Of a DNA stretch of 64,000 nt, positions 1-64,000 are shown one piece after another. This DNA comes from a virus. Location: the IMG/VR virus record IMGVR_UViG_3300027983_002383; one strand, given 5' to 3'. The notes under the pieces were generated by a model that saw nothing but the letters and a program-made list of their open reading frames with translations, searched no databases and had not been told where the DNA came from. Numbering within the stretch: the stretch's first letter is position 1; each line of letters starts with the position of its first letter. A program made the translations under genes and the position numbers.

Positions 1-1434
1 GAAGATATTAATAAAACATTAATGTCTGATTTTAAAAGTAAGATGAAATCCAATGTTTATAACACTAAACAACTTGAATTGGATAATGAAGAATACTCTA
101 AGAATGTTAGTGATAATAGAATAGAGATTAAATTTAAAGGGAAAGAACTAAAAAAAGTAGAGAAGAAAATTACTGAAGCCAAAGATAAAAAGGATGATTT
201 ATTAGGGAAAAGATATTCTATTGATTCTGAAATTAAAAAAGTTAACCCAGATACACTTAAGAAAGAGATCGATGATTTAACTAACACTGGTGTAGAATTA
301 AAAGAAAAATTAAGTAAAATATTAAAAGAAATAAAAGGTATTAATAAATTTTCTTATGATGAAGACGATCATGAAATTTTAAGAGACACTGAGAAAGAAG
401 TACTTTTATTAGAAAGTTATCAGGAGTCTGAAATTAAGTCTATTGAAAAAATAATAAATGATTTAAAAGAAGGTGAAAATTGCCCAACATGTAAAAGGTC
501 TTTAGAAGAAGTGGATAATAGTGGTGATATAAAAGAAAATGAAAAGTCACTTAAAGAAAAGAATAAAGAACTTAAAAAAGTTAAATCTAAATTAGTAGGT
601 GTACAAGATAAATTAAAAACCACTAATGAAGAAAAGAAAAATTCTGATATATTTGATAGGTTAAGTTTGTCTAAAGATAGAACAGAGATTGAGATTGATA
701 GAATGAGGGTTGACTATAGAGAGAAGACATCTTTATTAAAGGACTATGAAAGAAATATTGATTTCATCGAAGAAAATAGGAAATTAGAGAGTAAAATACT
801 GGGATATAACCAACTATTAGAAACTTTAAACGTCAATAGAGATACAATAAGGACTGATATTCAGAATTTGAAAAACGATATAACACTAAAAGAAACTACA
901 ATATCAGATAATGTAAATCTAATTGGACAAATATTAAAGGAGGATGAAGTGCTTAAAATATTTGAGGTTTACAATAGAATGATAGGTAAAAATGGTATTT
1001 CTAAGTTGGTGTTATCATCGGTTATCCCAATTATCAATTATGAATTAACGAGATTATTAGATGAAGTTTGTGATTTTGAAGTACAATTAGAAATTAATAA
1101 TAAAAATGAAGTGGAATTTTTAATAATTAAAAATAACATAAATAAAAAACTTAAATCAGGGTCTGGTTTAGAGACTACTTTAGCCTCATTAGCTTTAAGG
1201 TGTGTGTTAGGTAGAGTATCGACACTACCAAAACCTAATGTGATAGTATTTGACGAGGTATTGGGTAAGGTTGCAAACAATAATTTAGACAACGTAAAAA
1301 TATTTTTTGATAAAATTAAGAAAATGTATGAAATTATTCTATTGATAAGTCATAACCCCATAATACAAGATTGGGCTGACAAAATTATCACTGTAGAAAA
1401 AAATAATGACATTTCTTCATTGCAGATAAAATAA
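1..1434 (+). CDS. SMC/SbcC/T4 gp46-like recombination ATPase, 5'-truncated by window edge
   Basis: Frame open from base 1; coiled coil with CPTC zinc hook, ABC-signature-like SGSGLE, Walker B VIVFDE, H-loop ISHN. Confidence 0.88.
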   Translation, partial: EDINKTLMSDFKSKMKSNVYNTKQLELDNEEYSKNVSDNRIEIKFKGKELKKVEKKITEAKDKKDDLLGKRYSIDSEIKKVNPDTLKKEIDDLTNTGVELKEKLSKILKEIKGINKFSYDEDDHEILRDTEKEVLLLESYQESEIKSIEKIINDLKEGENCPTCKRSLEEVDNSGDIKENEKSLKEKNKELKKVKSKLVGVQDKLKTTNEEKKNSDIFDRLSLSKDRTEIEIDRMRVDYREKTSLLKDYERNIDFIEENRKLESKILGYNQLLETLNVNRDTIRTDIQNLKNDITLKETTISDNVNLIGQILKEDEVLKIFEVYNRMIGKNGISKLVLSSVIPIINYELTRLLDEVCDFEVQLEINNKNEVEFLIIKNNINKKLKSGSGLETTLASLALRCVLGRVSTLPKPNVIVFDEVLGKVANNNLDNVKIFFDKIKKMYEIILLISHNPIIQDWADKIITVEKNNDISSLQIK

Positions 1435-1502
1435 ATTTTACTATATTTAACAAAATAAAGATTTAGTATAGTATTTGATAATATTTATTAGGAAAGAGAA
1501 TT

Positions 1503-1994
1503 ATGGAGAAACCTTATTTAAAAAACTATTGTATCATTGGGTTAGGTAAAATAGATGAAATAAAAGAAGACCTAACGGAGATATCTGAAACTAGTATAAA
1601 TTTTGTTAGTGGTGAAGGGTTATTAATCGCGACATTTACTAGCGGGTTTCATATTGGGGAAATTGAGGAGATATTAAAATCGAATCAAAGGTCGTTTATT
1701 ATTTTCGAAATGACACCAGGTTATTTCTCTGCAAGTATAGAGAACAAAGAATTTCAAGAAGCACTATTTGGGTCAATAATTAACAACTCTAATACTTCAT
1801 TTATTAAAATGGAAGAAGCGTTAAAGAAAATTAGGGAGGGGTTGAAAAATGGTGAAATGAATTTTAACCCTTTTAAATATGATTTTTTGGAGGACGTAGA
1901 AGAACAAAGTGATGAAGAGTTATTAGAAGAGGCTTTAAGTTCTGAAGATTATGAAGAAGCTGCTAGATTAAGAGACAAAATAAAAAACAAATAA
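1503..1994 (+). CDS. hypothetical protein with C-terminal UvrB/UvrC (UVR) motif
   Basis: C-terminus EEALSSEDYEEAARLRDKI. Confidence 0.6.
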   Translation: MEKPYLKNYCIIGLGKIDEIKEDLTEISETSINFVSGEGLLIATFTSGFHIGEIEEILKSNQRSFIIFEMTPGYFSASIENKEFQEALFGSIINNSNTSFIKMEEALKKIREGLKNGEMNFNPFKYDFLEDVEEQSDEELLEEALSSEDYEEAARLRDKIKNK

Positions 1995-2007
1995 ATAAAT
2001 AGACAAT

Positions 2008-2802
2008 ATGGCGAAGGGTTTTATCAACAACAAAGAAGATGGTATGGGTATATATATGAAGGATGTTAGAAAAAATAGTCTAATAACCGCAGAAAGGGAA
2101 GTGGTATTAGCCAAAAGAATTGAAAAAGGGGATGAAAGAGCTTTAAATGAGTTGGTGAGTGCCAACCTAAGATTTGTCATTAAAATTGCTAAGAGGTACC
2201 AGAATCAAGGTGTACCAATTGCTGATTTAATTTCGGAAGGTAATTACGGTTTAATTACTGCAGCTAAAAAGTTTGATCATACTAAAGGGTTTAGGTTTAT
2301 TTCATACGCGATATGGTGGATTAAACAATGTATCATACAATCGTTGAATGATGATTCAAGGACTGTTAGATTACCGGGGAATATGATAAATAAACTAAGT
2401 AAGATTAAAAAGGAGGTAGATACCTTTGAAAAGGATAATCATAGAAAACCAACAAATAGTGAAATAACACAAGTGATTGTACCATCTTGTACTTCATTAA
2501 ATACACCCATTAATGAAGATGGTGGTGAATTAGTAAATGTAATTGAAAGTACATTATTCTATAGTCCTGATACTATTGAAGGAGAAGAAGAGTTTTTTAA
2601 AAATCGAAGGTTGAATATTGCAATGAGTAATTTATCAGAAAGAGAGGTTGAAATTATTAATTGTTATTATGGTATTACAGGGGAATGTATGACATTAGAA
2701 ATGATTGGTGAAGATTTTGGGTTAACAAAGGAAAGAATACGACAAATAAAAGAATCTGCAATAAGAAAAATTAGAAATAATATTGCTATGGTTGGTTTTT
2801 AA
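2008..2802 (+). CDS. RNA polymerase sigma factor, RpoD/SigA (sigma-70) family
   Basis: Region 2 ANLRFV..AK.Y, DLISEGNYGL..AA.KFD..KGFRFISYAIWWIKQ; region 4 LEMIGEDFGLTKERIRQI. Confidence 0.93.
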   Translation: MAKGFINNKEDGMGIYMKDVRKNSLITAEREVVLAKRIEKGDERALNELVSANLRFVIKIAKRYQNQGVPIADLISEGNYGLITAAKKFDHTKGFRFISYAIWWIKQCIIQSLNDDSRTVRLPGNMINKLSKIKKEVDTFEKDNHRKPTNSEITQVIVPSCTSLNTPINEDGGELVNVIESTLFYSPDTIEGEEEFFKNRRLNIAMSNLSEREVEIINCYYGITGECMTLEMIGEDFGLTKERIRQIKESAIRKIRNNIAMVGF

Positions 2803-2829
2803 AAATTGACACGTTTAATTGGTTACTGA

Positions 2830-2856
2830 GGAGGTTGAAAACCCTCCTTTTTTTTT
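2830..2856 (+). terminator. intrinsic terminator
   Basis: GGAGG/CCTCC stem followed by T-run, after sigma gene. Confidence 0.75.
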
Positions 2857-2954
2857 GTTATTTACTATTTAGTAAAATATATTATAATTTAGTTATATTT
2901 ATATGATAAGTAAATTACATACTTTCATAGTAAAAATATTAAAATTAAAAAAAT

Positions 2955-3284
2955 ATGAAAAACTTTATTAATCTGATTAAAAAATATAAATTATATGTCC
3001 TAAGTGGTTTATTAGTGATATTATTTTTCCGATCATGTCAAAAATCAGTTGAAATCAAAAATCTGGGTAGAGATGGTGTTGTCACTATTAATCACATAGA
3101 TAGTTTAGAAACTATTATCACTCAAAAACAACAAAGAATAGATAGTATACCTGAATTAATAAGAGTGGAAAAAATAAATATCCATATTGAGTATGATAGT
3201 TGGGTTTCAGAACAAAATAGGGGTCAACAATTAATGGAGTTACACCCAATAATAAAGTATAATATTAAAGAACTACAAAAATAA
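2955..3284 (+). CDS. membrane-anchored protein, possible lipoprotein
   Basis: Basic N-terminus, hydrophobic helix, then FRSC (lipobox-like Cys). Confidence 0.5.
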   Translation: MKNFINLIKKYKLYVLSGLLVILFFRSCQKSVEIKNLGRDGVVTINHIDSLETIITQKQQRIDSIPELIRVEKINIHIEYDSWVSEQNRGQQLMELHPIIKYNIKELQK

Positions 3285-3290
3285 AATATT

Positions 3291-3458
3291 ATGGTAAATT
3301 GGGTCAATTCTTGGAAAGGTGAAAATAAAAAAAATAAGTGGAGTGTAACTATCCGATTAGGGAAGTTAACATTATTAGAAATTAAAATATGTCCATGTGA
3401 TAATGAAAAATGTGTTAAACTTAGAGTTATGGTGTTTAATTTTGGATTTGAAGTATGA
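3291..3458 (+). CDS. small hypothetical protein (55 aa, not in ORF track)
   Basis: MVNWVNSWKGENKKNKWSV...FNFGFEV; ATGA overlap with next gene. Confidence 0.7.
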   Translation: MVNWVNSWKGENKKNKWSVTIRLGKLTLLEIKICPCDNEKCVKLRVMVFNFGFEV

Positions 3459-4402
3459 TGAATATATGGAATTGGGTAAAGAATAACCCTAATAGGTTTA
3501 TGTTTCTTATACCAATACTATTGGTTGCTGGGATATCAATCTCTCACGTTGTAACTTGGTATGACATTGCTAACCCCTTAAATTGGGCGATATATCTTTC
3601 TATTGCTATCGAAGTTGGTGCTATGTCAGCATTGGTTGCAGCAACCAATCGAATAAGTGGTGGTGTGTGGTTTATGTTTGGTCTTGTTACTTTCATACAG
3701 ATGATAGGAAACATTTTTTACTCTTTTAATGAAATAGATGAGACAGGTAAATTATTTAAAACTTGGGTTGAGTTAACTGGTCCGATATGGGAATCGTTTG
3801 GTACAGAATTGACAGATACTGTTGGATTAAAAAGGTATTTAGCGTATTTAGAAGGTGGGTTACTACCAATTATTTCATTAACATCACTACACTTCTTCGT
3901 TAAATACGATAAGGAAGTGGTTGAAGAAAAACCAGAAACAGAAGAATATTTTAATAGTAGAAATAAATATGTGGAAAAGATGGTTTCTGAAAGGGAATTG
4001 AATAGAGTATTCAAAAAAGCTAATGAAATATCTAAGAAAGGTAAGGTAGAAATGGGTGAGGATGAACCAACAGCGTTATCATTTACGTACAACATAATTG
4101 AAGATGATTTTTCTGATTTGGATATAACGTTAAATGATGGATTGGAAGAATATCCTTATGAGGAAGAAGGTAATGGAACGGTAGATGAATTTATAGTGTC
4201 ATTAGAAAATGGTGAGGAAATAATTGAACAACCAGAGGTAGATGATATTTATGAAGAAATCTCTAAGTCCTTTGATGAACAACCTGACGTTACTTTAGTC
4301 ACACCACAAAAAGGTGATATTGATGAAGAGGTGATTATACAAGATGTAGTAGTTAAACAACCACTAACCCCACCTAAAACTAATATTCAAAGGATAGATT
4401 GA
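3455..4402 (+). CDS. multi-TM membrane protein with acidic C-terminal tail
   Basis: About 4 hydrophobic segments in first 150 aa; D/E-rich C-terminus. Confidence 0.7.
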   Translation: MMNIWNWVKNNPNRFMFLIPILLVAGISISHVVTWYDIANPLNWAIYLSIAIEVGAMSALVAATNRISGGVWFMFGLVTFIQMIGNIFYSFNEIDETGKLFKTWVELTGPIWESFGTELTDTVGLKRYLAYLEGGLLPIISLTSLHFFVKYDKEVVEEKPETEEYFNSRNKYVEKMVSERELNRVFKKANEISKKGKVEMGEDEPTALSFTYNIIEDDFSDLDITLNDGLEEYPYEEEGNGTVDEFIVSLENGEEIIEQPEVDDIYEEISKSFDEQPDVTLVTPQKGDIDEEVIIQDVVVKQPLTPPKTNIQRID

Positions 4403-5016
4403 TGGATATTGATATTGAAACATATTCTTTACCAGAGAATAACTATTACCCCATAGAGTTTAAAAAAAGACAAATTGTTTTAGGGAATAGTTTTTCAGAA
4501 AACAATAAACATATTAAAGGTTGGTTAAATAGGGAGATGGGTGAATATAAAAAAACATCTATGTTTACTATAGATAGAAAAGGTAAAGTTTATCAACACT
4601 TTACACCTAACAACTACTCAGATTTCACAAATAATAAATCTGTGGATAAAAAAATTATATCGATAACTATTGAGAATCAAGGTTGGTTAAATAAAGATTT
4701 GATAAATGATACGTACTTTGATTGGGTTGGTAATATTTATAATAGAAAGGTTAAGGTATATGAAAAAAGATGGAGAGGGTTTAATTACTGGGACCCATAC
4801 ACATTAAAACAATTAGATAGTTGTGTTGAGTTAGTAAAATACCTTTGTGATAAGTATGATATACCTAATAATTGTGTGGGTCATAATACTTATATAGATG
4901 GTGTTGAATTTTTTGAAGGTATAGTTTATAAAAGTAATTATTATAAAGAAAGTACCGATTTAAGTCCAGCTTGGGAATATAAAAAAATAAAAGATAAAAT
5001 AGAAAATAAAAAATAG
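4399..5016 (+). CDS. Amidase_2-like protein, probably catalytically inactive
   Basis: Aligns by eye with amidase domain of 9408..10619 (I.IEN.G, RG..YW..YT.KQ, D..P) but lacks the Zn-ligand His/His/Cys. Confidence 0.6.
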   Translation: MMDIDIETYSLPENNYYPIEFKKRQIVLGNSFSENNKHIKGWLNREMGEYKKTSMFTIDRKGKVYQHFTPNNYSDFTNNKSVDKKIISITIENQGWLNKDLINDTYFDWVGNIYNRKVKVYEKRWRGFNYWDPYTLKQLDSCVELVKYLCDKYDIPNNCVGHNTYIDGVEFFEGIVYKSNYYKESTDLSPAWEYKKIKDKIENKK

Positions 5017-5020
5017 AGAT

Positions 5021-5548
5021 ATGGGTCAACATGATGATACAAAGAGAATGTTAGGATTGATTAGAGAATCAATTAGTAAAAAAAATAAGGTTAATAAAAT
5101 AATGTTACGTGAACAATCTGAGCCTATCGGAGGTAAAGAAGATTTGTCACCTGCGGATTATGCGGAAGAACAACAAAAATTCAGAAACACTGTTTCACCT
5201 AGAGTTAAATTCACCTCTTTTAAATTATACCCTAATTCACAAAATGTTGAATTTAGTGGTGAATTTACTGATAGTAAAATAGAATGGTTTTATTCTTTAG
5301 ATGACACTAGGGGTGTATATATAACTGGTACATTTATACAACTTAGTGATGAAGTATTAAAAACTCAAATACAGAAATTAGTTGCATATTATGAAACTTG
5401 GTCGGATGAATGGGCTACTAGAATCGCAGAAGAATATAAAAATGAAATTGTAGATGAAGAAAACGCTGAAGATGGACCAGTAAGTGTGAACTCACCAGAA
5501 TTTGGGGGTCAGTCTTTTTCTGAAGAAGATGAGATTGAAAATGTTTAA
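5021..5548 (+). CDS. hypothetical, probable virion/head-internal protein
   Basis: N-terminal LIRE and MLRE motifs; acidic tail. Confidence 0.55.
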   Translation: MGQHDDTKRMLGLIRESISKKNKVNKIMLREQSEPIGGKEDLSPADYAEEQQKFRNTVSPRVKFTSFKLYPNSQNVEFSGEFTDSKIEWFYSLDDTRGVYITGTFIQLSDEVLKTQIQKLVAYYETWSDEWATRIAEEYKNEIVDEENAEDGPVSVNSPEFGGQSFSEEDEIENV

Positions 5549-5909
5549 GAATGGTATCGACATAAAAATAATTTTTATCCTAGTTTTAGGTGTTGCGTTA
5601 GTATTATCAATTTTATTAAGACCTTCTAAAGATATTAACAAATATGAAGAAGAGATTAATTTATTAAATCATCAGAACGAAATGTTGTTGGGTAACAACG
5701 ATAGTATTTCATTACTAAACGAAAAACTTATAAAAGATATTATAGTTTTAGAAGAGAATGTTGAAGTTGTTAATGTTAAATTAAAATATTCCGACACACA
5801 AATAAAAAAATTAAAAAATAAAAAGAATGAAGTTTATTCTAATGTTATTATTATGGACGCTAATAGTGTCACCATCAATATCTCAGAATATCTCAAAAGG
5901 AGAGGTTAA
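5541..5909 (+). CDS. N-terminal TM + coiled coil, spanin-like subunit
   Basis: TM IIFILVLGVALVLSILL then heptad coiled coil; overlaps next gene; start moved to ATG 5541. Confidence 0.45.
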   Translation: MFKNGIDIKIIFILVLGVALVLSILLRPSKDINKYEEEINLLNHQNEMLLGNNDSISLLNEKLIKDIIVLEENVEVVNVKLKYSDTQIKKLKNKKNEVYSNVIIMDANSVTINISEYLKRRG

Positions 5910-6285
5910 AACAATCGTTAATGATAAAGGAGATACACTGGTATTGATGAATTTAGAAGATGCTAAGTTTATCCTTAGTGACTTGTTAGAATGTGAAATC
6001 ACCGATAGTCTTTTAAATGTATATATAGAAAGGGATAGTCTTTATCAGAGTAAAATTACTTTAAAAGATGAGATAATTGATAAGTTAAATTTACAAAACA
6101 CTAATTGTGAAAGTGTGGTTAATAATTTAAAAACTATTATTGATAACAAGGATAGTGTAATTACTTTAAAAGATGATACTATTAAACAACAAAAAAAAGA
6201 GATTAGAAAACAAAAGTTTTTTAAATTTTTAGGTTTAGCGGGGTCAGTAATATTACCCATTATAACTTTATTAATATTGATATAG
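5827..6285 (+). CDS. signal peptide + coiled coil + C-terminal TM, spanin-like partner
   Basis: Hydrophobic N-terminus, coiled coil, C-terminal FLGLAGSVILPIITLLILI; 83-nt overlap with upstream gene. Confidence 0.4.
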   Translation: MKFILMLLLWTLIVSPSISQNISKGEVKTIVNDKGDTLVLMNLEDAKFILSDLLECEITDSLLNVYIERDSLYQSKITLKDEIIDKLNLQNTNCESVVNNLKTIIDNKDSVITLKDDTIKQQKKEIRKQKFFKFLGLAGSVILPIITLLILI

Positions 6286-6304
6286 TTTTTTTATTGAAAT
6301 GTTA

Positions 6305-6312
6305 ATATTTAT
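6305..6312 (+). promoter_or_regulatory. ATATTTAT motif, putative late promoter
   Basis: Intergenic, 7 nt before ATG of a leader-bearing gene; same placement at many operon starts. Confidence 0.5.
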
Positions 6313-6319
6313 ATAGTAT

Positions 6320-6580
6320 ATGGATAATAAAAGACTTAAACAAATCATTACAGAATCTTTAACTAAAACAGATGAAGCCAAAATTGGCGCAATGATTAGA
6401 AAAGAAATTAAAGATGTTTTTGGTAGTGATTTAGAAAATAAAGTCTTAAAAATCTTAGAAAAAGAACTTAAAGGTACAAAGTTTAGAAAAAAAATTGTAG
6501 AAATTAATAAAGATGTTCTTGTACAATTACATAAAGAATTGTGGATGAGAAGACAATTTTGGTTAACCGCATTAAAATGA
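6320..6580 (+). CDS. hypothetical protein with IITE leader
   Basis: MDNKRLKQIITES. Confidence 0.7.
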   Translation: MDNKRLKQIITESLTKTDEAKIGAMIRKEIKDVFGSDLENKVLKILEKELKGTKFRKKIVEINKDVLVQLHKELWMRRQFWLTALK

Positions 6581-7668
6581 TGAGTGAAGAAAAAATGAAA
6601 GCAGATTATGATAGAACCCGAGAGGTAATACTATCATGTCTAAATTATGAACAATTAAAGGTGGGGGTTAGAATGTTTAATCACTTAAATAGGCTGCATG
6701 ACATTCCTGAAAAAGATTTAAATAAGTTAGAAAATTTAATTGGGTTAATGCGTATTAGATGTGGGTCTGACGACATTAATGAAGATATGTCTAAGATTGG
6801 TAAAGAATTTAAGAAAGCTGCGTCACACGCAGGTTTAAACAATATTGTGTTTTCAGAAGAAGAATTAGTAGGTGGGGAATCTGATAATATGACAACAGAG
6901 GATTTAGCTAAAAAACATAATGTAGATGTAAAATCAATTAAAAAGGAAATTGGAATAGGTAGTCAAATTGAAAAGGAACACACAGATTCAGATGAAGAGG
7001 CTAAAGAAATCGCTATGGATCACATTGCAGAGTTTCCTGATTACTACTCAAACGATGAGTTCGGTATAATCGCAATTGAAAAAACTAGAGGGGAAGGTAG
7101 AAAAACTATAAGGATTTCTAAATCTGATATGAAAAAATTACATAAGGACGGTAAATCAGAAGTAGATGGTTATTTATTATCATTTTCTGAAGATATGGTT
7201 GAAGCGACTGGTGCTAGTGGTAGTGGTTCATACGTTGGTTTATTTTCTGGTGGAAAACAACAACCAATACGTAGGTCATTTGAAGATGTCCCTGTTACAA
7301 AGAATGGGATTGTTGGTAAAAGACAAACAGGGTTACCGATAGGGAAAATGTATTCATTTAATGAAGATAAAGAGGTTTTAGAAGAAGTAGATTTAGAGGA
7401 AGCAACATCAGCAGGAAGTGTAGGGGGTGTTTATGACACACCAGGATTTCCCGCAAGTAAATTTATGGGAACTGCAGGTAAGAAAGGAAAGGCACCTGTT
7501 AAAAATAAACAACCTAGTTTAGATTCTTTAGGGTATCAGAAGGTTAGGGTAAAAGATAAATGTAGTAAATTCCCTTATTGTAGTCAAAGTCCCGACGCTA
7601 TCGAATTCTATAACGAAAGTAGGGTAATAAAAACAATAAAAAGGGGAAACTTAAAAATAAAAAAGTGA
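6577..7668 (+). CDS. modular protein with DUF5661-like domain and repeated EAT..S.G.Y motifs
   Basis: G.QIEKEHTD..EEAKEIAMDHIAEFPDYY; start at ATGA overlap 6577. Confidence 0.55.
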   Translation: MMSEEKMKADYDRTREVILSCLNYEQLKVGVRMFNHLNRLHDIPEKDLNKLENLIGLMRIRCGSDDINEDMSKIGKEFKKAASHAGLNNIVFSEEELVGGESDNMTTEDLAKKHNVDVKSIKKEIGIGSQIEKEHTDSDEEAKEIAMDHIAEFPDYYSNDEFGIIAIEKTRGEGRKTIRISKSDMKKLHKDGKSEVDGYLLSFSEDMVEATGASGSGSYVGLFSGGKQQPIRRSFEDVPVTKNGIVGKRQTGLPIGKMYSFNEDKEVLEEVDLEEATSAGSVGGVYDTPGFPASKFMGTAGKKGKAPVKNKQPSLDSLGYQKVRVKDKCSKFPYCSQSPDAIEFYNESRVIKTIKRGNLKIKK

Positions 7669-7685
7669 TAATATCTAATTTTTAG

Positions 7686-7693
7686 ATATTTAT
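7686..7693 (+). promoter_or_regulatory. ATATTTAT motif, putative late promoter
   Basis: Intergenic, 13 nt before ATG 7707. Confidence 0.5.
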
Positions 7694-7706
7694 AAAAAAA
7701 ACAAAG

Positions 7707-8552
7707 ATGGAAAGAAAATTTTTAACTAAAAAAACTAAGGTAATTATTAGAGAAGAACAAGAACCTAATGGATTAAAAGTTGCTAATAAAGTTCGAAAAG
7801 AAAGTGGTAAGTTTAATGATGATAGTTTAAGAGCTTTAGATAAAAAGTTATCTAGTTATTATGATTTTGACAATGATGAAGATTTTACTATACCAAAAGT
7901 GGATAGAGCTCAGGATGAAACTGAACCATGGGATGTTTATGATACAGAAGCTTTAGGTGCTGGTAAAATGTATGGATTAAAATATGATAATGAAGGTACT
8001 GAAGTATATGATTCTTTTGAAAAAAGAAACGATGAGATAAATGACACTTCAGAGTATGACGATTTATTTGGTACACACGATGGATTTGGTGAAACAAAAG
8101 AAAAAGACGATACATATAAAAAATTAAAAGATGCGTCTAAAAAATATAAAGAATATAAGTATGACTTACCAACACAATATCAAGATACCCCAAGGGTGAG
8201 AGTAACAAAAGGTATAAATGAAAACAAAATGAAAAGACTAAATTTTAAACAAGAATTCGAAAACGAATATGAAATGAAAAAACTGATTCCTGAAAACTAT
8301 AAAGTTGAGGGACATACATTTCTAATGACAGATGGTAATCAAACGTATAAGGTAAGATGGGATGTATCATTAAAAGAGGGGACAGTCTTAGGATATAAAA
8401 ATAAATCTATGATCAATGAAGATATGGATAAAATGAAAAAATTATTCGATTATAAGTATTCTGATTCAATGGGTAAATCTACTGAATATGGTGAAGAAAC
8501 AAAATTATTTAAAACACTTTTTGAATCTGTTAAGAAAAAAGGTTTGTTATAG
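7707..8552 (+). CDS. hypothetical, probable head-internal protein with several (I/L/F)xE linkers
   Basis: IIREE, GINEN, MINED, LFES motifs. Confidence 0.55.
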   Translation: MERKFLTKKTKVIIREEQEPNGLKVANKVRKESGKFNDDSLRALDKKLSSYYDFDNDEDFTIPKVDRAQDETEPWDVYDTEALGAGKMYGLKYDNEGTEVYDSFEKRNDEINDTSEYDDLFGTHDGFGETKEKDDTYKKLKDASKKYKEYKYDLPTQYQDTPRVRVTKGINENKMKRLNFKQEFENEYEMKKLIPENYKVEGHTFLMTDGNQTYKVRWDVSLKEGTVLGYKNKSMINEDMDKMKKLFDYKYSDSMGKSTEYGEETKLFKTLFESVKKKGLL

Positions 8553-8572
8553 TAATTAGTAAATAATTTATT

Positions 8573-8598
8573 AAAAGGTGGGTTTTCCCACCTTTTTT
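8573..8598 (+). terminator. intrinsic terminator
   Basis: AAAAGGTGGG-TTTT-CCCACCTTTT hairpin plus T-run. Confidence 0.85.
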
Positions 8599-8621
8599 GT
8601 TTTATATAATATTTATATTAT

Positions 8622-9395
8622 ATGAGTTTAAATTTACAAAACATTTTAACAGAATCCATATTAGATGATTTGACTATATCTAAATTAGATAAGGTTACAT
8701 TAAAGGTTTTTAATGTGATTAAAGATGATAAGTTTTATTATACTGGTCAGGATAAGGCATGGGATATGTCAGATGGACAACGCATTGTGAAAGCTGCTGA
8801 AATGTTAAAAATAGGTGATTATGACTATCTCTATAGTGTCTATGATTTTTATAACACATATAGTGATATATTATTTAAAGATGTTCCCAGTGAGATACCA
8901 AAAAAAAAGGTACCATTTACTGGTGAATACGAACACATTTTAGGTGAAAAACTATTACAATATTTTCACTATTATTATAATGATAAAACAATTTATTCGA
9001 ATGAAACTGGTGAATTTATTTGTGGTGTAATTACTGGTGATATGGATGAGGCAATAATGGAAGAAATGTATAGTGTTGAGGTTTATAACCTTACCACACA
9101 AACCCACATATTTGTCAATATGTTCCCAACTTCAAAACAACCTAATAAGTTAGGTTGGGACTATCTAAGTATGGACGATGATTTAAGTGAATTTATCCCA
9201 GGATATAGAGGTATTGTTGATATTCCCTACGAAGAAACGATAGATAACGGATATTTTGATATTGATTTCCCTAAAGATATGAGTGATGAATCATTAAAAA
9301 AATATTTTGATGATATAATAAAGGTGGTAATAAAAGAAATGATAATCCCTAATAATGATTTAATGTTGGATTTCATATCCTCAGATACAAATTAA
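8622..9395 (+). CDS. acidic hypothetical protein with ILTE leader
   Basis: MSLNLQNILTES; ATATTTAT at 8609. Confidence 0.7.
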   Translation: MSLNLQNILTESILDDLTISKLDKVTLKVFNVIKDDKFYYTGQDKAWDMSDGQRIVKAAEMLKIGDYDYLYSVYDFYNTYSDILFKDVPSEIPKKKVPFTGEYEHILGEKLLQYFHYYYNDKTIYSNETGEFICGVITGDMDEAIMEEMYSVEVYNLTTQTHIFVNMFPTSKQPNKLGWDYLSMDDDLSEFIPGYRGIVDIPYEETIDNGYFDIDFPKDMSDESLKKYFDDIIKVVIKEMIIPNNDLMLDFISSDTN

Positions 9396-9407
9396 AACTA
9401 AAAATAT

Positions 9408-10619
9408 ATGTTATTAAAAAAGGGGGATAGTGGTCCAGATGTTAGAGAATTACAAACATTATTAGATGATAATGGTTTTTGGACATATTATACAATTACG
9501 GAATATTTTGGGACAGTTACTGAAACATCAGTTAAAAATTTCCAATTCTCAAAACAAATAAAAGTAGATGGTATAGTTGGTAATACAACATATAGTTGTC
9601 TAATAAATGGTGTTAAAAATGATATTATGATAAAAAAAGGAGACAGAGGTAATAAAGTAACAGAAGTTCAACGGATGTTAGGTATTACCACAGACGGTAT
9701 ATTTGGTTCAGGTACGGAATCCTCAGTGAAGGTATTCCAATTAGATAATGGGTTGTTAGTTGACGGTATTGTGGGCGCAAAAACATATGAGACATTAGTA
9801 AACAAAACATTGGGAGATAGTTTTGATAATATAATCGATGTAGATACAGACAGAACCGATTTTGATGATTCTGAAGACACTGATGATAAATTAAATTATT
9901 TAGGTTCTTATACAACAGAAGATGGTTTAGAAATAGATAGGGCTTATTTGGATGGTGATGAATATGTTAAGGATTATGGTAAGATACAACCAGAAAACTT
10001 CTTCATACATCACACCGCTGGATGGAACAACCCATACAATACTATTAATAGTTGGAATAAGGATAAAAGAGGTCGTGTGGCGACACAATATTGTATTGGT
10101 GGGACTAGTACTAAAGTTGGTAGTTACGGTGATGACAAATACAATGGTCAAGTTGTTGAGTGTTTTCCTGATAACTATATAGGATGGCACTTAGGGAAAG
10201 TTGGTAACTTTAATATGTCTAAATACTCTTCAGCAGTTGAGATTAACAACTTTGGTTATGTAACTAAGAGAGATGGTAAATATTACACCTATATCAATAG
10301 TGAGGTACCAGAAAGTATGGTGTGTGATTTAGGTTACGAGTTCAGAGGTCACCAGTATTGGCACGCATATACCCCAAAACAAATAGAATCTTTAAGATTA
10401 TTGATAAATCATACTAAACGTTTATACCCTAATATTGATATGTCCGCTGGGTTACCACAACTATTAAAAGATGGTGTACACCCTAAAGATGCTTTTGGGT
10501 TTAATGAAGACGCTTATTATGGTAGAATCAAAGGGTTGTGGACTCACACTAATGTTAGAAAAGATAAGTTTGATTGTTTCCCACAAACTGAACTAGTAGA
10601 ATTATTAAAATCGTTATAA
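9408..10619 (+). CDS. endolysin/lysin: two peptidoglycan-binding domains + N-acetylmuramoyl-L-alanine amidase
   Basis: LKKGD.G..V.ELQ / DGIVG..T repeats; FIHHTAG, GWH, VEI, THTNV..DKFDCFP. Confidence 0.88.
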   Translation: MLLKKGDSGPDVRELQTLLDDNGFWTYYTITEYFGTVTETSVKNFQFSKQIKVDGIVGNTTYSCLINGVKNDIMIKKGDRGNKVTEVQRMLGITTDGIFGSGTESSVKVFQLDNGLLVDGIVGAKTYETLVNKTLGDSFDNIIDVDTDRTDFDDSEDTDDKLNYLGSYTTEDGLEIDRAYLDGDEYVKDYGKIQPENFFIHHTAGWNNPYNTINSWNKDKRGRVATQYCIGGTSTKVGSYGDDKYNGQVVECFPDNYIGWHLGKVGNFNMSKYSSAVEINNFGYVTKRDGKYYTYINSEVPESMVCDLGYEFRGHQYWHAYTPKQIESLRLLINHTKRLYPNIDMSAGLPQLLKDGVHPKDAFGFNEDAYYGRIKGLWTHTNVRKDKFDCFPQTELVELLKSL

Positions 10620-10657
10620 AGTATTTATTTTTTAATAAATTGTGTTATTATTTTAAT

Positions 10658-11125
10658 ATGAAACATTCCGAATTCATGGATTATATATCAGTACCTTTAA
10701 CTTATGAACAAATGCATTTGTTATATAGGGCGAATAATATAAAATATGAAAAGTGTGAGTTATTTTATGATTTCATAAAATCCATTAACAAAATAATCCA
10801 CACCACCTATTTAGGTTCAGAATTCATAAAAACTGAAAATGAAATACATCAACACTTCGATTGGTGCATAAATAAAGTGTTTGATGATTTCAAAGAAGAA
10901 AATATAATCTTTGGGGATATAAAACAAATTAAAGATTATTTTTATTTTTTTTATGTTGAATTGTTTTATAATGGTAAGGGTGATGAAGATATGTTAATTA
11001 AATTAAATAGGTTACCAGACTTTTCTTTTAATTACCATAAATTAAAATCTAGGTCAGATATTGATGTTTTAATAGAATTATATAAAGTATTAGATAAAAG
11101 TCTCACTAAAAAAGTAAAAAAATAG
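10658..11125 (+). CDS. hypothetical protein
   Basis: ORF; ATG 10658 preferred to upstream TTG. Confidence 0.7.
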   Translation: MKHSEFMDYISVPLTYEQMHLLYRANNIKYEKCELFYDFIKSINKIIHTTYLGSEFIKTENEIHQHFDWCINKVFDDFKEENIIFGDIKQIKDYFYFFYVELFYNGKGDEDMLIKLNRLPDFSFNYHKLKSRSDIDVLIELYKVLDKSLTKKVKK

Positions 11126-11170
11126 GTTTTACTATTGATTATGACATTATAAAGGCTTAATGTTGTACAT

Positions 11171-11410
11171 ATGAATAATAAGATTAAGTTTTTGGAATTG
11201 ATATTGTCGGATTTAATATCCCATAGAGATACAATTGAAATGGAGTTAAGTAGGTTATTAAATGAAGAAGCCACCCCTATTATACATAAAAAAATAAATT
11301 TCGATAAAACATTAGAAGATATTGTTTTAACGAATAATAAAATAAAAACGTTAAGTGAATACATGTCAGTTCTTGGGCAGGTAAATGACGTTAATAATAA
11401 CAATGAATAA
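11171..11410 (+). CDS. small coiled-coil hypothetical protein
   Basis: ORF in operon. Confidence 0.65.
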   Translation: MNNKIKFLELILSDLISHRDTIEMELSRLLNEEATPIIHKKINFDKTLEDIVLTNNKIKTLSEYMSVLGQVNDVNNNNE

Positions 11411-11421
11411 AAATTTATAAC

Positions 11422-11595
11422 ATGGAATTGTATGAACAATTAAAAAATTTAGTGGCACAACTAGAAGAAGACACTACTAAATTTTACGACAAAGGGAACA
11501 AAGCTGCTGGTACGAGAGTACGAAAAGGTTGTCAAGACATTAAAAACTTATGTCAAGACATTAGAGTTGATGTTTCTTCTAAAAAGAATTTATAA
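11422..11595 (+). CDS. histone H1-like Hc1 family small protein (57 aa, not in ORF track)
   Basis: MELYEQLKNLVAQLEEDTTKFYDKGNKAAGTRVRKGCQDIKNLCQDIR matches the KF..KGNKAAGTR.RK motif of Bacteroidota Hc1-like proteins. Confidence 0.85.
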   Translation: MELYEQLKNLVAQLEEDTTKFYDKGNKAAGTRVRKGCQDIKNLCQDIRVDVSSKKNL

Positions 11596-11605
11596 AAAAT
11601 ATTAT

Positions 11606-11797
11606 ATGGATATAGTTAATAAAATATTGATGTTACTTTTTATCTTTTCCACTTTAAATGTGGTTAGACATAGTTTCTTTTTACTGAGAAGTTTTAGGAG
11701 CGATGAGAAATTTATTTTAGATAAGTACTCGTTATTTTTTTTAGGTGTATCCATATCATACCTTTTAATGTCAATAATTAACGGAATAACACTATAA
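11606..11797 (+). CDS. small 2-TM membrane protein
   Basis: Two hydrophobic helices. Confidence 0.65.
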   Translation: MDIVNKILMLLFIFSTLNVVRHSFFLLRSFRSDEKFILDKYSLFFLGVSISYLLMSIINGITL

Positions 11798-11800
11798 TAA

Positions 11801-12307
11801 ATGATTCAAGAAAAATTAAATGAGTTAAGACCTTATGTAACTGGTATTAGATTTGTAAAAGATTTACCAGTTGTAGATGTACTTTTACGAGATGGGTGGG
11901 ATATGTTTGAATCAGAAAATGTTATCTATAAATTAAGTGCTAATAATGAAAATTACTTTATGGTTCACCCAAAAGATCCAAAAGAATCGTTAGATGTTGT
12001 TTTGGATCACGTTGAATATGTAATAGAGTTTAATATTGAGAAAGAAAATAAATTAACACTATTAAAGGCGAAGATGGAGGAGTTGAAAGTTTTATTTACT
12101 GATAAGTCTTTAAAGGATTTGGAGAAATTAAAGTTTATCATAATGAATGAAACTATACCAGAACCAACATTGGATGATATACCTACGTCACCTTATAGTA
12201 GAATGACTACAAAGAATGGTGTAGAATTACCACCTAAACTACCAAAGGATTTAGATGTCAATATGAATGGACAAAGGAGAGAAAATTTAGAAAAAGAGGA
12301 AAATTAA
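11801..12307 (+). CDS. hypothetical protein
   Basis: ORF in operon. Confidence 0.7.
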   Translation: MIQEKLNELRPYVTGIRFVKDLPVVDVLLRDGWDMFESENVIYKLSANNENYFMVHPKDPKESLDVVLDHVEYVIEFNIEKENKLTLLKAKMEELKVLFTDKSLKDLEKLKFIIMNETIPEPTLDDIPTSPYSRMTTKNGVELPPKLPKDLDVNMNGQRRENLEKEEN

Positions 12308-12320
12308 TTTTCCTCTTTTT

Positions 12321-12641
12321 TTATCCTTCTAATCTTTCTTGAATGGTGTGTATTAGCCACGTTGTTCCTGAGATTAAACAAGAATCTAAAAATAATGATA
12401 TATATATATTTTCTAACCCATTTGAGTAAAATGGTGAAAATTCTACATATCCACTAATTTGTGAACCTAATGATAGGAAAAATCCTACCCACCAAGGTGT
12501 ACACATCATACAATTAAGTAATTTCCCAAAAAATTTGGGGTTGTAGATTTCAGCGGTTTCTCTTAAACCACTAAATAATGATCCAAATACTACTATATTA
12601 GATATAGAGTACCCCACCAAAATAATTATTAATAATTCCAT
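12321..12641 (-). CDS. DUF1360-like membrane protein
   Basis: TM helices around LLNCMMCTPWWVG; start at MELL. Confidence 0.55.
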   Translation of the reverse strand: MELLIIILVGYSISNIVVFGSLFSGLRETAEIYNPKFFGKLLNCMMCTPWWVGFFLSLGSQISGYVEFSPFYSNGLENIYISLFLDSCLISGTTWLIHTIQERLEG

Positions 12642-12695
12642 ACTATTTATTTTATTAAAATTTTTATGATATTTATTAATATAATAATAGTAAAA

Positions 12696-13607
12696 ATGAA
12701 AGTAATAGTAAATAGAAAACAATATGAAAAGGTAATAACAGAGTCTAAAGGATACTCCAAAAACGTGGAAAAGTGGGCGGATTATGTGACAGATGAGATA
12801 CTACCTTTAATAATGAAACAAGATATTGAGGAGGACGTATACATTTTAAAGAAATTATCTTTAAAATTAAAAGGTGAGGGGTTCTATGAAGATATCCCTA
12901 TTGATAGTGTTATAGTGACTGTTATTATTAATGATAGTGTAGATGACGAAGCTTCAGTAGATATGTCTTATAACCCACATTGGACACAAATAGTGGGAAA
13001 TGAAGATGGTACTTACAATATTTTAGATGCTGAGTTTGATGTGGTATTAACAATACCTAAAGATAGAGAAAGTGTTAATTATGAGACACTATATTATTAT
13101 GTTTCATCATTTTTTTCGCATGAATTTATGCATTTAAACGAATGGGTTAAAAGATTTTTAGAAGACCCTAAAGAATTAAAGGGTTGTGAAGAGGTATATC
13201 AAAATGGTAATATTAATGGGGATGCTGTAGATAGAATTGGTTACATGTTATATGTTTCACTATCGTTTGAATTGAATTCATTTATTCAACAAGCTGGGAC
13301 TATGATATCTAAAAGAAATCCAGAAGATAATCAACAATTCATGACTTATCTAAAAGAATTGCCTATGTATACTTTCGCAGAAACTATGGTGAACTACGAC
13401 ATTAACACATATTTAGAAGAAATTAATAACTTACCTAAAGATAGAATTGTTGAATTGAATAAAATGATGTTATGTTATTATTATGAAGAAGGTAAGGTAC
13501 CTAAATTTAAACCTATTGAAAAATTCTTATCAGATATAGATAAACATTTTAAAATTAGGGGTGAAGGGTTAAAAAGAAAATTATTAAGATTAATTACTGT
13601 AGTATGA
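12696..13607 (+). CDS. leader-bearing protein with HExxH metalloprotease-like motif
   Basis: MKVIVNRKQYEKVITES leader; SHEFMH; ATATTTAT at 12669. Confidence 0.55.
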   Translation: MKVIVNRKQYEKVITESKGYSKNVEKWADYVTDEILPLIMKQDIEEDVYILKKLSLKLKGEGFYEDIPIDSVIVTVIINDSVDDEASVDMSYNPHWTQIVGNEDGTYNILDAEFDVVLTIPKDRESVNYETLYYYVSSFFSHEFMHLNEWVKRFLEDPKELKGCEEVYQNGNINGDAVDRIGYMLYVSLSFELNSFIQQAGTMISKRNPEDNQQFMTYLKELPMYTFAETMVNYDINTYLEEINNLPKDRIVELNKMMLCYYYEEGKVPKFKPIEKFLSDIDKHFKIRGEGLKRKLLRLITVV

Positions 13608-14446
13608 AAAGAATTATTTTAACAGAGAGTCAATATAAAAGATTGGTTAAAAAACCTTTAAATGAGCAAAATGTAATTTTTGATTCTGGATATGATTGGG
13701 AAGATGTGAAAACATTCCAGATGATAAACATTCTCGGAAGCCTAACAGATAGTATTTTTTCTAATTTCAATGAAAATTTATATGTCAAATCAATAGATGG
13801 GGATAAAGTAGTTATCGACTTTGAAAAGTATGATGAGATAAAACGAGATGAAATAAAAAAATACATAATAGATGAATTTAATAGAGAAGTTACTTTTACA
13901 GATAACCCTGATGATAATATGGATGATGAGGGTAATATAGATTTTAGTTTTGATAGTGAACCTCTTGATGATGAAGAAAAAGAAATAAATGTAAACATAG
14001 ACACCAATTACAGTGACGATACAATGGGGTTCAAAACAGGTGGGGTAGACAGCCGACTAGCTATGGTTGGTGGTACGGGTAACAACTGGAATGGGTCGAT
14101 GCCTAGAGCATTATCAATAGCTAAAATGATCCATAAAGAATTTAATGTGGTACCCTCTTCACAAAAACGAAGAAAAAAACAAACAGAAAATGGGTCAACA
14201 TCTCAACACTACTTCAAAAACTTTGATTCATACGCGGTGGATTTACCAACTGGTACAGTCAAAAAGAGTTCATCGAAAGATAATAAAGGAGATAAAATGT
14301 TCAATATGATAGTAGACGTTTTAGGTCAACCAAATACCACATCAGGTAAATGGTTAAATATTATTTACGATGGTTATAAGTATAATATCGGATGGAGAGT
14401 AAAAGATCACTATAACCATATACATGTTGGTGTTAAAAAGAATTGA
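13604..14446 (+). CDS. leader-bearing protein with C-terminal M15/Hedgehog-fold peptidase-like domain
   Basis: MKRIILTESQYKRLVKKPLNE leader; SQH...AVD...HYNHIHV. Confidence 0.55.
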   Translation: MKRIILTESQYKRLVKKPLNEQNVIFDSGYDWEDVKTFQMINILGSLTDSIFSNFNENLYVKSIDGDKVVIDFEKYDEIKRDEIKKYIIDEFNREVTFTDNPDDNMDDEGNIDFSFDSEPLDDEEKEINVNIDTNYSDDTMGFKTGGVDSRLAMVGGTGNNWNGSMPRALSIAKMIHKEFNVVPSSQKRRKKQTENGSTSQHYFKNFDSYAVDLPTGTVKKSSSKDNKGDKMFNMIVDVLGQPNTTSGKWLNIIYDGYKYNIGWRVKDHYNHIHVGVKKN

Positions 14447-14565
14447 TAAACAATGTGAATGTAAATTAAATGAAGAAACTCAAAGTTATGGGTGGTTTAC
14501 CTTTAATAGGTTACCAAAACCATTATTTCCTACCCTATATTCTTCACTTGTTAGAATATTTTAAC

Positions 14566-14573
14566 TATATTTG
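14566..14573 (+). promoter_or_regulatory. Bacteroidota-type -7 element TATATTTG
   Basis: TAnnTTTG 4 nt before ATG 14578. Confidence 0.6.
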
Positions 14574-14577
14574 TAAT

Positions 14578-14769
14578 ATGGACGATATTAAAAAGGTTGA
14601 TAGGGATATGGATGCTGAAAAACAAAAAACCCAGATAAAGAAAGAAAAGTTTATAAGGGATATCAAAGGTGGTCTCGGTAACCACATCAAAAGAAACGGT
14701 GGTGTGGTTAAAAAAATAAAGAAATCCCGATTTAAAGTATTTTGGGGTAGGTTAATGAATATGTTTTAA
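14578..14769 (+). CDS. small basic hypothetical protein
   Basis: ATG after promoter. Confidence 0.65.
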   Translation: MDDIKKVDRDMDAEKQKTQIKKEKFIRDIKGGLGNHIKRNGGVVKKIKKSRFKVFWGRLMNMF

Positions 14770-14770
14770 C

Positions 14771-14992
14771 ATGAATTTAGAAAAAATTTTACAGATTACT
14801 AACGAATGTATCACTAATGATGTCATTGAAATCGAGGGGTTAACCATTAGTTATAAATTAACTGAAGAAGTCCATAAAAAATTGGATGAGGAATTGTTTT
14901 TAAATACGAATAGTAACTTAACTAATTTTGTACATAATGAGGTAATAGAACTTAATTTAGGTGGTATTACCTTTGTCTTTGAGATAATCTGA
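14771..14992 (+). CDS. small hypothetical protein
   Basis: ORF. Confidence 0.65.
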   Translation: MNLEKILQITNECITNDVIEIEGLTISYKLTEEVHKKLDEELFLNTNSNLTNFVHNEVIELNLGGITFVFEII

Positions 14993-14993
14993 T

Positions 14994-15022
14994 TTGACAT
15001 TCTAAAATAAAATCCATATCAT
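14994..15022 (+). promoter_or_regulatory. canonical sigma70-type promoter
   Basis: TTGACA-17-TATCAT upstream of 15043. Confidence 0.7.
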
Positions 15023-15042
15023 TGTTTTAAATAAAAAATATT

Positions 15043-16056
15043 ATGGGTAAAGAAGGAAACAACGATGATATTATGGACTTTATCTTAAACGATGATAAAG
15101 AAACATATGATAATGGATTATCTCACCCAAGTGTTGAATTTGAAGAGGGTGAAAGAAAAGAAGTTGATAAGATTTTAGAGGAGAAGATAATTAGTTATCA
15201 TTGTTGTGAAAGATTCTATGGTAATGAAAAATTGGTTTGTGATACGATACGAAAGTTAGGTAGTTGGTTAGGTGACTACAAAGGTTTAAATATGAAAGAT
15301 ATTGTTGATAAAGTATTGTCTGACGTGTTAGTATGTGAAGATATGAATAACAAATATCAACAACCATTGGAGTACCTTTATAAAACTGGGAAGGTTGAGG
15401 ATATAATTAAAAAAACTGACGGTACATATTATACAAAAAAACTTACCAACTGTTGTTTGGTTAAAGATGATAACGGTGAGTGGGACTATGTAAATAAATT
15501 AAATACCAACTACAATGACTTAGCTGAGTTATTAACCACTTTATTTTTAAAGGGTGGTAAGATTGAAGAATTATCAAAGATGAATTCGGCGGAAATAAAA
15601 ATATACCTTACTAACATTAGAAAGGGTAATGTATTATTAAAATTATTTATGAAGTATTTTACGGTGGACGAATATTCAGACTTCACCTATAATACAAAAA
15701 GTAATACTATAACGGGTGACTATGTTGAGGACTTAACTAAACAGATGTTGGAGAAGGAAGGTTACACAACGTTATATGAAGGCGGAAACGGTGACTTTAT
15801 TGATATGAGGTATGGTATTGATTTAATTGTGGAGAAAGATGGTGATATAAGTCTTGTACAGGTTAAGAGTAGAGCTACAACAGCCAAATATTCTATCAGT
15901 AAGGAATCTTATAGATATATTGATATCTTCGCTGGTGAGTCACCTGACGGTAATGGTATTACAATGTACCATAGAAATGATGGGTTTAATGAAAGATTTA
16001 TCGGTAAAGAGGTTTTAAATTCTAATATGGAATATCTTAAGAAAAGATATATGTAA
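15043..16056 (+). CDS. protein with C-terminal PD-(D/E)xK (Mrr-like) nuclease domain
   Basis: GDYVE...GIDLIVEKDGDISLVQVKS. Confidence 0.5.
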   Translation: MGKEGNNDDIMDFILNDDKETYDNGLSHPSVEFEEGERKEVDKILEEKIISYHCCERFYGNEKLVCDTIRKLGSWLGDYKGLNMKDIVDKVLSDVLVCEDMNNKYQQPLEYLYKTGKVEDIIKKTDGTYYTKKLTNCCLVKDDNGEWDYVNKLNTNYNDLAELLTTLFLKGGKIEELSKMNSAEIKIYLTNIRKGNVLLKLFMKYFTVDEYSDFTYNTKSNTITGDYVEDLTKQMLEKEGYTTLYEGGNGDFIDMRYGIDLIVEKDGDISLVQVKSRATTAKYSISKESYRYIDIFAGESPDGNGITMYHRNDGFNERFIGKEVLNSNMEYLKKRYM

Positions 16057-16076
16057 TTTCATTATTACTTAGAACT

Positions 16077-16142
16077 CTAATTTAGTACCTCCTTAACAAT
16101 TCTATGTAGATCCGATTCTTTTAATCTAACTATTTTTTTCAT
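16077..16142 (-). CDS. leader-only minigene MKKIVRLKESDLHRIVKEVLN (21 aa)
   Basis: Hand-translated; preceded on its strand by ATATTTAT (plus 16162..16169); resembles the shared leader family. Confidence 0.55.
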   Translation of the reverse strand: MKKIVRLKESDLHRIVKEVLN

Positions 16143-16214
16143 GTTAATTTAGGTTATCTTTATAAATATTAAGTATAGTGTAAAAATATAGAAATATGTT
16201 GATATTTATATTAT

Positions 16215-16286
16215 ATGGAAGATTTTGATAAATATTTGGATCAGTTGGTGGAAAACTTTTATGATACTGGAAATTTTGATATTTAA
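16215..16286 (+). CDS. 23-aa acidic mini-ORF MEDFDKYLDQLVENFYDTGNFDI
   Basis: ATATTTAT at 16202, 5 nt before ATG; divergent from leader minigene. Confidence 0.35.
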   Translation: MEDFDKYLDQLVENFYDTGNFDI

Positions 16287-16319
16287 AATAAAATAGTTAT
16301 ATTTATATAAAAAAGAATT

Positions 16320-16961
16320 ATGGGTTGTGATGTACATATGTTTGTTGAAAAGTATAATAATAATAGTGGAGAATGGTCACCGATTGGTAAGGTTCTTCCT
16401 GATATGGTTGCTATAGATAAGATTGTAAAATTTATGACCCACCATTTAGGTACTACACATAAAGAAGGTAAAGAACTGATTTTTAAATTCTTAAAAGGTG
16501 TAAAACCAACAACCAAATTCGAAGACTATGTTTTAAATATATTTTTACCTGAAGAAGTCCCTATGGAAGATGATGGATATAACTGGTGGGACAATGAAGG
16601 TAAATTATCATACCCATTTACCAGAGAACCATATAGTGGTAGAAACTACAATTTATTTGGTGCTTTGGCTAATGTGAGGAACTATACTATGGAAAAGGTT
16701 GCTGAATGGGAAAGAGGGTTGCCTGATGATGTTTCAGACGATATATGTACATTGAGTGATGAATGGGGTATTGATGGTCATTCCCACAACCATTTATATA
16801 TGGATGAGTTAGTTAATAGTAAGTATTATAAAATGACAGAAGATGAGTTAAATGAGTTAGGGTTAGGTACTCACTTTTTTAATGATACAGTGAATAATAT
16901 ATTAGATTTTGTTGATGCTGACTCTAAAGATATTAGAATAGTTTTTTGGTTTGATAATTAA
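16320..16961 (+). CDS. conserved phage hypothetical protein
   Basis: MGCDVH..VE, RNY.LFGALANVR, HSH, RIVFWFDN pattern typical of a phage family. Confidence 0.7.
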   Translation: MGCDVHMFVEKYNNNSGEWSPIGKVLPDMVAIDKIVKFMTHHLGTTHKEGKELIFKFLKGVKPTTKFEDYVLNIFLPEEVPMEDDGYNWWDNEGKLSYPFTREPYSGRNYNLFGALANVRNYTMEKVAEWERGLPDDVSDDICTLSDEWGIDGHSHNHLYMDELVNSKYYKMTEDELNELGLGTHFFNDTVNNILDFVDADSKDIRIVFWFDN

Positions 16962-17113
16962 TGATTATGAAAAAATACGATCAACATAAAGTTAAAAGAG
17001 GTGTCATTCGAAAGGATAAAATCGATGATGGTTTCTTTGATGGTAGGTTCGTTTCTAGGAGTGAAACCCCTAAAAATATCTATTCAAGGACGATTAAACA
17101 CAAAAAAAAGTAA
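16961..17113 (+). CDS. ArfA-like alternative ribosome-rescue factor candidate (50 aa, not in ORF track)
   Basis: MIMKKYDQHKVKRGVIRKDKIDDGFFDGRFVSRSETPKNIYSRTIKHKKK; D..F..R.E..K...Y.R..KH pattern as in E. coli ArfA. Confidence 0.55.
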   Translation: MIMKKYDQHKVKRGVIRKDKIDDGFFDGRFVSRSETPKNIYSRTIKHKKK

Positions 17114-17130
17114 AAAAGATTTAAATAAAT

Positions 17131-17161
17131 TTGACTTTTAAGTAAAAAGTTATTATATTTG
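17131..17161 (+). promoter_or_regulatory. hybrid promoter
   Basis: TTGACT-17-TATATT overlapping TATATTTG, upstream of DUF2828 gene. Confidence 0.65.
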
Positions 17162-17199
17162 TAATTGTAATCGTAATTAACTAAAAGACAACTTAAGAA

Positions 17200-18621
17200 A
17201 TGGATACTTCACAAACAGATATGGTAAAAACAGATGAAAAGGTAACTCTAACCGACAACGGTATGGTTACAAACCCAACAACGTTGAACAGTTGTGTGGA
17301 TCTTTTCTTTTCCATAGGTGCTATGAGAGGTAAGTCTAAAGATAAAGTTATTTCGTTATTTAACGAAGCTTACGAAGAAAACCCATTAGTTGCGTCTAAA
17401 GTTTTGTTTTGGACTCGAGATGTTAGAAGTGGGGCTGGAGAGAGACAAATCTTTAGAGATATATTATCTCACTTAGTTACTACATCACCACAAACAGTTA
17501 GAAAAAACATTGGACTGATTCCTGAATTTGGAAGATGGGACGATGTATTAGTGTTGATTGGAACAGAATTAGAGGACGATGCGTTCACACTAATTAAAAC
17601 TGCGTTAATCAATGAATCTAAGATGTGTTCAAAATGGATGTCAAGAAAAGGTGATGTGTCTAACAAACTTAGAAAACTCTTTAAGATGACACCTAAAGAA
17701 TATAGAAAGATGTTGGTTAACTTAACTAATGTTGTAGAATCTAAGATGTGTTCTAATAAATGGGAGGATATTGACTATTCGAAACTACCTTCTTTAGCTT
17801 CATCTAGATATCAAAAATCATTTGTAAAAAATGATACTGAAAGATATGAGGAATATAAGAAAGCATTAGTAGATGGAACTGCGAAAGTTAATGCTGGTGC
17901 AGTTTACCCATACGATATTATTAAAAGTATAAATAATGGTGGTGACAAAGTTGTTTCTCAGAAACAATGGGAGTCTCTTCCCAATTGGATGGAAAATTCA
18001 TCTGAATTAATACTACCCGTTGTGGATGTATCAGGATCTATGTGTTGTCCAGCTGGTGGTAACGATAACCTTAGTTGTATGGACGTTGCAATCTCATTAG
18101 GTATGTACATATCAGAAAGAAACGAAGGTAACTTCAAAGACTCTTTTATTACCTTCTCTAATACCCCACAACTACAATACTTAACTGGTGGACTTAGTGA
18201 AAGACTAGAACAACTTAGGAGAGCTGATTGGGGTATGAGTACTGATTTAGAAGCTGTTTTTAATTTGATTTTAAATCAAGCTAAAACATTCGACATCCCA
18301 CAGGATAAGATGCCAACTAAGATAATGATTTTATCAGATATGCAGTTTAATGAAGCAACACGTAGAGGTGATATAGGAGCTAATTCTATGATTGATACAA
18401 TGTATGAGGAAGCTGGATATAAAAAACCAGATATTGTATACTGGAATCTAAACTCCACTGGAGCTAATTTCCCAGTAGAATTTAATAAAAATGGTACCGC
18501 ATTGGTATCAGGGTTCAGTCCATCCATATTGAAATCAATTTTGGGCGGAAAGAATATGACACCAGAATCCATATTGATGGATACTGTTAATGATGAAAGA
18601 TATAGTGTAATAACTATATAA
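17200..18621 (+). CDS. DUF2828 family protein (TROVE/Ro-like helical region + vWA domain)
   Basis: TDNG...NPTT.NSCVDLFF, RDVRSGAGER, GRWDD, KW..RK, MIDAS-like DVSGSM, TFS, ILSDMQF, YWNL, VSGFSP. Confidence 0.88.
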   Translation: MDTSQTDMVKTDEKVTLTDNGMVTNPTTLNSCVDLFFSIGAMRGKSKDKVISLFNEAYEENPLVASKVLFWTRDVRSGAGERQIFRDILSHLVTTSPQTVRKNIGLIPEFGRWDDVLVLIGTELEDDAFTLIKTALINESKMCSKWMSRKGDVSNKLRKLFKMTPKEYRKMLVNLTNVVESKMCSNKWEDIDYSKLPSLASSRYQKSFVKNDTERYEEYKKALVDGTAKVNAGAVYPYDIIKSINNGGDKVVSQKQWESLPNWMENSSELILPVVDVSGSMCCPAGGNDNLSCMDVAISLGMYISERNEGNFKDSFITFSNTPQLQYLTGGLSERLEQLRRADWGMSTDLEAVFNLILNQAKTFDIPQDKMPTKIMILSDMQFNEATRRGDIGANSMIDTMYEEAGYKKPDIVYWNLNSTGANFPVEFNKNGTALVSGFSPSILKSILGGKNMTPESILMDTVNDERYSVITI

Positions 18622-18624
18622 GAC

Positions 18625-18636
18625 GTTCTTTGAAAA
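18625..18636 (+). promoter_or_regulatory. boxA-like antitermination element
   Basis: GTTCTTTGAAAA between DUF2828 stop and first structured RNA. Confidence 0.45.
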
Positions 18637-18640
18637 ATAT

Positions 18641-18795
18641 TTTGTGGTCTTAAGGAATAATTGCAGCAAATTAAACTTAAAACTAGGTCAGAGGGGCTTT
18701 GATAACCCCCCTAACTTTAAAAGGTGTAAATCGTTTGTAAAAACGATATATATCACTGTTAGGAAAAAGTGTCAAACCGATTCCGTAACCACAAA
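18641..18795 (+). ncRNA. structured ncRNA candidate 1
   Basis: 5'/3' closing stems TTTGTGGT/ACCACAAA and GGAAT/ATTCC; internal hairpins GGGG/CCCC, ATCGTTT/AAACGAT, CACT/AGTG. Confidence 0.6.
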
Positions 18796-18802
18796 TGTAT
18801 TA

Positions 18803-19058
18803 GATGTAAACGAATGGTTTCCGCAAAAAACCTACAAACTAAAAATAGAAACAGGTTTTCTACCCCCTTTACCTAAACGAACATAAAGGGGTTAACCATA
18901 GGTGAGGTTTAAATGGGATTGTCCCAACCTTTAGGTTATAAAACAGACCTCTTGAATTTGTCTCAAGTAAAATAAAGACATTCAGTGGGACTGAATTAAC
19001 AATCTACCGTAGGGACAGTCACTACGTAAAATAAATACTGAATCACCATTCCGACATC
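18803..19058 (+). ncRNA. structured ncRNA candidate 2, related to candidate 1
   Basis: Closing stems GATGT/ACATC and GAATGGT/ACCATTC; internal TAGAAA/TTTCTA, CCCCTTTA/TAAAGGGG, GAGGT/ACCTC, ATTCAGT/ACTGAAT. Confidence 0.6.
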
Positions 19059-19066
19059 GAATCATT

Positions 19067-19106
19067 AAAAGAGGGTATTTTTTCATTAAAGTATCCTCTT
19101 TTTTTT
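19067..19106 (+). terminator. intrinsic terminator
   Basis: AAAAGAGGGTAT/GTATCCTCTTTT plus T-run closing the DUF2828-ncRNA unit. Confidence 0.75.
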
Positions 19107-19177
19107 GTGTAAACATTTACTGTTGAGGTTTTCTTCAGTAATATTAAACCAATAATAAGATATGATAAAATGAAAAA

Positions 19178-19651
19178 ATGAAAATAGTCACTAAAAATTG
19201 TAGTTTGAGTAAAGGTGTGAGGGGATATTTAGTTTACTTAACCGATGATAATGGAAATTCTTTAGAGTGTTTCGATGTTACAGGTGAAGAAGAAAGACTA
19301 GAAAAGGAAAATCAACTGAGTAAAGATCATGACATCAGTGAAAACGATATTGATTCAGTCTCTTTAGAAAAATATAAATCCCAACACAATAACTACACAC
19401 CATTAATTTTAGTTTTTTATCTTAATGAAGAGTTATTTACTATGACTGATGCGATTAAGACGTATGGTGAAAATGTGAGACAATACTTAGAAAATAAAGG
19501 TGATAACGTTAGATTATTCTTTTTACCAACTAAAGAATCAGAAAAAGTGACTTGTATTAACCCTGTGTTTATAGAAGATGAAGGTGAATTTGATAAGTTA
19601 AATGATCTGATAGAAGACATTACCAATAAATTTCAGGTTGGTGTAGAATAG
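19178..19651 (+). CDS. hypothetical protein
   Basis: ORF. Confidence 0.7.
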   Translation: MKIVTKNCSLSKGVRGYLVYLTDDNGNSLECFDVTGEEERLEKENQLSKDHDISENDIDSVSLEKYKSQHNNYTPLILVFYLNEELFTMTDAIKTYGENVRQYLENKGDNVRLFFLPTKESEKVTCINPVFIEDEGEFDKLNDLIEDITNKFQVGVE

Positions 19652-19652
19652 G

Positions 19653-20306
19653 TTATGGCCGACTAGATGATCTATGCACTCTATTGATAGTCCAACCAGT
19701 CTTATCAACGATCCTTTTATATAGGTTAGTTCTATTTCTTTCAGTTACTAATCCAGTAAACAAAATATTTTTAAGTTTATCATTCGATTCGTAAAACTTT
19801 TCTAATATTTTATACAATCTTTTAGCGTCAGACTTAGTTTTACATATTATGATATCAAAATCACCATCTTGATGTATTAAAACTTTATTGAGAACATAAT
19901 TTACTTGTTTAAGTAGAATACCTTTATGTTTTCTTAATAGTATTAATTTTAGTATTTCTTTTGTCTCCAACCTTTTATCGTAACCAAAGACAGTAAACTT
20001 CTCTTCATAGAAGTATTCATCTTTGTGTAGTATACTCCATTTGTCACTTTTAATGTTCACTTCTATATTTCTACCTAATTCATCTTTATCGTAAAATTTT
20101 AAATCATCCACTTCTTTTTCTTTTAGTAAAAGTAACTCATAGACAACTGGTTTTGTTTTCTTATAGGCGTTTGTTTTCTTTGGTGTTAGTACTTTATTTT
20201 TATCTTTTATTGTGAAGTATTTTTTCTTTGCATGTTTTTGATCACCACCTTGATAGATTAATTTCTTATGTTTACCATTTTTAGTTATGATAATTTTATA
20301 TAACAT
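19653..20306 (-). CDS. basic hypothetical protein
   Basis: 217-aa ORF, convergent with 19178. Confidence 0.75.
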   Translation of the reverse strand: MLYKIIITKNGKHKKLIYQGGDQKHAKKKYFTIKDKNKVLTPKKTNAYKKTKPVVYELLLLKEKEVDDLKFYDKDELGRNIEVNIKSDKWSILHKDEYFYEEKFTVFGYDKRLETKEILKLILLRKHKGILLKQVNYVLNKVLIHQDGDFDIIICKTKSDAKRLYKILEKFYESNDKLKNILFTGLVTERNRTNLYKRIVDKTGWTINRVHRSSSRP

Positions 20307-20421
20307 GCTTTCTTTTTTGATAAAAAATACGTATTATTTGTAATAAATAAATATTAAACCAAAACAAATAAGAATATACAGTACCTAAATAATGGGGTAA
20401 AGTTAAACAATAGATAAAAAA

Positions 20422-21417
20422 ATGAGTAAAGACTATTATAAAATACTTGAAGTAGATAAAAATTCTTCAGAAAAAGATATAAAAAAATCATATCGAAGGT
20501 TATCTAAGAAATATCACCCAGATTTAAATCCGGATAATGAAGAGGCTGAAAATAAATTCAAGGAGATTGCTGAAGCGTATTCGATATTATCAGATAAAGA
20601 GAAAAAATCTAATTACGATAACTTTGGTGACCCTAATGGTCAACAAACCCCCTTTGGTGGTGGCGGTGGTATGTATGACATCTACTCTCAATTCTTTGGT
20701 GGTAGAGGTAGAGGAAGGTCTGTCGTTAAAGGTAGTGACATAAGGATAAACATTCAGATGTCATTAGAAGAAATTTATAGTGGTGCACATAAAAAGATAA
20801 AATATCGTAGAAATAAAAAGTGTGAAACTTGTAGTGGTACTGGTGGTGACTCAACCACTTGTAATGGTTGTAATGGTCAAGGGGTTGTTAATCAGATACT
20901 ACAAACACCTATGGGTAGAATGCAAACCACAGTGGGGTGTCCTACATGTGGTGGTTCAGGACAGGTTATCACAAAACCTTGTGGTGGATGTTCCGCCAAT
21001 GGGGTAATGTTAACAGAAGAACAGTTATCTTTCGATATACCTAAAGGTATTATGGATGGTGAAAGTTTAAGGGTTACTAGTAAAGGTAATTCGATTAAAA
21101 ATGGTGTTGACGGTAGCCTATTTATAAATATCATTGAAAAATCTCATGATAAGTTTAGGAGATCAGGATTAGATATACACCAGAGGGTTAACTTACTATA
21201 TAAAGATTTAGTGTTGGGGGCATCTATTGAGGTATCTACCATCGATGGTAAGATACTAATGACAGTTAAAGAGGGTACACAAGTGGGTAGTATGTTAAGA
21301 GTCCCCCAGAAAGGATTTATTAGGGATGGACAAAAGGGTGATATGATTGTTGAAGTATGGATGGACGTACCCAAAGAAGTTAGTGATGAAGAAAAAGTGA
21401 TAATTAAATCATTATAA
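20422..21417 (+). CDS. dnaJ: DnaJ chaperone (class A)
   Basis: J domain KDYY..L, HPD; four CxxCxGxG-type repeats; C-terminal domain. Confidence 0.95.
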
Positions 21418-21473
21418 TTTGACTCTTTAACATATTATCTATATATTTAAAGAAAAAAATAAAAGAAAAAAGT

Positions 21474-21899
21474 ATGGCAAAATTTGAAGAAGTATTTGAG
21501 GACACATTAACTTTATTTAATCGACACATTGAAGATAGTTCTATACCTAGAGTGGTGAAAATAAAAATCCTATCCAACGAAGGAATAAAAAAGGGGTTTG
21601 GTAATGTAAATAAGACACAAGAATTTGTTAAATTTATGACAGATTACGATGTTATTATACAAATTAACGAACCTATATTCGATCAGTTAGAGGATAACCA
21701 AAAAGAATATGTCGTAAAAGATTTATTGGCGAAGGTTTTTTATGATGTGGATAAGGACAAAGTAAGTATTTTACAACACGATATTACTACTTTTAGTGGT
21801 GTATTGAGTAAGTATGATATTAACACCTACCTTTCAATTAAAGAAAGTATTGTAACACTATTAGAACAAAAACAAATTCAAGAAGATTCAACAAAATAA
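21474..21899 (+). CDS. phage metallopeptidase-like protein lacking HExxH
   Basis: DVIIQIN..FDQL...QK...HDI.TFSGVL.KY pattern; HELxH position reads KDLLAK. Confidence 0.35.
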   Translation: MAKFEEVFEDTLTLFNRHIEDSSIPRVVKIKILSNEGIKKGFGNVNKTQEFVKFMTDYDVIIQINEPIFDQLEDNQKEYVVKDLLAKVFYDVDKDKVSILQHDITTFSGVLSKYDINTYLSIKESIVTLLEQKQIQEDSTK

Positions 21900-21904
21900 A
21901 AAAA

Positions 21905-22102
21905 ATGGAAATAAATAAAGATGCGTCATCAGCAGGATTAACAGTCCAAGACAAGAATTGGGAACTAATGAGTGTATTAGGGATGAAATGGTCAGAAACT
22001 AATAGTCTTACAGAAGAAGATAGACAATTTCTATTAGGGAAAGTAGAAATTGTTAAAGATCACATAAAGAGGCAAGGACAGCCTAGCGATATATTAGGGT
22101 AA
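21905..22102 (+). CDS. small hypothetical protein
   Basis: ORF. Confidence 0.65.
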   Translation: MEINKDASSAGLTVQDKNWELMSVLGMKWSETNSLTEEDRQFLLGKVEIVKDHIKRQGQPSDILG

Positions 22103-22111
22103 TTAAGTTCT

Positions 22112-22753
22112 ATGCAAGCGAGAGCAAAGACTGGCTACGACTTTGAACAAACGGTTCGAAAAAAAGAAGGTTTTGAACGTTATATAAAAGCACCAAGAAT
22201 TAAATGGACTGGTGTTGGAAAAAATAACGTTCAAAAACTCCTTAGTTTAAATAAAAACCCTAGACTATTCAGACCTATAATAGAAGAATCTAGATTTACT
22301 AAGGCGGATGCTAAGGGTAAAGATGGTACTTTATATGAGATCAAAAAATATAGTAAGAAAGACATTGTTAAATTTAAACTATATTCTGAACCGATTATAA
22401 AGGTTGCGCCCACCCGAAGTAAATGGGGTGTAGGTGACCCATATTATGATTCGTTTAAAGATTGTAACGAATATAATAGATTTATTTACAAAATTACTAA
22501 AACTATGTGGTGGAGAAAATATAATAAAACCTTACTTGAAAATATTTATAAATCAAACAGTGGTATATTTTCTAAGGATGGGTTTATATCACACGATGAG
22601 TTAGAGTTTAAATGGGTAATTAATAAAGGTGAGTACGCACCTATATTTGAAAACTATCATAGACTGACTATTGTTTTTAGGTTAAAACAAGAAGTAAAAT
22701 GGTTTAGTAGGGTGTTGACTATCTTAAGAAAAATCACTATAATTAATAATTAA
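22112..22753 (+). CDS. putative PD-(D/E)xK endonuclease
   Basis: GYDFE...KADAKGKDGTLYEIKK; directly upstream of two MTases. Confidence 0.4.
   Translation: MQARAKTGYDFEQTVRKKEGFERYIKAPRIKWTGVGKNNVQKLLSLNKNPRLFRPIIEESRFTKADAKGKDGTLYEIKKYSKKDIVKFKLYSEPIIKVAPTRSKWGVGDPYYDSFKDCNEYNRFIYKITKTMWWRKYNKTLLENIYKSNSGIFSKDGFISHDELEFKWVINKGEYAPIFENYHRLTIVFRLKQEVKWFSRVLTILRKITIINN
22715..22743 (+). promoter_or_regulatory. canonical sigma70-type promoter for MTase genes
   Basis: TTGACT-17-TATAAT. Confidence 0.7.
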
Positions 22754-22764
22754 TTGAGAATAAA

Positions 22765-23673
22765 ATGATAAGTTATATTGGTGGTAAAGCTAGAATAAGT
22801 AAGTGGATAGTACCGTTCATACCTAAAGACATTGAAACATATGTAGAGGCGTTTAGTGGTATGTTTTGGGTATTCTTTAAAATGGACTTGAGTAAATACC
22901 CAAATCTAAATACCGTAGTATATAATGACTTTAATGGTTTAAACGCCAATTTATTTGATTGTTGTTTGGAATATGATAAGTTATGGGTTGAAATATCTCA
23001 ATACCCTTGTCAACAAGTTGGGGTTGAGGTTACACCTATAGAGTATAGTGAGATGTTTAACGAATATCAGAAAGAAGTATTTCATAGTGGTGTGACTATA
23101 ACACCAGAAAATAAATATGAAATTGCAGCTAAGTATGTGTATGTGTTAACACAAATATTTTCAGGATCTAAACCAGAGACTTCTTCTTATATTGACTATA
23201 AAGGTAAGTATAGGTGTAAGGTGTTGATATTTTTAGATAAATTAAAAACCCCAGAGTATAGAAAACATTTTGATAAAATCACATTTGTGGAGAACTTAGA
23301 TTTCCAAGAGGTGATAGAAAAATACGATTCAGAAAAAACATATTTTTATGTGGACCCACCTTATTGGAAAACAGAGAATTACTATTCCAATCACGATTTC
23401 GATAGAAGTGATCATGAAAGGTTGGCGGATACATTACTTAATATGAAGGGTATGTTCTCTTTAAGTTATTATGATTTCCCATTATTAAGACAATGGTTTC
23501 CACCATATGAGTATGTGTGGGAAATGAAAGAGTTTGCTAAAGCTGCTGCAGCTAAAAGTGGTAAAAAACAAAATATGGGGAAGGAGTTATTAATTATGAA
23601 TTACGGGGAAAACAAACTTATCAAACCAGTGATAGGGGAACAATTAGATTTATTTACACATACATTTTTATAA
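22765..23673 (+). CDS. D12-class N6-adenine DNA methyltransferase (Dam-like)
   Basis: SYIGGK, YVE.FSG, YND.N, FYVDPPY. Confidence 0.92.
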   Translation: MISYIGGKARISKWIVPFIPKDIETYVEAFSGMFWVFFKMDLSKYPNLNTVVYNDFNGLNANLFDCCLEYDKLWVEISQYPCQQVGVEVTPIEYSEMFNEYQKEVFHSGVTITPENKYEIAAKYVYVLTQIFSGSKPETSSYIDYKGKYRCKVLIFLDKLKTPEYRKHFDKITFVENLDFQEVIEKYDSEKTYFYVDPPYWKTENYYSNHDFDRSDHERLADTLLNMKGMFSLSYYDFPLLRQWFPPYEYVWEMKEFAKAAAAKSGKKQNMGKELLIMNYGENKLIKPVIGEQLDLFTHTFL

Positions 23674-23674
23674 A

Positions 23675-24586
23675 ATGAAAATACCAAAAAGAAAAAGAGT
23701 AGAAGAACAACCATTTTTATTTGATGTTGGAGAGTTTACTACGGGAACAACAGAAGAACAATTAGTTGATGATGTCTTTGATGACATAGAAGAATTGTTT
23801 GAGGACACTTCTCCAACAGATGTTGGATTAATTACAAATGAAATATATTGTGGTGATACTGTAGAAACTATGAAAAAGATAGATGATAAATCCATCAACC
23901 TCATATTAACTTCACCACCTTACTTAGCGTCAATTAGAAAGGATAATCATAAATATCCTGGAGCTAAAGACATAATTAAAGATAACCAACCAGTAAAAGA
24001 GTATTTGGAATGGTTGATTGCTGTTTTTAAAGAATATGAGAGAATATTATCTGATGATGGGGTTATCGTGTTTAATTATAGCTATACCACCTTCAATCCC
24101 TCTCTACCATATCTATTAATTAATGAGGTATTTGAGAACACTTCCTTACAGATATATGATACAGCATCTTGGAAGAAGAAGAATTGTGTACCCTTAAGTG
24201 GTCACCCTAATAGAATGACTAGAATAGTTGAAATGGTATATATCTTTGCTAAGACACCAAAGTTTAAAGCGAATAAGAAAGTTTCTTCTATATCAAAAAC
24301 AGGTCAAAGATACTTTAAAACGTATTATAACTTCATTGAAGCTAAAAATAACGATGGTAAGGTAGAAGGTCATGAGGCTACATTCTCATCAGAGTTTGCT
24401 AAATACTTCATCAATCTTTATTCGGATCCTAATGATATTGTGTTAGATAATTTTTCTGGAACAGGAACCACACCATATACTAGTTCTAAGATGGGTAGAC
24501 AATATATTGGTATTGATTTGGTAGAAGATTATTGTGACCATGCTAGAGAAAGAATGAATAGATTATATAAAGAAAGGAATAAATAG
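23675..24586 (+). CDS. beta-class N4/N6 DNA methyltransferase
   Basis: LTSPPY near N-terminus; H.ATF; VLDNFSGTGTT; YIGID. Confidence 0.92.
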   Translation: MKIPKRKRVEEQPFLFDVGEFTTGTTEEQLVDDVFDDIEELFEDTSPTDVGLITNEIYCGDTVETMKKIDDKSINLILTSPPYLASIRKDNHKYPGAKDIIKDNQPVKEYLEWLIAVFKEYERILSDDGVIVFNYSYTTFNPSLPYLLINEVFENTSLQIYDTASWKKKNCVPLSGHPNRMTRIVEMVYIFAKTPKFKANKKVSSISKTGQRYFKTYYNFIEAKNNDGKVEGHEATFSSEFAKYFINLYSDPNDIVLDNFSGTGTTPYTSSKMGRQYIGIDLVEDYCDHARERMNRLYKERNK

Positions 24587-24694
24587 TCGAGACATTTATT
24601 CATTCTCAGATATTTATATGGAAACTAATAAATACTTGATTAGAAATCAGGGTTTTATTATACAGTAGTTGAGTAATCATTAAAAAACAATATT

Positions 24695-24907
24695 TTGGGA
24701 AATAATGAGAAAAATGTCGATGAAATAGAGAGTGAGATAAAATCACTAAAGAAAACTTTGGATGTTATACAAAGTGATTGTCCCCACCTTAAATACACTA
24801 TAAAATTCGTACCAGAATTAAAGTCACCTAAGAAAATTTGTGATAAATGTAACTTATCCTTCGGGTATGCTACCAATCAAGAATTAAAAGATCATGGTTT
24901 TATGTAG
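24695..24907 (+). CDS. small protein with CPH/CxxC motifs, start uncertain
   Basis: TTG start; DCPH...ICDKC. Confidence 0.5.
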   Translation: MGNNEKNVDEIESEIKSLKKTLDVIQSDCPHLKYTIKFVPELKSPKKICDKCNLSFGYATNQELKDHGFM

Positions 24908-24911
24908 AAAA

Positions 24912-24943
24912 TTTGTTTAATTAGATTATTATGCGTATATTTG
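24912..24943 (+). promoter_or_regulatory. Bacteroidota-type promoter
   Basis: TTTG-20-TATATTTG. Confidence 0.75.
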
Positions 24944-24947
24944 TATT

Positions 24948-25337
24948 ATGAATGAAAGATATTTGAAAAATATTCGAAAACATCTAAACGATGAAAACAT
25001 TTCTTCTAAGTGTGATGTATTAAGAAACACTGCTTACCATACAGATAGGGAAATAAAGATAATATTTCCAGAAATAAAAATGTTTAGTGATTTAGAATTC
25101 GGTCCACATCATGTTGTAACTGATGGTGTACAAGCTAGGTTAGTTTTTGATAATGGTCGTTCCATTTCCGTTGTCGGAGGTGGAACAGGGTTGTATGGTA
25201 ATGGGACTACATCGTTTGAGGTTGCGTGGGTATCCGATGACAGTGGTGATTTTGAGGTTGCTGGGCACTTGGATATTGATAGTGTGACACAAAAAATGGT
25301 TGAAATACAATCCACATTAAAAGACGAAAATGGTTGA
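24948..25337 (+). CDS. phage hypothetical protein
   Basis: FDNG.SISVV...LYG....FEVA pattern. Confidence 0.7.
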   Translation: MNERYLKNIRKHLNDENISSKCDVLRNTAYHTDREIKIIFPEIKMFSDLEFGPHHVVTDGVQARLVFDNGRSISVVGGGTGLYGNGTTSFEVAWVSDDSGDFEVAGHLDIDSVTQKMVEIQSTLKDENG

Positions 25338-25475
25338 AGAAGAGTTAATAGATTTCATTGATTGGTTATCTGAAGAAGGTATCGCGAGATGGTATATGAT
25401 AGATGAAGATGTTGGAGGTGAAGGATCTTATACCATTGTTAGACGATATTTAAAAGATAAATTAAAAGAAGAATA

Positions 25476-25793
25476 ATGGACTACAGAATAAAACACCACC
25501 TAACTAACATAAGGATAATGATGTTAGAGATAAGGGAACGAATTAATGATGTTGTTGAGATAAATGAGTCAACAGTTCGTAGTTTATATCTTAATTTAAT
25601 AACAGAGAATTATGATACTATTATGATGTATCATGGGGAAGAGTTTACAACAGCGGTAATGGAACTATATGCTGAATGTGAATTATATGAAACATGTGCA
25701 CTTATGAGAGATAATATAAGTTTTGTGAAGGAATTAATAGAAACACTAAAGGAAGATGAAAAAGATGGGATACGAAACACCACTACCATATAA
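25476..25793 (+). CDS. hypothetical protein
   Basis: ORF. Confidence 0.65.
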   Translation: MDYRIKHHLTNIRIMMLEIRERINDVVEINESTVRSLYLNLITENYDTIMMYHGEEFTTAVMELYAECELYETCALMRDNISFVKELIETLKEDEKDGIRNTTTI

Positions 25794-25965
25794 AAATGAA
25801 TCACGTGAAAGATATAAAAAAAGATTAGACACACATATTAAATTTATCAAAGAAAATAGTATATGGTTTAAATTATTTAATTTATCTAAAAAAAGAAAGA
25901 AATGAAATGGACAGTAACAACAACATATGGAGATATCAATTTCAAGTATGTTATAATAAAAGAAG

Positions 25966-26454
25966 ATGAAAAGAAATAGTTATAAAAAAAGATTAAAATT
26001 AATTAGTGAAGATATTAAAAGGGTTTTTGATAATTTACCTGAAGAATATATGGATTTACCTGTTAAGGGGTATGAAGACATTGGTACTTTACTAAGTAAT
26101 ATTGAAATTGCTTCAGACTTAAAAAGTGAGGAGTTTATAAATTGGAAACCAAAGTTTGAAATTCCCACACACGATCCACAAACAGGAGAATTGAACCCTT
26201 ATTATGAAATATTAAAAGGTTGGAAGAATCCATTATTATGTGAAGAATATAAGGATATGAACCCAACACTTAAAACAGACTATTTGGATGAGAACATTTC
26301 TAAGATGCCAGATCAAAAATTACATCAGATAATATCCTTCATCAAAAGTGGTGTGAGAATAGTGGGGTATATTATTATACCCTTTAGTTTGTTTTGGGCT
26401 GTATGCTGGCTTATATTGAGTGAAGTGATAGGTATAGTTGAAGAATTAGTGTAA
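25966..26454 (+). CDS. hypothetical protein with C-terminal hydrophobic segment
   Basis: ORF. Confidence 0.65.
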   Translation: MKRNSYKKRLKLISEDIKRVFDNLPEEYMDLPVKGYEDIGTLLSNIEIASDLKSEEFINWKPKFEIPTHDPQTGELNPYYEILKGWKNPLLCEEYKDMNPTLKTDYLDENISKMPDQKLHQIISFIKSGVRIVGYIIIPFSLFWAVCWLILSEVIGIVEELV

Positions 26455-26476
26455 ACAAATAAATAAATAATTAATT

Positions 26477-26662
26477 ATGATTATCAACAGAAAAAGAAAC
26501 GAAGGAATGGAAATTGAGTATTTGGTTTTTACAATTTTTAGGTTTAAAATTTGGATAACTAAATCAAAGTATTTTAGCAAATACCCAAGGATTGTTATTT
26601 GGAAATTGTCAAAAGACCCAAATGTAGGTGCGTTAAAAACGTGGTCGGTTAAGTTCGGCTAA
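26477..26662 (+). CDS. small cassette-like ORF
   Basis: Stops 6 nt before attC-like site 1. Confidence 0.6.
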   Translation: MIINRKRNEGMEIEYLVFTIFRFKIWITKSKYFSKYPRIVIWKLSKDPNVGALKTWSVKFG

Positions 26663-26668
26663 ATGCAC

Positions 26669-26760
26669 CTATAACGTGTTAAATATGGTGAGTAGCCGCC
26701 AATAAGTTTGCTACGAAGAACAAATGTTTAATCGGCTATTCACTATATTTTGTGTTAGCC
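26669..26760 (+). mobile_element. attC-like site 1 (92 bp)
   Basis: CTATAAC ... GTTAGCC ends; 17-bp imperfect inverted repeat AATATGGTGAGTAGCCG / CGGCTATTCACTATATT. Confidence 0.65.
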
Positions 26761-26775
26761 ACTTTACGGTAAATT

Positions 26776-27042
26776 ATGACAGATACATTTAGATACTTCA
26801 TTAGAAAAAACTTCCCTGGAATTGGAAAAATAAGTAATGAAGATATAGACGAAATAGGAATTGAATTTCATAAACACTTGGATAGTAAATTAAATGATGA
26901 ACAAAAGATCAAGATACTACCTAAAAGTGTAATGGATATAGTAATGAATAGCAATCATCCATTTAAAACAAATGGATTTGAACCTGCTTATGTACTACAC
27001 TTTACTCAATGGGTAAAAGAACAACAGGAAGCACAGATGTAG
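26776..27042 (+). CDS. small cassette ORF
   Basis: Between attC-like sites 1 and 2. Confidence 0.65.
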   Translation: MTDTFRYFIRKNFPGIGKISNEDIDEIGIEFHKHLDSKLNDEQKIKILPKSVMDIVMNSNHPFKTNGFEPAYVLHFTQWVKEQQEAQM

Positions 27043-27048
27043 TATTGC

Positions 27049-27249
27049 TGCCAACGGTTAAGCTATGTTTAGATTTTTAACGGACAAATAAATAGAATAT
27101 TATGGATAGTAGAGAATTTTTAGATAATGAATTATTAGATGTGCCGAGATTCAAAATTGAGTACCCAAAAATGTATGAAGATATAATATCCATAATGGAT
27201 AGATACCACCGGGAGCAAGTTGAAAAATTGAACATAGATAATGTTAGCA
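27049..27249 (+). mobile_element. attC-like site 2 (201 bp) with ORF in its loop
   Basis: TGCCAAC ... GTTAGCA; arms CTATGTTTAGATTTTT / AAAAATTGAACATAG with one extra base on left arm. Confidence 0.55.
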
Positions 27250-27272
27250 ACCAACGCAACTTAAAAGGATAA
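27102..27272 (+). CDS. 56-aa ORF inside attC-like site 2 (not in ORF track)
   Basis: MDSREFLDNELLDVPRFKIEYPKMYEDIISIMDRYHREQVEKLNIDNVSNQRNLKG. Confidence 0.6.
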   Translation: MDSREFLDNELLDVPRFKIEYPKMYEDIISIMDRYHREQVEKLNIDNVSNQRNLKG

Positions 27273-27276
27273 TAAA

Positions 27277-27474
27277 ATGAAAATAATTATTGAAAGAAAC
27301 CAAAACGAAAGCCAATCACCAATAGTAACAATAGATACTACAACGTGCCACTACCCTTATGATATTAGAGGAGCGATAGAGTTGGCTTTGGAAATAGACG
27401 GGCACTCTAAAGAAACAATAAAAGAGGTATTTGGAATAATGCCTGATGCTAAATGTGAAGTAGAAAGCGAATAA
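27277..27474 (+). CDS. small cassette ORF
   Basis: Between attC-like sites 2 and 3. Confidence 0.65.
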   Translation: MKIIIERNQNESQSPIVTIDTTTCHYPYDIRGAIELALEIDGHSKETIKEVFGIMPDAKCEVESE

Positions 27475-27484
27475 TTTTTATTGT

Positions 27485-27535
27485 AGTTAACGCCCAAATA
27501 AAAGCCGTTTCAATGGCTGTTTATAAGGTGTTATG
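27485..27535 (+). mobile_element. attC-like site 3 (51 bp)
   Basis: GTTAAC-gcccaa-ATAAAAGCC / GGCTGTTAT-aaggt-GTTATGA. Confidence 0.55.
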
Positions 27536-27633
27536 ACAAAGTAAAGTGATTAAAAAACAGGACAAAAAATAAATAAATTATATTATTATGAATATAGATA
27601 AAAAGATATGAATTATAATAAAACAGAAAAAAG

Positions 27634-27900
27634 ATGAATACAGTTGAACTATTAGAAGAAATAAGAAATGATTATGTCAACAAGTTTGACAATGACCCTG
27701 TCATTAAAAGAGTATGCGATGTAATAATTGCTGAATATAAAAATAGAAGTAAAAAATTACTTTTACTTACTGCTGACACACAAAGAGAATTATTAAATGG
27801 TTTTTTAGATTGGGAAGACACTAATGCGAGTGGTAAGGTAAACATTAGAGATGAAAATAACAAATATATAACTGATTTTTTAAAAACTATTAAAAAATAA
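27634..27900 (+). CDS. hypothetical protein
   Basis: ORF. Confidence 0.65.
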   Translation: MNTVELLEEIRNDYVNKFDNDPVIKRVCDVIIAEYKNRSKKLLLLTADTQRELLNGFLDWEDTNASGKVNIRDENNKYITDFLKTIKK

Positions 27901-27908
27901 ACACAAAC

Positions 27909-28544
27909 ATGGAACCAGAAAAGGACATATTTGAACAGTGGGAAGACGAGAGAGCAGCCAAATCATGGATTAGAAATAAACTAGAATTCATTCCATTATG
28001 GTGGGATCGTGATGGTAAGTTTATGTATCGTAACTTTAAAATAGGAGTAGTTAATATTGTATATTGGTTTCCTATCATATGGAAAGATCGTAACTGGGAT
28101 TCATATTATATCTTTGAAATACTCAAACACAAGCTAACATCTCAGGCTAAATATATCGCAGATAAAGACCGACATACAAGAGCACAGCATGATGTTAGAA
28201 ATATGAGAATTTGTGTTAAGTTAATGCAATTAATCCAAGATGATTTTTACGATAGCGAATACTCAGATTACCATAAAACAAAGACTTGGTTTGAACCGAC
28301 AGATGTCAACGATGGTTCATCAACATGGGAATCTCGTCAGTTAGAAGAAAACTTCGATGACTATTTCGCTAAATATCCATTAATTCACAAAAGAGTTTTA
28401 AGTGGTGAAGGAATATTCAAACGAGAAGGTAGAGAAGAAGATAAACAAATAATAGCAATGAATATTGGATTAATCAACCAATCAAGAGCACAAAAACTAC
28501 TATTTAAAATAATGGAACAAAATATATTAGGATGGTGGGATTAG
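27909..28544 (+). CDS. conserved phage hypothetical protein
   Basis: WFPIIWKDRNWD..YIFEILKHKL pattern. Confidence 0.7.
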   Translation: MEPEKDIFEQWEDERAAKSWIRNKLEFIPLWWDRDGKFMYRNFKIGVVNIVYWFPIIWKDRNWDSYYIFEILKHKLTSQAKYIADKDRHTRAQHDVRNMRICVKLMQLIQDDFYDSEYSDYHKTKTWFEPTDVNDGSSTWESRQLEENFDDYFAKYPLIHKRVLSGEGIFKREGREEDKQIIAMNIGLINQSRAQKLLFKIMEQNILGWWD

Positions 28545-28573
28545 TTAAATTTTTTTCGTATATTGTAATATAG

Positions 28574-28909
28574 ATGAGAAAGTTACTACAAAAAATAGAT
28601 TGGAAAACTAGGAAATGGAATATAACTATTAAATTTCTAGAAATTACACTCCATGACGGGAATGCTTGTTGGGGGTTTGAATTCTTACAAATCAATAGAA
28701 ACTACACCCCATACGCTCTATTAGCATTTGAGTTTAGATTACCAAATGGTGCTGAACGAAAGGTATTTAGTATTACTAATTGGGATTTTTTATATCTAAG
28801 TACCTATATTAGTAATTGGGTTAGTGATAATGATGAATCGATTTTGTGGGGAAACAAACCCACCGGATATAAAAAAGTATTATATAATATTCTAAATAAA
28901 ATAGTATGA
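28574..28909 (+). CDS. hypothetical protein
   Basis: ORF. Confidence 0.65.
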   Translation: MRKLLQKIDWKTRKWNITIKFLEITLHDGNACWGFEFLQINRNYTPYALLAFEFRLPNGAERKVFSITNWDFLYLSTYISNWVSDNDESILWGNKPTGYKKVLYNILNKIV

Positions 28910-29097
28910 AAGTTGAACAAGTAATAAAAAGTAGAAATATGTCACGTAGAGAAATAATATTATCACAAATAATACAATTACTAGAAGGTCAAATAGTGGA
29001 TCTTATATTGATGTCTAAGATTGAATTGGGTGATGATGTCATAGATGAAATAAAAAGACTAAAAGAACAGTTAAAAATAGAAGGATATGAAAGTTGA
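28906..29097 (+). CDS. small hypothetical protein
   Basis: ORF, overlapping neighbours. Confidence 0.6.
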   Translation: MKVEQVIKSRNMSRREIILSQIIQLLEGQIVDLILMSKIELGDDVIDEIKRLKEQLKIEGYES

Positions 29098-29275
29098 AAG
29101 ATTAACCAAAACAGATGAAGGTTTCAAACCAATCACAATCAAATTGACAATTGAAAGTAAAGAAGAATTGTTAGATTTATGGGGTAGAATAGCAATACAG
29201 GAACCGGAATGGAATGAAGTAAGTGGAGAGTTATTTTTGTTATTAGACAATATTAAATCAAACTTAAATTTGTAA
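29087..29275 (+). CDS. small hypothetical protein
   Basis: ORF. Confidence 0.6.
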   Translation: MKVERLTKTDEGFKPITIKLTIESKEELLDLWGRIAIQEPEWNEVSGELFLLLDNIKSNLNL

Positions 29276-29678
29276 TATTGTAAATAAACGACAACATAAC
29301 AGTTAAATGTAATAAGATATTGAAAGTGAAGAAATTAAAAAAATATTTAATGAAAATATGGAGGACATATATCTTGGATAAATGTCCACCACACCTAGAT
29401 GATTTATTTTAAATGAAAATTAAATTAACAAAATAATATATAAAACCAATATTATGAAAAAAATAACTTGGACAGAATCATTCTCCCAATCAACTGGATA
29501 TTCAGCCGAAATAACAGATGAGCAAGCTGAATTATTTAAAAGTAATCCTAATCAATTCTTTGATGAGGTGAATTTTAAAGAATCACAAGATCTGGAATGG
29601 GATAATATATATGATGAAAATGAAACAAATTACGAAATAAATTAATATGTCATTAAATCAAACTTAAATTTGTAATAT
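29252..29678. repeat. 27-bp exact direct repeat, copies 400 bp apart
   Basis: ATTAAATCAAACTTAAATTTGTAATAT at 29252..29278 and 29652..29678; contains TAAATTTG (TAnnTTTG). Confidence 0.85.
29454..29645 (+). CDS. small acidic hypothetical protein
   Basis: ORF between the direct repeats. Confidence 0.6.
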   Translation: MKKITWTESFSQSTGYSAEITDEQAELFKSNPNQFFDEVNFKESQDLEWDNIYDENETNYEIN

Positions 29679-29687
29679 CATAAGAAC

Positions 29688-30389
29688 ATGAGCGAAATTA
29701 AATGGTCAGGTTATAATTGGATTCCTCAAGAAAGATGGGGTCAAGTGCATACAAACAAACCAACAGCATGGTATGACCCTTCAGCAGTAATCATCAACGA
29801 TGATGATCAATTAATACTAAAAACACACCACAACCCACACTACTTCCGTGAATTTGATTTAACTTCAATAGTGGGGATTGGGTTAGTATCATGTACCGAG
29901 AAATTTGGGCATGGGGTATTTGAAATAGAAGCAAAGCTACCACGTGGTAAACATTTATGGCCTGCATTTTGGATGTGGAGTTGGGATTCATGGCCCCCTG
30001 AGATAGATGTATTCGAAGGTTACTCTAAAAACTTCAACTACCTAAATCTTAAATCACAAAGTTTCTTAGGGATATATAATTTACAATCAAATGTACATTA
30101 TATAAAGGATGGTAAGAAGATGTTAGGAGGTAGAACTAAATTCTTCGGATTCAAGGACCCAACTAAGAACTTCCTCAAATATAAATTAGATTGGACGCCT
30201 GAATACCTAAAGATATACTATAACGATGTGTTGGTGAGAACTGTAAAAGATCAGGATATACTAAAACAATTATCACAAACAACAATGAACGTGGTAATCA
30301 ACAATAGTGTTACAGACAAGCATGTTCCTGATAAACCCTCTGAATTCACAATAAACTACTTTAAATACACCCCACACCAAAATAAATAA
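29688..30389 (+). CDS. glycoside hydrolase family 16
   Basis: G.FEIEAKLPRG..LWPAFWM, WPPEIDVFEG (ExDxxE), Y.LDWTP; no signal peptide. Confidence 0.9.
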   Translation: MSEIKWSGYNWIPQERWGQVHTNKPTAWYDPSAVIINDDDQLILKTHHNPHYFREFDLTSIVGIGLVSCTEKFGHGVFEIEAKLPRGKHLWPAFWMWSWDSWPPEIDVFEGYSKNFNYLNLKSQSFLGIYNLQSNVHYIKDGKKMLGGRTKFFGFKDPTKNFLKYKLDWTPEYLKIYYNDVLVRTVKDQDILKQLSQTTMNVVINNSVTDKHVPDKPSEFTINYFKYTPHQNK

Positions 30390-30392
30390 ATT

Positions 30393-30938
30393 ATGAAATC
30401 AAATTTAACAGAAAAACTAGTAGATATTTGCGGTCACTCTATGGAAGCATTGGGTATTAACAATTTAACCGAAGAACAACTCATACAAGTAGAAGCAGAA
30501 CTTATTAAACACTTTGAGTTCGATAAAATTATTTGGATGAAACATCCGGGTGAATTAGCAGAAGATAACACAACCCCAATTGTTGTAAAATCAATAAAAA
30601 TATCAGATGCCGATAACCCAACTTATAAACACAAAGTAGGATACATTCATAGTATAATGTTTACTCCAAAAATGTATGAGCCAGGTACAATGCATACTCC
30701 AGTAAACGATGGATGTGTATTTGCCCCCACCACTTACAACCCAGAAACATTTGAACCTAAACAAAGTATTACTCTAACTTGGTCACCTGATTTTCCTCAA
30801 GATATTGATGCTCCACAAAGAACATATGAAGATGATAAACAAATGATTCGTGATATGTTAGAAAAAGTATTGGATAATCCTGAAGAGTATAGACCTCATA
30901 CGCACTCAGGATGTATCGTAAGATTTGCAGCTGTATAA
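30393..30938 (+). CDS. hypothetical protein
   Basis: ORF. Confidence 0.7.
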   Translation: MKSNLTEKLVDICGHSMEALGINNLTEEQLIQVEAELIKHFEFDKIIWMKHPGELAEDNTTPIVVKSIKISDADNPTYKHKVGYIHSIMFTPKMYEPGTMHTPVNDGCVFAPTTYNPETFEPKQSITLTWSPDFPQDIDAPQRTYEDDKQMIRDMLEKVLDNPEEYRPHTHSGCIVRFAAV

Positions 30939-30976
30939 TGATATAAAAATAATAAACTAACAGAAAAATTAAAAAT

Positions 30977-31183
30977 ATGAAAGATATAATAAACTTTATA
31001 ATATCTGCAATAGCAATATTATTGTCATTAATAACTCCATTCATGATAATGATATTAGGGGTAATTATGTTTGATTTAGACACATTATCTACGGCTTTAT
31101 TGATTGTATGTCTTTCAATCCCAACAACCATAGTAACTATAGTATTAGTCTGGTATGTGATTGAATTAAATAGATTAAAATAA
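30977..31183 (+). CDS. small membrane protein
   Basis: Two hydrophobic helices. Confidence 0.6.
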   Translation: MKDIINFIISAIAILLSLITPFMIMILGVIMFDLDTLSTALLIVCLSIPTTIVTIVLVWYVIELNRLK

Positions 31184-31188
31184 ATGTA

Positions 31189-31476
31189 ATGGAAGTTTTA
31201 AGAATAATTATTTTAGAAGGTATAGTTAAAGAAGATAAAAGATTTTATGACAATGTTAAAACTTTTGCTGAAGATGAACCATTACATAATTTAGAAATGG
31301 TTGGATTAATATTTACTACTTTAGAATTGCCGATACAATCTGTAATGAGAAAGATGGATAAAGAGGGACAATGTGTATTTCTAAAAGATGTGGTTGAAAA
31401 ATTAGAAATGTCTTGTGACGGTACAGATCCTATGGTAGTTACATATGATAGTATTATAAATGAAAATAATAACTAA
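31189..31476 (+). CDS. hypothetical protein
   Basis: ORF. Confidence 0.6.
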   Translation: MEVLRIIILEGIVKEDKRFYDNVKTFAEDEPLHNLEMVGLIFTTLELPIQSVMRKMDKEGQCVFLKDVVEKLEMSCDGTDPMVVTYDSIINENNN

Positions 31477-32146
31477 GAAAATGGATAAGATGAGTAAAAT
31501 AGAAGACACATGGCAGATCCTCAGGATACAAGCTGAATTTACAAAAGGTTTCGACACCTTTAACGAGATATCAGTACCCTGCGTTTCAGTATTTGGTAGT
31601 GCAAGAACTGAAGAAGGAAGTAAATGGTATGAAGAAGCTAGAGAATTCGCAAAATTAATGGTGGGTAACGGATTCGGTGTGATAACTGGAGGTGGTCCCG
31701 GAATAATGGCAGGTGCAAATAAAGGAGCACAAGAGGTGTCAGGTAAATCTATTGGGATTGGGATAGAACTCCCCTTTGAATCGGGTATGAATAAGTACGT
31801 TGATATGGGGGTGGAGAATAGATACTTTTTCACTAGAAAGGTAATGTTCCTTAAGTATTCACAAGCGTTTGCTGTGTTTCCAGGAGGGCTTGGTACCTTA
31901 GATGAGTTATTTGAGGCTATCACATTAGCACAATGTGGGCATAACATAAAGTATCCAATAGTACTAGTTGGTAAAGATTATTGGTCAGGATTAGTAGAAT
32001 GGTTACGCGATGTAGTGCTTGAAAGTAATAAAATGAGATCTTCTGATTTTGATTTATTTAGAATAGTAGATACGGCAGAAGAAGCTAGAGATAAAATCAT
32101 GGAATATAGAAATACACATGAAAAAAATACATCTACAAACTTTTAA
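31460..32146 (+). CDS. LOG family (TIGR00730-like) nucleotide phosphoribohydrolase
   Basis: VSVFGSAR, ITGGGPGIM.GANKGA, YFFTRK.MF, PGG.GTLDELFE; alternative start 31481. Confidence 0.92.
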   Translation: MKIITKKMDKMSKIEDTWQILRIQAEFTKGFDTFNEISVPCVSVFGSARTEEGSKWYEEAREFAKLMVGNGFGVITGGGPGIMAGANKGAQEVSGKSIGIGIELPFESGMNKYVDMGVENRYFFTRKVMFLKYSQAFAVFPGGLGTLDELFEAITLAQCGHNIKYPIVLVGKDYWSGLVEWLRDVVLESNKMRSSDFDLFRIVDTAEEARDKIMEYRNTHEKNTSTNF

Positions 32147-32163
32147 AATTAATTATATAGAAG

Positions 32164-32352
32164 ATGGTAAAAAAGAATAATCCTTTTAAATGTTACCTTA
32201 AATGGTCATATGGTGAATCGAAACGCCCACAGAAACTAATGAAAGTTTTTAAAAAGGGGAAAAGGGTTCAAGAGTTAGATTTTACAGTTAACCCCACAAA
32301 AAAAGAAATTAGTGAGATTGAAATTAACACTAATTTTATTAAATGGGTTTAA
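32164..32352 (+). CDS. small basic hypothetical protein
   Basis: ORF. Confidence 0.55.
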   Translation: MVKKNNPFKCYLKWSYGESKRPQKLMKVFKKGKRVQELDFTVNPTKKEISEIEINTNFIKWV

Positions 32353-32371
32353 ACTTATTATAAAGATTGTG

Positions 32372-32716
32372 ATGGTTAAAAACATTTTGTTATCTTGTTT
32401 ATTTTTTTTTATTGGTCATGTATTAGTATGGTTCCAGTTGAATGGACAATTTATTTGGAATAGTTGGAGAGACAATATGATAATAGTTTCTCTATTAGGG
32501 ATTCCAGTGTCAATATTTTTTTTATTGGCGACTAAGTGGGGTGTGAGTGCGTTTGGTGGGTTATTTTGGCCATCCAGATTTATAGGGTTTAGTGTGGGTA
32601 TTATAATATACTGGTTAATGGTGAGTTATTATTTTAACGAAGACTTTACCTTAAAAACTATGATAACTTTAATATTGTCGTTAATTATAGTAACTATACA
32701 GGTATTTTGGAAATAA
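32372..32716 (+). CDS. 4-TM small membrane protein (SMR/DMT-like topology)
   Basis: Four hydrophobic helices in 114 aa. Confidence 0.6.
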   Translation: MVKNILLSCLFFFIGHVLVWFQLNGQFIWNSWRDNMIIVSLLGIPVSIFFLLATKWGVSAFGGLFWPSRFIGFSVGIIIYWLMVSYYFNEDFTLKTMITLILSLIIVTIQVFWK

Positions 32717-32843
32717 AAAATTATGAAAAATATGTTATATAAAATTAATAAGTGGTTTGAGTTAAATTGTGGGTGGATATTTATAAATGGGAATAAAACT
32801 TCTAAATATGAGAAATATTTAAAAGAAAAGTATGGTAAGGATG

Positions 32844-32872
32844 TTGACATTTAAAGAAAAAATAACTATACT
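32844..32872 (+). promoter_or_regulatory. canonical sigma70-type promoter
   Basis: TTGACA-17-TATACT. Confidence 0.7.
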
Positions 32873-32878
32873 TATAAT

Positions 32879-33052
32879 ATGGGTTTGACAAAACAGTTAT
32901 ATGAAGATTACGTGTTAGACGGTAGTATGAAAATTGACTACTATGAAAAGATAACATACATAAGAGGAATATCTAAACCTAAAAAAGATATTATACCTTT
33001 GAAATATGGGGGAGAGTTGGTTTTAACTATTGATAAGAAGAATAGAGATTAA
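32879..33052 (+). CDS. 57-aa hypothetical protein (not in ORF track)
   Basis: ATG after promoter, MGLTKQLYEDY... Confidence 0.55.
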   Translation: MGLTKQLYEDYVLDGSMKIDYYEKITYIRGISKPKKDIIPLKYGGELVLTIDKKNRD

Positions 33053-33056
33053 AAGA

Positions 33057-33365
33057 ATTACCTACTGAAGATAAACACCCCATTGTAATAAGTGATAACC
33101 AGAACAAAGCCAAAGTGTGCATAAGGTTATGGGAGACACACGCTCCATTACAAAAAGGTAATCACATCCAAGTGGTGTTGTTTATTAGAAGGTGTTAAGG
33201 GGTGAGGTGTGAATTATATTATACTATAGACACACCAATCTACGAACACCCCAGGTGGAACTGGGTGGGTATATTTTATCATAAACAGACATTATAATGT
33301 TTGTTATGTGATAATAAGTGTGATATAACACATAGTTATTAGTAAATAAACATTATAATGTTTAT
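33057..33365 (+). ncRNA. structured non-coding region, ncRNA candidate
   Basis: Nested stems ATTACCT/AGGTAAT, TTGTAAT/ATTACAA, ATAACC/GGTTAT, GGAG/CTCC; GGTGTG/CACACC; CACC-C-CAG/CTG-GGTG; ends at terminator. Confidence 0.45.
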
Positions 33366-33380
33366 TAAAGATAAACCATT

Positions 33381-33408
33381 AAACCTCACCATCAGTGGTG
33401 GGGTTTTT
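33381..33408 (+). terminator. intrinsic terminator
   Basis: AAACCTCACCA-TCAG-TGGTGGGGTTT plus T-run. Confidence 0.75.
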
Positions 33409-33457
33409 ATATTATTATAGTGACAATATAAAGGTTGATAAAAAGATGTGATATAAA

Positions 33458-33489
33458 TTTGTTTTATTGAAATAAATTATATATATTTG
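33458..33489 (+). promoter_or_regulatory. Bacteroidota-type promoter
   Basis: TTTG-20-TATATTTG. Confidence 0.75.
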
Positions 33490-33523
33490 TATTATTAAAC
33501 AATAATAACTTAAAATATAAATT

Positions 33524-33757
33524 ATGCAATTAGGAGGAAGATCCGTAAGGGTTAAATTGAATGTAGACTTAACTAAGTACGATACACGTTGTGTTAAAGG
33601 TCAAGAGGGTATAACATTACCTAACGTGAAACTATCGATGTGGGGTGGATTTGATCACTTTGTAGCGGTACAATTCGATAATGGTGCAATAATGGATATT
33701 GCAATTAGTAGTGTAGAATTTATGGGGGAGACAATTATAGAAGCTCAACAATCATAG
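33524..33757 (+). CDS. small hypothetical protein (SH3/KOW-like beta pattern)
   Basis: ORF after promoter. Confidence 0.65.
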   Translation: MQLGGRSVRVKLNVDLTKYDTRCVKGQEGITLPNVKLSMWGGFDHFVAVQFDNGAIMDIAISSVEFMGETIIEAQQS

Positions 33758-33782
33758 TAAATTCACTATATAAAGACAAATA

Positions 33783-33856
33783 GGTCCCTTAGCTCAGTTG
33801 GTTAGAGCATCTGACTCATAATCAGAGGGTCGAAGGTTCGAGCCCTTCAGGGACCA
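33783..33856 (+). tRNA. tRNA with CAT anticodon, probably tRNA-Ile2 (lysidine type); CCA not encoded
   Basis: GGTCCCT/AGGGACC acceptor, AGCTCAGTTGGTTAGAGC D arm, TCTGA-CTCATAA-TCAGA anticodon arm, GGTTCGAGCC T arm; closely resembles bacterial ileX-type sequence. Confidence 0.95.
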
Positions 33857-33890
33857 CACAACACACTTTGTGTGTTAAAAATAAAGTAGT

Positions 33891-34169
33891 ATGGAAAAAC
33901 GGTGTAAAAAAACAAAGTTATTAATGATGTTGAGGAGAATGGGTTGGTTGTGTCGTAAACCTAGGCCACATAAATATGTACTTAAGATATCGCACACAAT
34001 AATACCTGAAGGGGGTACCACCCCACTTAAAGCAGCTAGAAATGTATTTATACAAAATAAATTAGCTATGGTTAGGGGGTGTAAATTCGATGCTACAACA
34101 GAAACTTGTCAATGTGGGTTTGACATAGATCAGTTTTTGGAGGGGTGTAAAATGAATACCGTTACTTAA
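33891..34169 (+). CDS. small Cys-rich hypothetical protein
   Basis: ORF; RGCKFD...CQCG. Confidence 0.55.
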   Translation: MEKRCKKTKLLMMLRRMGWLCRKPRPHKYVLKISHTIIPEGGTTPLKAARNVFIQNKLAMVRGCKFDATTETCQCGFDIDQFLEGCKMNTVT

Positions 34170-34299
34170 TGGTTGTATAATAACACCCACTTCAATTATG
34201 TTTACAAACAATATTAAATTAAATTTATCTTTGATATATACAATACCGTAATTTATAAGTATGTTTACAAACAATGGTTACGAAAAAAAAATAAAACAA

Positions 34300-35886
34300 A
34301 TGAAAAAACACGTTATTTTAAACGCCCTCCCTACGGATACCCCTGATTATATTTTTATAATCACAGATCAAGAAAGAGCAACACAACATTTCCCTGATAA
34401 TTGGGAAAGAGACAATCTACCAACATTAACTAAGTTAAAGGACAATGGGTTCAGTTTCGAAAGAGCCTTTTGTAATAGTTGTATGTGTACACCAAGTAGA
34501 GCAACATTATTTACAGGAACATATCCTGCACAACACTGTTGTAGTGAAACATTAACAACGGATGGTATTTACTCACCAGGTGAGATTCAGTTAAATAATA
34601 AAACTAATAATATCGGAAGGATGTTAGATGGTATTGGTTATGATGTCCAATATAGGGGTAAGTGGCACATGAGTAAAGGTGTTGATGGTGGTGACCCATT
34701 AGCTAAAGACATTTCACTTTATGGTTTTAAAGGTTGGATTGGTCCTGATGCTGGTGAAGATGCAAAACCTGAAAACTTCGGTGGTGGTTATCCTAATCAT
34801 GATGAGAAATATGTTGAAGAAGCAATTAATTATTTAGAAGAGGTTAGACTTAGAAGAGAAAAGGGGGATATGACACCATATTGTTTAGTATTAAGTTTAG
34901 TGAACCCTCACGATGTGTTAGGTTACCCGAAACTTGTCCAATATGGTTATAGTGAAGATGAGTATAATGGTAGAGATATTTCATTACCTAAAAGTTATGA
35001 CGAGCAACTATTAAGAAATTTAAAACCTATGGCTCAACTCCAAACTAATATAGCTGCTGACGGTCTATTAGGTGTTTTGAAGAATGATGACATGAAATTA
35101 AATTATATTAACTTTTATGCTTACTTATTAACTAAGATTGATGGTCAGATTGGTAAGTTTATTGATGTACTTTACGATGAAAGTAGAGGTAAGAGAATGG
35201 CGGATGATGCTTTAGTGTTTAGGTTAGCTGATCATGGTGAGATGGGTATGTCTCATGGTGGTTCAAGACAAAAGGCGTTTGTTGCTTATGAGGAAGCGTT
35301 AAGAATCCCTATGGTAATATCAAACCCCATAATGTTCCCCGAACCTAAAAAATCTAGTGAATTGGCATCTCTGGTTGATATCGTACCAACACTATCAGAA
35401 CTTTTAAATATCGAAACACCATTAAATGCTAGGGGAGTTAGTTTAGTTCCTATTATTGATGAAGGTAAGTCTGTACAAGACGCTATCTTATTTACCTTTG
35501 ACGATACAAAATCAGGCTCCAATAATTTACCATCATCAGTAAAGACAACTAATAGGTTACGTACTATTAGAACTAAAGAGTGGAAATATACATATTATTT
35601 TGATGCGTTAGGGAGTTACCAAACACAACATGAGATGTATGATTTATTAAATGATGAAGATGAATTAATAAATTTAGCTTATAGTCCTCAACATAAAGAA
35701 ATGAGAGAGAAATTACACATACAATTAAAAGCATTAGAGGAGAAAAAACTTAGAATCAATAAGTTTGATGAATCAACTAATGATTACATTAGTAAAACTT
35801 GGAAAGATACCAATGCACTATTTGATAATTACGCTTATAATGGTTTACCCGAATATGAAAAAGAAACATTAAAAAACGAAAATTAA
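34300..35886 (+). CDS. sulfatase (formylglycine-dependent, choline-sulfatase-like)
   Basis: ITDQ, CTPSRATLFTG (CxPxR), YRGKWH, NPHD, ADHGEM, YEEALRIP, EMYDL.ND.DEL.NLA; start ATG 34300. Confidence 0.92.
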   Translation: MKKHVILNALPTDTPDYIFIITDQERATQHFPDNWERDNLPTLTKLKDNGFSFERAFCNSCMCTPSRATLFTGTYPAQHCCSETLTTDGIYSPGEIQLNNKTNNIGRMLDGIGYDVQYRGKWHMSKGVDGGDPLAKDISLYGFKGWIGPDAGEDAKPENFGGGYPNHDEKYVEEAINYLEEVRLRREKGDMTPYCLVLSLVNPHDVLGYPKLVQYGYSEDEYNGRDISLPKSYDEQLLRNLKPMAQLQTNIAADGLLGVLKNDDMKLNYINFYAYLLTKIDGQIGKFIDVLYDESRGKRMADDALVFRLADHGEMGMSHGGSRQKAFVAYEEALRIPMVISNPIMFPEPKKSSELASLVDIVPTLSELLNIETPLNARGVSLVPIIDEGKSVQDAILFTFDDTKSGSNNLPSSVKTTNRLRTIRTKEWKYTYYFDALGSYQTQHEMYDLLNDEDELINLAYSPQHKEMREKLHIQLKALEEKKLRINKFDESTNDYISKTWKDTNALFDNYAYNGLPEYEKETLKNEN

Positions 35887-35908
35887 TAAATTTAATATAT
35901 ACATTTAG

Positions 35909-35936
35909 AAAGACACTCTAAGGGGTGTCTTTTTTT
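35909..35936 (+). terminator. intrinsic terminator
   Basis: AAAGACACTC-TAAG-GGGTGTCTTT plus T-run. Confidence 0.8.
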
Positions 35937-35947
35937 ATTTAAAAATG

Positions 35948-35978
35948 TTTGGTAATTAAGTTATTTTTCGTATATTTG
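35948..35978 (+). promoter_or_regulatory. Bacteroidota-type promoter
   Basis: TTTG-19-TATATTTG. Confidence 0.75.
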
Positions 35979-35994
35979 TATAAATAACTTAATT

Positions 35995-36729
35995 ATGTTA
36001 AAAATATTTGAAGTAGGGGGTTGTGTAAGAGATGAACTTTTAGGGGTTCATACTAATGACATTGATTTTACATTTGTATTAGACGATATATCACAATCTG
36101 TTGATGAAGGATGGTGTCAAATGTTGTCACATCTTAAAACTGAAGGATTTACTATATTTTTAGAAACCAAAGATTGTTTTACTGTTAGAGCTAAATTCCC
36201 TAAAGGACATAAGAATGTAGGTTTAGTCGCAGATTTTGTGATGGCTAGAAAGGAAGTAGGTGTTATTGAAGGTACACGTAAACCGATAATAGAATTGGGT
36301 ACGTTAGAAGATGATTTAACCCGTAGAGATTTTACCCTCAACGCAATGGCAAAAGATTTAGATGGAAACATCATAGACTTATTTGATGGTAAAAAACATT
36401 TAGAGATGGGGTTATTGGTTACACCTTTGGATCCAGTGCAGACATTTTTAGATGACCCTTTACGAATGATTAGAGCATTACGATTCTCCATCACTAAAGG
36501 ATTTATTATTGCACCTAATGTGTGGTCAGCCATATTTATAAATGGGTTGATTGATAAATTAGAATTAGTGGTTTCACAAGAAAGGATTCAGGGGGAAGTT
36601 ACTAAGATGATGAAACACGATACAGTAGGGACTTTAAGGTTATTAGCTGAGATAGATAAAAAAGAACCACGTTTAATGGAGATTATGTTTAAGGGTAATA
36701 TGTGGTTATTACCAACAAATAAAAAATAA
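35995..36729 (+). CDS. class II tRNA nucleotidyltransferase (CCA-adding/poly(A) polymerase family), compact
   Basis: VGGCVRD.LLG, DIDF, DL.RRDFT.NAMA, DDPLRMIRALRF, SQERI. Confidence 0.92.
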   Translation: MLKIFEVGGCVRDELLGVHTNDIDFTFVLDDISQSVDEGWCQMLSHLKTEGFTIFLETKDCFTVRAKFPKGHKNVGLVADFVMARKEVGVIEGTRKPIIELGTLEDDLTRRDFTLNAMAKDLDGNIIDLFDGKKHLEMGLLVTPLDPVQTFLDDPLRMIRALRFSITKGFIIAPNVWSAIFINGLIDKLELVVSQERIQGEVTKMMKHDTVGTLRLLAEIDKKEPRLMEIMFKGNMWLLPTNKK

Positions 36730-36734
36730 ATGAT

Positions 36735-37271
36735 ATGTCTGTACAAATTGATAAAATAAAAGAGTTGGCGATAAGAGCACATGGGAATCAGAAAAGAAAA
36801 TATTCTGGGGATCCATATGTTACCCATACATTTAGAGTCTCTGATATAGTAAAAAAGTTTGGTGGGGATGATGCTCAGATTATGGGGGCAATACTTCATG
36901 ATGTCTTAGAAGATACACCTATGACAGAAAATGAGTTGTGGATGGAACTATTGGATATAGTGGGGGGTAGGATGGCTAATGATGTTATTAAATTGGTTAG
37001 GGAATTGACTGATGTTTATACTACAGAAATTTTTCCAGATTTTAATAGGAAGGCTAGAAAAGAAATGGAGTCAATGAGAATGGGTAATATATCTCCTAGA
37101 TCACAAACTATTAAATACGCTGATATATTGGATAATGGTGAGGATATTATGAAAAATGACCCTAAATTCGGTAAACTTTACCTTAAAGAAAAAGAAAGTA
37201 TGTTAAAATATATGAATAAGGGTAACTCAGAACTATACCAAAAATGTTTGGATGAGCTAGATATTAAATAG
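36735..37271 (+). CDS. HD-domain (p)ppGpp hydrolase-like protein (Mesh1/SAH)
   Basis: AH.NQKRK.SG.PY..H, A.LHDVLEDT, V.ELTD, IKYADILDN. Confidence 0.88.
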   Translation: MSVQIDKIKELAIRAHGNQKRKYSGDPYVTHTFRVSDIVKKFGGDDAQIMGAILHDVLEDTPMTENELWMELLDIVGGRMANDVIKLVRELTDVYTTEIFPDFNRKARKEMESMRMGNISPRSQTIKYADILDNGEDIMKNDPKFGKLYLKEKESMLKYMNKGNSELYQKCLDELDIK

Positions 37272-37471
37272 GGGTTTACTTAAATTACCCATATTTATAG
37301 GTATATGGAAAGATTATTAAAAATACCGTTATTAGTGTTTGTGGGATATATGTCTATCATTGTTGCATCAATTTATACTTTAATTAATTTAATTAGGGAA
37401 ACGTAAAACAATATTAGATTGTTATTTACTATTTGGTGTAGTATCCTTATGCTTAATAAAAAATTTATATT

Positions 37472-37897
37472 ATGAAAAAAGTTGAAAATGGAAATAATGT
37501 AGTGGTTCATTATATAGGAAAGTATGAAGACGGTTCAATATTTGATGATTCTACAGTAGATGGAAGAGAACCAATTAAAACAGTATTAGGTCAGGGTAGT
37601 TTAATAAAAGGGTTTGAGCGTGGTTTATTAGGTATGGTTGAAGGTGAAAAGAAAACTGTTGAGATTTCACCGGAAGATGGATATGGCGAATATCTAGATG
37701 GTTTAGTAACTGAAGTGGGAAAAGATAAGGTACCGGATACAGTTAAATTAGGTGATGTATTAAAATCAGAAGGACCTAAAGGAATTATTAATGTTACAGT
37801 TACTGAAATAAATGAGACTACTATAAAGTTAGATGCTAATCACCCAATGGCTGGTAAGAAATTGTTTTTTGATTTAGAGGTAGTTAGTGTAGATTAA
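37472..37897 (+). CDS. FKBP-type peptidyl-prolyl isomerase, SlyD-like without His tail
   Basis: V.VHY, G.GSLI.GFE..L.GM, SPEDGYG, LDANHP.AGK.L.F. Confidence 0.92.
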   Translation: MKKVENGNNVVVHYIGKYEDGSIFDDSTVDGREPIKTVLGQGSLIKGFERGLLGMVEGEKKTVEISPEDGYGEYLDGLVTEVGKDKVPDTVKLGDVLKSEGPKGIINVTVTEINETTIKLDANHPMAGKKLFFDLEVVSVD

Positions 37898-37915
37898 AAA
37901 TTTATCACTATGGTG

Positions 37916-37944
37916 TTGACTATTAAATATATTTTCTCTACCAT
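37916..37944 (+). promoter_or_regulatory. canonical sigma70-type promoter
   Basis: TTGACT-17-TACCAT. Confidence 0.6.
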
Positions 37945-37980
37945 TGATTAAATTATAACAAAAACATAATATTTTAAAAG

Positions 37981-38163
37981 ATGAGTAGAAAAAACACAAA
38001 AAACAGAGAAGAGTCTTTATCGTCACTTTTCGGTCCTTCTAAGACAGGAGTACCAACAGAATCATTAACTTACATTAGAAAAAACCCAAAAAGATTTGTT
38101 CAGAAAATTACTGAAATCTATGGTTTAAATTCTGTAGTTAAGTGGGTAGGTGAAAAAGCGTAA
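37981..38163 (+). CDS. small hypothetical protein
   Basis: ORF. Confidence 0.65.
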   Translation: MSRKNTKNREESLSSLFGPSKTGVPTESLTYIRKNPKRFVQKITEIYGLNSVVKWVGEKA

Positions 38164-38183
38164 GTAATAAATCTAAAATTATT

Positions 38184-38212
38184 AAAAGGGTGGTATTTTT
38201 TACCACCCTTTT
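38184..38212 (+). terminator. intrinsic terminator (possibly bidirectional)
   Basis: AAAAGGGTGGTA-TTTT-TACCACCCTTTT. Confidence 0.8.
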
Positions 38213-38233
38213 ATATTTATATAAAAAAACAAT

Positions 38234-38530
38234 ATGAGTGATTTTAACAATTTAATTAATTCTACAAAACCAACGTTAGTGGACTTTTACGCGATCTGGT
38301 GCGTACCCTGCCAAATGATGTCCCCAATAATTGAACAAACTAAAAAAGATTTAGGTAGTACAGCTACCGTATTAAAAGTAGATATAGAGTCTAATGCTGA
38401 TATTGCTAGAAAATATGGGATTAGAAGTATCCCTACTTTATTATTATTTAAAGAGGGTGAGATAGTGTGGAGACAAACTGGTGTACCACCTAAAGAGCTA
38501 ATAGTTGACTCAGTTAAAAAATACATATAA
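38234..38530 (+). CDS. trxA: thioredoxin
   Basis: LVDFYA.WCVPC, K.DIE, IRSIPTL..FK.GE. Confidence 0.93.
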   Translation: MSDFNNLINSTKPTLVDFYAIWCVPCQMMSPIIEQTKKDLGSTATVLKVDIESNADIARKYGIRSIPTLLLFKEGEIVWRQTGVPPKELIVDSVKKYI

Positions 38531-38586
38531 CTATTGTAGTTATTGGGATATTTATATTATAATAACATAAACAAAAAATATTTTTT

Positions 38587-38739
38587 ATGAAAACAATTAG
38601 TAAAGTGATTAACAATAAATTATTCAGATCTGGTGTTGTCGCTGTGATTTGTATTACATTATTCATAAATGGTAGCATTAATTACGCATGGTTTGCTGGT
38701 GGTGTTGCTGTAAGAGAATTTTTATTATCATTTAAATAG
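38587..38739 (+). CDS. 50-aa membrane protein (not in ORF track)
   Basis: MKTISKVINNKLFRSGVVAVICITLF... Confidence 0.55.
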   Translation: MKTISKVINNKLFRSGVVAVICITLFINGSINYAWFAGGVAVREFLLSFK

Positions 38740-38767
38740 TTATAAATAATTATAGTATTATATAATG

Positions 38768-38791
38768 AACCCACAACTTGTGGGTTTTTTT
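38768..38791 (+). terminator. intrinsic terminator
   Basis: AACCCACAA-C-TTGTGGGTT plus T-run. Confidence 0.75.
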
Positions 38792-38840
38792 ATGCTTACA
38801 CGATATTTATATATGGATAACAATTTAAAAGTTTTTATAT

Positions 38841-39107
38841 ATGAGAAAAGTAATACGAAAATTTATGAAATTTATAAGTGATATTTTAACTGAAGACAAG
38901 AAGGATAATAAGTATTCATCTAAAAAAACAATGGGAATAATATCGGGTGTACTAGTGTGTATAGCTTTTATAGGGGATGGGTTTCATTGGTTCACCATTA
39001 ATGAGAATTTATTTAGCTCTATGTTGATATTTTCCGCAACTATGTTAGGGGTATCTACCGTTAAAGCATTCGCAACCCCTAAATCAAAAGAAGAAAACAT
39101 AGGATAA
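38841..39107 (+). CDS. 2-TM membrane protein, holin-like
   Basis: YSSKK followed by two hydrophobic helices. Confidence 0.45.
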   Translation: MRKVIRKFMKFISDILTEDKKDNKYSSKKTMGIISGVLVCIAFIGDGFHWFTINENLFSSMLIFSATMLGVSTVKAFATPKSKEENIG

Positions 39108-39706
39108 TGAAAATTAGATTAACAGAAGGACAATATAAAAGATTATTATCTGAGGAGACTTCCGAAGAACTTCTAACTGTTTATGGTAACTATAAAACAA
39201 TTGGTGATAAAATCAGTAAGTTTATCGCTGATTTATATATTCATGTGAATGAGGTAGAAAAGATTACACCACAAATGATGGAAAATCACTACGGTTATGA
39301 ACCATTAAAGAAAGTGATTATGGAAATTGGTGATTATAAGTATAGAGTTGCATTGGTTTTAGCACATAACTACATTAAAAATTATGATTTAATAAAGAAT
39401 AATGATAAAGAAGGTTTGATTGGTATACCTTATGAATTTTATAGTGAGTTCTCGATTGACGTACCAATAAAAATGAATGGACGATTATATGGTAAAGGTG
39501 ATGGTAAGATACAAGCTATGGCTACTAGTCCTGAAGAATTTTATGAAAAAATAGAATCTGGAGATTATGATATTATAGAAGATGGGTATGACCCTTCTTA
39601 TGATAGTAGTGAAATTCATTGGGAACAAGATTATGCAGCAACAACTGATAATATACATTATAACATTGAAGAGTTGATAGATAAAGAGGAAATAAAGTGG
39701 TTATGA
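39107..39706 (+). CDS. leader-bearing acidic protein, paralog 1
   Basis: MKIRLTEGQYKRLLSEE. Confidence 0.8.
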   Translation: MKIRLTEGQYKRLLSEETSEELLTVYGNYKTIGDKISKFIADLYIHVNEVEKITPQMMENHYGYEPLKKVIMEIGDYKYRVALVLAHNYIKNYDLIKNNDKEGLIGIPYEFYSEFSIDVPIKMNGRLYGKGDGKIQAMATSPEEFYEKIESGDYDIIEDGYDPSYDSSEIHWEQDYAATTDNIHYNIEELIDKEEIKWL

Positions 39707-40299
39707 AAATTAGATTAACAGAAGGACAATATAAAAGATTATTATCTGAGGATAATAAAAGTTTTCTTGATGGGGAAGTTGACTTTAGGAACATAGGTAA
39801 TAAGGTTGATAGATTTGTTGTTAATTGTTTTGAATATGTTTATGAAAAAACCCAAAACATTCCTAATAACGCTAGTAACCAAGATTACTCTCAATTATTT
39901 ATGAAAGAGTTTGGTTTAACAGAACCAGAATCTATTTTATTGTCACATAATTTCATTAAATTTAAAAAAGAAGTAGTAGATGGTGATTTTAAAAAGATAT
40001 TAGGTAAACCTTTAGAATATTATGGTAAATTTACTTATAGTAGTTACTACCCAGTTACGGGTTATATTAGTGGACAAATGGATGTTAATTATGTCGGTTA
40101 TGGTAGTTCCCGTCAAGAATTTTTTGATCAATTATCTCAAGGGGACTTTGACTCATATGAAGATGCTGGTGATATAGAATATGAAAATGGTAATATAACA
40201 TGGGAGGATGATAATGATTATGCGGGTGATTACATAGCACAACAAATAGATGATGGTGACATTGATGAAGTAATGGATAATATTGTAATATCTAATTAA
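39703..40299 (+). CDS. leader-bearing acidic protein, paralog 2
   Basis: MKIRLTEGQYKRLLSED; start at ATG 39703. Confidence 0.8.
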   Translation: MKIRLTEGQYKRLLSEDNKSFLDGEVDFRNIGNKVDRFVVNCFEYVYEKTQNIPNNASNQDYSQLFMKEFGLTEPESILLSHNFIKFKKEVVDGDFKKILGKPLEYYGKFTYSSYYPVTGYISGQMDVNYVGYGSSRQEFFDQLSQGDFDSYEDAGDIEYENGNITWEDDNDYAGDYIAQQIDDGDIDEVMDNIVISN

Positions 40300-40300
40300 T

Positions 40301-40870
40301 ATGAAAATTAGATTAACAGAGGGACAATATAAAAGATTATTATCTGAGGATAATAAGGGTGGTTTTATTACTATTACCCCTAAAGTAATTAGGTTAATGG
40401 AGTTAATTAATAAACACATTGGGTATAACGCTACTAAAGGTGAGGTATTAAAATTAGTAAGAGATGATATGGGACTTTCACATAACGAATTCCTAACAAT
40501 ATATAACAGCTGGATTATAGACTTCAAAGAATTAGATGTAGAAGAGTATAGGGGTTTATTGGGTAAAGAAATGGAATTTAAAGGTATTTGGGCGATACAA
40601 ACATATATCCCCACTTATTTATGTGGTAGAACACATCTTCCAGGGTTTATAAATGTTGAGGCATCTTCAGAGGAGGAAGATTTAGAGTTATCAAAAACCA
40701 TACCCCATAGTGATTTAGATGTGGAATTTGATGAAACAAGTTGGGAATATCAAAACCCAGAACTAGATTTTGATTATGATGATGCTGACATGTTAAAAGA
40801 TATGGTGCAAGATCATATGCATGATGTGTCAATTTCAAATATGAGTGGTAGAATAAGGTTAGTAAATTAA
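40301..40870 (+). CDS. leader-bearing acidic protein, paralog 3
   Basis: MKIRLTEGQYKRLLSED. Confidence 0.8.
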   Translation: MKIRLTEGQYKRLLSEDNKGGFITITPKVIRLMELINKHIGYNATKGEVLKLVRDDMGLSHNEFLTIYNSWIIDFKELDVEEYRGLLGKEMEFKGIWAIQTYIPTYLCGRTHLPGFINVEASSEEEDLELSKTIPHSDLDVEFDETSWEYQNPELDFDYDDADMLKDMVQDHMHDVSISNMSGRIRLVN

Positions 40871-40889
40871 TAAGATATATAGTATAAAG

Positions 40890-41756
40890 ATGAAAATAAT
40901 AATAACAGAGGATCAATATAAGAACCTAATAACTGAATCTAATTTTGTATTTCCAATAGGGAATGATAATTTTAATGTGGGTTATGACTCACAAGGATTA
41001 GGTAGTGGTATATCACCAAAGGTATTAGACAGAGAAGGTTCTATACATAATTCAGATTATAAACGTGGTGACGCAGCTCATAAATCGAGGGGTGGTCATT
41101 TAGGTATTGATATTTTTGCGCCCAAAGGAACCCCATTAGTTTCTTGTGTTAATGGTGTAATATTTTCTATAGGTAGAAATAATGGTATTGGTGGGAACAC
41201 TGTCAACATTAAAGGTGATGATGGTAAAAATTACTATTATGCACATTTAAATAGTATAAATAACGAATTAGAAGAGGGTGAAGATATCACTATGGGTAAA
41301 TTTTTAGGAACAGTCGGTAATACGGGTAACGCTAGCGGTACTCACCCACATCTACACTTCTCAATTTATAAGGGGGATTATAGTAAAGGTACTATTGACC
41401 CATGGGATTATCTGAAATCAACTTTAGATAATGAAAACATCATCATTATCGATAAAGATGATGTTACAGAAAAGGTTGATGGGAGAGTAGTTACAGATGA
41501 AGTTTTTATCGATGATATTATAGATAATATGGATAATAGTGAATTAATTTCTTTGGGTAGTAAAGGTGATGGTGTAAAGGAGGTTCAAAGTATATTAATG
41601 GAATTAGGTTATGAATTATCAGAATATGGTGATGATGGGATATTCGGTAGTGAAACAATGGATGCGGTTAAAGATTTCCAAAGGGAAGAAGAGTTATCAC
41701 TGATTGATGGTATCATTGGTATTGAAACATCAACAATGTTGCATAAATTTATTTAA
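40890..41756 (+). CDS. leader + M23 peptidase + peptidoglycan-binding domain
   Basis: MKIIITEDQYKNLITES; HLGID, YYYAHL, G.VGNTG, HPHLHF; LGSKG.GV.EVQ...FQ...DGIIG.ET. Confidence 0.88.
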   Translation: MKIIITEDQYKNLITESNFVFPIGNDNFNVGYDSQGLGSGISPKVLDREGSIHNSDYKRGDAAHKSRGGHLGIDIFAPKGTPLVSCVNGVIFSIGRNNGIGGNTVNIKGDDGKNYYYAHLNSINNELEEGEDITMGKFLGTVGNTGNASGTHPHLHFSIYKGDYSKGTIDPWDYLKSTLDNENIIIIDKDDVTEKVDGRVVTDEVFIDDIIDNMDNSELISLGSKGDGVKEVQSILMELGYELSEYGDDGIFGSETMDAVKDFQREEELSLIDGIIGIETSTMLHKFI

Positions 41757-41775
41757 AAGATAAAAGACTATTAAT

Positions 41776-42195
41776 ATGAAAATAATAATAACAGAGGAAC
41801 AATATAAGAAGGTTTTACTAAAGGAATTTGGTGAAACCATTACTGACCCTAAAGAATGGTATGATCGTGTCTTAGAATGGGTAGACGATAGAAAAGAATT
41901 GAAGTTTGATAGTAATGAGGTTGAAGTTGTTGCTTACGATAGTAACGACATCTATTTAGGGTATTACGATAAAGAACAACAATTTGGGTTTGTAGTATCG
42001 GAATATGGTATTGGGGTAGAAGATGAATACGATGATGAAGAATATATTGATGAACAAGATAGTGGTGCACCCGAAAGTGGGTCTTCTACCAAGTGGGAAG
42101 ATATTGTATCATTAACTAGGGGACCTGCCAATACATTGGATAATAGTCCTTGGTCAGATAACCTTAATAGAGGTCCCGCTAACCAACTAACTTAA
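41776..42195 (+). CDS. leader-bearing acidic protein with RGPAN repeats
   Basis: MKIIITEEQYKKVLLKE; W...L.RGPAN twice at C-terminus. Confidence 0.75.
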   Translation: MKIIITEEQYKKVLLKEFGETITDPKEWYDRVLEWVDDRKELKFDSNEVEVVAYDSNDIYLGYYDKEQQFGFVVSEYGIGVEDEYDDEEYIDEQDSGAPESGSSTKWEDIVSLTRGPANTLDNSPWSDNLNRGPANQLT

Positions 42196-42197
42196 AA

Positions 42198-42323
42198 TTA
42201 GTTTCCTGAATTATCAGTACTGGTAGTTGTAGTCGTAGTTGTCGTACTTTCGTTTGTAGGTTTAACTACTGGTTTCTTTTTTTTACATCCACAACCTCTG
42301 TAATTTAATTCATTTTTAATCAT
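42198..42323 (-). CDS. 41-aa GCGCKK / poly-Thr mini-protein (not in ORF track)
   Basis: MIKNELNYRGCGCKKKKPVVKPTNESTTTTTTTTSTDNSGN; ATATTT directly abuts ATG. Confidence 0.6.
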   Translation of the reverse strand: MIKNELNYRGCGCKKKKPVVKPTNESTTTTTTTTSTDNSGN

Positions 42324-42422
42324 AAATATATGTTTTTATTATTGTATTATTATATTATTATATTATAAATATCTGCAAAATCCTTATTTTGTAAATATTT
42401 AATTTAATTTTATTTAAAAAAA

Positions 42423-42454
42423 TTTGTTTTAATGGGAAATTATTCATATATTTG
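42423..42454 (+). promoter_or_regulatory. Bacteroidota-type promoter
   Basis: TTTG-20-TATATTTG. Confidence 0.75.
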
Positions 42455-42463
42455 TTTAAAATA

Positions 42464-43498
42464 ATGATTATGAATGTAGATTTTTTAAAAGAAGTATTAT
42501 CACTACCATCGATATCAGGTAATGAAAGTGTGGTTAGAGACTATATTTTAGAATTTGCGGAGAAGAATCAGATATTATCTACAGTAGATAAGAAAGGTAA
42601 TGTTTACCTAACAAAAGGTAGTGACTATATGACTGAGGGTGAGTTTTACCCCTGTGTTGTATCACATATGGATACTGTACATCGATCACATACAGAATAT
42701 GTTATAAACAAAGAACGATTAGATATTGTTGAAGACGATGGTATATTAACTGCTCGACACCCTAATAGTGAGATACAAACAGGTATTGGTGGGGATGATA
42801 AGTGTGGTGTTTACGTTTGTTTAGAGATGTTTAATGAATTAAATATCCTTAAAGGTGCTTTCTTCGTTGAAGAAGAAATAGGTATGTTAGGGTCTAGAGA
42901 AGCTGATGACAGATTTTTTGATAATGTGGGGTACGCCATCCAATTTGACGCACCATCAGATAATTGGATTAGTGAGGTGTGTAGTGGTGTAAAATTATTT
43001 GATGAGGATTTTAAAGAAGAAATCACTCAAACATTAAATGAATCTGGATATACGAAATTCAGTATTGACCCATTCACAGATGTCCATCAGTTAGCTACAA
43101 AGTATGACTTCAACTGTTTAAATTTAGGCTGTGGGTATTATAGACAACATACAGATAGTGAATATGTGGTAATCGAAGAAGTTAGTAACTCATTAAAGGT
43201 TGGTATTAAATTAATTGATAAATTAGGAATTAAAAAATATTTTCATAATAAAGAAGTAACCAAACCACTAATGACTGAAAGTACCCCTTACTATGGGTAT
43301 AATGATATGGAAAGCGATGTAGATAATTACGACATATATGGTGATGATTACGACATATATGGTGATGATGAAGTTTTAGATGAGGTTAGTGAAAGTATTG
43401 TAGAATTAGTTATCAGTATGAATGAACAAGGTCATAACATCGAAGAAATAAAGTATGAGGTGTCAAAGTATTTAATTGATAATAGTTTATATGTTTGA
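42464..43498 (+). CDS. M20/M28/M42-clan zinc peptidase
   Basis: SHMDTVH, GIGGDDKCG, FFVEEEIG, QFD, FTD, GYY.QHT..E. Confidence 0.85.
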   Translation: MIMNVDFLKEVLSLPSISGNESVVRDYILEFAEKNQILSTVDKKGNVYLTKGSDYMTEGEFYPCVVSHMDTVHRSHTEYVINKERLDIVEDDGILTARHPNSEIQTGIGGDDKCGVYVCLEMFNELNILKGAFFVEEEIGMLGSREADDRFFDNVGYAIQFDAPSDNWISEVCSGVKLFDEDFKEEITQTLNESGYTKFSIDPFTDVHQLATKYDFNCLNLGCGYYRQHTDSEYVVIEEVSNSLKVGIKLIDKLGIKKYFHNKEVTKPLMTESTPYYGYNDMESDVDNYDIYGDDYDIYGDDEVLDEVSESIVELVISMNEQGHNIEEIKYEVSKYLIDNSLYV

Positions 43499-43661
43499 TT
43501 TTGATGAAGAAGGGTTTAAAAGAATGGTTTCAATAGTGATATTGTCAATATCATTATTCTTATTAATAATTTTAATTTTCCCCACACTATTATATGTGAT
43601 AGTGATTATAGGGATATTGGTACCATCCTATTATATATATAAAAAGAAAAAAAATGAATAA
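43491..43661 (+). CDS. small membrane protein
   Basis: Hydrophobic ORF. Confidence 0.55.
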   Translation: MFDFDEEGFKRMVSIVILSISLFLLIILIFPTLLYVIVIIGILVPSYYIYKKKKNE

Positions 43662-43887
43662 AATGATAAATCCCTCAGATGAATTAAAAGTGGGTGATAA
43701 TGTATGTTATCAACCTAAACATTATGAAGATGGTCAGTTTGAGAATGGAGTTGTAAAAGAAATTCCAACCCACACTGAAACTTCAGTAAGAGTAGTATAT
43801 AATTGTGGAGGACAATGGCATAAGTTTATGGACTATACCTCAGCATTAACAAAATTATCTGACCTTACATTAGGTTGGAAATATTAA
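43654..43887 (+). CDS. small hypothetical protein
   Basis: ORF. Confidence 0.65.
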   Translation: MNKMINPSDELKVGDNVCYQPKHYEDGQFENGVVKEIPTHTETSVRVVYNCGGQWHKFMDYTSALTKLSDLTLGWKY

Positions 43888-43899
43888 AAAGAAAACAAA

Positions 43900-44142
43900 A
43901 TGGAACACGAAACACCAACAATAGAAATCTTTAATGAACTTAAAGAGGCTGCTACAACAGTATGGAATACATTTGATAATACCTATGGGTATGTTACAGA
44001 GAAACTTGAAATAGTAAACTCAATAGAGAATTATGCTGATAACGTAATGATATCTTATCGAATGTTTGATAATGGAAATCAACGTTTAATGAGACAGGAA
44101 CTATCAAGCGAAGCACTTAGTTATATTAATAACAATTTATAA
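43900..44142 (+). CDS. small hypothetical protein
   Basis: ORF. Confidence 0.65.
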   Translation: MEHETPTIEIFNELKEAATTVWNTFDNTYGYVTEKLEIVNSIENYADNVMISYRMFDNGNQRLMRQELSSEALSYINNNL

Positions 44143-44148
44143 ATAAAA

Positions 44149-44364
44149 ATGAATAAAATGGAAAATAAAATATATCTAATAAGAAAAACAATTATTGGAA
44201 AAAACCTTTCGGTAATAATGAATGATAGTTTAGGTTCTGTATTAGAATTTAATAGTTTTGACGAGGTGTCTAAAATGTGTGAAATACTAAATGTGAATTC
44301 AGATAACAATTGTAGATATGAAATACATACTGTTAACGGGTATACCCCAAAAGATAATAAATAA
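44149..44364 (+). CDS. small hypothetical protein
   Basis: ORF. Confidence 0.6.
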   Translation: MNKMENKIYLIRKTIIGKNLSVIMNDSLGSVLEFNSFDEVSKMCEILNVNSDNNCRYEIHTVNGYTPKDNK

Positions 44365-44365
44365 T

Positions 44366-44668
44366 ATGAAGAAGAAGGGGTTGATTGATGAGTATAAGGA
44401 AGCGAAATCTAAAGAAATATGGGTTGACGGAGTTTTGTCTAATTTCATTTATGGGTTATTAGGGTCAATGGTAATTGTATCCATTACCGCTAGGATAGAT
44501 ATTGCTGTATTATTAGCATACTTAGTTTACTATTTTTACTTAGGTAAAGTAGTTAACAGACCCAAATACGTTACGTCATTAGGTAAATTTATAGTGTTTC
44601 CGATACCAACCGCATTAGGTGCGTTTATAGGGTATAAGTTAACACCTTTATTAATTGAGTTATTATAA
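44366..44668 (+). CDS. membrane protein
   Basis: Three hydrophobic segments; ATG 44366. Confidence 0.65.
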   Translation: MKKKGLIDEYKEAKSKEIWVDGVLSNFIYGLLGSMVIVSITARIDIAVLLAYLVYYFYLGKVVNRPKYVTSLGKFIVFPIPTALGAFIGYKLTPLLIELL

Positions 44669-44689
44669 ATGAATTAAAAAATAAAAGTT

Positions 44690-45256
44690 ATGGCAACATT
44701 AGAAGTAAGCAACGATCAATTAAGATTAATCCAAATTGCCCTTGATTTCTACTCAAGAGTAGGGATAGGGCAATTTGGAGTGATTAAAGACCATCCAACA
44801 TTTGAGAAACATTTATATGATGTTTGTAGACCAGATAAAGAAGTAGAAGTAGGTGATAGCACCTCACAAGGAAAAATACTTGAGATTAAAGACGGTAAAG
44901 CATTAATTGCAGGTAGTGTAAAAAATAAAATGTGGAATGAAGCAACAGAATGGAAAAAATTAAAAGATGTTAAGTTATCTACTAATTATGAGGAGTTTCA
45001 TTCAATTCGAGATGAAATTGATACTAAATTATACAAAGTACGAAACATACTAACTAATGATGATTCAGTTGGTAGAAATGGGAATAGGGGGATATATAAT
45101 CCAAAGGTAGATGAAACATGTAGAGTAGCTTATGATATAATCCAAGTAATTAGACACGAGTTCTGGAAAGCAGATGAAACTAGAAGTAGCATAACAGTGG
45201 ATTCAAGTATTTACTTAACAACAAAAGATACAGGAAATATAAAAGTAACATTATGA
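44690..45256 (+). CDS. hypothetical protein
   Basis: ORF. Confidence 0.7.
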   Translation: MATLEVSNDQLRLIQIALDFYSRVGIGQFGVIKDHPTFEKHLYDVCRPDKEVEVGDSTSQGKILEIKDGKALIAGSVKNKMWNEATEWKKLKDVKLSTNYEEFHSIRDEIDTKLYKVRNILTNDDSVGRNGNRGIYNPKVDETCRVAYDIIQVIRHEFWKADETRSSITVDSSIYLTTKDTGNIKVTL

Positions 45257-45275
45257 AAAAATTGATAATAAGTAT

Positions 45276-45764
45276 ATGCAGAAGTTAACTAAATTAGATT
45301 ACCAAATTAGATTATCGGTATTGTTGTTAGCATTTATATCCCCACTCATATATTTAATGATAAGTGGATATCAACCTTCCCTTTCATCATATTGGAACAC
45401 TATATGTCAACCTATGTTTATTGTTGTAAATACATCAACTGCATTCTACCTAACCCAGATTAAGAACTGGAAGATGTCAGCATTAACATTACTATTATTA
45501 ACAGCCTTTTCAATTGCATTATTTCCAAATACACATAATGTTTTAGCTACTTTGTTTTTTGTAGTTACAATATATCCACTATGGATAACCCATCACTTTA
45601 AATGGGTTGTTTGGTTATATATGATATCGTTGCTTATATTTCCATTCAATATGTTAATCGCTGAGATAGTAGCTATGTGGTTAGTATGTTTACATCAAGG
45701 ATTAGTGTTAATAAAGTTATATAAATTAAGTAATAGAGTAAAAAATAACATAGAATATGAATAA
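45276..45764 (+). CDS. multi-TM membrane protein
   Basis: About 6 hydrophobic segments; SLSSYW motif. Confidence 0.65.
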   Translation: MQKLTKLDYQIRLSVLLLAFISPLIYLMISGYQPSLSSYWNTICQPMFIVVNTSTAFYLTQIKNWKMSALTLLLLTAFSIALFPNTHNVLATLFFVVTIYPLWITHHFKWVVWLYMISLLIFPFNMLIAEIVAMWLVCLHQGLVLIKLYKLSNRVKNNIEYE

Positions 45765-45788
45765 TATACTAAATACATAAAATAAATT

Positions 45789-46040
45789 ATGATGGAGCAA
45801 ATAATATTAGTTATTTCACAACTTACCTTCTCTTTTTGTAGAACGTTGAACGTTAGATATACAAGTAGAGATGTGATTCTACCCTCAATTATAACATCAA
45901 CTTTAGTTAAAATAACTTGGATTGTAAGCACTTATTTAGGAATTAATGCAATGATTAACAGGGATTTCACAACAATAGCTGTATATGTTATATTTGGAGT
46001 AATTGGAGATTATTTATCTTTTAAAATTAAAATTAAATAA
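45789..46040 (+). CDS. small membrane protein
   Basis: Hydrophobic ORF. Confidence 0.6.
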   Translation: MMEQIILVISQLTFSFCRTLNVRYTSRDVILPSIITSTLVKITWIVSTYLGINAMINRDFTTIAVYVIFGVIGDYLSFKIKIK

Positions 46041-46041
46041 A

Positions 46042-46266
46042 ATGAAAGCAATACTTAAATTTGACTTAGACAATCTAGAAGATAGAAAGGAACATATGAT
46101 GTGTATGAAATCTTCAAAAATGGCATCTTTTATTTGGGAACTTCAACATAATTTTTGGAGACAATGGAAACATGATGAAGACAATTTCACATTAGACAAC
46201 TATAAGGATGCATTGCTCCAGTTACTAAATGACCATAATATTAATGTAGATGAATTAGTAGATTAA
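46042..46266 (+). CDS. small hypothetical protein
   Basis: MKAILKFDLDN.EDR..H pattern. Confidence 0.65.
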   Translation: MKAILKFDLDNLEDRKEHMMCMKSSKMASFIWELQHNFWRQWKHDEDNFTLDNYKDALLQLLNDHNINVDELVD

Positions 46267-46315
46267 TTAAATAAAAGAATTTGGCTATCTAAAATAGCCT
46301 TCACATATTAACGTT

Positions 46316-47368
46316 ATGAAAAACAAATTAAAATTCAAAAAAGAATTCAATTTAACAGAAAATCAATTTAATGGAACAGAACAAATTGATAGAGATCTTG
46401 ATTTATATAATCTTACTTCTATACCAAAGGGTTTTAATCCAACAGTAGGTGGAAATCTTTGTTTAAGTACTCTTATTACTATACCAAAGGGTTTTAATCC
46501 AACAGTAGGTGGAAATCTTTATTTAAGTAATCTTACTTCTATACCAAAGGGTTTTAATCCAACAGTAGGTGGAAATCTTTGTTTAAGTACTCTTATTTCT
46601 ATACCAAAGGGTTTTAATCCAACAGTAGGTGGAAATCTTTATTTAAGTAATCTTACTTCTATACCAAAGGGTTTTAATCCAACAGTAGGTAGAGCTCTTG
46701 ATTTATATAATCTTACTTGTATACCAAAGGGTTTTAATCCAACAGTAGGTGAAGGTCTTTATTTACGTAATCTTATTTCTATACCAAAGGGTTTTAATCC
46801 AACAGTAGGTGGAAATCTTTGTTTAAGTACTCTTATTTCTATACCAAAGGGTTTTAATCCAACAGTAGGTGGAAATCTTTATTTAAGTAATATTACTTCT
46901 ATACCAGAAGGTTTGGGTAACAAAGAAATAGGAATGTTATCTTGGGAAAATGGTAAATACATACAGGTTGACGGTATATTTTCAGAGGTTGTAAATAAGA
47001 AAAAGAACATATATGTTGTTAAATCTATTGGAAAACCAGAAATATCTTATATTGTTTCAGATGGTAAAGGTACTTGGTCGCATGGAGTAACTATAAAACA
47101 AGCAAAGGCTGATTTAATTTACAAGTTTACTAATATAGATGTTTCAAAACTAAAAGAACTAGACATCAATAATAAAATGGAATTTGGTGAAGCTGTGAGT
47201 TGTTATAGGTCTATCACTAAATCTTGCATCTCAGGTATCAAAAGTTTCATAGAAACTAATGATATAGATAATTCAAAGAAATACTCAGTACTTGATGTAA
47301 TTAGAATAACAAAAGAAAACAATGGATATGGTAACAAAACATTTTCAAGATTTTTTAAGAATAGATAA
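46316..47368 (+). CDS. LRR-like 20-aa repeat protein
   Basis: L.L.NLTSIPKGFNPTVGGN repeats, then C-terminal HG.T.KQA..DL domain. Confidence 0.85.
   Translation: MKNKLKFKKEFNLTENQFNGTEQIDRDLDLYNLTSIPKGFNPTVGGNLCLSTLITIPKGFNPTVGGNLYLSNLTSIPKGFNPTVGGNLCLSTLISIPKGFNPTVGGNLYLSNLTSIPKGFNPTVGRALDLYNLTCIPKGFNPTVGEGLYLRNLISIPKGFNPTVGGNLCLSTLISIPKGFNPTVGGNLYLSNITSIPEGLGNKEIGMLSWENGKYIQVDGIFSEVVNKKKNIYVVKSIGKPEISYIVSDGKGTWSHGVTIKQAKADLIYKFTNIDVSKLKELDINNKMEFGEAVSCYRSITKSCISGIKSFIETNDIDNSKKYSVLDVIRITKENNGYGNKTFSRFFKNR
46391..46910 (+). repeat. 60-bp coding tandem repeat, about 8.7 units
   Basis: Invariant ATACCAAAGGGTTTTAATCCAACAGTAGGT at 46421, 46481 ... 46841 alternating with variable 30-mers. Confidence 0.97.
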
Positions 47369-47381
47369 TTAAATTAAAGTT

Positions 47382-47855
47382 ATGAGAAATTTTGAATGGA
47401 TGAAGAGTTACAACTCTCCCTTTAAACCACCAACACCTAAATTTTATATTGGTAAGGTAGCGATAGGAACACCATACTTCTTTCCAAGAAGATGGATTAA
47501 AAATAAAGAAAAACCAGGTTACCAAACGCCAGTACCTAAAAAAATAGGGTTTGACTTTGTATCTTTAGGTTGGAAAACTAAATGGAGTAGTACAGATTAT
47601 AGATTCGAATGGTCTCCAATGTGGTCATTTGTATTTTTTAAATGGCAAATAGCTATAACATTTGTATCCCCATACTTAGATCATTATTGGGAGTGTTGGT
47701 TATATTATACAAGAGAAACTGATAAAACAAAAACAACTAAGGAAAGACTAAAAGAATCAATATTAGAATTCCCATGTATATGGACAACCCATAGTGATGA
47801 AGACAAAGAGACTAAATGTTATTGGGATTTGATTTTAAAAAAGAAGTATAAATAA
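47382..47855 (+). CDS. hypothetical protein
   Basis: Aromatic-rich ORF. Confidence 0.7.
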   Translation: MRNFEWMKSYNSPFKPPTPKFYIGKVAIGTPYFFPRRWIKNKEKPGYQTPVPKKIGFDFVSLGWKTKWSSTDYRFEWSPMWSFVFFKWQIAITFVSPYLDHYWECWLYYTRETDKTKTTKERLKESILEFPCIWTTHSDEDKETKCYWDLILKKKYK

Positions 47856-47904
47856 TAGGTGAATCCCAACCTAAGATATTATTAAATCAATTAAAATAAA
47901 TAAG

Positions 47905-49755
47905 ATGGATAATATATTAAAAGATAAAGATATTGTTAGTAAAATACTTACTAACTTAAGTAAATTATCTGTAATACCTGATAATGGGTTTTTAGCTGGT
48001 GGTGCAGTAGCAAATACATTACTTTCTATGAAATATGGGAAATCATACCCTATTAATGATTTAGATATTTTTATAGAAGAAGAGGGAGTTACTTATGAAG
48101 ATAGTGGTACCACACCTTTAAGGTCGCAAACATTAGTTATCCAAAGTGGGTATAATGAAGGTGAGTTAAGTTATGACCATGGTAGTAATTATAGAATTTT
48201 AGAAGTATCTAGGGATGGGTTATTAAATTGGATAACTATTAGTAGAGTTAGTGATAGAGATAATATTAGAAACTATCGTTATATATTAAATGGATTTGAT
48301 TTTAATTGTTGTCAAGCAGGGATTGATTTAAGAACAAATGAATTATACTACACTGATGAATTTGAAGAATTTTTAAATACACTACAATTAGATGTTACCG
48401 CTATTTATACTCCAGCACACACCGCTATTAGGTTATTTAAAAAGAAAAAAGAATTAGATTGTTATTGTAATGTGGAAAATTGTATGGAATTACTTTCACA
48501 ACCTTTGATTCGTGAAACTAGGGGAAAATTAAACCCTAGACATTTCGGCATATATTTTAGTCATAAATATAGAGATATGTTCATAGAACACCATATTGAA
48601 TTAAAAGAATATTTCAAAATAGAAAGTTTCTTTGATGATAAAAAGGAAATGTGGAAAGTGATTAATAATAGTCAAGAATTAACACCACCCGATGAAGAAC
48701 ATGTTACTAACTGGTTAAGTATAGAAAATACTATACCTGAAGAGGTATTGACACAGTGGTCTTCATATAATGATATAATGTGGACATTACTACCTAAAAA
48801 ATATGACACTCCGAGTGTAAAGATTACTGAAATCTTATCTACTGTCACTTATAACCCATTAACATTTATGGGGACTTATAAATTAGTTAATGGTAAAATA
48901 AAGAAGAATGTAATTGATAAATGTGGTATTGTTTTAAAAAAGGGTAATTGGACTAAATTACTTACACTATTAAACCCTTATTATTGTGATTGTGATTTTA
49001 GTGGTGAGCATGTAAATATTATAGAAGTTTTTATTGGTAAATACCCACATTTTTTAGGGGTTATAACTAAATATAAATTAAATTTACAAGAAACTTTAAA
49101 ACTCACTAAAGTAGTTAATAGAATAATTTCAGTAGAAGGTGAGTGGATTGAAGTGAAAATTGTGGAAATATTAAGTAAGGGTAATACCTCAATCAAACCC
49201 ACATATGAGAGTATAACTAATTCATTAATAACATATAAAAGTGAGATGTCTAAACCTATGGTGGATGAAATTAAACACCTTAAAGAGATTAAGTTACCAA
49301 AAGGGGTGGTACTTAAAGAAATAGTTAGTGAGATGGAATTACATTGGGCTGGGAATAAATTAAAAAATTGTCTTAATGATTCTGGTCAATCTTATAAAGA
49401 AAAGATAAAAGGTGGTAAAGTTAAAGTCATTGTGATTACATCACCATATAGTACATCTGCTTTAGAATTGAGATTGGAAGATGAAAACATTGTATACGAA
49501 GAACGCCAGTTACTTTCATATTGTAACAAAAAAGCAAGTTCTTACCATAGAATCATAGCGGACATCATTAAGTCAGAGTTAAATAGTAATTTATTAAAAA
49601 GTCAATATGAAAAAAGGTTGAGACTATATGGTGATGTGTCTTTATTAAATAGGGGTATACTGATTAGTACTGAAGATAAAAAGGTTGATAATACCGATGG
49701 GGTAGGGATCTACTTAAATATCCCTATTGATGATCACCTGGATGAACTGTTTTAA
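47905..49755 (+). CDS. nucleotidyltransferase-like N-terminus fused to PcfJ-like C-terminal region
   Basis: FLAGGAVAN, NDLDIF, FDFNCCQ; ELHWAGNKLKNCL. Confidence 0.5.
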   Translation: MDNILKDKDIVSKILTNLSKLSVIPDNGFLAGGAVANTLLSMKYGKSYPINDLDIFIEEEGVTYEDSGTTPLRSQTLVIQSGYNEGELSYDHGSNYRILEVSRDGLLNWITISRVSDRDNIRNYRYILNGFDFNCCQAGIDLRTNELYYTDEFEEFLNTLQLDVTAIYTPAHTAIRLFKKKKELDCYCNVENCMELLSQPLIRETRGKLNPRHFGIYFSHKYRDMFIEHHIELKEYFKIESFFDDKKEMWKVINNSQELTPPDEEHVTNWLSIENTIPEEVLTQWSSYNDIMWTLLPKKYDTPSVKITEILSTVTYNPLTFMGTYKLVNGKIKKNVIDKCGIVLKKGNWTKLLTLLNPYYCDCDFSGEHVNIIEVFIGKYPHFLGVITKYKLNLQETLKLTKVVNRIISVEGEWIEVKIVEILSKGNTSIKPTYESITNSLITYKSEMSKPMVDEIKHLKEIKLPKGVVLKEIVSEMELHWAGNKLKNCLNDSGQSYKEKIKGGKVKVIVITSPYSTSALELRLEDENIVYEERQLLSYCNKKASSYHRIIADIIKSELNSNLLKSQYEKRLRLYGDVSLLNRGILISTEDKKVDNTDGVGIYLNIPIDDHLDELF

Positions 49756-50256
49756 CTATTCAGGTTCATCCACACCTAATACCTTATTCATTTCATAGAG
49801 CCCCAAAGTATTATCACCAATAATCTTTAAGTTATCTATAATTTCTTTAAATTTATTCTCTTCTTCTCTTTGTTCTGTAATAAACCACTGTAAGAAATTT
49901 TCAGTAGTGTAGTCACCGACTTCTTTACATTTAGATATGATTTTGTTTATTGATTTAGTAACTTCACGCTCACCAGATAAAGAATCCTCAAATAAACATA
50001 TGATATTAAACTCACCTTCATCTTCTTCTAAAAAATTGTAGTTTGGAATTATTGGTTCAGCATCTTGTTCTTTAAGGTATTCGAATATTTTTATCATATG
50101 TACTCTCTCCTCATTTGATTGATTAAGAAAGAATTTCGATATACCGGAATACCCATTCTTATTAAATTCCACCGATAATTTTAAATAATAAAATGATGCT
50201 CTATTTTCTAACCATATCTGTCCGTTTAATAACTCAACTATTTCTTCGTTTAACAT
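49756..50256 (-). CDS. ftnA: non-heme ferritin
   Basis: LN.QI..E..AS..Y, FF..QS.EE..H..K, E..VT..IN, FLQWF..EQ.EEE. Confidence 0.9.
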   Translation of the reverse strand: MLNEEIVELLNGQIWLENRASFYYLKLSVEFNKNGYSGISKFFLNQSNEERVHMIKIFEYLKEQDAEPIIPNYNFLEEDEGEFNIICLFEDSLSGEREVTKSINKIISKCKEVGDYTTENFLQWFITEQREEENKFKEIIDNLKIIGDNTLGLYEMNKVLGVDEPE

Positions 50257-50260
50257 AATT

Positions 50261-50449
50261 TTAATTTTCTGAATTGTATTTTTTTTGTAAATACTTTGCT
50301 TTATTTAATACCCCTCTCTTCTCAACAGACTTTTTAATGTGTTCTTTTCTATCTCGACATTCTTTAGGTACTTTGGTTTTAATAAACTTATCTTTAAGTG
50401 TTTTTAATGCCCTTTCTATATTATTTTTTGTAACTTTAACTCTTAACAT
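50261..50449 (-). CDS. rpsU: ribosomal protein bS21
   Basis: V.V.K.NIERALK.LK.K..K.....E.R.RKE..K.SV..R, 62 aa, basic. Confidence 0.85.
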   Translation of the reverse strand: MLRVKVTKNNIERALKTLKDKFIKTKVPKECRDRKEHIKKSVEKRGVLNKAKYLQKKYNSEN

Positions 50450-50490
50450 ACAATATTTATAAAAAAAATGTGTATTTTAGTTAAATAATA

Positions 50491-50498
50491 ATATTTAT
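50491..50498 (+). promoter_or_regulatory. ATATTTAT motif, putative late promoter
   Basis: Upstream of 50519 cluster; second copy at 50453. Confidence 0.5.
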
Positions 50499-50518
50499 TA
50501 GTATAATAGTAAACAATA

Positions 50519-51598
50519 ATGAGTTTAAAATTTAAAGATATAATTACTGAGGATGACTTCCATAGTGTTAAAGGGGGTAAACTTAAACCTAAAGAAGAAA
50601 AACTTCTTAAAAATATTCATAACTATATTTTAGTGTCGTATTTTGACGATCAACAATTACCATCGGAGTTGTTGGATTTAACTGAATATTATGAGTTATA
50701 TTATAAAATATATGATTTTCTAATAGATACAATGTTATTTGATAGTGTAACCGCATCACACTTATTTAATTTATTCGTGTTAAATTATAATAGAGAAGGT
50801 GAGTATACGAACATTGAAGAAATTAGGACATTATCGCATGAAGATGAAATAGAGATGTTTGGTTGGCGGGTTATGGTTTTAGCTAAACACTTCAAAACTT
50901 TACCATTTATGGTTGAACGTTTAGATTTATCCCATTATGGTATACCTTCTTATGTTATAAATGGTAGGGATGAGTGGTACGCTTTCGGTAATCAAGCAGA
51001 TATTGATTATGCAGTAAGAGAGATGCTTGAACAGAGATGGTCTGAGAGAGAAGTTTTTAATGTGTATGGTGCGGAGGGTTACGTGGCTTATTGTAATGTT
51101 AGTGATACAGATAAAAGAATAATATCTAATGAAGATGCTGACCATTACGAATCTGAACAGGATCCTGAAGAAATTATTAATTATCTTAGACATAATAGGG
51201 AAAATGATAAGGATGATGCAATTGTGTTGGATTATGATGAAATGGTGGAAGAGTTGGAAGAGTCATCTACTGAAGATGAAAGCCATTATGAAGTAAGAAT
51301 AGATGAGATAGTTAACAATGGTAGAGAAAGGGTTAGAGAGATAATATATAATGTCACCTACACCACTTTAGAAAATAATTTAGAGGAGTATCTGACAGAG
51401 TTGGGTTACCTAATGGATGAAGGATCCTCACATGAACGATGGGAGAGATTACCCTCATGGATGACGTTTGATTGGAAAGAATTTATGGGTGATGAGATTC
51501 AACACTTTGATATCAATGAGTTATCTCCGTATGAAAATGTGGATGAGATTTATTCAGAGAATGGTGATATTTATTATATAGTACAAATAGATTATTAG
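50519..51598 (+). CDS. leader-bearing acidic protein, family B paralog 1
   Basis: MSLKFKDIITED; C-terminal Y...E....G..YYI. Confidence 0.75.
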   Translation: MSLKFKDIITEDDFHSVKGGKLKPKEEKLLKNIHNYILVSYFDDQQLPSELLDLTEYYELYYKIYDFLIDTMLFDSVTASHLFNLFVLNYNREGEYTNIEEIRTLSHEDEIEMFGWRVMVLAKHFKTLPFMVERLDLSHYGIPSYVINGRDEWYAFGNQADIDYAVREMLEQRWSEREVFNVYGAEGYVAYCNVSDTDKRIISNEDADHYESEQDPEEIINYLRHNRENDKDDAIVLDYDEMVEELEESSTEDESHYEVRIDEIVNNGRERVREIIYNVTYTTLENNLEEYLTELGYLMDEGSSHERWERLPSWMTFDWKEFMGDEIQHFDINELSPYENVDEIYSENGDIYYIVQIDY

Positions 51599-51599
51599 G

Positions 51600-52775
51600 A
51601 TGAAACTATATAAAATATTGCAAGAACAAGAGGAGAAAGAATCACCAAAGGAGATTAGAAAGATAACTAATACCCATAAGAGGATGTTAAACGCTTTATC
51701 TCGGATGGATATTGATGATACCGAATACTCGGTTATATGGAAAGAACTTATAGATGTTTTCCAAATCAATGATATTGACCTAGTAACAGAAATAACTTAT
51801 TTATATCACGAATATAGTTATGTGTTTGATGAGGATGAGAAAGATAGTTATAAGGAGTTACCTGACGATGCTTTATCGGGGTTAATGGATATAACCGGGT
51901 TCGACAATGCACAGATTGCGTTATCAATAAATTTAAAAACACCACTTTTTTTAATTGAGGAAAGTAACTATGACCATTACGGGCTAAGTCAATACTATGA
52001 TTTAGTTGATGGTGGAATGTACGGTGTAGGAAATGAAGACGAAGTGCAATCTGCTATGTTAGAATGGGCACAATCCAGTTATGATAGTGAGGGGCTAGAT
52101 TATGTGAATAGAAATTATCTGGACCAATTTATAGAATTAAATGATGTATCTGATTTCGCAGAAGAGGATGTGGATAGTTTGTTAGATGATATGTCAGAAG
52201 AACATATTATCGAAGAAGCTGGTTACGATAAAGATCAAATGGTTGAACAAATGGAGTCTATGGAGAGTAGGATAAGTGATATAGTTGGTGAGTTGGAAAC
52301 TCTTAAAGATGAAATCGATGAAATTCAAGAGATGTTAGATGAATTGGAGGAAGAATCTGAAGAAGAGGAAGATATTTCCCAGACAGAAGAATATGTAGAT
52401 TTAAAGGGGTCACAAACTTCATTAATATATAAACGACAGGACTTTGATAGTGAAAAAGATAATTTAGAATCAGAAATGAGCGATTTAGAGACAGAAATAG
52501 ATGGTTTATTTGATACTGCTAAAGAGGAAGTTAGAACTAGTAGAATAGGTAATTTAATAGAGGCAATTGAAAATGAGGGTGTCGATTTTTTTATAAATGA
52601 TTTAGGTTATAGTTTAGAAGATGCAGTTAGATACTTTTGTGATTTTGATGAGGAAGGGTTTATTAGTGGTATGTCGACTGATAACGAAGCTAGTGACGTT
52701 TTAGCAAGTTATAATGGACAAGAAGATTATGAAAATGTAGATGGTGTATACTATTATATATATAGAACAGAATAA
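51600..52775 (+). CDS. leader-bearing acidic protein with coiled-coil insert, family B paralog 2
   Basis: MKLYKILQEQ; LASYNGQED.ENVDGVYYYIYRT. Confidence 0.75.
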   Translation: MKLYKILQEQEEKESPKEIRKITNTHKRMLNALSRMDIDDTEYSVIWKELIDVFQINDIDLVTEITYLYHEYSYVFDEDEKDSYKELPDDALSGLMDITGFDNAQIALSINLKTPLFLIEESNYDHYGLSQYYDLVDGGMYGVGNEDEVQSAMLEWAQSSYDSEGLDYVNRNYLDQFIELNDVSDFAEEDVDSLLDDMSEEHIIEEAGYDKDQMVEQMESMESRISDIVGELETLKDEIDEIQEMLDELEEESEEEEDISQTEEYVDLKGSQTSLIYKRQDFDSEKDNLESEMSDLETEIDGLFDTAKEEVRTSRIGNLIEAIENEGVDFFINDLGYSLEDAVRYFCDFDEEGFISGMSTDNEASDVLASYNGQEDYENVDGVYYYIYRTE

Positions 52776-52777
52776 AT

Positions 52778-53305
52778 ATGAAAATAAAATTAAGTAAAAA
52801 ACAATTTAAAAGATTATTAAACGAAATGCGGTTTGATGGTAAATCTACAGGTCTATTCTCGAATGAAGAACCTGAAGAAGTTAATGAATTTTTTGGTGGT
52901 AAAATAAAAGATAGGTGGTCTAATTTTTTAGTTGCAGCTAAAAGAGAAGGAAAAGAAACGGAGGTAGCATCAGAAATATTAAAACGACTATTAACTAAGA
53001 AAGAAGTTTCTAAAATAGAAAAAACCTTTCTAAAATCACAGGCAATGGATTTATTAAAAATTGTTGGTGTATTAGGTTTAGGTGCTGTCTCTGCTATAAT
53101 ACCCGTAACATTAGAAAAGATTTTAAATAAAAAAGGACTTTCAATACTACCTAAAAGTCAAGAAATACCCAAAGAGGACCCAAAAACTGGTGAAGATTTA
53201 ACGGGCGAATATTGGTCACCTGAACTCGAGCAAGATTTAGAAGCTTTTCACAATATAAATATAGAGGGTAATTTAGATTTAATAAAAACGAAACCGTTGA
53301 AATGA
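52778..53305 (+). CDS. leader-bearing protein with hydrophobic/amphipathic segment
   Basis: MKIKLSKKQFKRLLNE; LLKIVGVLGLGAVSAIIP. Confidence 0.75.
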   Translation: MKIKLSKKQFKRLLNEMRFDGKSTGLFSNEEPEEVNEFFGGKIKDRWSNFLVAAKREGKETEVASEILKRLLTKKEVSKIEKTFLKSQAMDLLKIVGVLGLGAVSAIIPVTLEKILNKKGLSILPKSQEIPKEDPKTGEDLTGEYWSPELEQDLEAFHNINIEGNLDLIKTKPLK

Positions 53306-54522
53306 AATTAAAACTAAGTGAAATATTAAACGAATCTAAAGAACCTGTTAAAATAAGTAGGTTCGAAGAAAGCTCGCTTTATTATATGTGTGATAATAAA
53401 GTTGACCCAACGGACACTAAAAAGGTATATAATTTCTTAGTGGGTCAATTGTATTTGAAAGATGAAACGGAAATAATTAAAATAATGAAACTTTATTATT
53501 TTAATTTTCCCTATGGTAAGATAATGTCGGGTGAATGTGAAGAAGTTGAAAAAACGTTTCATTTACCGTTAGATGAGAAATATGTTTACGAACATTTAGC
53601 ACTATCCCAATGGTTAGGGGTAAATCCCTATTTGATTACTTTAATCAATGAACCAATCCATGGTGCTTTAGGTGAGTTTGAAGTTGATTTAGAAGGTCAT
53701 ACTTATAAGGTTGGTACTGCAGATGACTCTCGTTCCGCAGCAAGGAAAACGACTAAGTATATAATTGAGACTGAGGGGTATGGTTATTTTGATAGTGACT
53801 GGATTTCTTCGTATGTTTCTATAGTTGATGAGTCTGCGGAATATAACGCTGAACAACGCGGAAAAGAGGAATCTAAAGGTATGACTGATGATTACCTTAG
53901 AAATGATGTAGACTGGAGCGCTGAGTATGATTATTTAAAAGAGGATAAAGAAGGTGAAGAAGAAGAGTTAACATATAGAGTTAATAAAGTTAAAAAAATT
54001 AAATTTAAGTTAGAAAAGTTAGATAAAGAGAAAAAAATAATAGAGAGAGAAATTGAAACATTAGGGTTTTATTTAGATTACGATGTTGATGATGAGTATT
54101 CTAATGATTATAATATTGATATTAGTGAAATGACAAATACCTTAAATGAATTAGAGACTACTATCTACGAATACAATTATTATATTGATGAGTCAGAAAA
54201 AGAAATTGGTAACATAAAAGAAATTATTGATGACATATTAGATGAAATGTCTGAATTCGAAGGTGTTAAGTTATTGGAGAGATGGATGGTGAATTTCATT
54301 GAAATGGTGGTTGAAGAGTATTCAGACAATCCAATGGACTATGTGCATGACTCTGGTATGAATGTAGATGAAGCGGAATTAGAGGGGTTAATAGAAGTAG
54401 ATGATGAAAGTTTAATTAATGACTATATTAGTGAACTTGGTACAGTGGTCGCTGATTACGATGGGGTCCAAAACATCACACTTTTTAATGGTATATATTA
54501 TTATATATTTAGAACACATTAA
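53302..54522 (+). CDS. leader-bearing acidic protein with coiled-coil insert, family B paralog 3
   Basis: MKLKLSEILNES; VADYDGVQN...NGIYYYIFRT. Confidence 0.75.
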   Translation: MKLKLSEILNESKEPVKISRFEESSLYYMCDNKVDPTDTKKVYNFLVGQLYLKDETEIIKIMKLYYFNFPYGKIMSGECEEVEKTFHLPLDEKYVYEHLALSQWLGVNPYLITLINEPIHGALGEFEVDLEGHTYKVGTADDSRSAARKTTKYIIETEGYGYFDSDWISSYVSIVDESAEYNAEQRGKEESKGMTDDYLRNDVDWSAEYDYLKEDKEGEEEELTYRVNKVKKIKFKLEKLDKEKKIIEREIETLGFYLDYDVDDEYSNDYNIDISEMTNTLNELETTIYEYNYYIDESEKEIGNIKEIIDDILDEMSEFEGVKLLERWMVNFIEMVVEEYSDNPMDYVHDSGMNVDEAELEGLIEVDDESLINDYISELGTVVADYDGVQNITLFNGIYYYIFRTH

Positions 54523-54526
54523 ATTA

Positions 54527-54555
54527 TTGACTTTCTAGTGAAAAATCCATATTAT
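54527..54555 (+). promoter_or_regulatory. canonical sigma70-type promoter
   Basis: TTGACT-17-TATTAT. Confidence 0.7.
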
Positions 54556-54568
54556 TATAAAAAAATAT

Positions 54569-54787
54569 ATGGATAAAAAAGAAAGGGTTCAACACCCATC
54601 ACACTATAATAGAGGGGTAGAAATGTGGGACTACGCACATTCCCATAACTTAGATTTTTTTGAGGGTAACATTGTTAAATATGTAACAAGATGGAAAGAT
54701 AAGAACGGGGTAGAAGACTTAAAGAAAGCAAAACAGTATTTGGATAAATTAATTGAACTTAATGAAGGTAATAGTAGCGGGAAGTAG
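54569..54787 (+). CDS. DUF3310 family protein
   Basis: V.HPSHYN, F.EGN.VKY..RW..KNG.EDL.KA..YL. Confidence 0.88.
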   Translation: MDKKERVQHPSHYNRGVEMWDYAHSHNLDFFEGNIVKYVTRWKDKNGVEDLKKAKQYLDKLIELNEGNSSGK

Positions 54788-55109
54788 AGATTTTAATGAT
54801 TACCACACTTTAAAGGAGAAACTTGATATGATATTAAAGAATCAAAAAGAGGTTACCATTATTTCTGGTACTGCAAAGGGTGCTGATAAACTTGGTGAAA
54901 GGTATGCTAGTGAACATCACCATAAAGTAGAACAATACGTACCAATGTGGGACATATTCGGTAAAAAGGCTGGTTATATGAGAAATGAGGAGATGGCTAA
55001 ACATTCAGATGCTTGTGTTGTATTTTGGGATGGTAAGAGTAGAGGTACCAAACATATGATAGATATTTCAAAAAAACATAAACTTAAATTAAGAATTATT
55101 AAATTTTAA
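54762..55109 (+). CDS. YspA/DUF2493-like SLOG family protein
   Basis: MKVIVAGSRDF.DY, IISG.A.GAD.LGE.YA, AG..RN.EMA, FWDGKS.GT..MI. Confidence 0.88.
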   Translation: MKVIVAGSRDFNDYHTLKEKLDMILKNQKEVTIISGTAKGADKLGERYASEHHHKVEQYVPMWDIFGKKAGYMRNEEMAKHSDACVVFWDGKSRGTKHMIDISKKHKLKLRIIKF

Positions 55110-55134
55110 TATATTTATTACGAAAAATAAGTAT

Positions 55135-55488
55135 ATGCAAAATTATGTAATAGATGAAGTAATAGAAATTTTATGTGATGTAGATAAAATTTTAACTGTT
55201 AAGTTTAGATTAAACGAAGATGAAACTACAACCCATAGAGAAATTATAGATAGTGAATATTATAGTTGGTGTGAGGAAAACCATTACATCAAGGGTGAAG
55301 TGGAAGAAGATTTAGAAGAAGATTTTGATGATGACACTGAAGAAGAATTAGACTACAATGGGTTTCATTTCGACATAGAAATATGGGAAAGTAATTATAG
55401 TGACGTGAATATCATAATTGACTATATCTACGACAATTACCACAATAAGTTAGATTTACCTGAAACAAAAGATAGTTTATTTCACTAA
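55135..55488 (+). CDS. acidic hypothetical protein
   Basis: ORF; ATATTTAT at 55111. Confidence 0.65.
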   Translation: MQNYVIDEVIEILCDVDKILTVKFRLNEDETTTHREIIDSEYYSWCEENHYIKGEVEEDLEEDFDDDTEEELDYNGFHFDIEIWESNYSDVNIIIDYIYDNYHNKLDLPETKDSLFH

Positions 55489-57288
55489 ATTCACCTTAAC
55501 ATTAACATTATTTTCCATTCCCCATTCTTGGAACGATGAGGCGTGTGGTTCCCTATCCTCCCACATCTCTATAGAGTTGACTTGAGGGTACCTACTCATT
55601 AATGTGGTGATAGTATTTAATTTACTACTTAAAGTGTTACCATCCTCTTTATAATGATATTCACTGAAAAATATATTATTCATAGATAATAGTTCCTTAA
55701 TTTGATCATCTTGGTGTGGTAATCTCCCTGTTAACATTATAACAAGTGTGTTTGGATCTTTCATCTCTAATTTATAGTCCTCCACAGTAGAGACTATAGG
55801 TTCAATATTAAATACAGCATCATCTAATGATTCTGGTTTACTCCACCACCCTATATGGGGATATTTCTTATCATAAAAATCTTCCCATTCTTTTTTCCCT
55901 TCTTCTGGGTGTGGTGTTCTCATTAATGTACCATCAAAATCGAAGATAGATATTTTAGTAATATCTTCTACAGATTCTTTTAATAATCTTTTATTATATT
56001 TAACACTCTCATTTAAGTCTAACACACCACCTAAAACCCAATCAGATAGGTTATCCCATGGTATATTATGGTTCTTACCATTATAGGTTATTGTTATTTT
56101 TTTATTTTTATAGTCTACATTTCCAGTATGAAAAGATATTTTATTATCTCTACTTCTATAGGAACCAGTTATGTGTGATGATATTTCCACAAACCCCAAC
56201 TTTTCTATAATGCTAAAAAACACTTCTCTATCTTTAATAAGTTCTTTAATGTCAACACCACCATCTTCACTAATTTTATTTATCACCCTTTCTAAAGAAT
56301 CGTTTAAATCACTAATGACCGTCTGACTACCATCATCAGATAACCAATTGTCATAATAACCGTCATAAAGGTTAACGTCAGGTTGTATCTCTAACTCTTT
56401 TAAATCAGAAAGATTTATCACATCTTCGTTTTTAACTATATATAATAAATCATTGTATGGTATGGTAATACACATTCTACCACATGTACATGAACCGTCA
56501 ACGTTGTATTTTATTTCAGAATTGTAAGCTTCTATAGTTCCAGCATTTCTAGCTTCAGTAAGTTCCATACTTATGGTTGATAAGAATTCATTCGTTATAT
56601 CTTCATAATGATTTTGTGGTAGTGTTGTAGATAAGAATTTATTAATTTCCTCATTCTCAATATTAACCCCACCCTTACCTGGCCAAACATTTTTACCGAC
56701 TAACAACGCAATTGTTTCGAAATGTTCTTTTGTTGTATCATTAACAAAAGAATCCATATAATGTAATTCACCCTCATCCACCTCATCATAATAACCACCA
56801 TAATGACTATTGGCATGATGGTAAAAATGTAGTGAGTCATCATCTAAACCAGAAAAATGTTCTTCCCATTGTTCATTACTTAAATTTAATTCAGCTCCTT
56901 CATTATTCCATTCTATCGATGGTGTATTGCCTCTGTAAACACCACCACAACCCGTATGAAACCAATCACCATAAAGTTTTTCTAACTCATCGTTGTGGTT
57001 ATCAACCATATCCTCAAGGAACTTCTCTCTTTCAGGTTTTATTAATAGAGACATTTTTGTTACGAACTTTATTAAAGGAGTCTCACCTCTATCTATCTCC
57101 ATTTCTTTATAGTCGACACCTTTTTTCTGATTAAAATACCACAACCTATAAATGTCTATTGCCTCATCTTGGGTTAACCCCATATGTGTGACAAGTTCTT
57201 TCATCGCACTATTTTTACTGTTAGTATGTTTAACAATATCATCTAAATACCTTAGTGAGCTTAACTCGAACCTACTTAATTTACCCAT
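55477..57288 (-). CDS. acidic virion-like domain fused via LNES/LLKES linker to HAD phosphatase (Swiss-Army-Knife RNA-repair type)
   Basis: LDLNESVKYNKRLLKES then IFDFDGTL.RTP, WW..P.SL, MLTGR, WEDR..H. Confidence 0.7.
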   Translation of the reverse strand: MGKLSRFELSSLRYLDDIVKHTNSKNSAMKELVTHMGLTQDEAIDIYRLWYFNQKKGVDYKEMEIDRGETPLIKFVTKMSLLIKPEREKFLEDMVDNHNDELEKLYGDWFHTGCGGVYRGNTPSIEWNNEGAELNLSNEQWEEHFSGLDDDSLHFYHHANSHYGGYYDEVDEGELHYMDSFVNDTTKEHFETIALLVGKNVWPGKGGVNIENEEINKFLSTTLPQNHYEDITNEFLSTISMELTEARNAGTIEAYNSEIKYNVDGSCTCGRMCITIPYNDLLYIVKNEDVINLSDLKELEIQPDVNLYDGYYDNWLSDDGSQTVISDLNDSLERVINKISEDGGVDIKELIKDREVFFSIIEKLGFVEISSHITGSYRSRDNKISFHTGNVDYKNKKITITYNGKNHNIPWDNLSDWVLGGVLDLNESVKYNKRLLKESVEDITKISIFDFDGTLMRTPHPEEGKKEWEDFYDKKYPHIGWWSKPESLDDAVFNIEPIVSTVEDYKLEMKDPNTLVIMLTGRLPHQDDQIKELLSMNNIFFSEYHYKEDGNTLSSKLNTITTLMSRYPQVNSIEMWEDREPHASSFQEWGMENNVNVKVNLVK

Positions 57289-57357
57289 ATTTTATAATTA
57301 TATTAAATAAATATTAAAAAAACACCTTTAAAATTTTTTTTATCGGAAATAAATGAC

Positions 57358-57365
57358 TATATTTG
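57358..57365 (+). promoter_or_regulatory. Bacteroidota-type -7 element
   Basis: TATATTTG upstream of 57387. Confidence 0.6.
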
Positions 57366-57386
57366 TTTAAATAAAAAATAATAACT

Positions 57387-58181
57387 ATGGAATATTTAAA
57401 TTTAAGTGAAATCGAAAAAAGTTGTCCTTCATCTTTAACACAAACTCAGGCATCAAATCTATCACACATCTACAAGTTTATCCCAACGACAGAAGTGATG
57501 GATATTTTAGGGGAGCAAGGTTGGTACCCAACCCAAGCAGTCCAAGTGAAAACCAGAAAAGGTAATGAAGACAAAAAACCTTATAAGAAACATATGGTGA
57601 GATTTCGTAATAAAAATAATGATACAATGTCAAAAGAAATGGGTGATACCCACCCAGAGATAGTTTTAACTAATTCTCACGATGGGTCATCCTCTTTTAA
57701 GTTTCACGTTGGACTTTTCAGATTGGTTTGTAGTAATGGGTTAGTAGTGGCGGATAAAACATTTGATCAGTTTAGGGTGATGCACAAAGGGTTTAAAAAA
57801 GAAGACGTTCTGAAAGCTATCACCATGGCTACTGAAAGAATCCCTTATGTAGTAGGGAACGTTCAAAATATGATGGATAAAAAACTTAGTAAGAGTCAAC
57901 AATATGATTTTGCTAAAACCGCAGCTGAACGCAGATGGGGTGAAGATAAAATGATTGACCTTAATCAGATGTTACATGTTAGAAGATCAGAAGATGCTGG
58001 AGATGATTTATGGAGTGTCTTTAACAGGGTACAAGAAAATATATTACAGGGTGGAATATTAACAGTAACACCAAAGGAAAATGGTAAGGTTCGTAACTCT
58101 AGAAGTAGAGCAATACGTTCAATCGACCAAAATTTAGAGGTAAATAAAATGTTGTGGACTCTATCTGAAACTATGATGTAA
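57387..58181 (+). CDS. DUF932/DUF945 family protein
   Basis: Y.FIPT..V, KH.VRFR, NSHDG.SSF....GLFRLVC.NG, DLWSVFNRVQEN. Confidence 0.88.
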   Translation: MEYLNLSEIEKSCPSSLTQTQASNLSHIYKFIPTTEVMDILGEQGWYPTQAVQVKTRKGNEDKKPYKKHMVRFRNKNNDTMSKEMGDTHPEIVLTNSHDGSSSFKFHVGLFRLVCSNGLVVADKTFDQFRVMHKGFKKEDVLKAITMATERIPYVVGNVQNMMDKKLSKSQQYDFAKTAAERRWGEDKMIDLNQMLHVRRSEDAGDDLWSVFNRVQENILQGGILTVTPKENGKVRNSRSRAIRSIDQNLEVNKMLWTLSETMM

Positions 58182-58206
58182 AACATAGTAGTTTGTTTTA
58201 ATAAAG

Positions 58207-58232
58207 AAAGGGTGAGAAATCACCTTTTTTTT
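58207..58232 (+). terminator. intrinsic terminator
   Basis: GGTGA-GAAA-TCACC plus T-run. Confidence 0.8.
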
Positions 58233-58287
58233 ATTATAAATTGTAACATTTATAGTCTTTTAGATATTTATAATTAAAACTGATTAA

Positions 58288-58887
58288 ATGGTAGAAATAA
58301 TAGTGGCATTTTTAATAGGTGTCTTAGGTCCAATATCAATTATATATGTTAAACATGAGCTTTATAAGAAAAAAAAACCATGTATGGTTACTGAAGCATT
58401 AGAACTGGGGGAATTGGTTACTTATAAAATTGAAGGAATTAAAGAAGGGGTTAAAGCAGATAGAGTTTGGGTAACACAATTCCATAATGGTGGGAACTTT
58501 TACCCCACAGGAAAATCTATAACTAAATTTTCTGTTATATATGAATCAGTTAGCACTGGGGTGTCCTCAGTACAAGGTAATTTCCAGAACATTCCTGTTA
58601 ATCTATTTTCAAAATCATTAAATCATTTGGCACATAATGATACTATCGAAATATCCGATTACACAGATAATAAAGTTGCAACGTATGGGTTAAGATATGC
58701 TGCTGAAGAGTATAATGGGAAATCGGGTTACTTATTCGCAATAAAATCTATAGATGGTAAGTTTATCGGAGTTTTAGGGTTAGACTACACTAAAAAGAAA
58801 ACAAAGTTATCTGGTGATCAAGTCAATAGTATTATGAATGATGTATCTACTATAGGTGGTGTTCTTATGGCTCACTTAGTGGATTAG
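58288..58887 (+). CDS. N-terminal TM + GAF-like domain, T4 gpT-type holin candidate
   Basis: TM at residues 3-21; ADRVW..QFHNGG, IG.LG.DY; ATATTTAT at 58264. Confidence 0.55.
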   Translation: MVEIIVAFLIGVLGPISIIYVKHELYKKKKPCMVTEALELGELVTYKIEGIKEGVKADRVWVTQFHNGGNFYPTGKSITKFSVIYESVSTGVSSVQGNFQNIPVNLFSKSLNHLAHNDTIEISDYTDNKVATYGLRYAAEEYNGKSGYLFAIKSIDGKFIGVLGLDYTKKKTKLSGDQVNSIMNDVSTIGGVLMAHLVD

Positions 58888-59098
58888 AAAAGAGTAAAGG
58901 ATTATCCTCCATCACAGAATCATTTATAATTTTAAAATAATTACCGTTTGGTGTGTTTTCCCCCTGTTTAATACTGATTAAAACTTGCCATTCATCTTCT
59001 TTTAAATTAACTAGGTAAAATTTCTTAAAATCATCCCCATAATTTTTACTTAATATTTTTTTAAGTTCTAATATTAAATGTTCCGTATCTTTATCCAT
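58865..59098 (-). CDS. small hypothetical protein
   Basis: ORF; ATATTTAT on its strand at 59117..59124. Confidence 0.6.
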   Translation of the reverse strand: MDKDTEHLILELKKILSKNYGDDFKKFYLVNLKEDEWQVLISIKQGENTPNGNYFKIINDSVMEDNPLLFSNPLSEP

Positions 59099-59191
59099 AT
59101 AGTAGTAAACTTTCTTATAAATATAGTGTAAAATTATTTAAAATAAAGGAATAATGTTGATTATTTAAATAAAAATGATTATCATTGTTTT

Positions 59192-59617
59192 ATGATGGGA
59201 AATGACGCAATAAAAAATGCTTTACTGAAATATTTAGAAGGTGAAAAATCTTTAGTGAATAATAGTATAAGTGATCTAAAATCAGAGGTAGATGTTATTA
59301 AGATAATGAGAGATAAGATTGATGATAACATATTGAAAACAAAAATTAGTGTTATTAATAGTAGTACACATCTTTTAATTGATAAAATCCATAGGGACGA
59401 TAAAGAAGGTGTGTTACAGATATTAAAAAACACCAGAGATAAGACAGTTTTCTACGATTTTATAGAGTCAATGAATGAGTTATTAATAAATTACTACAAA
59501 TATGAGGAGAATTATAAAAATGAATCTCCAGAACTGATGGATTTAAAAGAAACATTTGTTTTAAATGATCATAAATTAACTGAATTAATTACTGAAATAA
59601 GTTTGGATAGTAAATAA
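59192..59617 (+). CDS. helical hypothetical protein
   Basis: ORF. Confidence 0.65.
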   Translation: MMGNDAIKNALLKYLEGEKSLVNNSISDLKSEVDVIKIMRDKIDDNILKTKISVINSSTHLLIDKIHRDDKEGVLQILKNTRDKTVFYDFIESMNELLINYYKYEENYKNESPELMDLKETFVLNDHKLTELITEISLDSK

Positions 59618-59728
59618 TTTATGGGAAATAGTAAGGTAAATGAGGTAGTATCTTTAATTAGTTTTTTAATTTCATTGGGGTGGTTAATCTACGTCATACA
59701 TATAATACGAAAATAATAAATAATAATT

Positions 59729-60088
59729 ATGAAAGTTAAATTAGATAGAATTAATGGGTCCATCATTAAAGATAACGACACATATAAGATAGAAGATAAC
59801 ACCCACTTGAACCACTTGACGTTATCAACCACCCACTTAAATCCTGGACAAAAGACAAGTGGACATTCCCATAAAAATCAAGAAGAGGTTTATATCTTTA
59901 CTAGTGGTCATGGAACAATGATTATTGGTGAGAATAATTATAGTGCTCTCTCTGGGGATACCTTCTTAATCCCTGTTGATACATTCCACCAAGTGATAAA
60001 TGGGAGTGATGACAACCCATGTAATTTTACATGTATCTTTGAAAAATACGATCGTAATGGTGACGTTGCTGAATATAAAAAAGATTAA
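59729..60088 (+). CDS. cupin domain protein
   Basis: L.PG..TSGHSH..QEEVY.F.SG.G, GD..LIP...FH.V.N. Confidence 0.88.
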   Translation: MKVKLDRINGSIIKDNDTYKIEDNTHLNHLTLSTTHLNPGQKTSGHSHKNQEEVYIFTSGHGTMIIGENNYSALSGDTFLIPVDTFHQVINGSDDNPCNFTCIFEKYDRNGDVAEYKKD

Positions 60089-60107
60089 GGGTGTGTTAGA
60101 TACTTTG

Positions 60108-60833
60108 TCAATCTAATTTCTCAACAGATAATAGGGTTGACCCCTTACCTTTATTTTTTAAAGTGACTTCTTCTTCGTGTGGATAATAGATGTTATTAAA
60201 TAAGGTATTGAAAACATCTATTTGTTCCTTTTTCGCAATCAACTTTAATAAGGTAGGGTCACCCTCACCACCACCATAAATAGAACCTTTATTATAATGG
60301 TTATCAAGTAATTCTCTTTTATTAGTTGTGTAATGGTCACCAATAAATTCCTCATCAATATTGTTATCATCGTCAATATATAATAAACGATATAAGATAA
60401 TCTCATTGGGTAGGTTATTTAACCAATACAGCAATTCAATTAAGCTCTCTTCGTATAATTCTTGATCCATCCCCATTTCAGTGTAAGCTTGATATAATAG
60501 GGTTTTTTCTCTATTAGATATGGTAATCTTTTTATTTTTCATTTGGGATTCATTAAGGTTACCTTTAGAACTTACTTTATCGTTAATAGTTCTAACAAAT
60601 TCTTTCCATATGTATTCCATTTCATTATCATCTTTTATCCCATACGTATTTTTACAATGATTGAAGAATGAATCATGGAAGAAAGTATTTTTACTAGTTG
60701 GGAAATGGAAAAGGGACATCGAATTCCCTGAAGTGAAAGGTGGTTTTATTGTCCCCATTGACCCCTCACTATAATCTATTACTGTCTCATCTACAATCTG
60801 AGCAACTACCTTATCTAAGAAATTATTATTCAT
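60108..60833 (-). CDS. repeat module + LNES linker + putative ADP-ribosyltransferase-fold domain
   Basis: Module FLDKVV..IV.ET...HCK..YG; then LYR, HYTT, PHEEEVTL (R-S-E-like). Confidence 0.45.
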   Translation of the reverse strand: MNNNFLDKVVAQIVDETVIDYSEGSMGTIKPPFTSGNSMSLFHFPTSKNTFFHDSFFNHCKNTYGIKDDNEMEYIWKEFVRTINDKVSSKGNLNESQMKNKKITISNREKTLLYQAYTEMGMDQELYEESLIELLYWLNNLPNEIILYRLLYIDDDNNIDEEFIGDHYTTNKRELLDNHYNKGSIYGGGEGDPTLLKLIAKKEQIDVFNTLFNNIYYPHEEEVTLKNKGKGSTLLSVEKLD

Positions 60834-60925
60834 ATTATATCACCTTCTTCATAAGTTGCATACTTCTCTTGTGCAAAACTTGTCATACCCAGCATCAGGG
60901 TTATAGCTAATGTTAACTTTTTCAT
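60830..60925 (-). pseudogene. signal-peptide-only remnant ORF (31 aa)
   Basis: MKKLTLAITLMLGMTSFAQEKYATYEEGDII stop. Confidence 0.4.
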
Positions 60926-60926
60926 T

Positions 60927-61574
60927 TTAATTGTATTTATTGTTATTTATTGTTATTTTATTAATAATATGTATAGTAATAGTGTTGTGTGAGTCTACTT
61001 TAGGGGCATTATTATCTTCAAAATAACCTATACAATTAGTAGAGTTGTTTACACAATTAACCTCTGTCTTATTACATTTATAGCACCAAAGTTCATCATC
61101 AGTATAGTCAACATCAACTTCATCAATACCACCTAGCTTACAATACTTCTCTATGAATGCTTGTGATGGTTTAGGTAATGGTTTTTTGTACATATGAACA
61201 TCCTCTTCAACTATCTCATTAGTGTGAAGTTTAGGGTCAGTAGATGCTATGATTTTCTTACAATCTACATATACATCACTAAAATTATTTTGTGGTACTG
61301 TTGCGTCAGAATGAATAAACCAATCACCTTCTTTAATCTCTTCACCTGTTGTGAAGTATAGGTGTTGAGGTTGCCACATAGTGTTACAATTAGCCACACC
61401 TTCTCTTCCATTCGCTGATTGTAACATACCATCTTTAGTTCTTTTAGATAACATTGAACATTTATCAATGAACTCTAAAAACTCAGACTTTGCTTTTGCA
61501 TCTAGTATTAATCCTGATTTCTTTGAAACATACATGTAAACGTTTCCTTGTGATTTACCTGGCTTAATTACCAC
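60927..61574 (-). CDS. phage hypothetical protein, start uncertain
   Basis: QHLYFT...EIKEGDW, CKKIIASTD, LP.PSQ.FIEKY pattern; GTG start or internal ATG. Confidence 0.6.
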   Translation of the reverse strand: MVIKPGKSQGNVYMYVSKKSGLILDAKAKSEFLEFIDKCSMLSKRTKDGMLQSANGREGVANCNTMWQPQHLYFTTGEEIKEGDWFIHSDATVPQNNFSDVYVDCKKIIASTDPKLHTNEIVEEDVHMYKKPLPKPSQAFIEKYCKLGGIDEVDVDYTDDELWCYKCNKTEVNCVNNSTNCIGYFEDNNAPKVDSHNTITIHIINKITINNNKYN

Positions 61575-63130
61575 GTTGATTTAGGTAATTGATTTCTCAT
61601 TATATTATGTATTAATTCTTTATATTCTTCAAAAACAACCCAAGCTTCCTCTTTAGATAAACCATAATTTTCCATTACCCCATGAATGAAGATAACTTTC
61701 GGTACTGCTTCATACCACATATGGGGGATTTTATTATCATTATAGGTAACAAATGGGTATTTTACCCTTATATGTGGGTGACCATCTACTTTTATTATGT
61801 CAGTAGACTTAACCATATAATCAACCATTTTAGGTATAAACTTTTTAACACTACCTGTGGATTTTGTGGACTCACTGACATTACCTTTAGAGTTAAATTT
61901 ATCTCTAAAAGTTTTTTTATACTCTGACCATACATATTCTATCTCTTCTTTATCCTTTAACCCATATATATCTTTACAATGTATTTTAAAATAATAAGGT
62001 GGAATTTCTATGGGGTGAAGTTTGTCATAAGAGATGACGAATGGTGAGATAGTGAATAGGGTTTTTATCATTTCCCTCTTATAACATATCTCAGTTTCAC
62101 TAACTAGTTGATCAACTATCTTATGTAGAAACTTTTTATCAACAGACTCATTTAGGTAATCCAAACCCAATCTTCTAAGATGTGGGGGGAGATTTTCTTT
62201 TTTAGATAACACCATATTAATAATGTGTTCATCATACCTACCCCAAAATAACTCATCAATTTCTTTATGATTTAACCCGTAGATATTTTCTAATTGTTCA
62301 TATAAACATTCAGGTATACCTATGAAATATGGTGCAACACTTCCCCAACTTATCATGACTTGAATATTTTTACATATACCGCCATATAAATCAATACTAC
62401 TAAATGATGAATCTCTCCATTTAGTATTCTCAACTAGTTCGTTATAAACAAAGTTTAATAAATCTTCTTGACTACCACGACTATATATACCCTCATTAAC
62501 ATTAGTTTTATTGTGGTTAGATAATTTGGTAACCCAATCCTCCTCAACATTACATATTTGTAATGTTTTTAAATTATTTAATACAGGTAATCTTTGTTCT
62601 AGTATTGTGCGTATAATATCTCTTATTTCAGAGATAACTTCCCACCCGAAATCACTATTACTTGTCACCTCCCTTATTGTCCATTCTCTACCCTCATCAT
62701 CCCTTTCCGGTCCATATAAATAAACTGTACCATTTACATCTACGTCAACATCAATGTCAATTAAATCCCCGACACCACTAAATAAATTAGATTCGTCTTT
62801 ATCGAATATATCATTTGAGAGATAAACATTGTCAACTTCAAAAGTAAATTCATAATTACCTGTACCGATCCATTTAGGGTTGCTAGTGTCAAATATTTCA
62901 CCCTTTAGTGAATTAATAACACTTACTTCGTAATCAACAATTTCAAGATACTCCTCTTTAGATATGGAGTATATATTTTTAAGATCCACTCTACTTAATA
63001 ATGGGTCACTTTTTATGTGGTCCATTATTTTAGAAGTGTATTCAGATTCTGTTAAAATATTACTTTTATTAACACCACTAATTTTAGAGTTTAATCTTTC
63101 GTTCTTCAGTATTTTACTATAATTACTCAT
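61568..63130 (-). CDS. modular polyprotein-like protein with three ~80-aa repeat modules
   Basis: ILTES leader; linkers NVNEG, YLNES, NVSES; modules end in YGL..E....W/F. Confidence 0.7.
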   Translation of the reverse strand: MSNYSKILKNERLNSKISGVNKSNILTESEYTSKIMDHIKSDPLLSRVDLKNIYSISKEEYLEIVDYEVSVINSLKGEIFDTSNPKWIGTGNYEFTFEVDNVYLSNDIFDKDESNLFSGVGDLIDIDVDVDVNGTVYLYGPERDDEGREWTIREVTSNSDFGWEVISEIRDIIRTILEQRLPVLNNLKTLQICNVEEDWVTKLSNHNKTNVNEGIYSRGSQEDLLNFVYNELVENTKWRDSSFSSIDLYGGICKNIQVMISWGSVAPYFIGIPECLYEQLENIYGLNHKEIDELFWGRYDEHIINMVLSKKENLPPHLRRLGLDYLNESVDKKFLHKIVDQLVSETEICYKREMIKTLFTISPFVISYDKLHPIEIPPYYFKIHCKDIYGLKDKEEIEYVWSEYKKTFRDKFNSKGNVSESTKSTGSVKKFIPKMVDYMVKSTDIIKVDGHPHIRVKYPFVTYNDNKIPHMWYEAVPKVIFIHGVMENYGLSKEEAWVVFEEYKELIHNIMRNQLPKSTW

Positions 63131-63150
63131 TAACACTTTATTATATTGAT

Positions 63151-63162
63151 ATAAATATTTAT
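63151..63162. promoter_or_regulatory. palindromic ATAAATATTTAT, double late-type motif
   Basis: Perfect 12-bp palindrome at divergent junction. Confidence 0.45.
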
Positions 63163-63457
63163 AATTATAATAAAGTGAAAAATATTATGGATAAGTTTAA
63201 TTTAATTTCAACACACCCAATAAAAAATCAGATTTAGGGTTTCATGGAAACCTCTTCGGGGGTAAATTACTGACTATGTAAAAAATAATTTACTATGAAT
63301 TATAGAAAATTATGGGAAGGTAATTCACCATAACAACACATCAAAAAAGGGCTTATGATAGAAAATACTATTACCACTATTTTAACAATAAAGTTATTTT
63401 TTAAAGGTGAGTTAAAGTTCATAAAATTTAGATGATATGATTTAAAATTTTATTTAA

Positions 63458-63489
63458 TTTGGTTTATCCAATAAAATAGCTTATATTTG
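63458..63489 (+). promoter_or_regulatory. Bacteroidota-type promoter
   Basis: TTTG-20-TATATTTG. Confidence 0.7.
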
Positions 63490-63655
63490 TTTTATAAAAT
63501 TAATCGTTTTGTACTATACAATGAAGAATATTGAATAAAATTTTGAGGAGGACACGAATGTCTCTTACAAAAACACTTATGATTTTTAGGTATACTATGA
63601 GAGGTTTAAGGTGGACTGAATTAAAAATTACTAAAAAAGTAACTTATTAATAATT

Positions 63656-64000
63656 ATGAAACTATGATAACTAAATTCCATCACAGTAAAGATATACTAA
63701 AAGAAGATACTTTAACTGTTAATCAAACAAACATATCTTTCGATGATCTTTATTCTAGTTTATGGGTTAAGATGTTGAATAGAGTATGTAGAAAATATAC
63801 TATAGATAATGATAAGGCTCAAGACTATTGTCAAAATGGATTTATAAAAGTATATAACAACATCCATAAATATGTTGGTAAAGGTTCATTAGAGGGTTGG
63901 GTGTCACGAGTAATAAGTAATAGTATCTTAGATGAGTTAAGGGGAGGTAGGGTCGAAATAACTGATGGTGGATTAGAGGGTTTTGATTTAACAAGTATCA
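63656..64000 (+). CDS. ECF-type sigma-70 factor, 3'-truncated by window edge (not in ORF track)
   Basis: FDDLY...W.KM...VCRKY..D.DKAQDYCQNGFIKVY.NIHKY.GKGSLEGWV.RVI.N.ILDELR (region 2). Confidence 0.85.

Follow-up and report, generated by a model that had tools for sequence, protein, structure and literature searches.

Can recombination at an attC-like hairpin exchange one half of a protein whose reading frame begins within the hairpin itself? This question is raised by an array of three attC-like sites that is located within 0.9 kb of a large phage genome and was analysed here in a 64-kb stretch of DNA, hereafter termed the window. The window has a G+C content of approximately 30%, carries nearly all of its genes on one strand and matches 75- to 100-kb contigs from aquatic metagenomes that contain phage-type cargo. 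All elements of the array lie on the plus strand. Site 1 (26669 to 26761) is an 84-nt hairpin of the same kind as site 2, with the core AAC at 26673, the core GTT at 26754 and fold z-scores of -3.1/-3.6; it is followed by ORF A (26776 to 27042), an 88-aa body between sites 1 and 2. Site 2 is a 193-nt hairpin with AAC at 27053 and GTT at 27243. As the sequence-only reading had stated, an ORF of 56 aa (27102 to 27272) starts in the loop of this site and continues through its right arm and GTT core, which represents codon 48 (Val48) and separates a hairpin-encoded head of 47 aa from a truncated tail of 9 aa. ORF B (27277 to 27474; 65 aa) has its own ATG and is out of frame with the head of site 2, and site 3 (27485 to 27536) is a short hairpin with AAC at 27489, GTT at 27530 and fold z-scores of -1.8/-2.3. 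A match of 82% to site 1 that is restricted to the site itself was found in the Cellulophaga phage phi18:3. Since site 1 matches phi18:3 and related arrays are present in Polaribacter and Cellulophaga phages, the host of the phage probably belongs to the Bacteroidota.

Two further observations concern the surroundings of site 2. The loop of site 1 likewise contains an ATG (26724) from which the same phase runs through GTT; the resulting 22-aa ORF (26724 to 26792) overlaps the start of ORF A, shares its first 14 codons with phi18:3 and is possibly a translational-coupling leader. Contig L005 of the same phage (13840 onward) departs from the window after the gene ending at 30938 and carries an alternative block with SprT-like, PTPS, radical SAM and GTP cyclohydrolase I genes, a divergence that represents either a variant or an assembly difference.

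The left arm of site 2 (27049 to 27081) consists of the core AAC (27053 to 27055), a 7-nt spacer and the inner stem (27063 to 27081). The loop (27082 to 27218) contains an A/T-rich leader, the ATG at 27102 and most of the head, whereas the right arm (27219 to 27249), with the inner stem at 27219 to 27237, a 5-nt spacer and GTT at 27243 to 27245, encodes a conserved linker and the head/tail junction. The two inner stems pair without gaps and form 15 Watson-Crick pairs at 19 positions, the other four positions being three G.T pairs on the plus strand and one mismatch; the asymmetry of the arms resides in the spacer, which is 2 to 4 nt longer on the left arm. The inner stems are 137 nt apart; with arms that end at 27078 and begin again at 27223, the distance becomes 144 nt, in agreement with the previously noted value. 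With a score of 28, against 0.4 expected per shuffled window, site 2 is the top-scoring AAC..GTT arm pair of the window, and its arms folded on their own differ from shuffled arms at p=0.01, so that the complementarity proposed from the sequence alone does exceed shuffled controls. Since an equally good fold is reached by 5% of the AAC..GTT pairs picked at random from the window and the whole-site fold yields only z=-0.94, site 2 taken alone is only modestly above chance; for its arms, the minus strand is marginally more stable than the plus strand (-9.1 vs -8.1 kcal/mol). The reality of the site is settled by its relatives, and it is this comparative evidence that we regard as decisive.

Neither a sigma-70 or Bacteroidota-type promoter nor a terminator was detected above chance inside site 2, so that an explanation of the site as a promoter/terminator module was rejected, and Rfam gave no match for the region. 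Six Bacteroidota-type promoter matches are located elsewhere in the window (17130, 24912, 33458, 35948, 42423 and 63458, all on the plus strand); they have one common 3' octamer and their number equals that expected by chance.

Approximately 18 sites on other contigs retain both arms of site 2, with unrelated loops and differing tails. Wobble pairs in the inner stems of this site-2 family were G.T on the gene strand in all 38 cases and in none on the other strand. Of 20 members of this family (L088, L258-L267 and L378-L382), 12 have AAT as their left core, which still permits a T.G pair, but solely on the gene strand. The loci were gathered by motif patterns, and their counts are therefore not population frequencies. 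The site detector returned 421 sites, compared with approximately 24 in shuffled DNA. Unrelated repeat loci from one sample were left out of the metagenome-scan set. The excluded repeat (L094-L213, sample Ga0209562) is abundant, richer in GC and preceded by simple repeats; an 18-nt stretch that it has in common with the left arm was treated as coincidence.

In 102 of 141 long phage loops, no stop codon interrupts the final 120 nt of the frame in which GTT is read as valine, whereas the other two frames are open in 19 and 6, and host loops are open in the valine frame in 5 of 22 cases. Both parts of the encoded proteins are under purifying selection: dN/dS was 0.21 for the loop heads (20 independent pairs, p=2e-20, arm codons removed) and 0.13 for the bodies (18 pairs). 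Because this frame is open in most loops and dN/dS is low for heads and bodies alike, the architecture of loop head plus body is best read as coding and selected. Typical bodies possess no start codon, comprise 26 to 58 aa and often end with a stop codon in or near the left core of the next site. Long loops of 200 to 300 nt (L011, L015, L034, L038, L039 and L047) contain a complete ORF in 29 of 106 cases, compared with 9 in antisense direction, and are often followed by a body that is empty, measures about 25 nt and has ends complementary to each other, which suggests that the loop itself may serve as cargo bay. An annotated gene of a cultured phage, gp107 of phi18:3 (L003:5710-5991), consists of a right arm and a body with complementary ends. 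Many bodies (P0006-P0008, P0015, P0018, P0058 and P0074) are short and contain paired cysteines, suggestive of small zinc-binding modules, and others resemble acidic helices. An AlphaFold model of an intact relative, computed from an alignment of five sequences, was uninformative, with a pLDDT of 52.

With respect to the origin of this reading frame, the notion that the arm alone dictates the phase was discarded, since host arms are open in 52, 65 and 26 of 73 cases, depending on the frame. De novo birth of heads from host loops was not supported either, as none of 140 head-bearing sites aligned over its full length to host sites. One head was also found in ordinary genes devoid of arms. The lack of alignment to host loops together with the occurrence of a head in arm-less genes argues that the loops probably captured gene fragments.

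Is there, then, evidence that the two parts of these proteins are exchanged? While a single-sequence search of billions of proteins returned no homolog of the 56-aa ORF but only the ORF itself, a profile search placed it in a family of 96 proteins. Among these, 81 could be split at the valine, yielding 70 pairs with the same head and another body, 25 pairs with the same body and another head, and one pair sharing both; the split proteins form 48 head clusters and 68 body clusters, and the pairs are not independent. In three contigs, the stretch between the left core and GTT is essentially the same, but the sequences become unrelated within 1 to 6 nt past GTT. The tails behind identical heads are joined in frame, with divergence setting in 0 to 6 nt after GTT, and the flanks of a 223-nt hairpin, whose copies are 99% identical, differ exactly at AAC and at GTT. 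One body follows hairpins with arms that are dissimilar nearly as far as GTT (L037, L050 and L062), and shared homology begins at most 10 nt from GTT in 8 of 18 pairs. Moreover, the ends of the bodies are self-complementary (3.9 of 6 positions vs 2.3), a property that is retained in swapped pairs. Comparison of these loci demonstrates that heads and bodies have been shuffled among phages, with junctions at GTT or directly behind it.

The orientation of the sites bears on the question of where the primary crossover takes place. The gene strand folds better at 134 of 162 sites and contains 2.44 G.T pairs per site, compared with 0.26 on the opposite strand. In integrons, the recombining bottom strand is distinguished by the better fold and the G.T bias and is cut in its AAC (PMC5027507). 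The gene strand also displays the order AAC-G..T-GTT, which corresponds to the bottom-strand form of attCaadA7. When hairpins were compared between loci, the hairpin was shared together with the downstream side only in eight cases and with the upstream side only in none, while neither side was shared in 34. Left breakpoints are located at AAC and do not differ from random flanks (p=0.31). Of 25 right breakpoints, 13 are no more than 3 nt away from GTT; overall, they run past GTT further than expected by chance (6.6 vs 2.1 nt, p=2e-7), and hence not every swap occurred at one base. Homologs of ORF A end at the left AAC of site 2, and in locus L223 ORF A is still preceded by site 1. Comparison of the loci thus shows the sites to be inverted relative to the phage genes. 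Since the fold bias, the G.T pairs, the AAC-G..T-GTT signature, the linkage of hairpins with their downstream side and the host arrays described below all reflect this inversion, the primary crossover is placed at the left AAC (27053 to 27055), upstream of the ORF and presumably equivalent to R'. Since 20 of 115 neighbouring hairpins are flipped, both cores appear to be usable.

No gene matching the host recombinases was detected by tblastn in the window, which covers 64 kb of a 95- to 100-kb contig, and of 18 related phages with near-complete sequences, only two encode a tyrosine recombinase of the PF00589 family. Hairpins with the same arms, in size classes of about 123 and 188 nt, are organised in arrays in Flavobacteriaceae-related genomes. 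These arrays are situated directly behind a co-oriented gene encoding an Xer-like recombinase of 375 to 380 aa with PF13495 and PF00589 domains in 11 of 13 recombinase loci examined, and the first host unit begins at GTT just past the recombinase. The chromosomal arrays L363-L377 (e.g. L364:3529-17200) carry a short palindrome and GTT, resembling attI, right past the recombinase stop codon. Genes flanking the host sites are located on the opposite strand in 116 of 128 cases; host loops are mostly non-coding, and their hairpins show the same two-ended reuse as those of the phages. The TIGR02249 cut-off was passed in none of 61 host-related genomes, with the match being split around the insert: the host recombinase spans about 63 model positions with some 21 residues at the IntI insert, which makes it about 40 residues short. 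The Flavobacteriaceae Xer-like recombinase, which is linked to the sites by adjacency only, likely acts in trans on the phage sites.

These data led us to propose, with a probability of about two in three, that site 2 is the single-strand recombination hairpin of an integron-like system of Bacteroidota, carried in inverted orientation by the phage, and that heads and bodies are reassorted by a host enzyme. Inverted carriage would put the hairpin before its gene. As the comparison of loci shows, the phage sites have, in place of the non-coding loop of the host hairpins, a leader, an ATG and a coding head of some 45 to 50 codons, which continues in a single phase across the right arm into a start-less body. 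During infection, the host Xer-like recombinase would act in trans on the folded strand and cut at the left AAC, thereby shifting hairpin and body as one unit. A second exchange at the GTT end, either by opposite-strand recombination or by replacement of the hairpin, would place a new body behind the head and produce a new chimeric protein of about 80 to 90 aa. In the present phage, the body of site 2 and the hairpin of ORF B would later have been mostly deleted, leaving the head with a stub of nine residues.

As the primary unit would comprise the hairpin and the downstream body, an ordinary integron-type event is expected to move head and tail together, and a swap of the tail would need either the second exchange at the GTT end or a crossover within the arm that the sites share. 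According to the latter explanation, chimeras arise by homologous or microhomology recombination within the 25 to 30 nt of the right arm, the enzyme cuts at the left AAC only, and the shuffling is a by-product of a repeated arm. Right arms hardly differ among the members of the site-2 family, many swaps occurred between identical right arms, a crossover anywhere in the arm would yield the observed pattern with intact body ends, and the right breakpoints are more spread than the left ones. For many of the swaps, recombination in the shared arm is a fair rival. As a general account of the chimeras we consider it unlikely, because it is at odds with the body found behind hairpins of differing arms and with the pairs whose shared homology begins close to GTT, because flipped hairpins require both cores to be usable, and because the host arrays display the same two-ended pattern. 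The sequence-only reading had instead assumed that recombination swaps the C-terminal tail, which in canonical orientation would mean an integron crossover G/TT at 27243 inside the ORF, a new tail with each excision and a hairpin that travels with ORF A. The exchange of tails is borne out by identical heads with unrelated sequences past GTT and by selection on both parts, but the primary crossover would be the left AAC and not GTT. Tails do change at GTT, and many relatives combine a left core degenerated to AAT with an intact right GTT, which is partly an effect of pattern selection; nevertheless, the canonical orientation is disfavoured and very improbable, as not one hairpin was linked solely to the gene upstream of it, homologs of ORF A break at the left AAC with L223 keeping site 1 upstream, the gene strand has bottom-strand properties and host genes run the opposite way.

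The copy in the window itself is a less favourable case. The ORF was called in 11 contigs of the same phage, had no match in PHROGs and yielded scores at chance level only in the Atlas search. Its tail comprises nine residues, compared with 26 to 67 in relatives (26 or more in 78 of 81), and bodies of at least 20 residues follow 95 of 100 long heads. The expectation that the C-terminus is specified by the site and the next cassette was therefore confirmed for the site, since right arm and GTT core are read in frame, but not for the cassette, as no intact cassette follows. The nine residues start like a body class of 36 to 42 aa, and this relic of a body (27243 to 27276) would be joined by a deletion to the leader of ORF B. 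Homologs of ORF B have their own, different upstream hairpin and a start box complementary to the gene end; ORF B of the window has lost this hairpin, and there is no match between its start box and its end box. The simplest reading of the short tail, which we consider quite probable, is that a deletion removed the body together with the hairpin of ORF B. Since six other copies of the phage are identical over site 2, with neither an excised nor a rearranged form, no ongoing rearrangement is seen.

This raises the question whether the 56-aa ORF is a dead remnant, or a chance open frame in A/T-rich DNA, that is untranslated or devoid of function. Such a reading concerns this copy alone and not the family. 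It would fit the truncated tail and the missing close homologs, and the identity of all copies makes selection unmeasurable on this allele. Its head, however, is free of stop codons and frameshifts, has the length, phase and leader position of the family and is 37% identical to one intact member over 63% of that protein, and the three substitutions in the arms of site 2, two of which are synonymous, preserve pairing on the gene strand. A dead remnant is thus somewhat unlikely. The likeliest remaining role, put forward only tentatively, would be that of a free head peptide or of a translated leader that ends 4 nt before the ATG of ORF B. Site 2 hence appears to be a poor, degraded specimen of the system, with its tail apparently deleted.

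A broader interpretation is that Bacteroidota phages turned a gene-capture system of their hosts into a natural combinatorial protein library, in which loops capture the N-terminal halves of ordinary phage genes, the arm provides a linker of fixed phase and a host Xer-like recombinase using either core joins the parts site-specifically; we put this forward tentatively, at slightly less than even odds. If true, the system would actively supply phages with ORFan proteins, and it offers a concrete, testable origin for many singleton small phage proteins, as exemplified by the 56-aa ORF, which lacks homologs by single-sequence search yet belongs to a family of interchangeable halves. An exchange at the second core also touches the genesis of cassettes, i.e. 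how a site joins a new gene, with the junction being readable here from the protein sequence. Cultured phage-host pairs with the system are available for Cellulophaga and Polaribacter.

The array can finally be compared with known systems. With three sites and no integrase nearby in the 64 kb searched, it has the composition of a CALIN, defined by at least two attC-like sites without an adjacent integrase. The CALINs of phages, such as Polaribacter phage P12002L (Qi et al. 2023, PMC9892861), likewise consist of AAC..GTT hairpins that separate small genes of one orientation and have no integrase in their vicinity. Site 3 belongs to the same class as attC1 of P12002L (Table S3), which has its bottom-strand form on the gene strand and was the only site that IntI1 failed to recombine. 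The accessible parts of that report note divergent sites as well, and they describe neither loop-started ORFs nor inverted polarity or head/body shuffling. The published attC2 of P12002L (L352:3700-3745, L272:7240-7265 region) points in the opposite direction to attC1, and another copy of its arm is present at a different place in that genome. Integron attC sites (PMC5027507) and site 2 have in common the cores, an imperfect stem, strand bias with G.T pairs and self-complementary unit ends. They differ in that the loop of site 2 measures 137 to 144 nt, compared with 3 to 100 nt in class 1 sites (PMC7439510), is coding, and belongs to a site that precedes its gene and has no clear single extrahelical base. 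An attC site downstream of its own gene, with the gene on the top strand, is the arrangement of the host arrays and not that of the phages. No IntI with its insert is located beside the array in the window, and the candidate host enzyme, which remains below the TIGR02249 cut-off, is distinguished from IntI by the residues missing at the insert. The system thus works like integron attC sites in a CALIN, yet it departs from them in orientation, loop size and the type of recombinase.

The rAID-1 arrays of Bacteroidales (bioRxiv 10.1101/471110) are, in the accessible portion of the preprint, chromosomal and characterised by a 5' XerD-like recombinase, co-oriented genes, repeated intergenic sequences and immunity cargo, with recombinases defined by more than 44% identity to BF9343_RS08045 together with immunity-gene cargo. 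Their layout resembles that of the Flavobacteriaceae arrays, which have same-arm hairpins with mostly non-coding loops behind an XerD-like recombinase, a gene that is absent from the window. Translation through an attC site has a precedent in GCUF1-OXA-28, an in-frame fusion protein (PMC3375312), and attC-embedded peptide linkers and domain shuffling were put forward as an engineering tool (PMC7439510). Our literature search, with most subscription journals outside its coverage, retrieved no paper on loop-initiated, fixed-phase head/body shuffling. The layout described here is real and common and has strong comparative support; with the proposed mechanism, it would be the natural counterpart to domain shuffling hitherto proposed only for engineering. 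Whereas GCUF1-OXA-28 is one accidental clinical fusion with a start codon upstream of the site, and the engineered sites are designed, the phage system combines a start codon within the loop, a fixed phase and start-less bodies with many natural pairings under selection.
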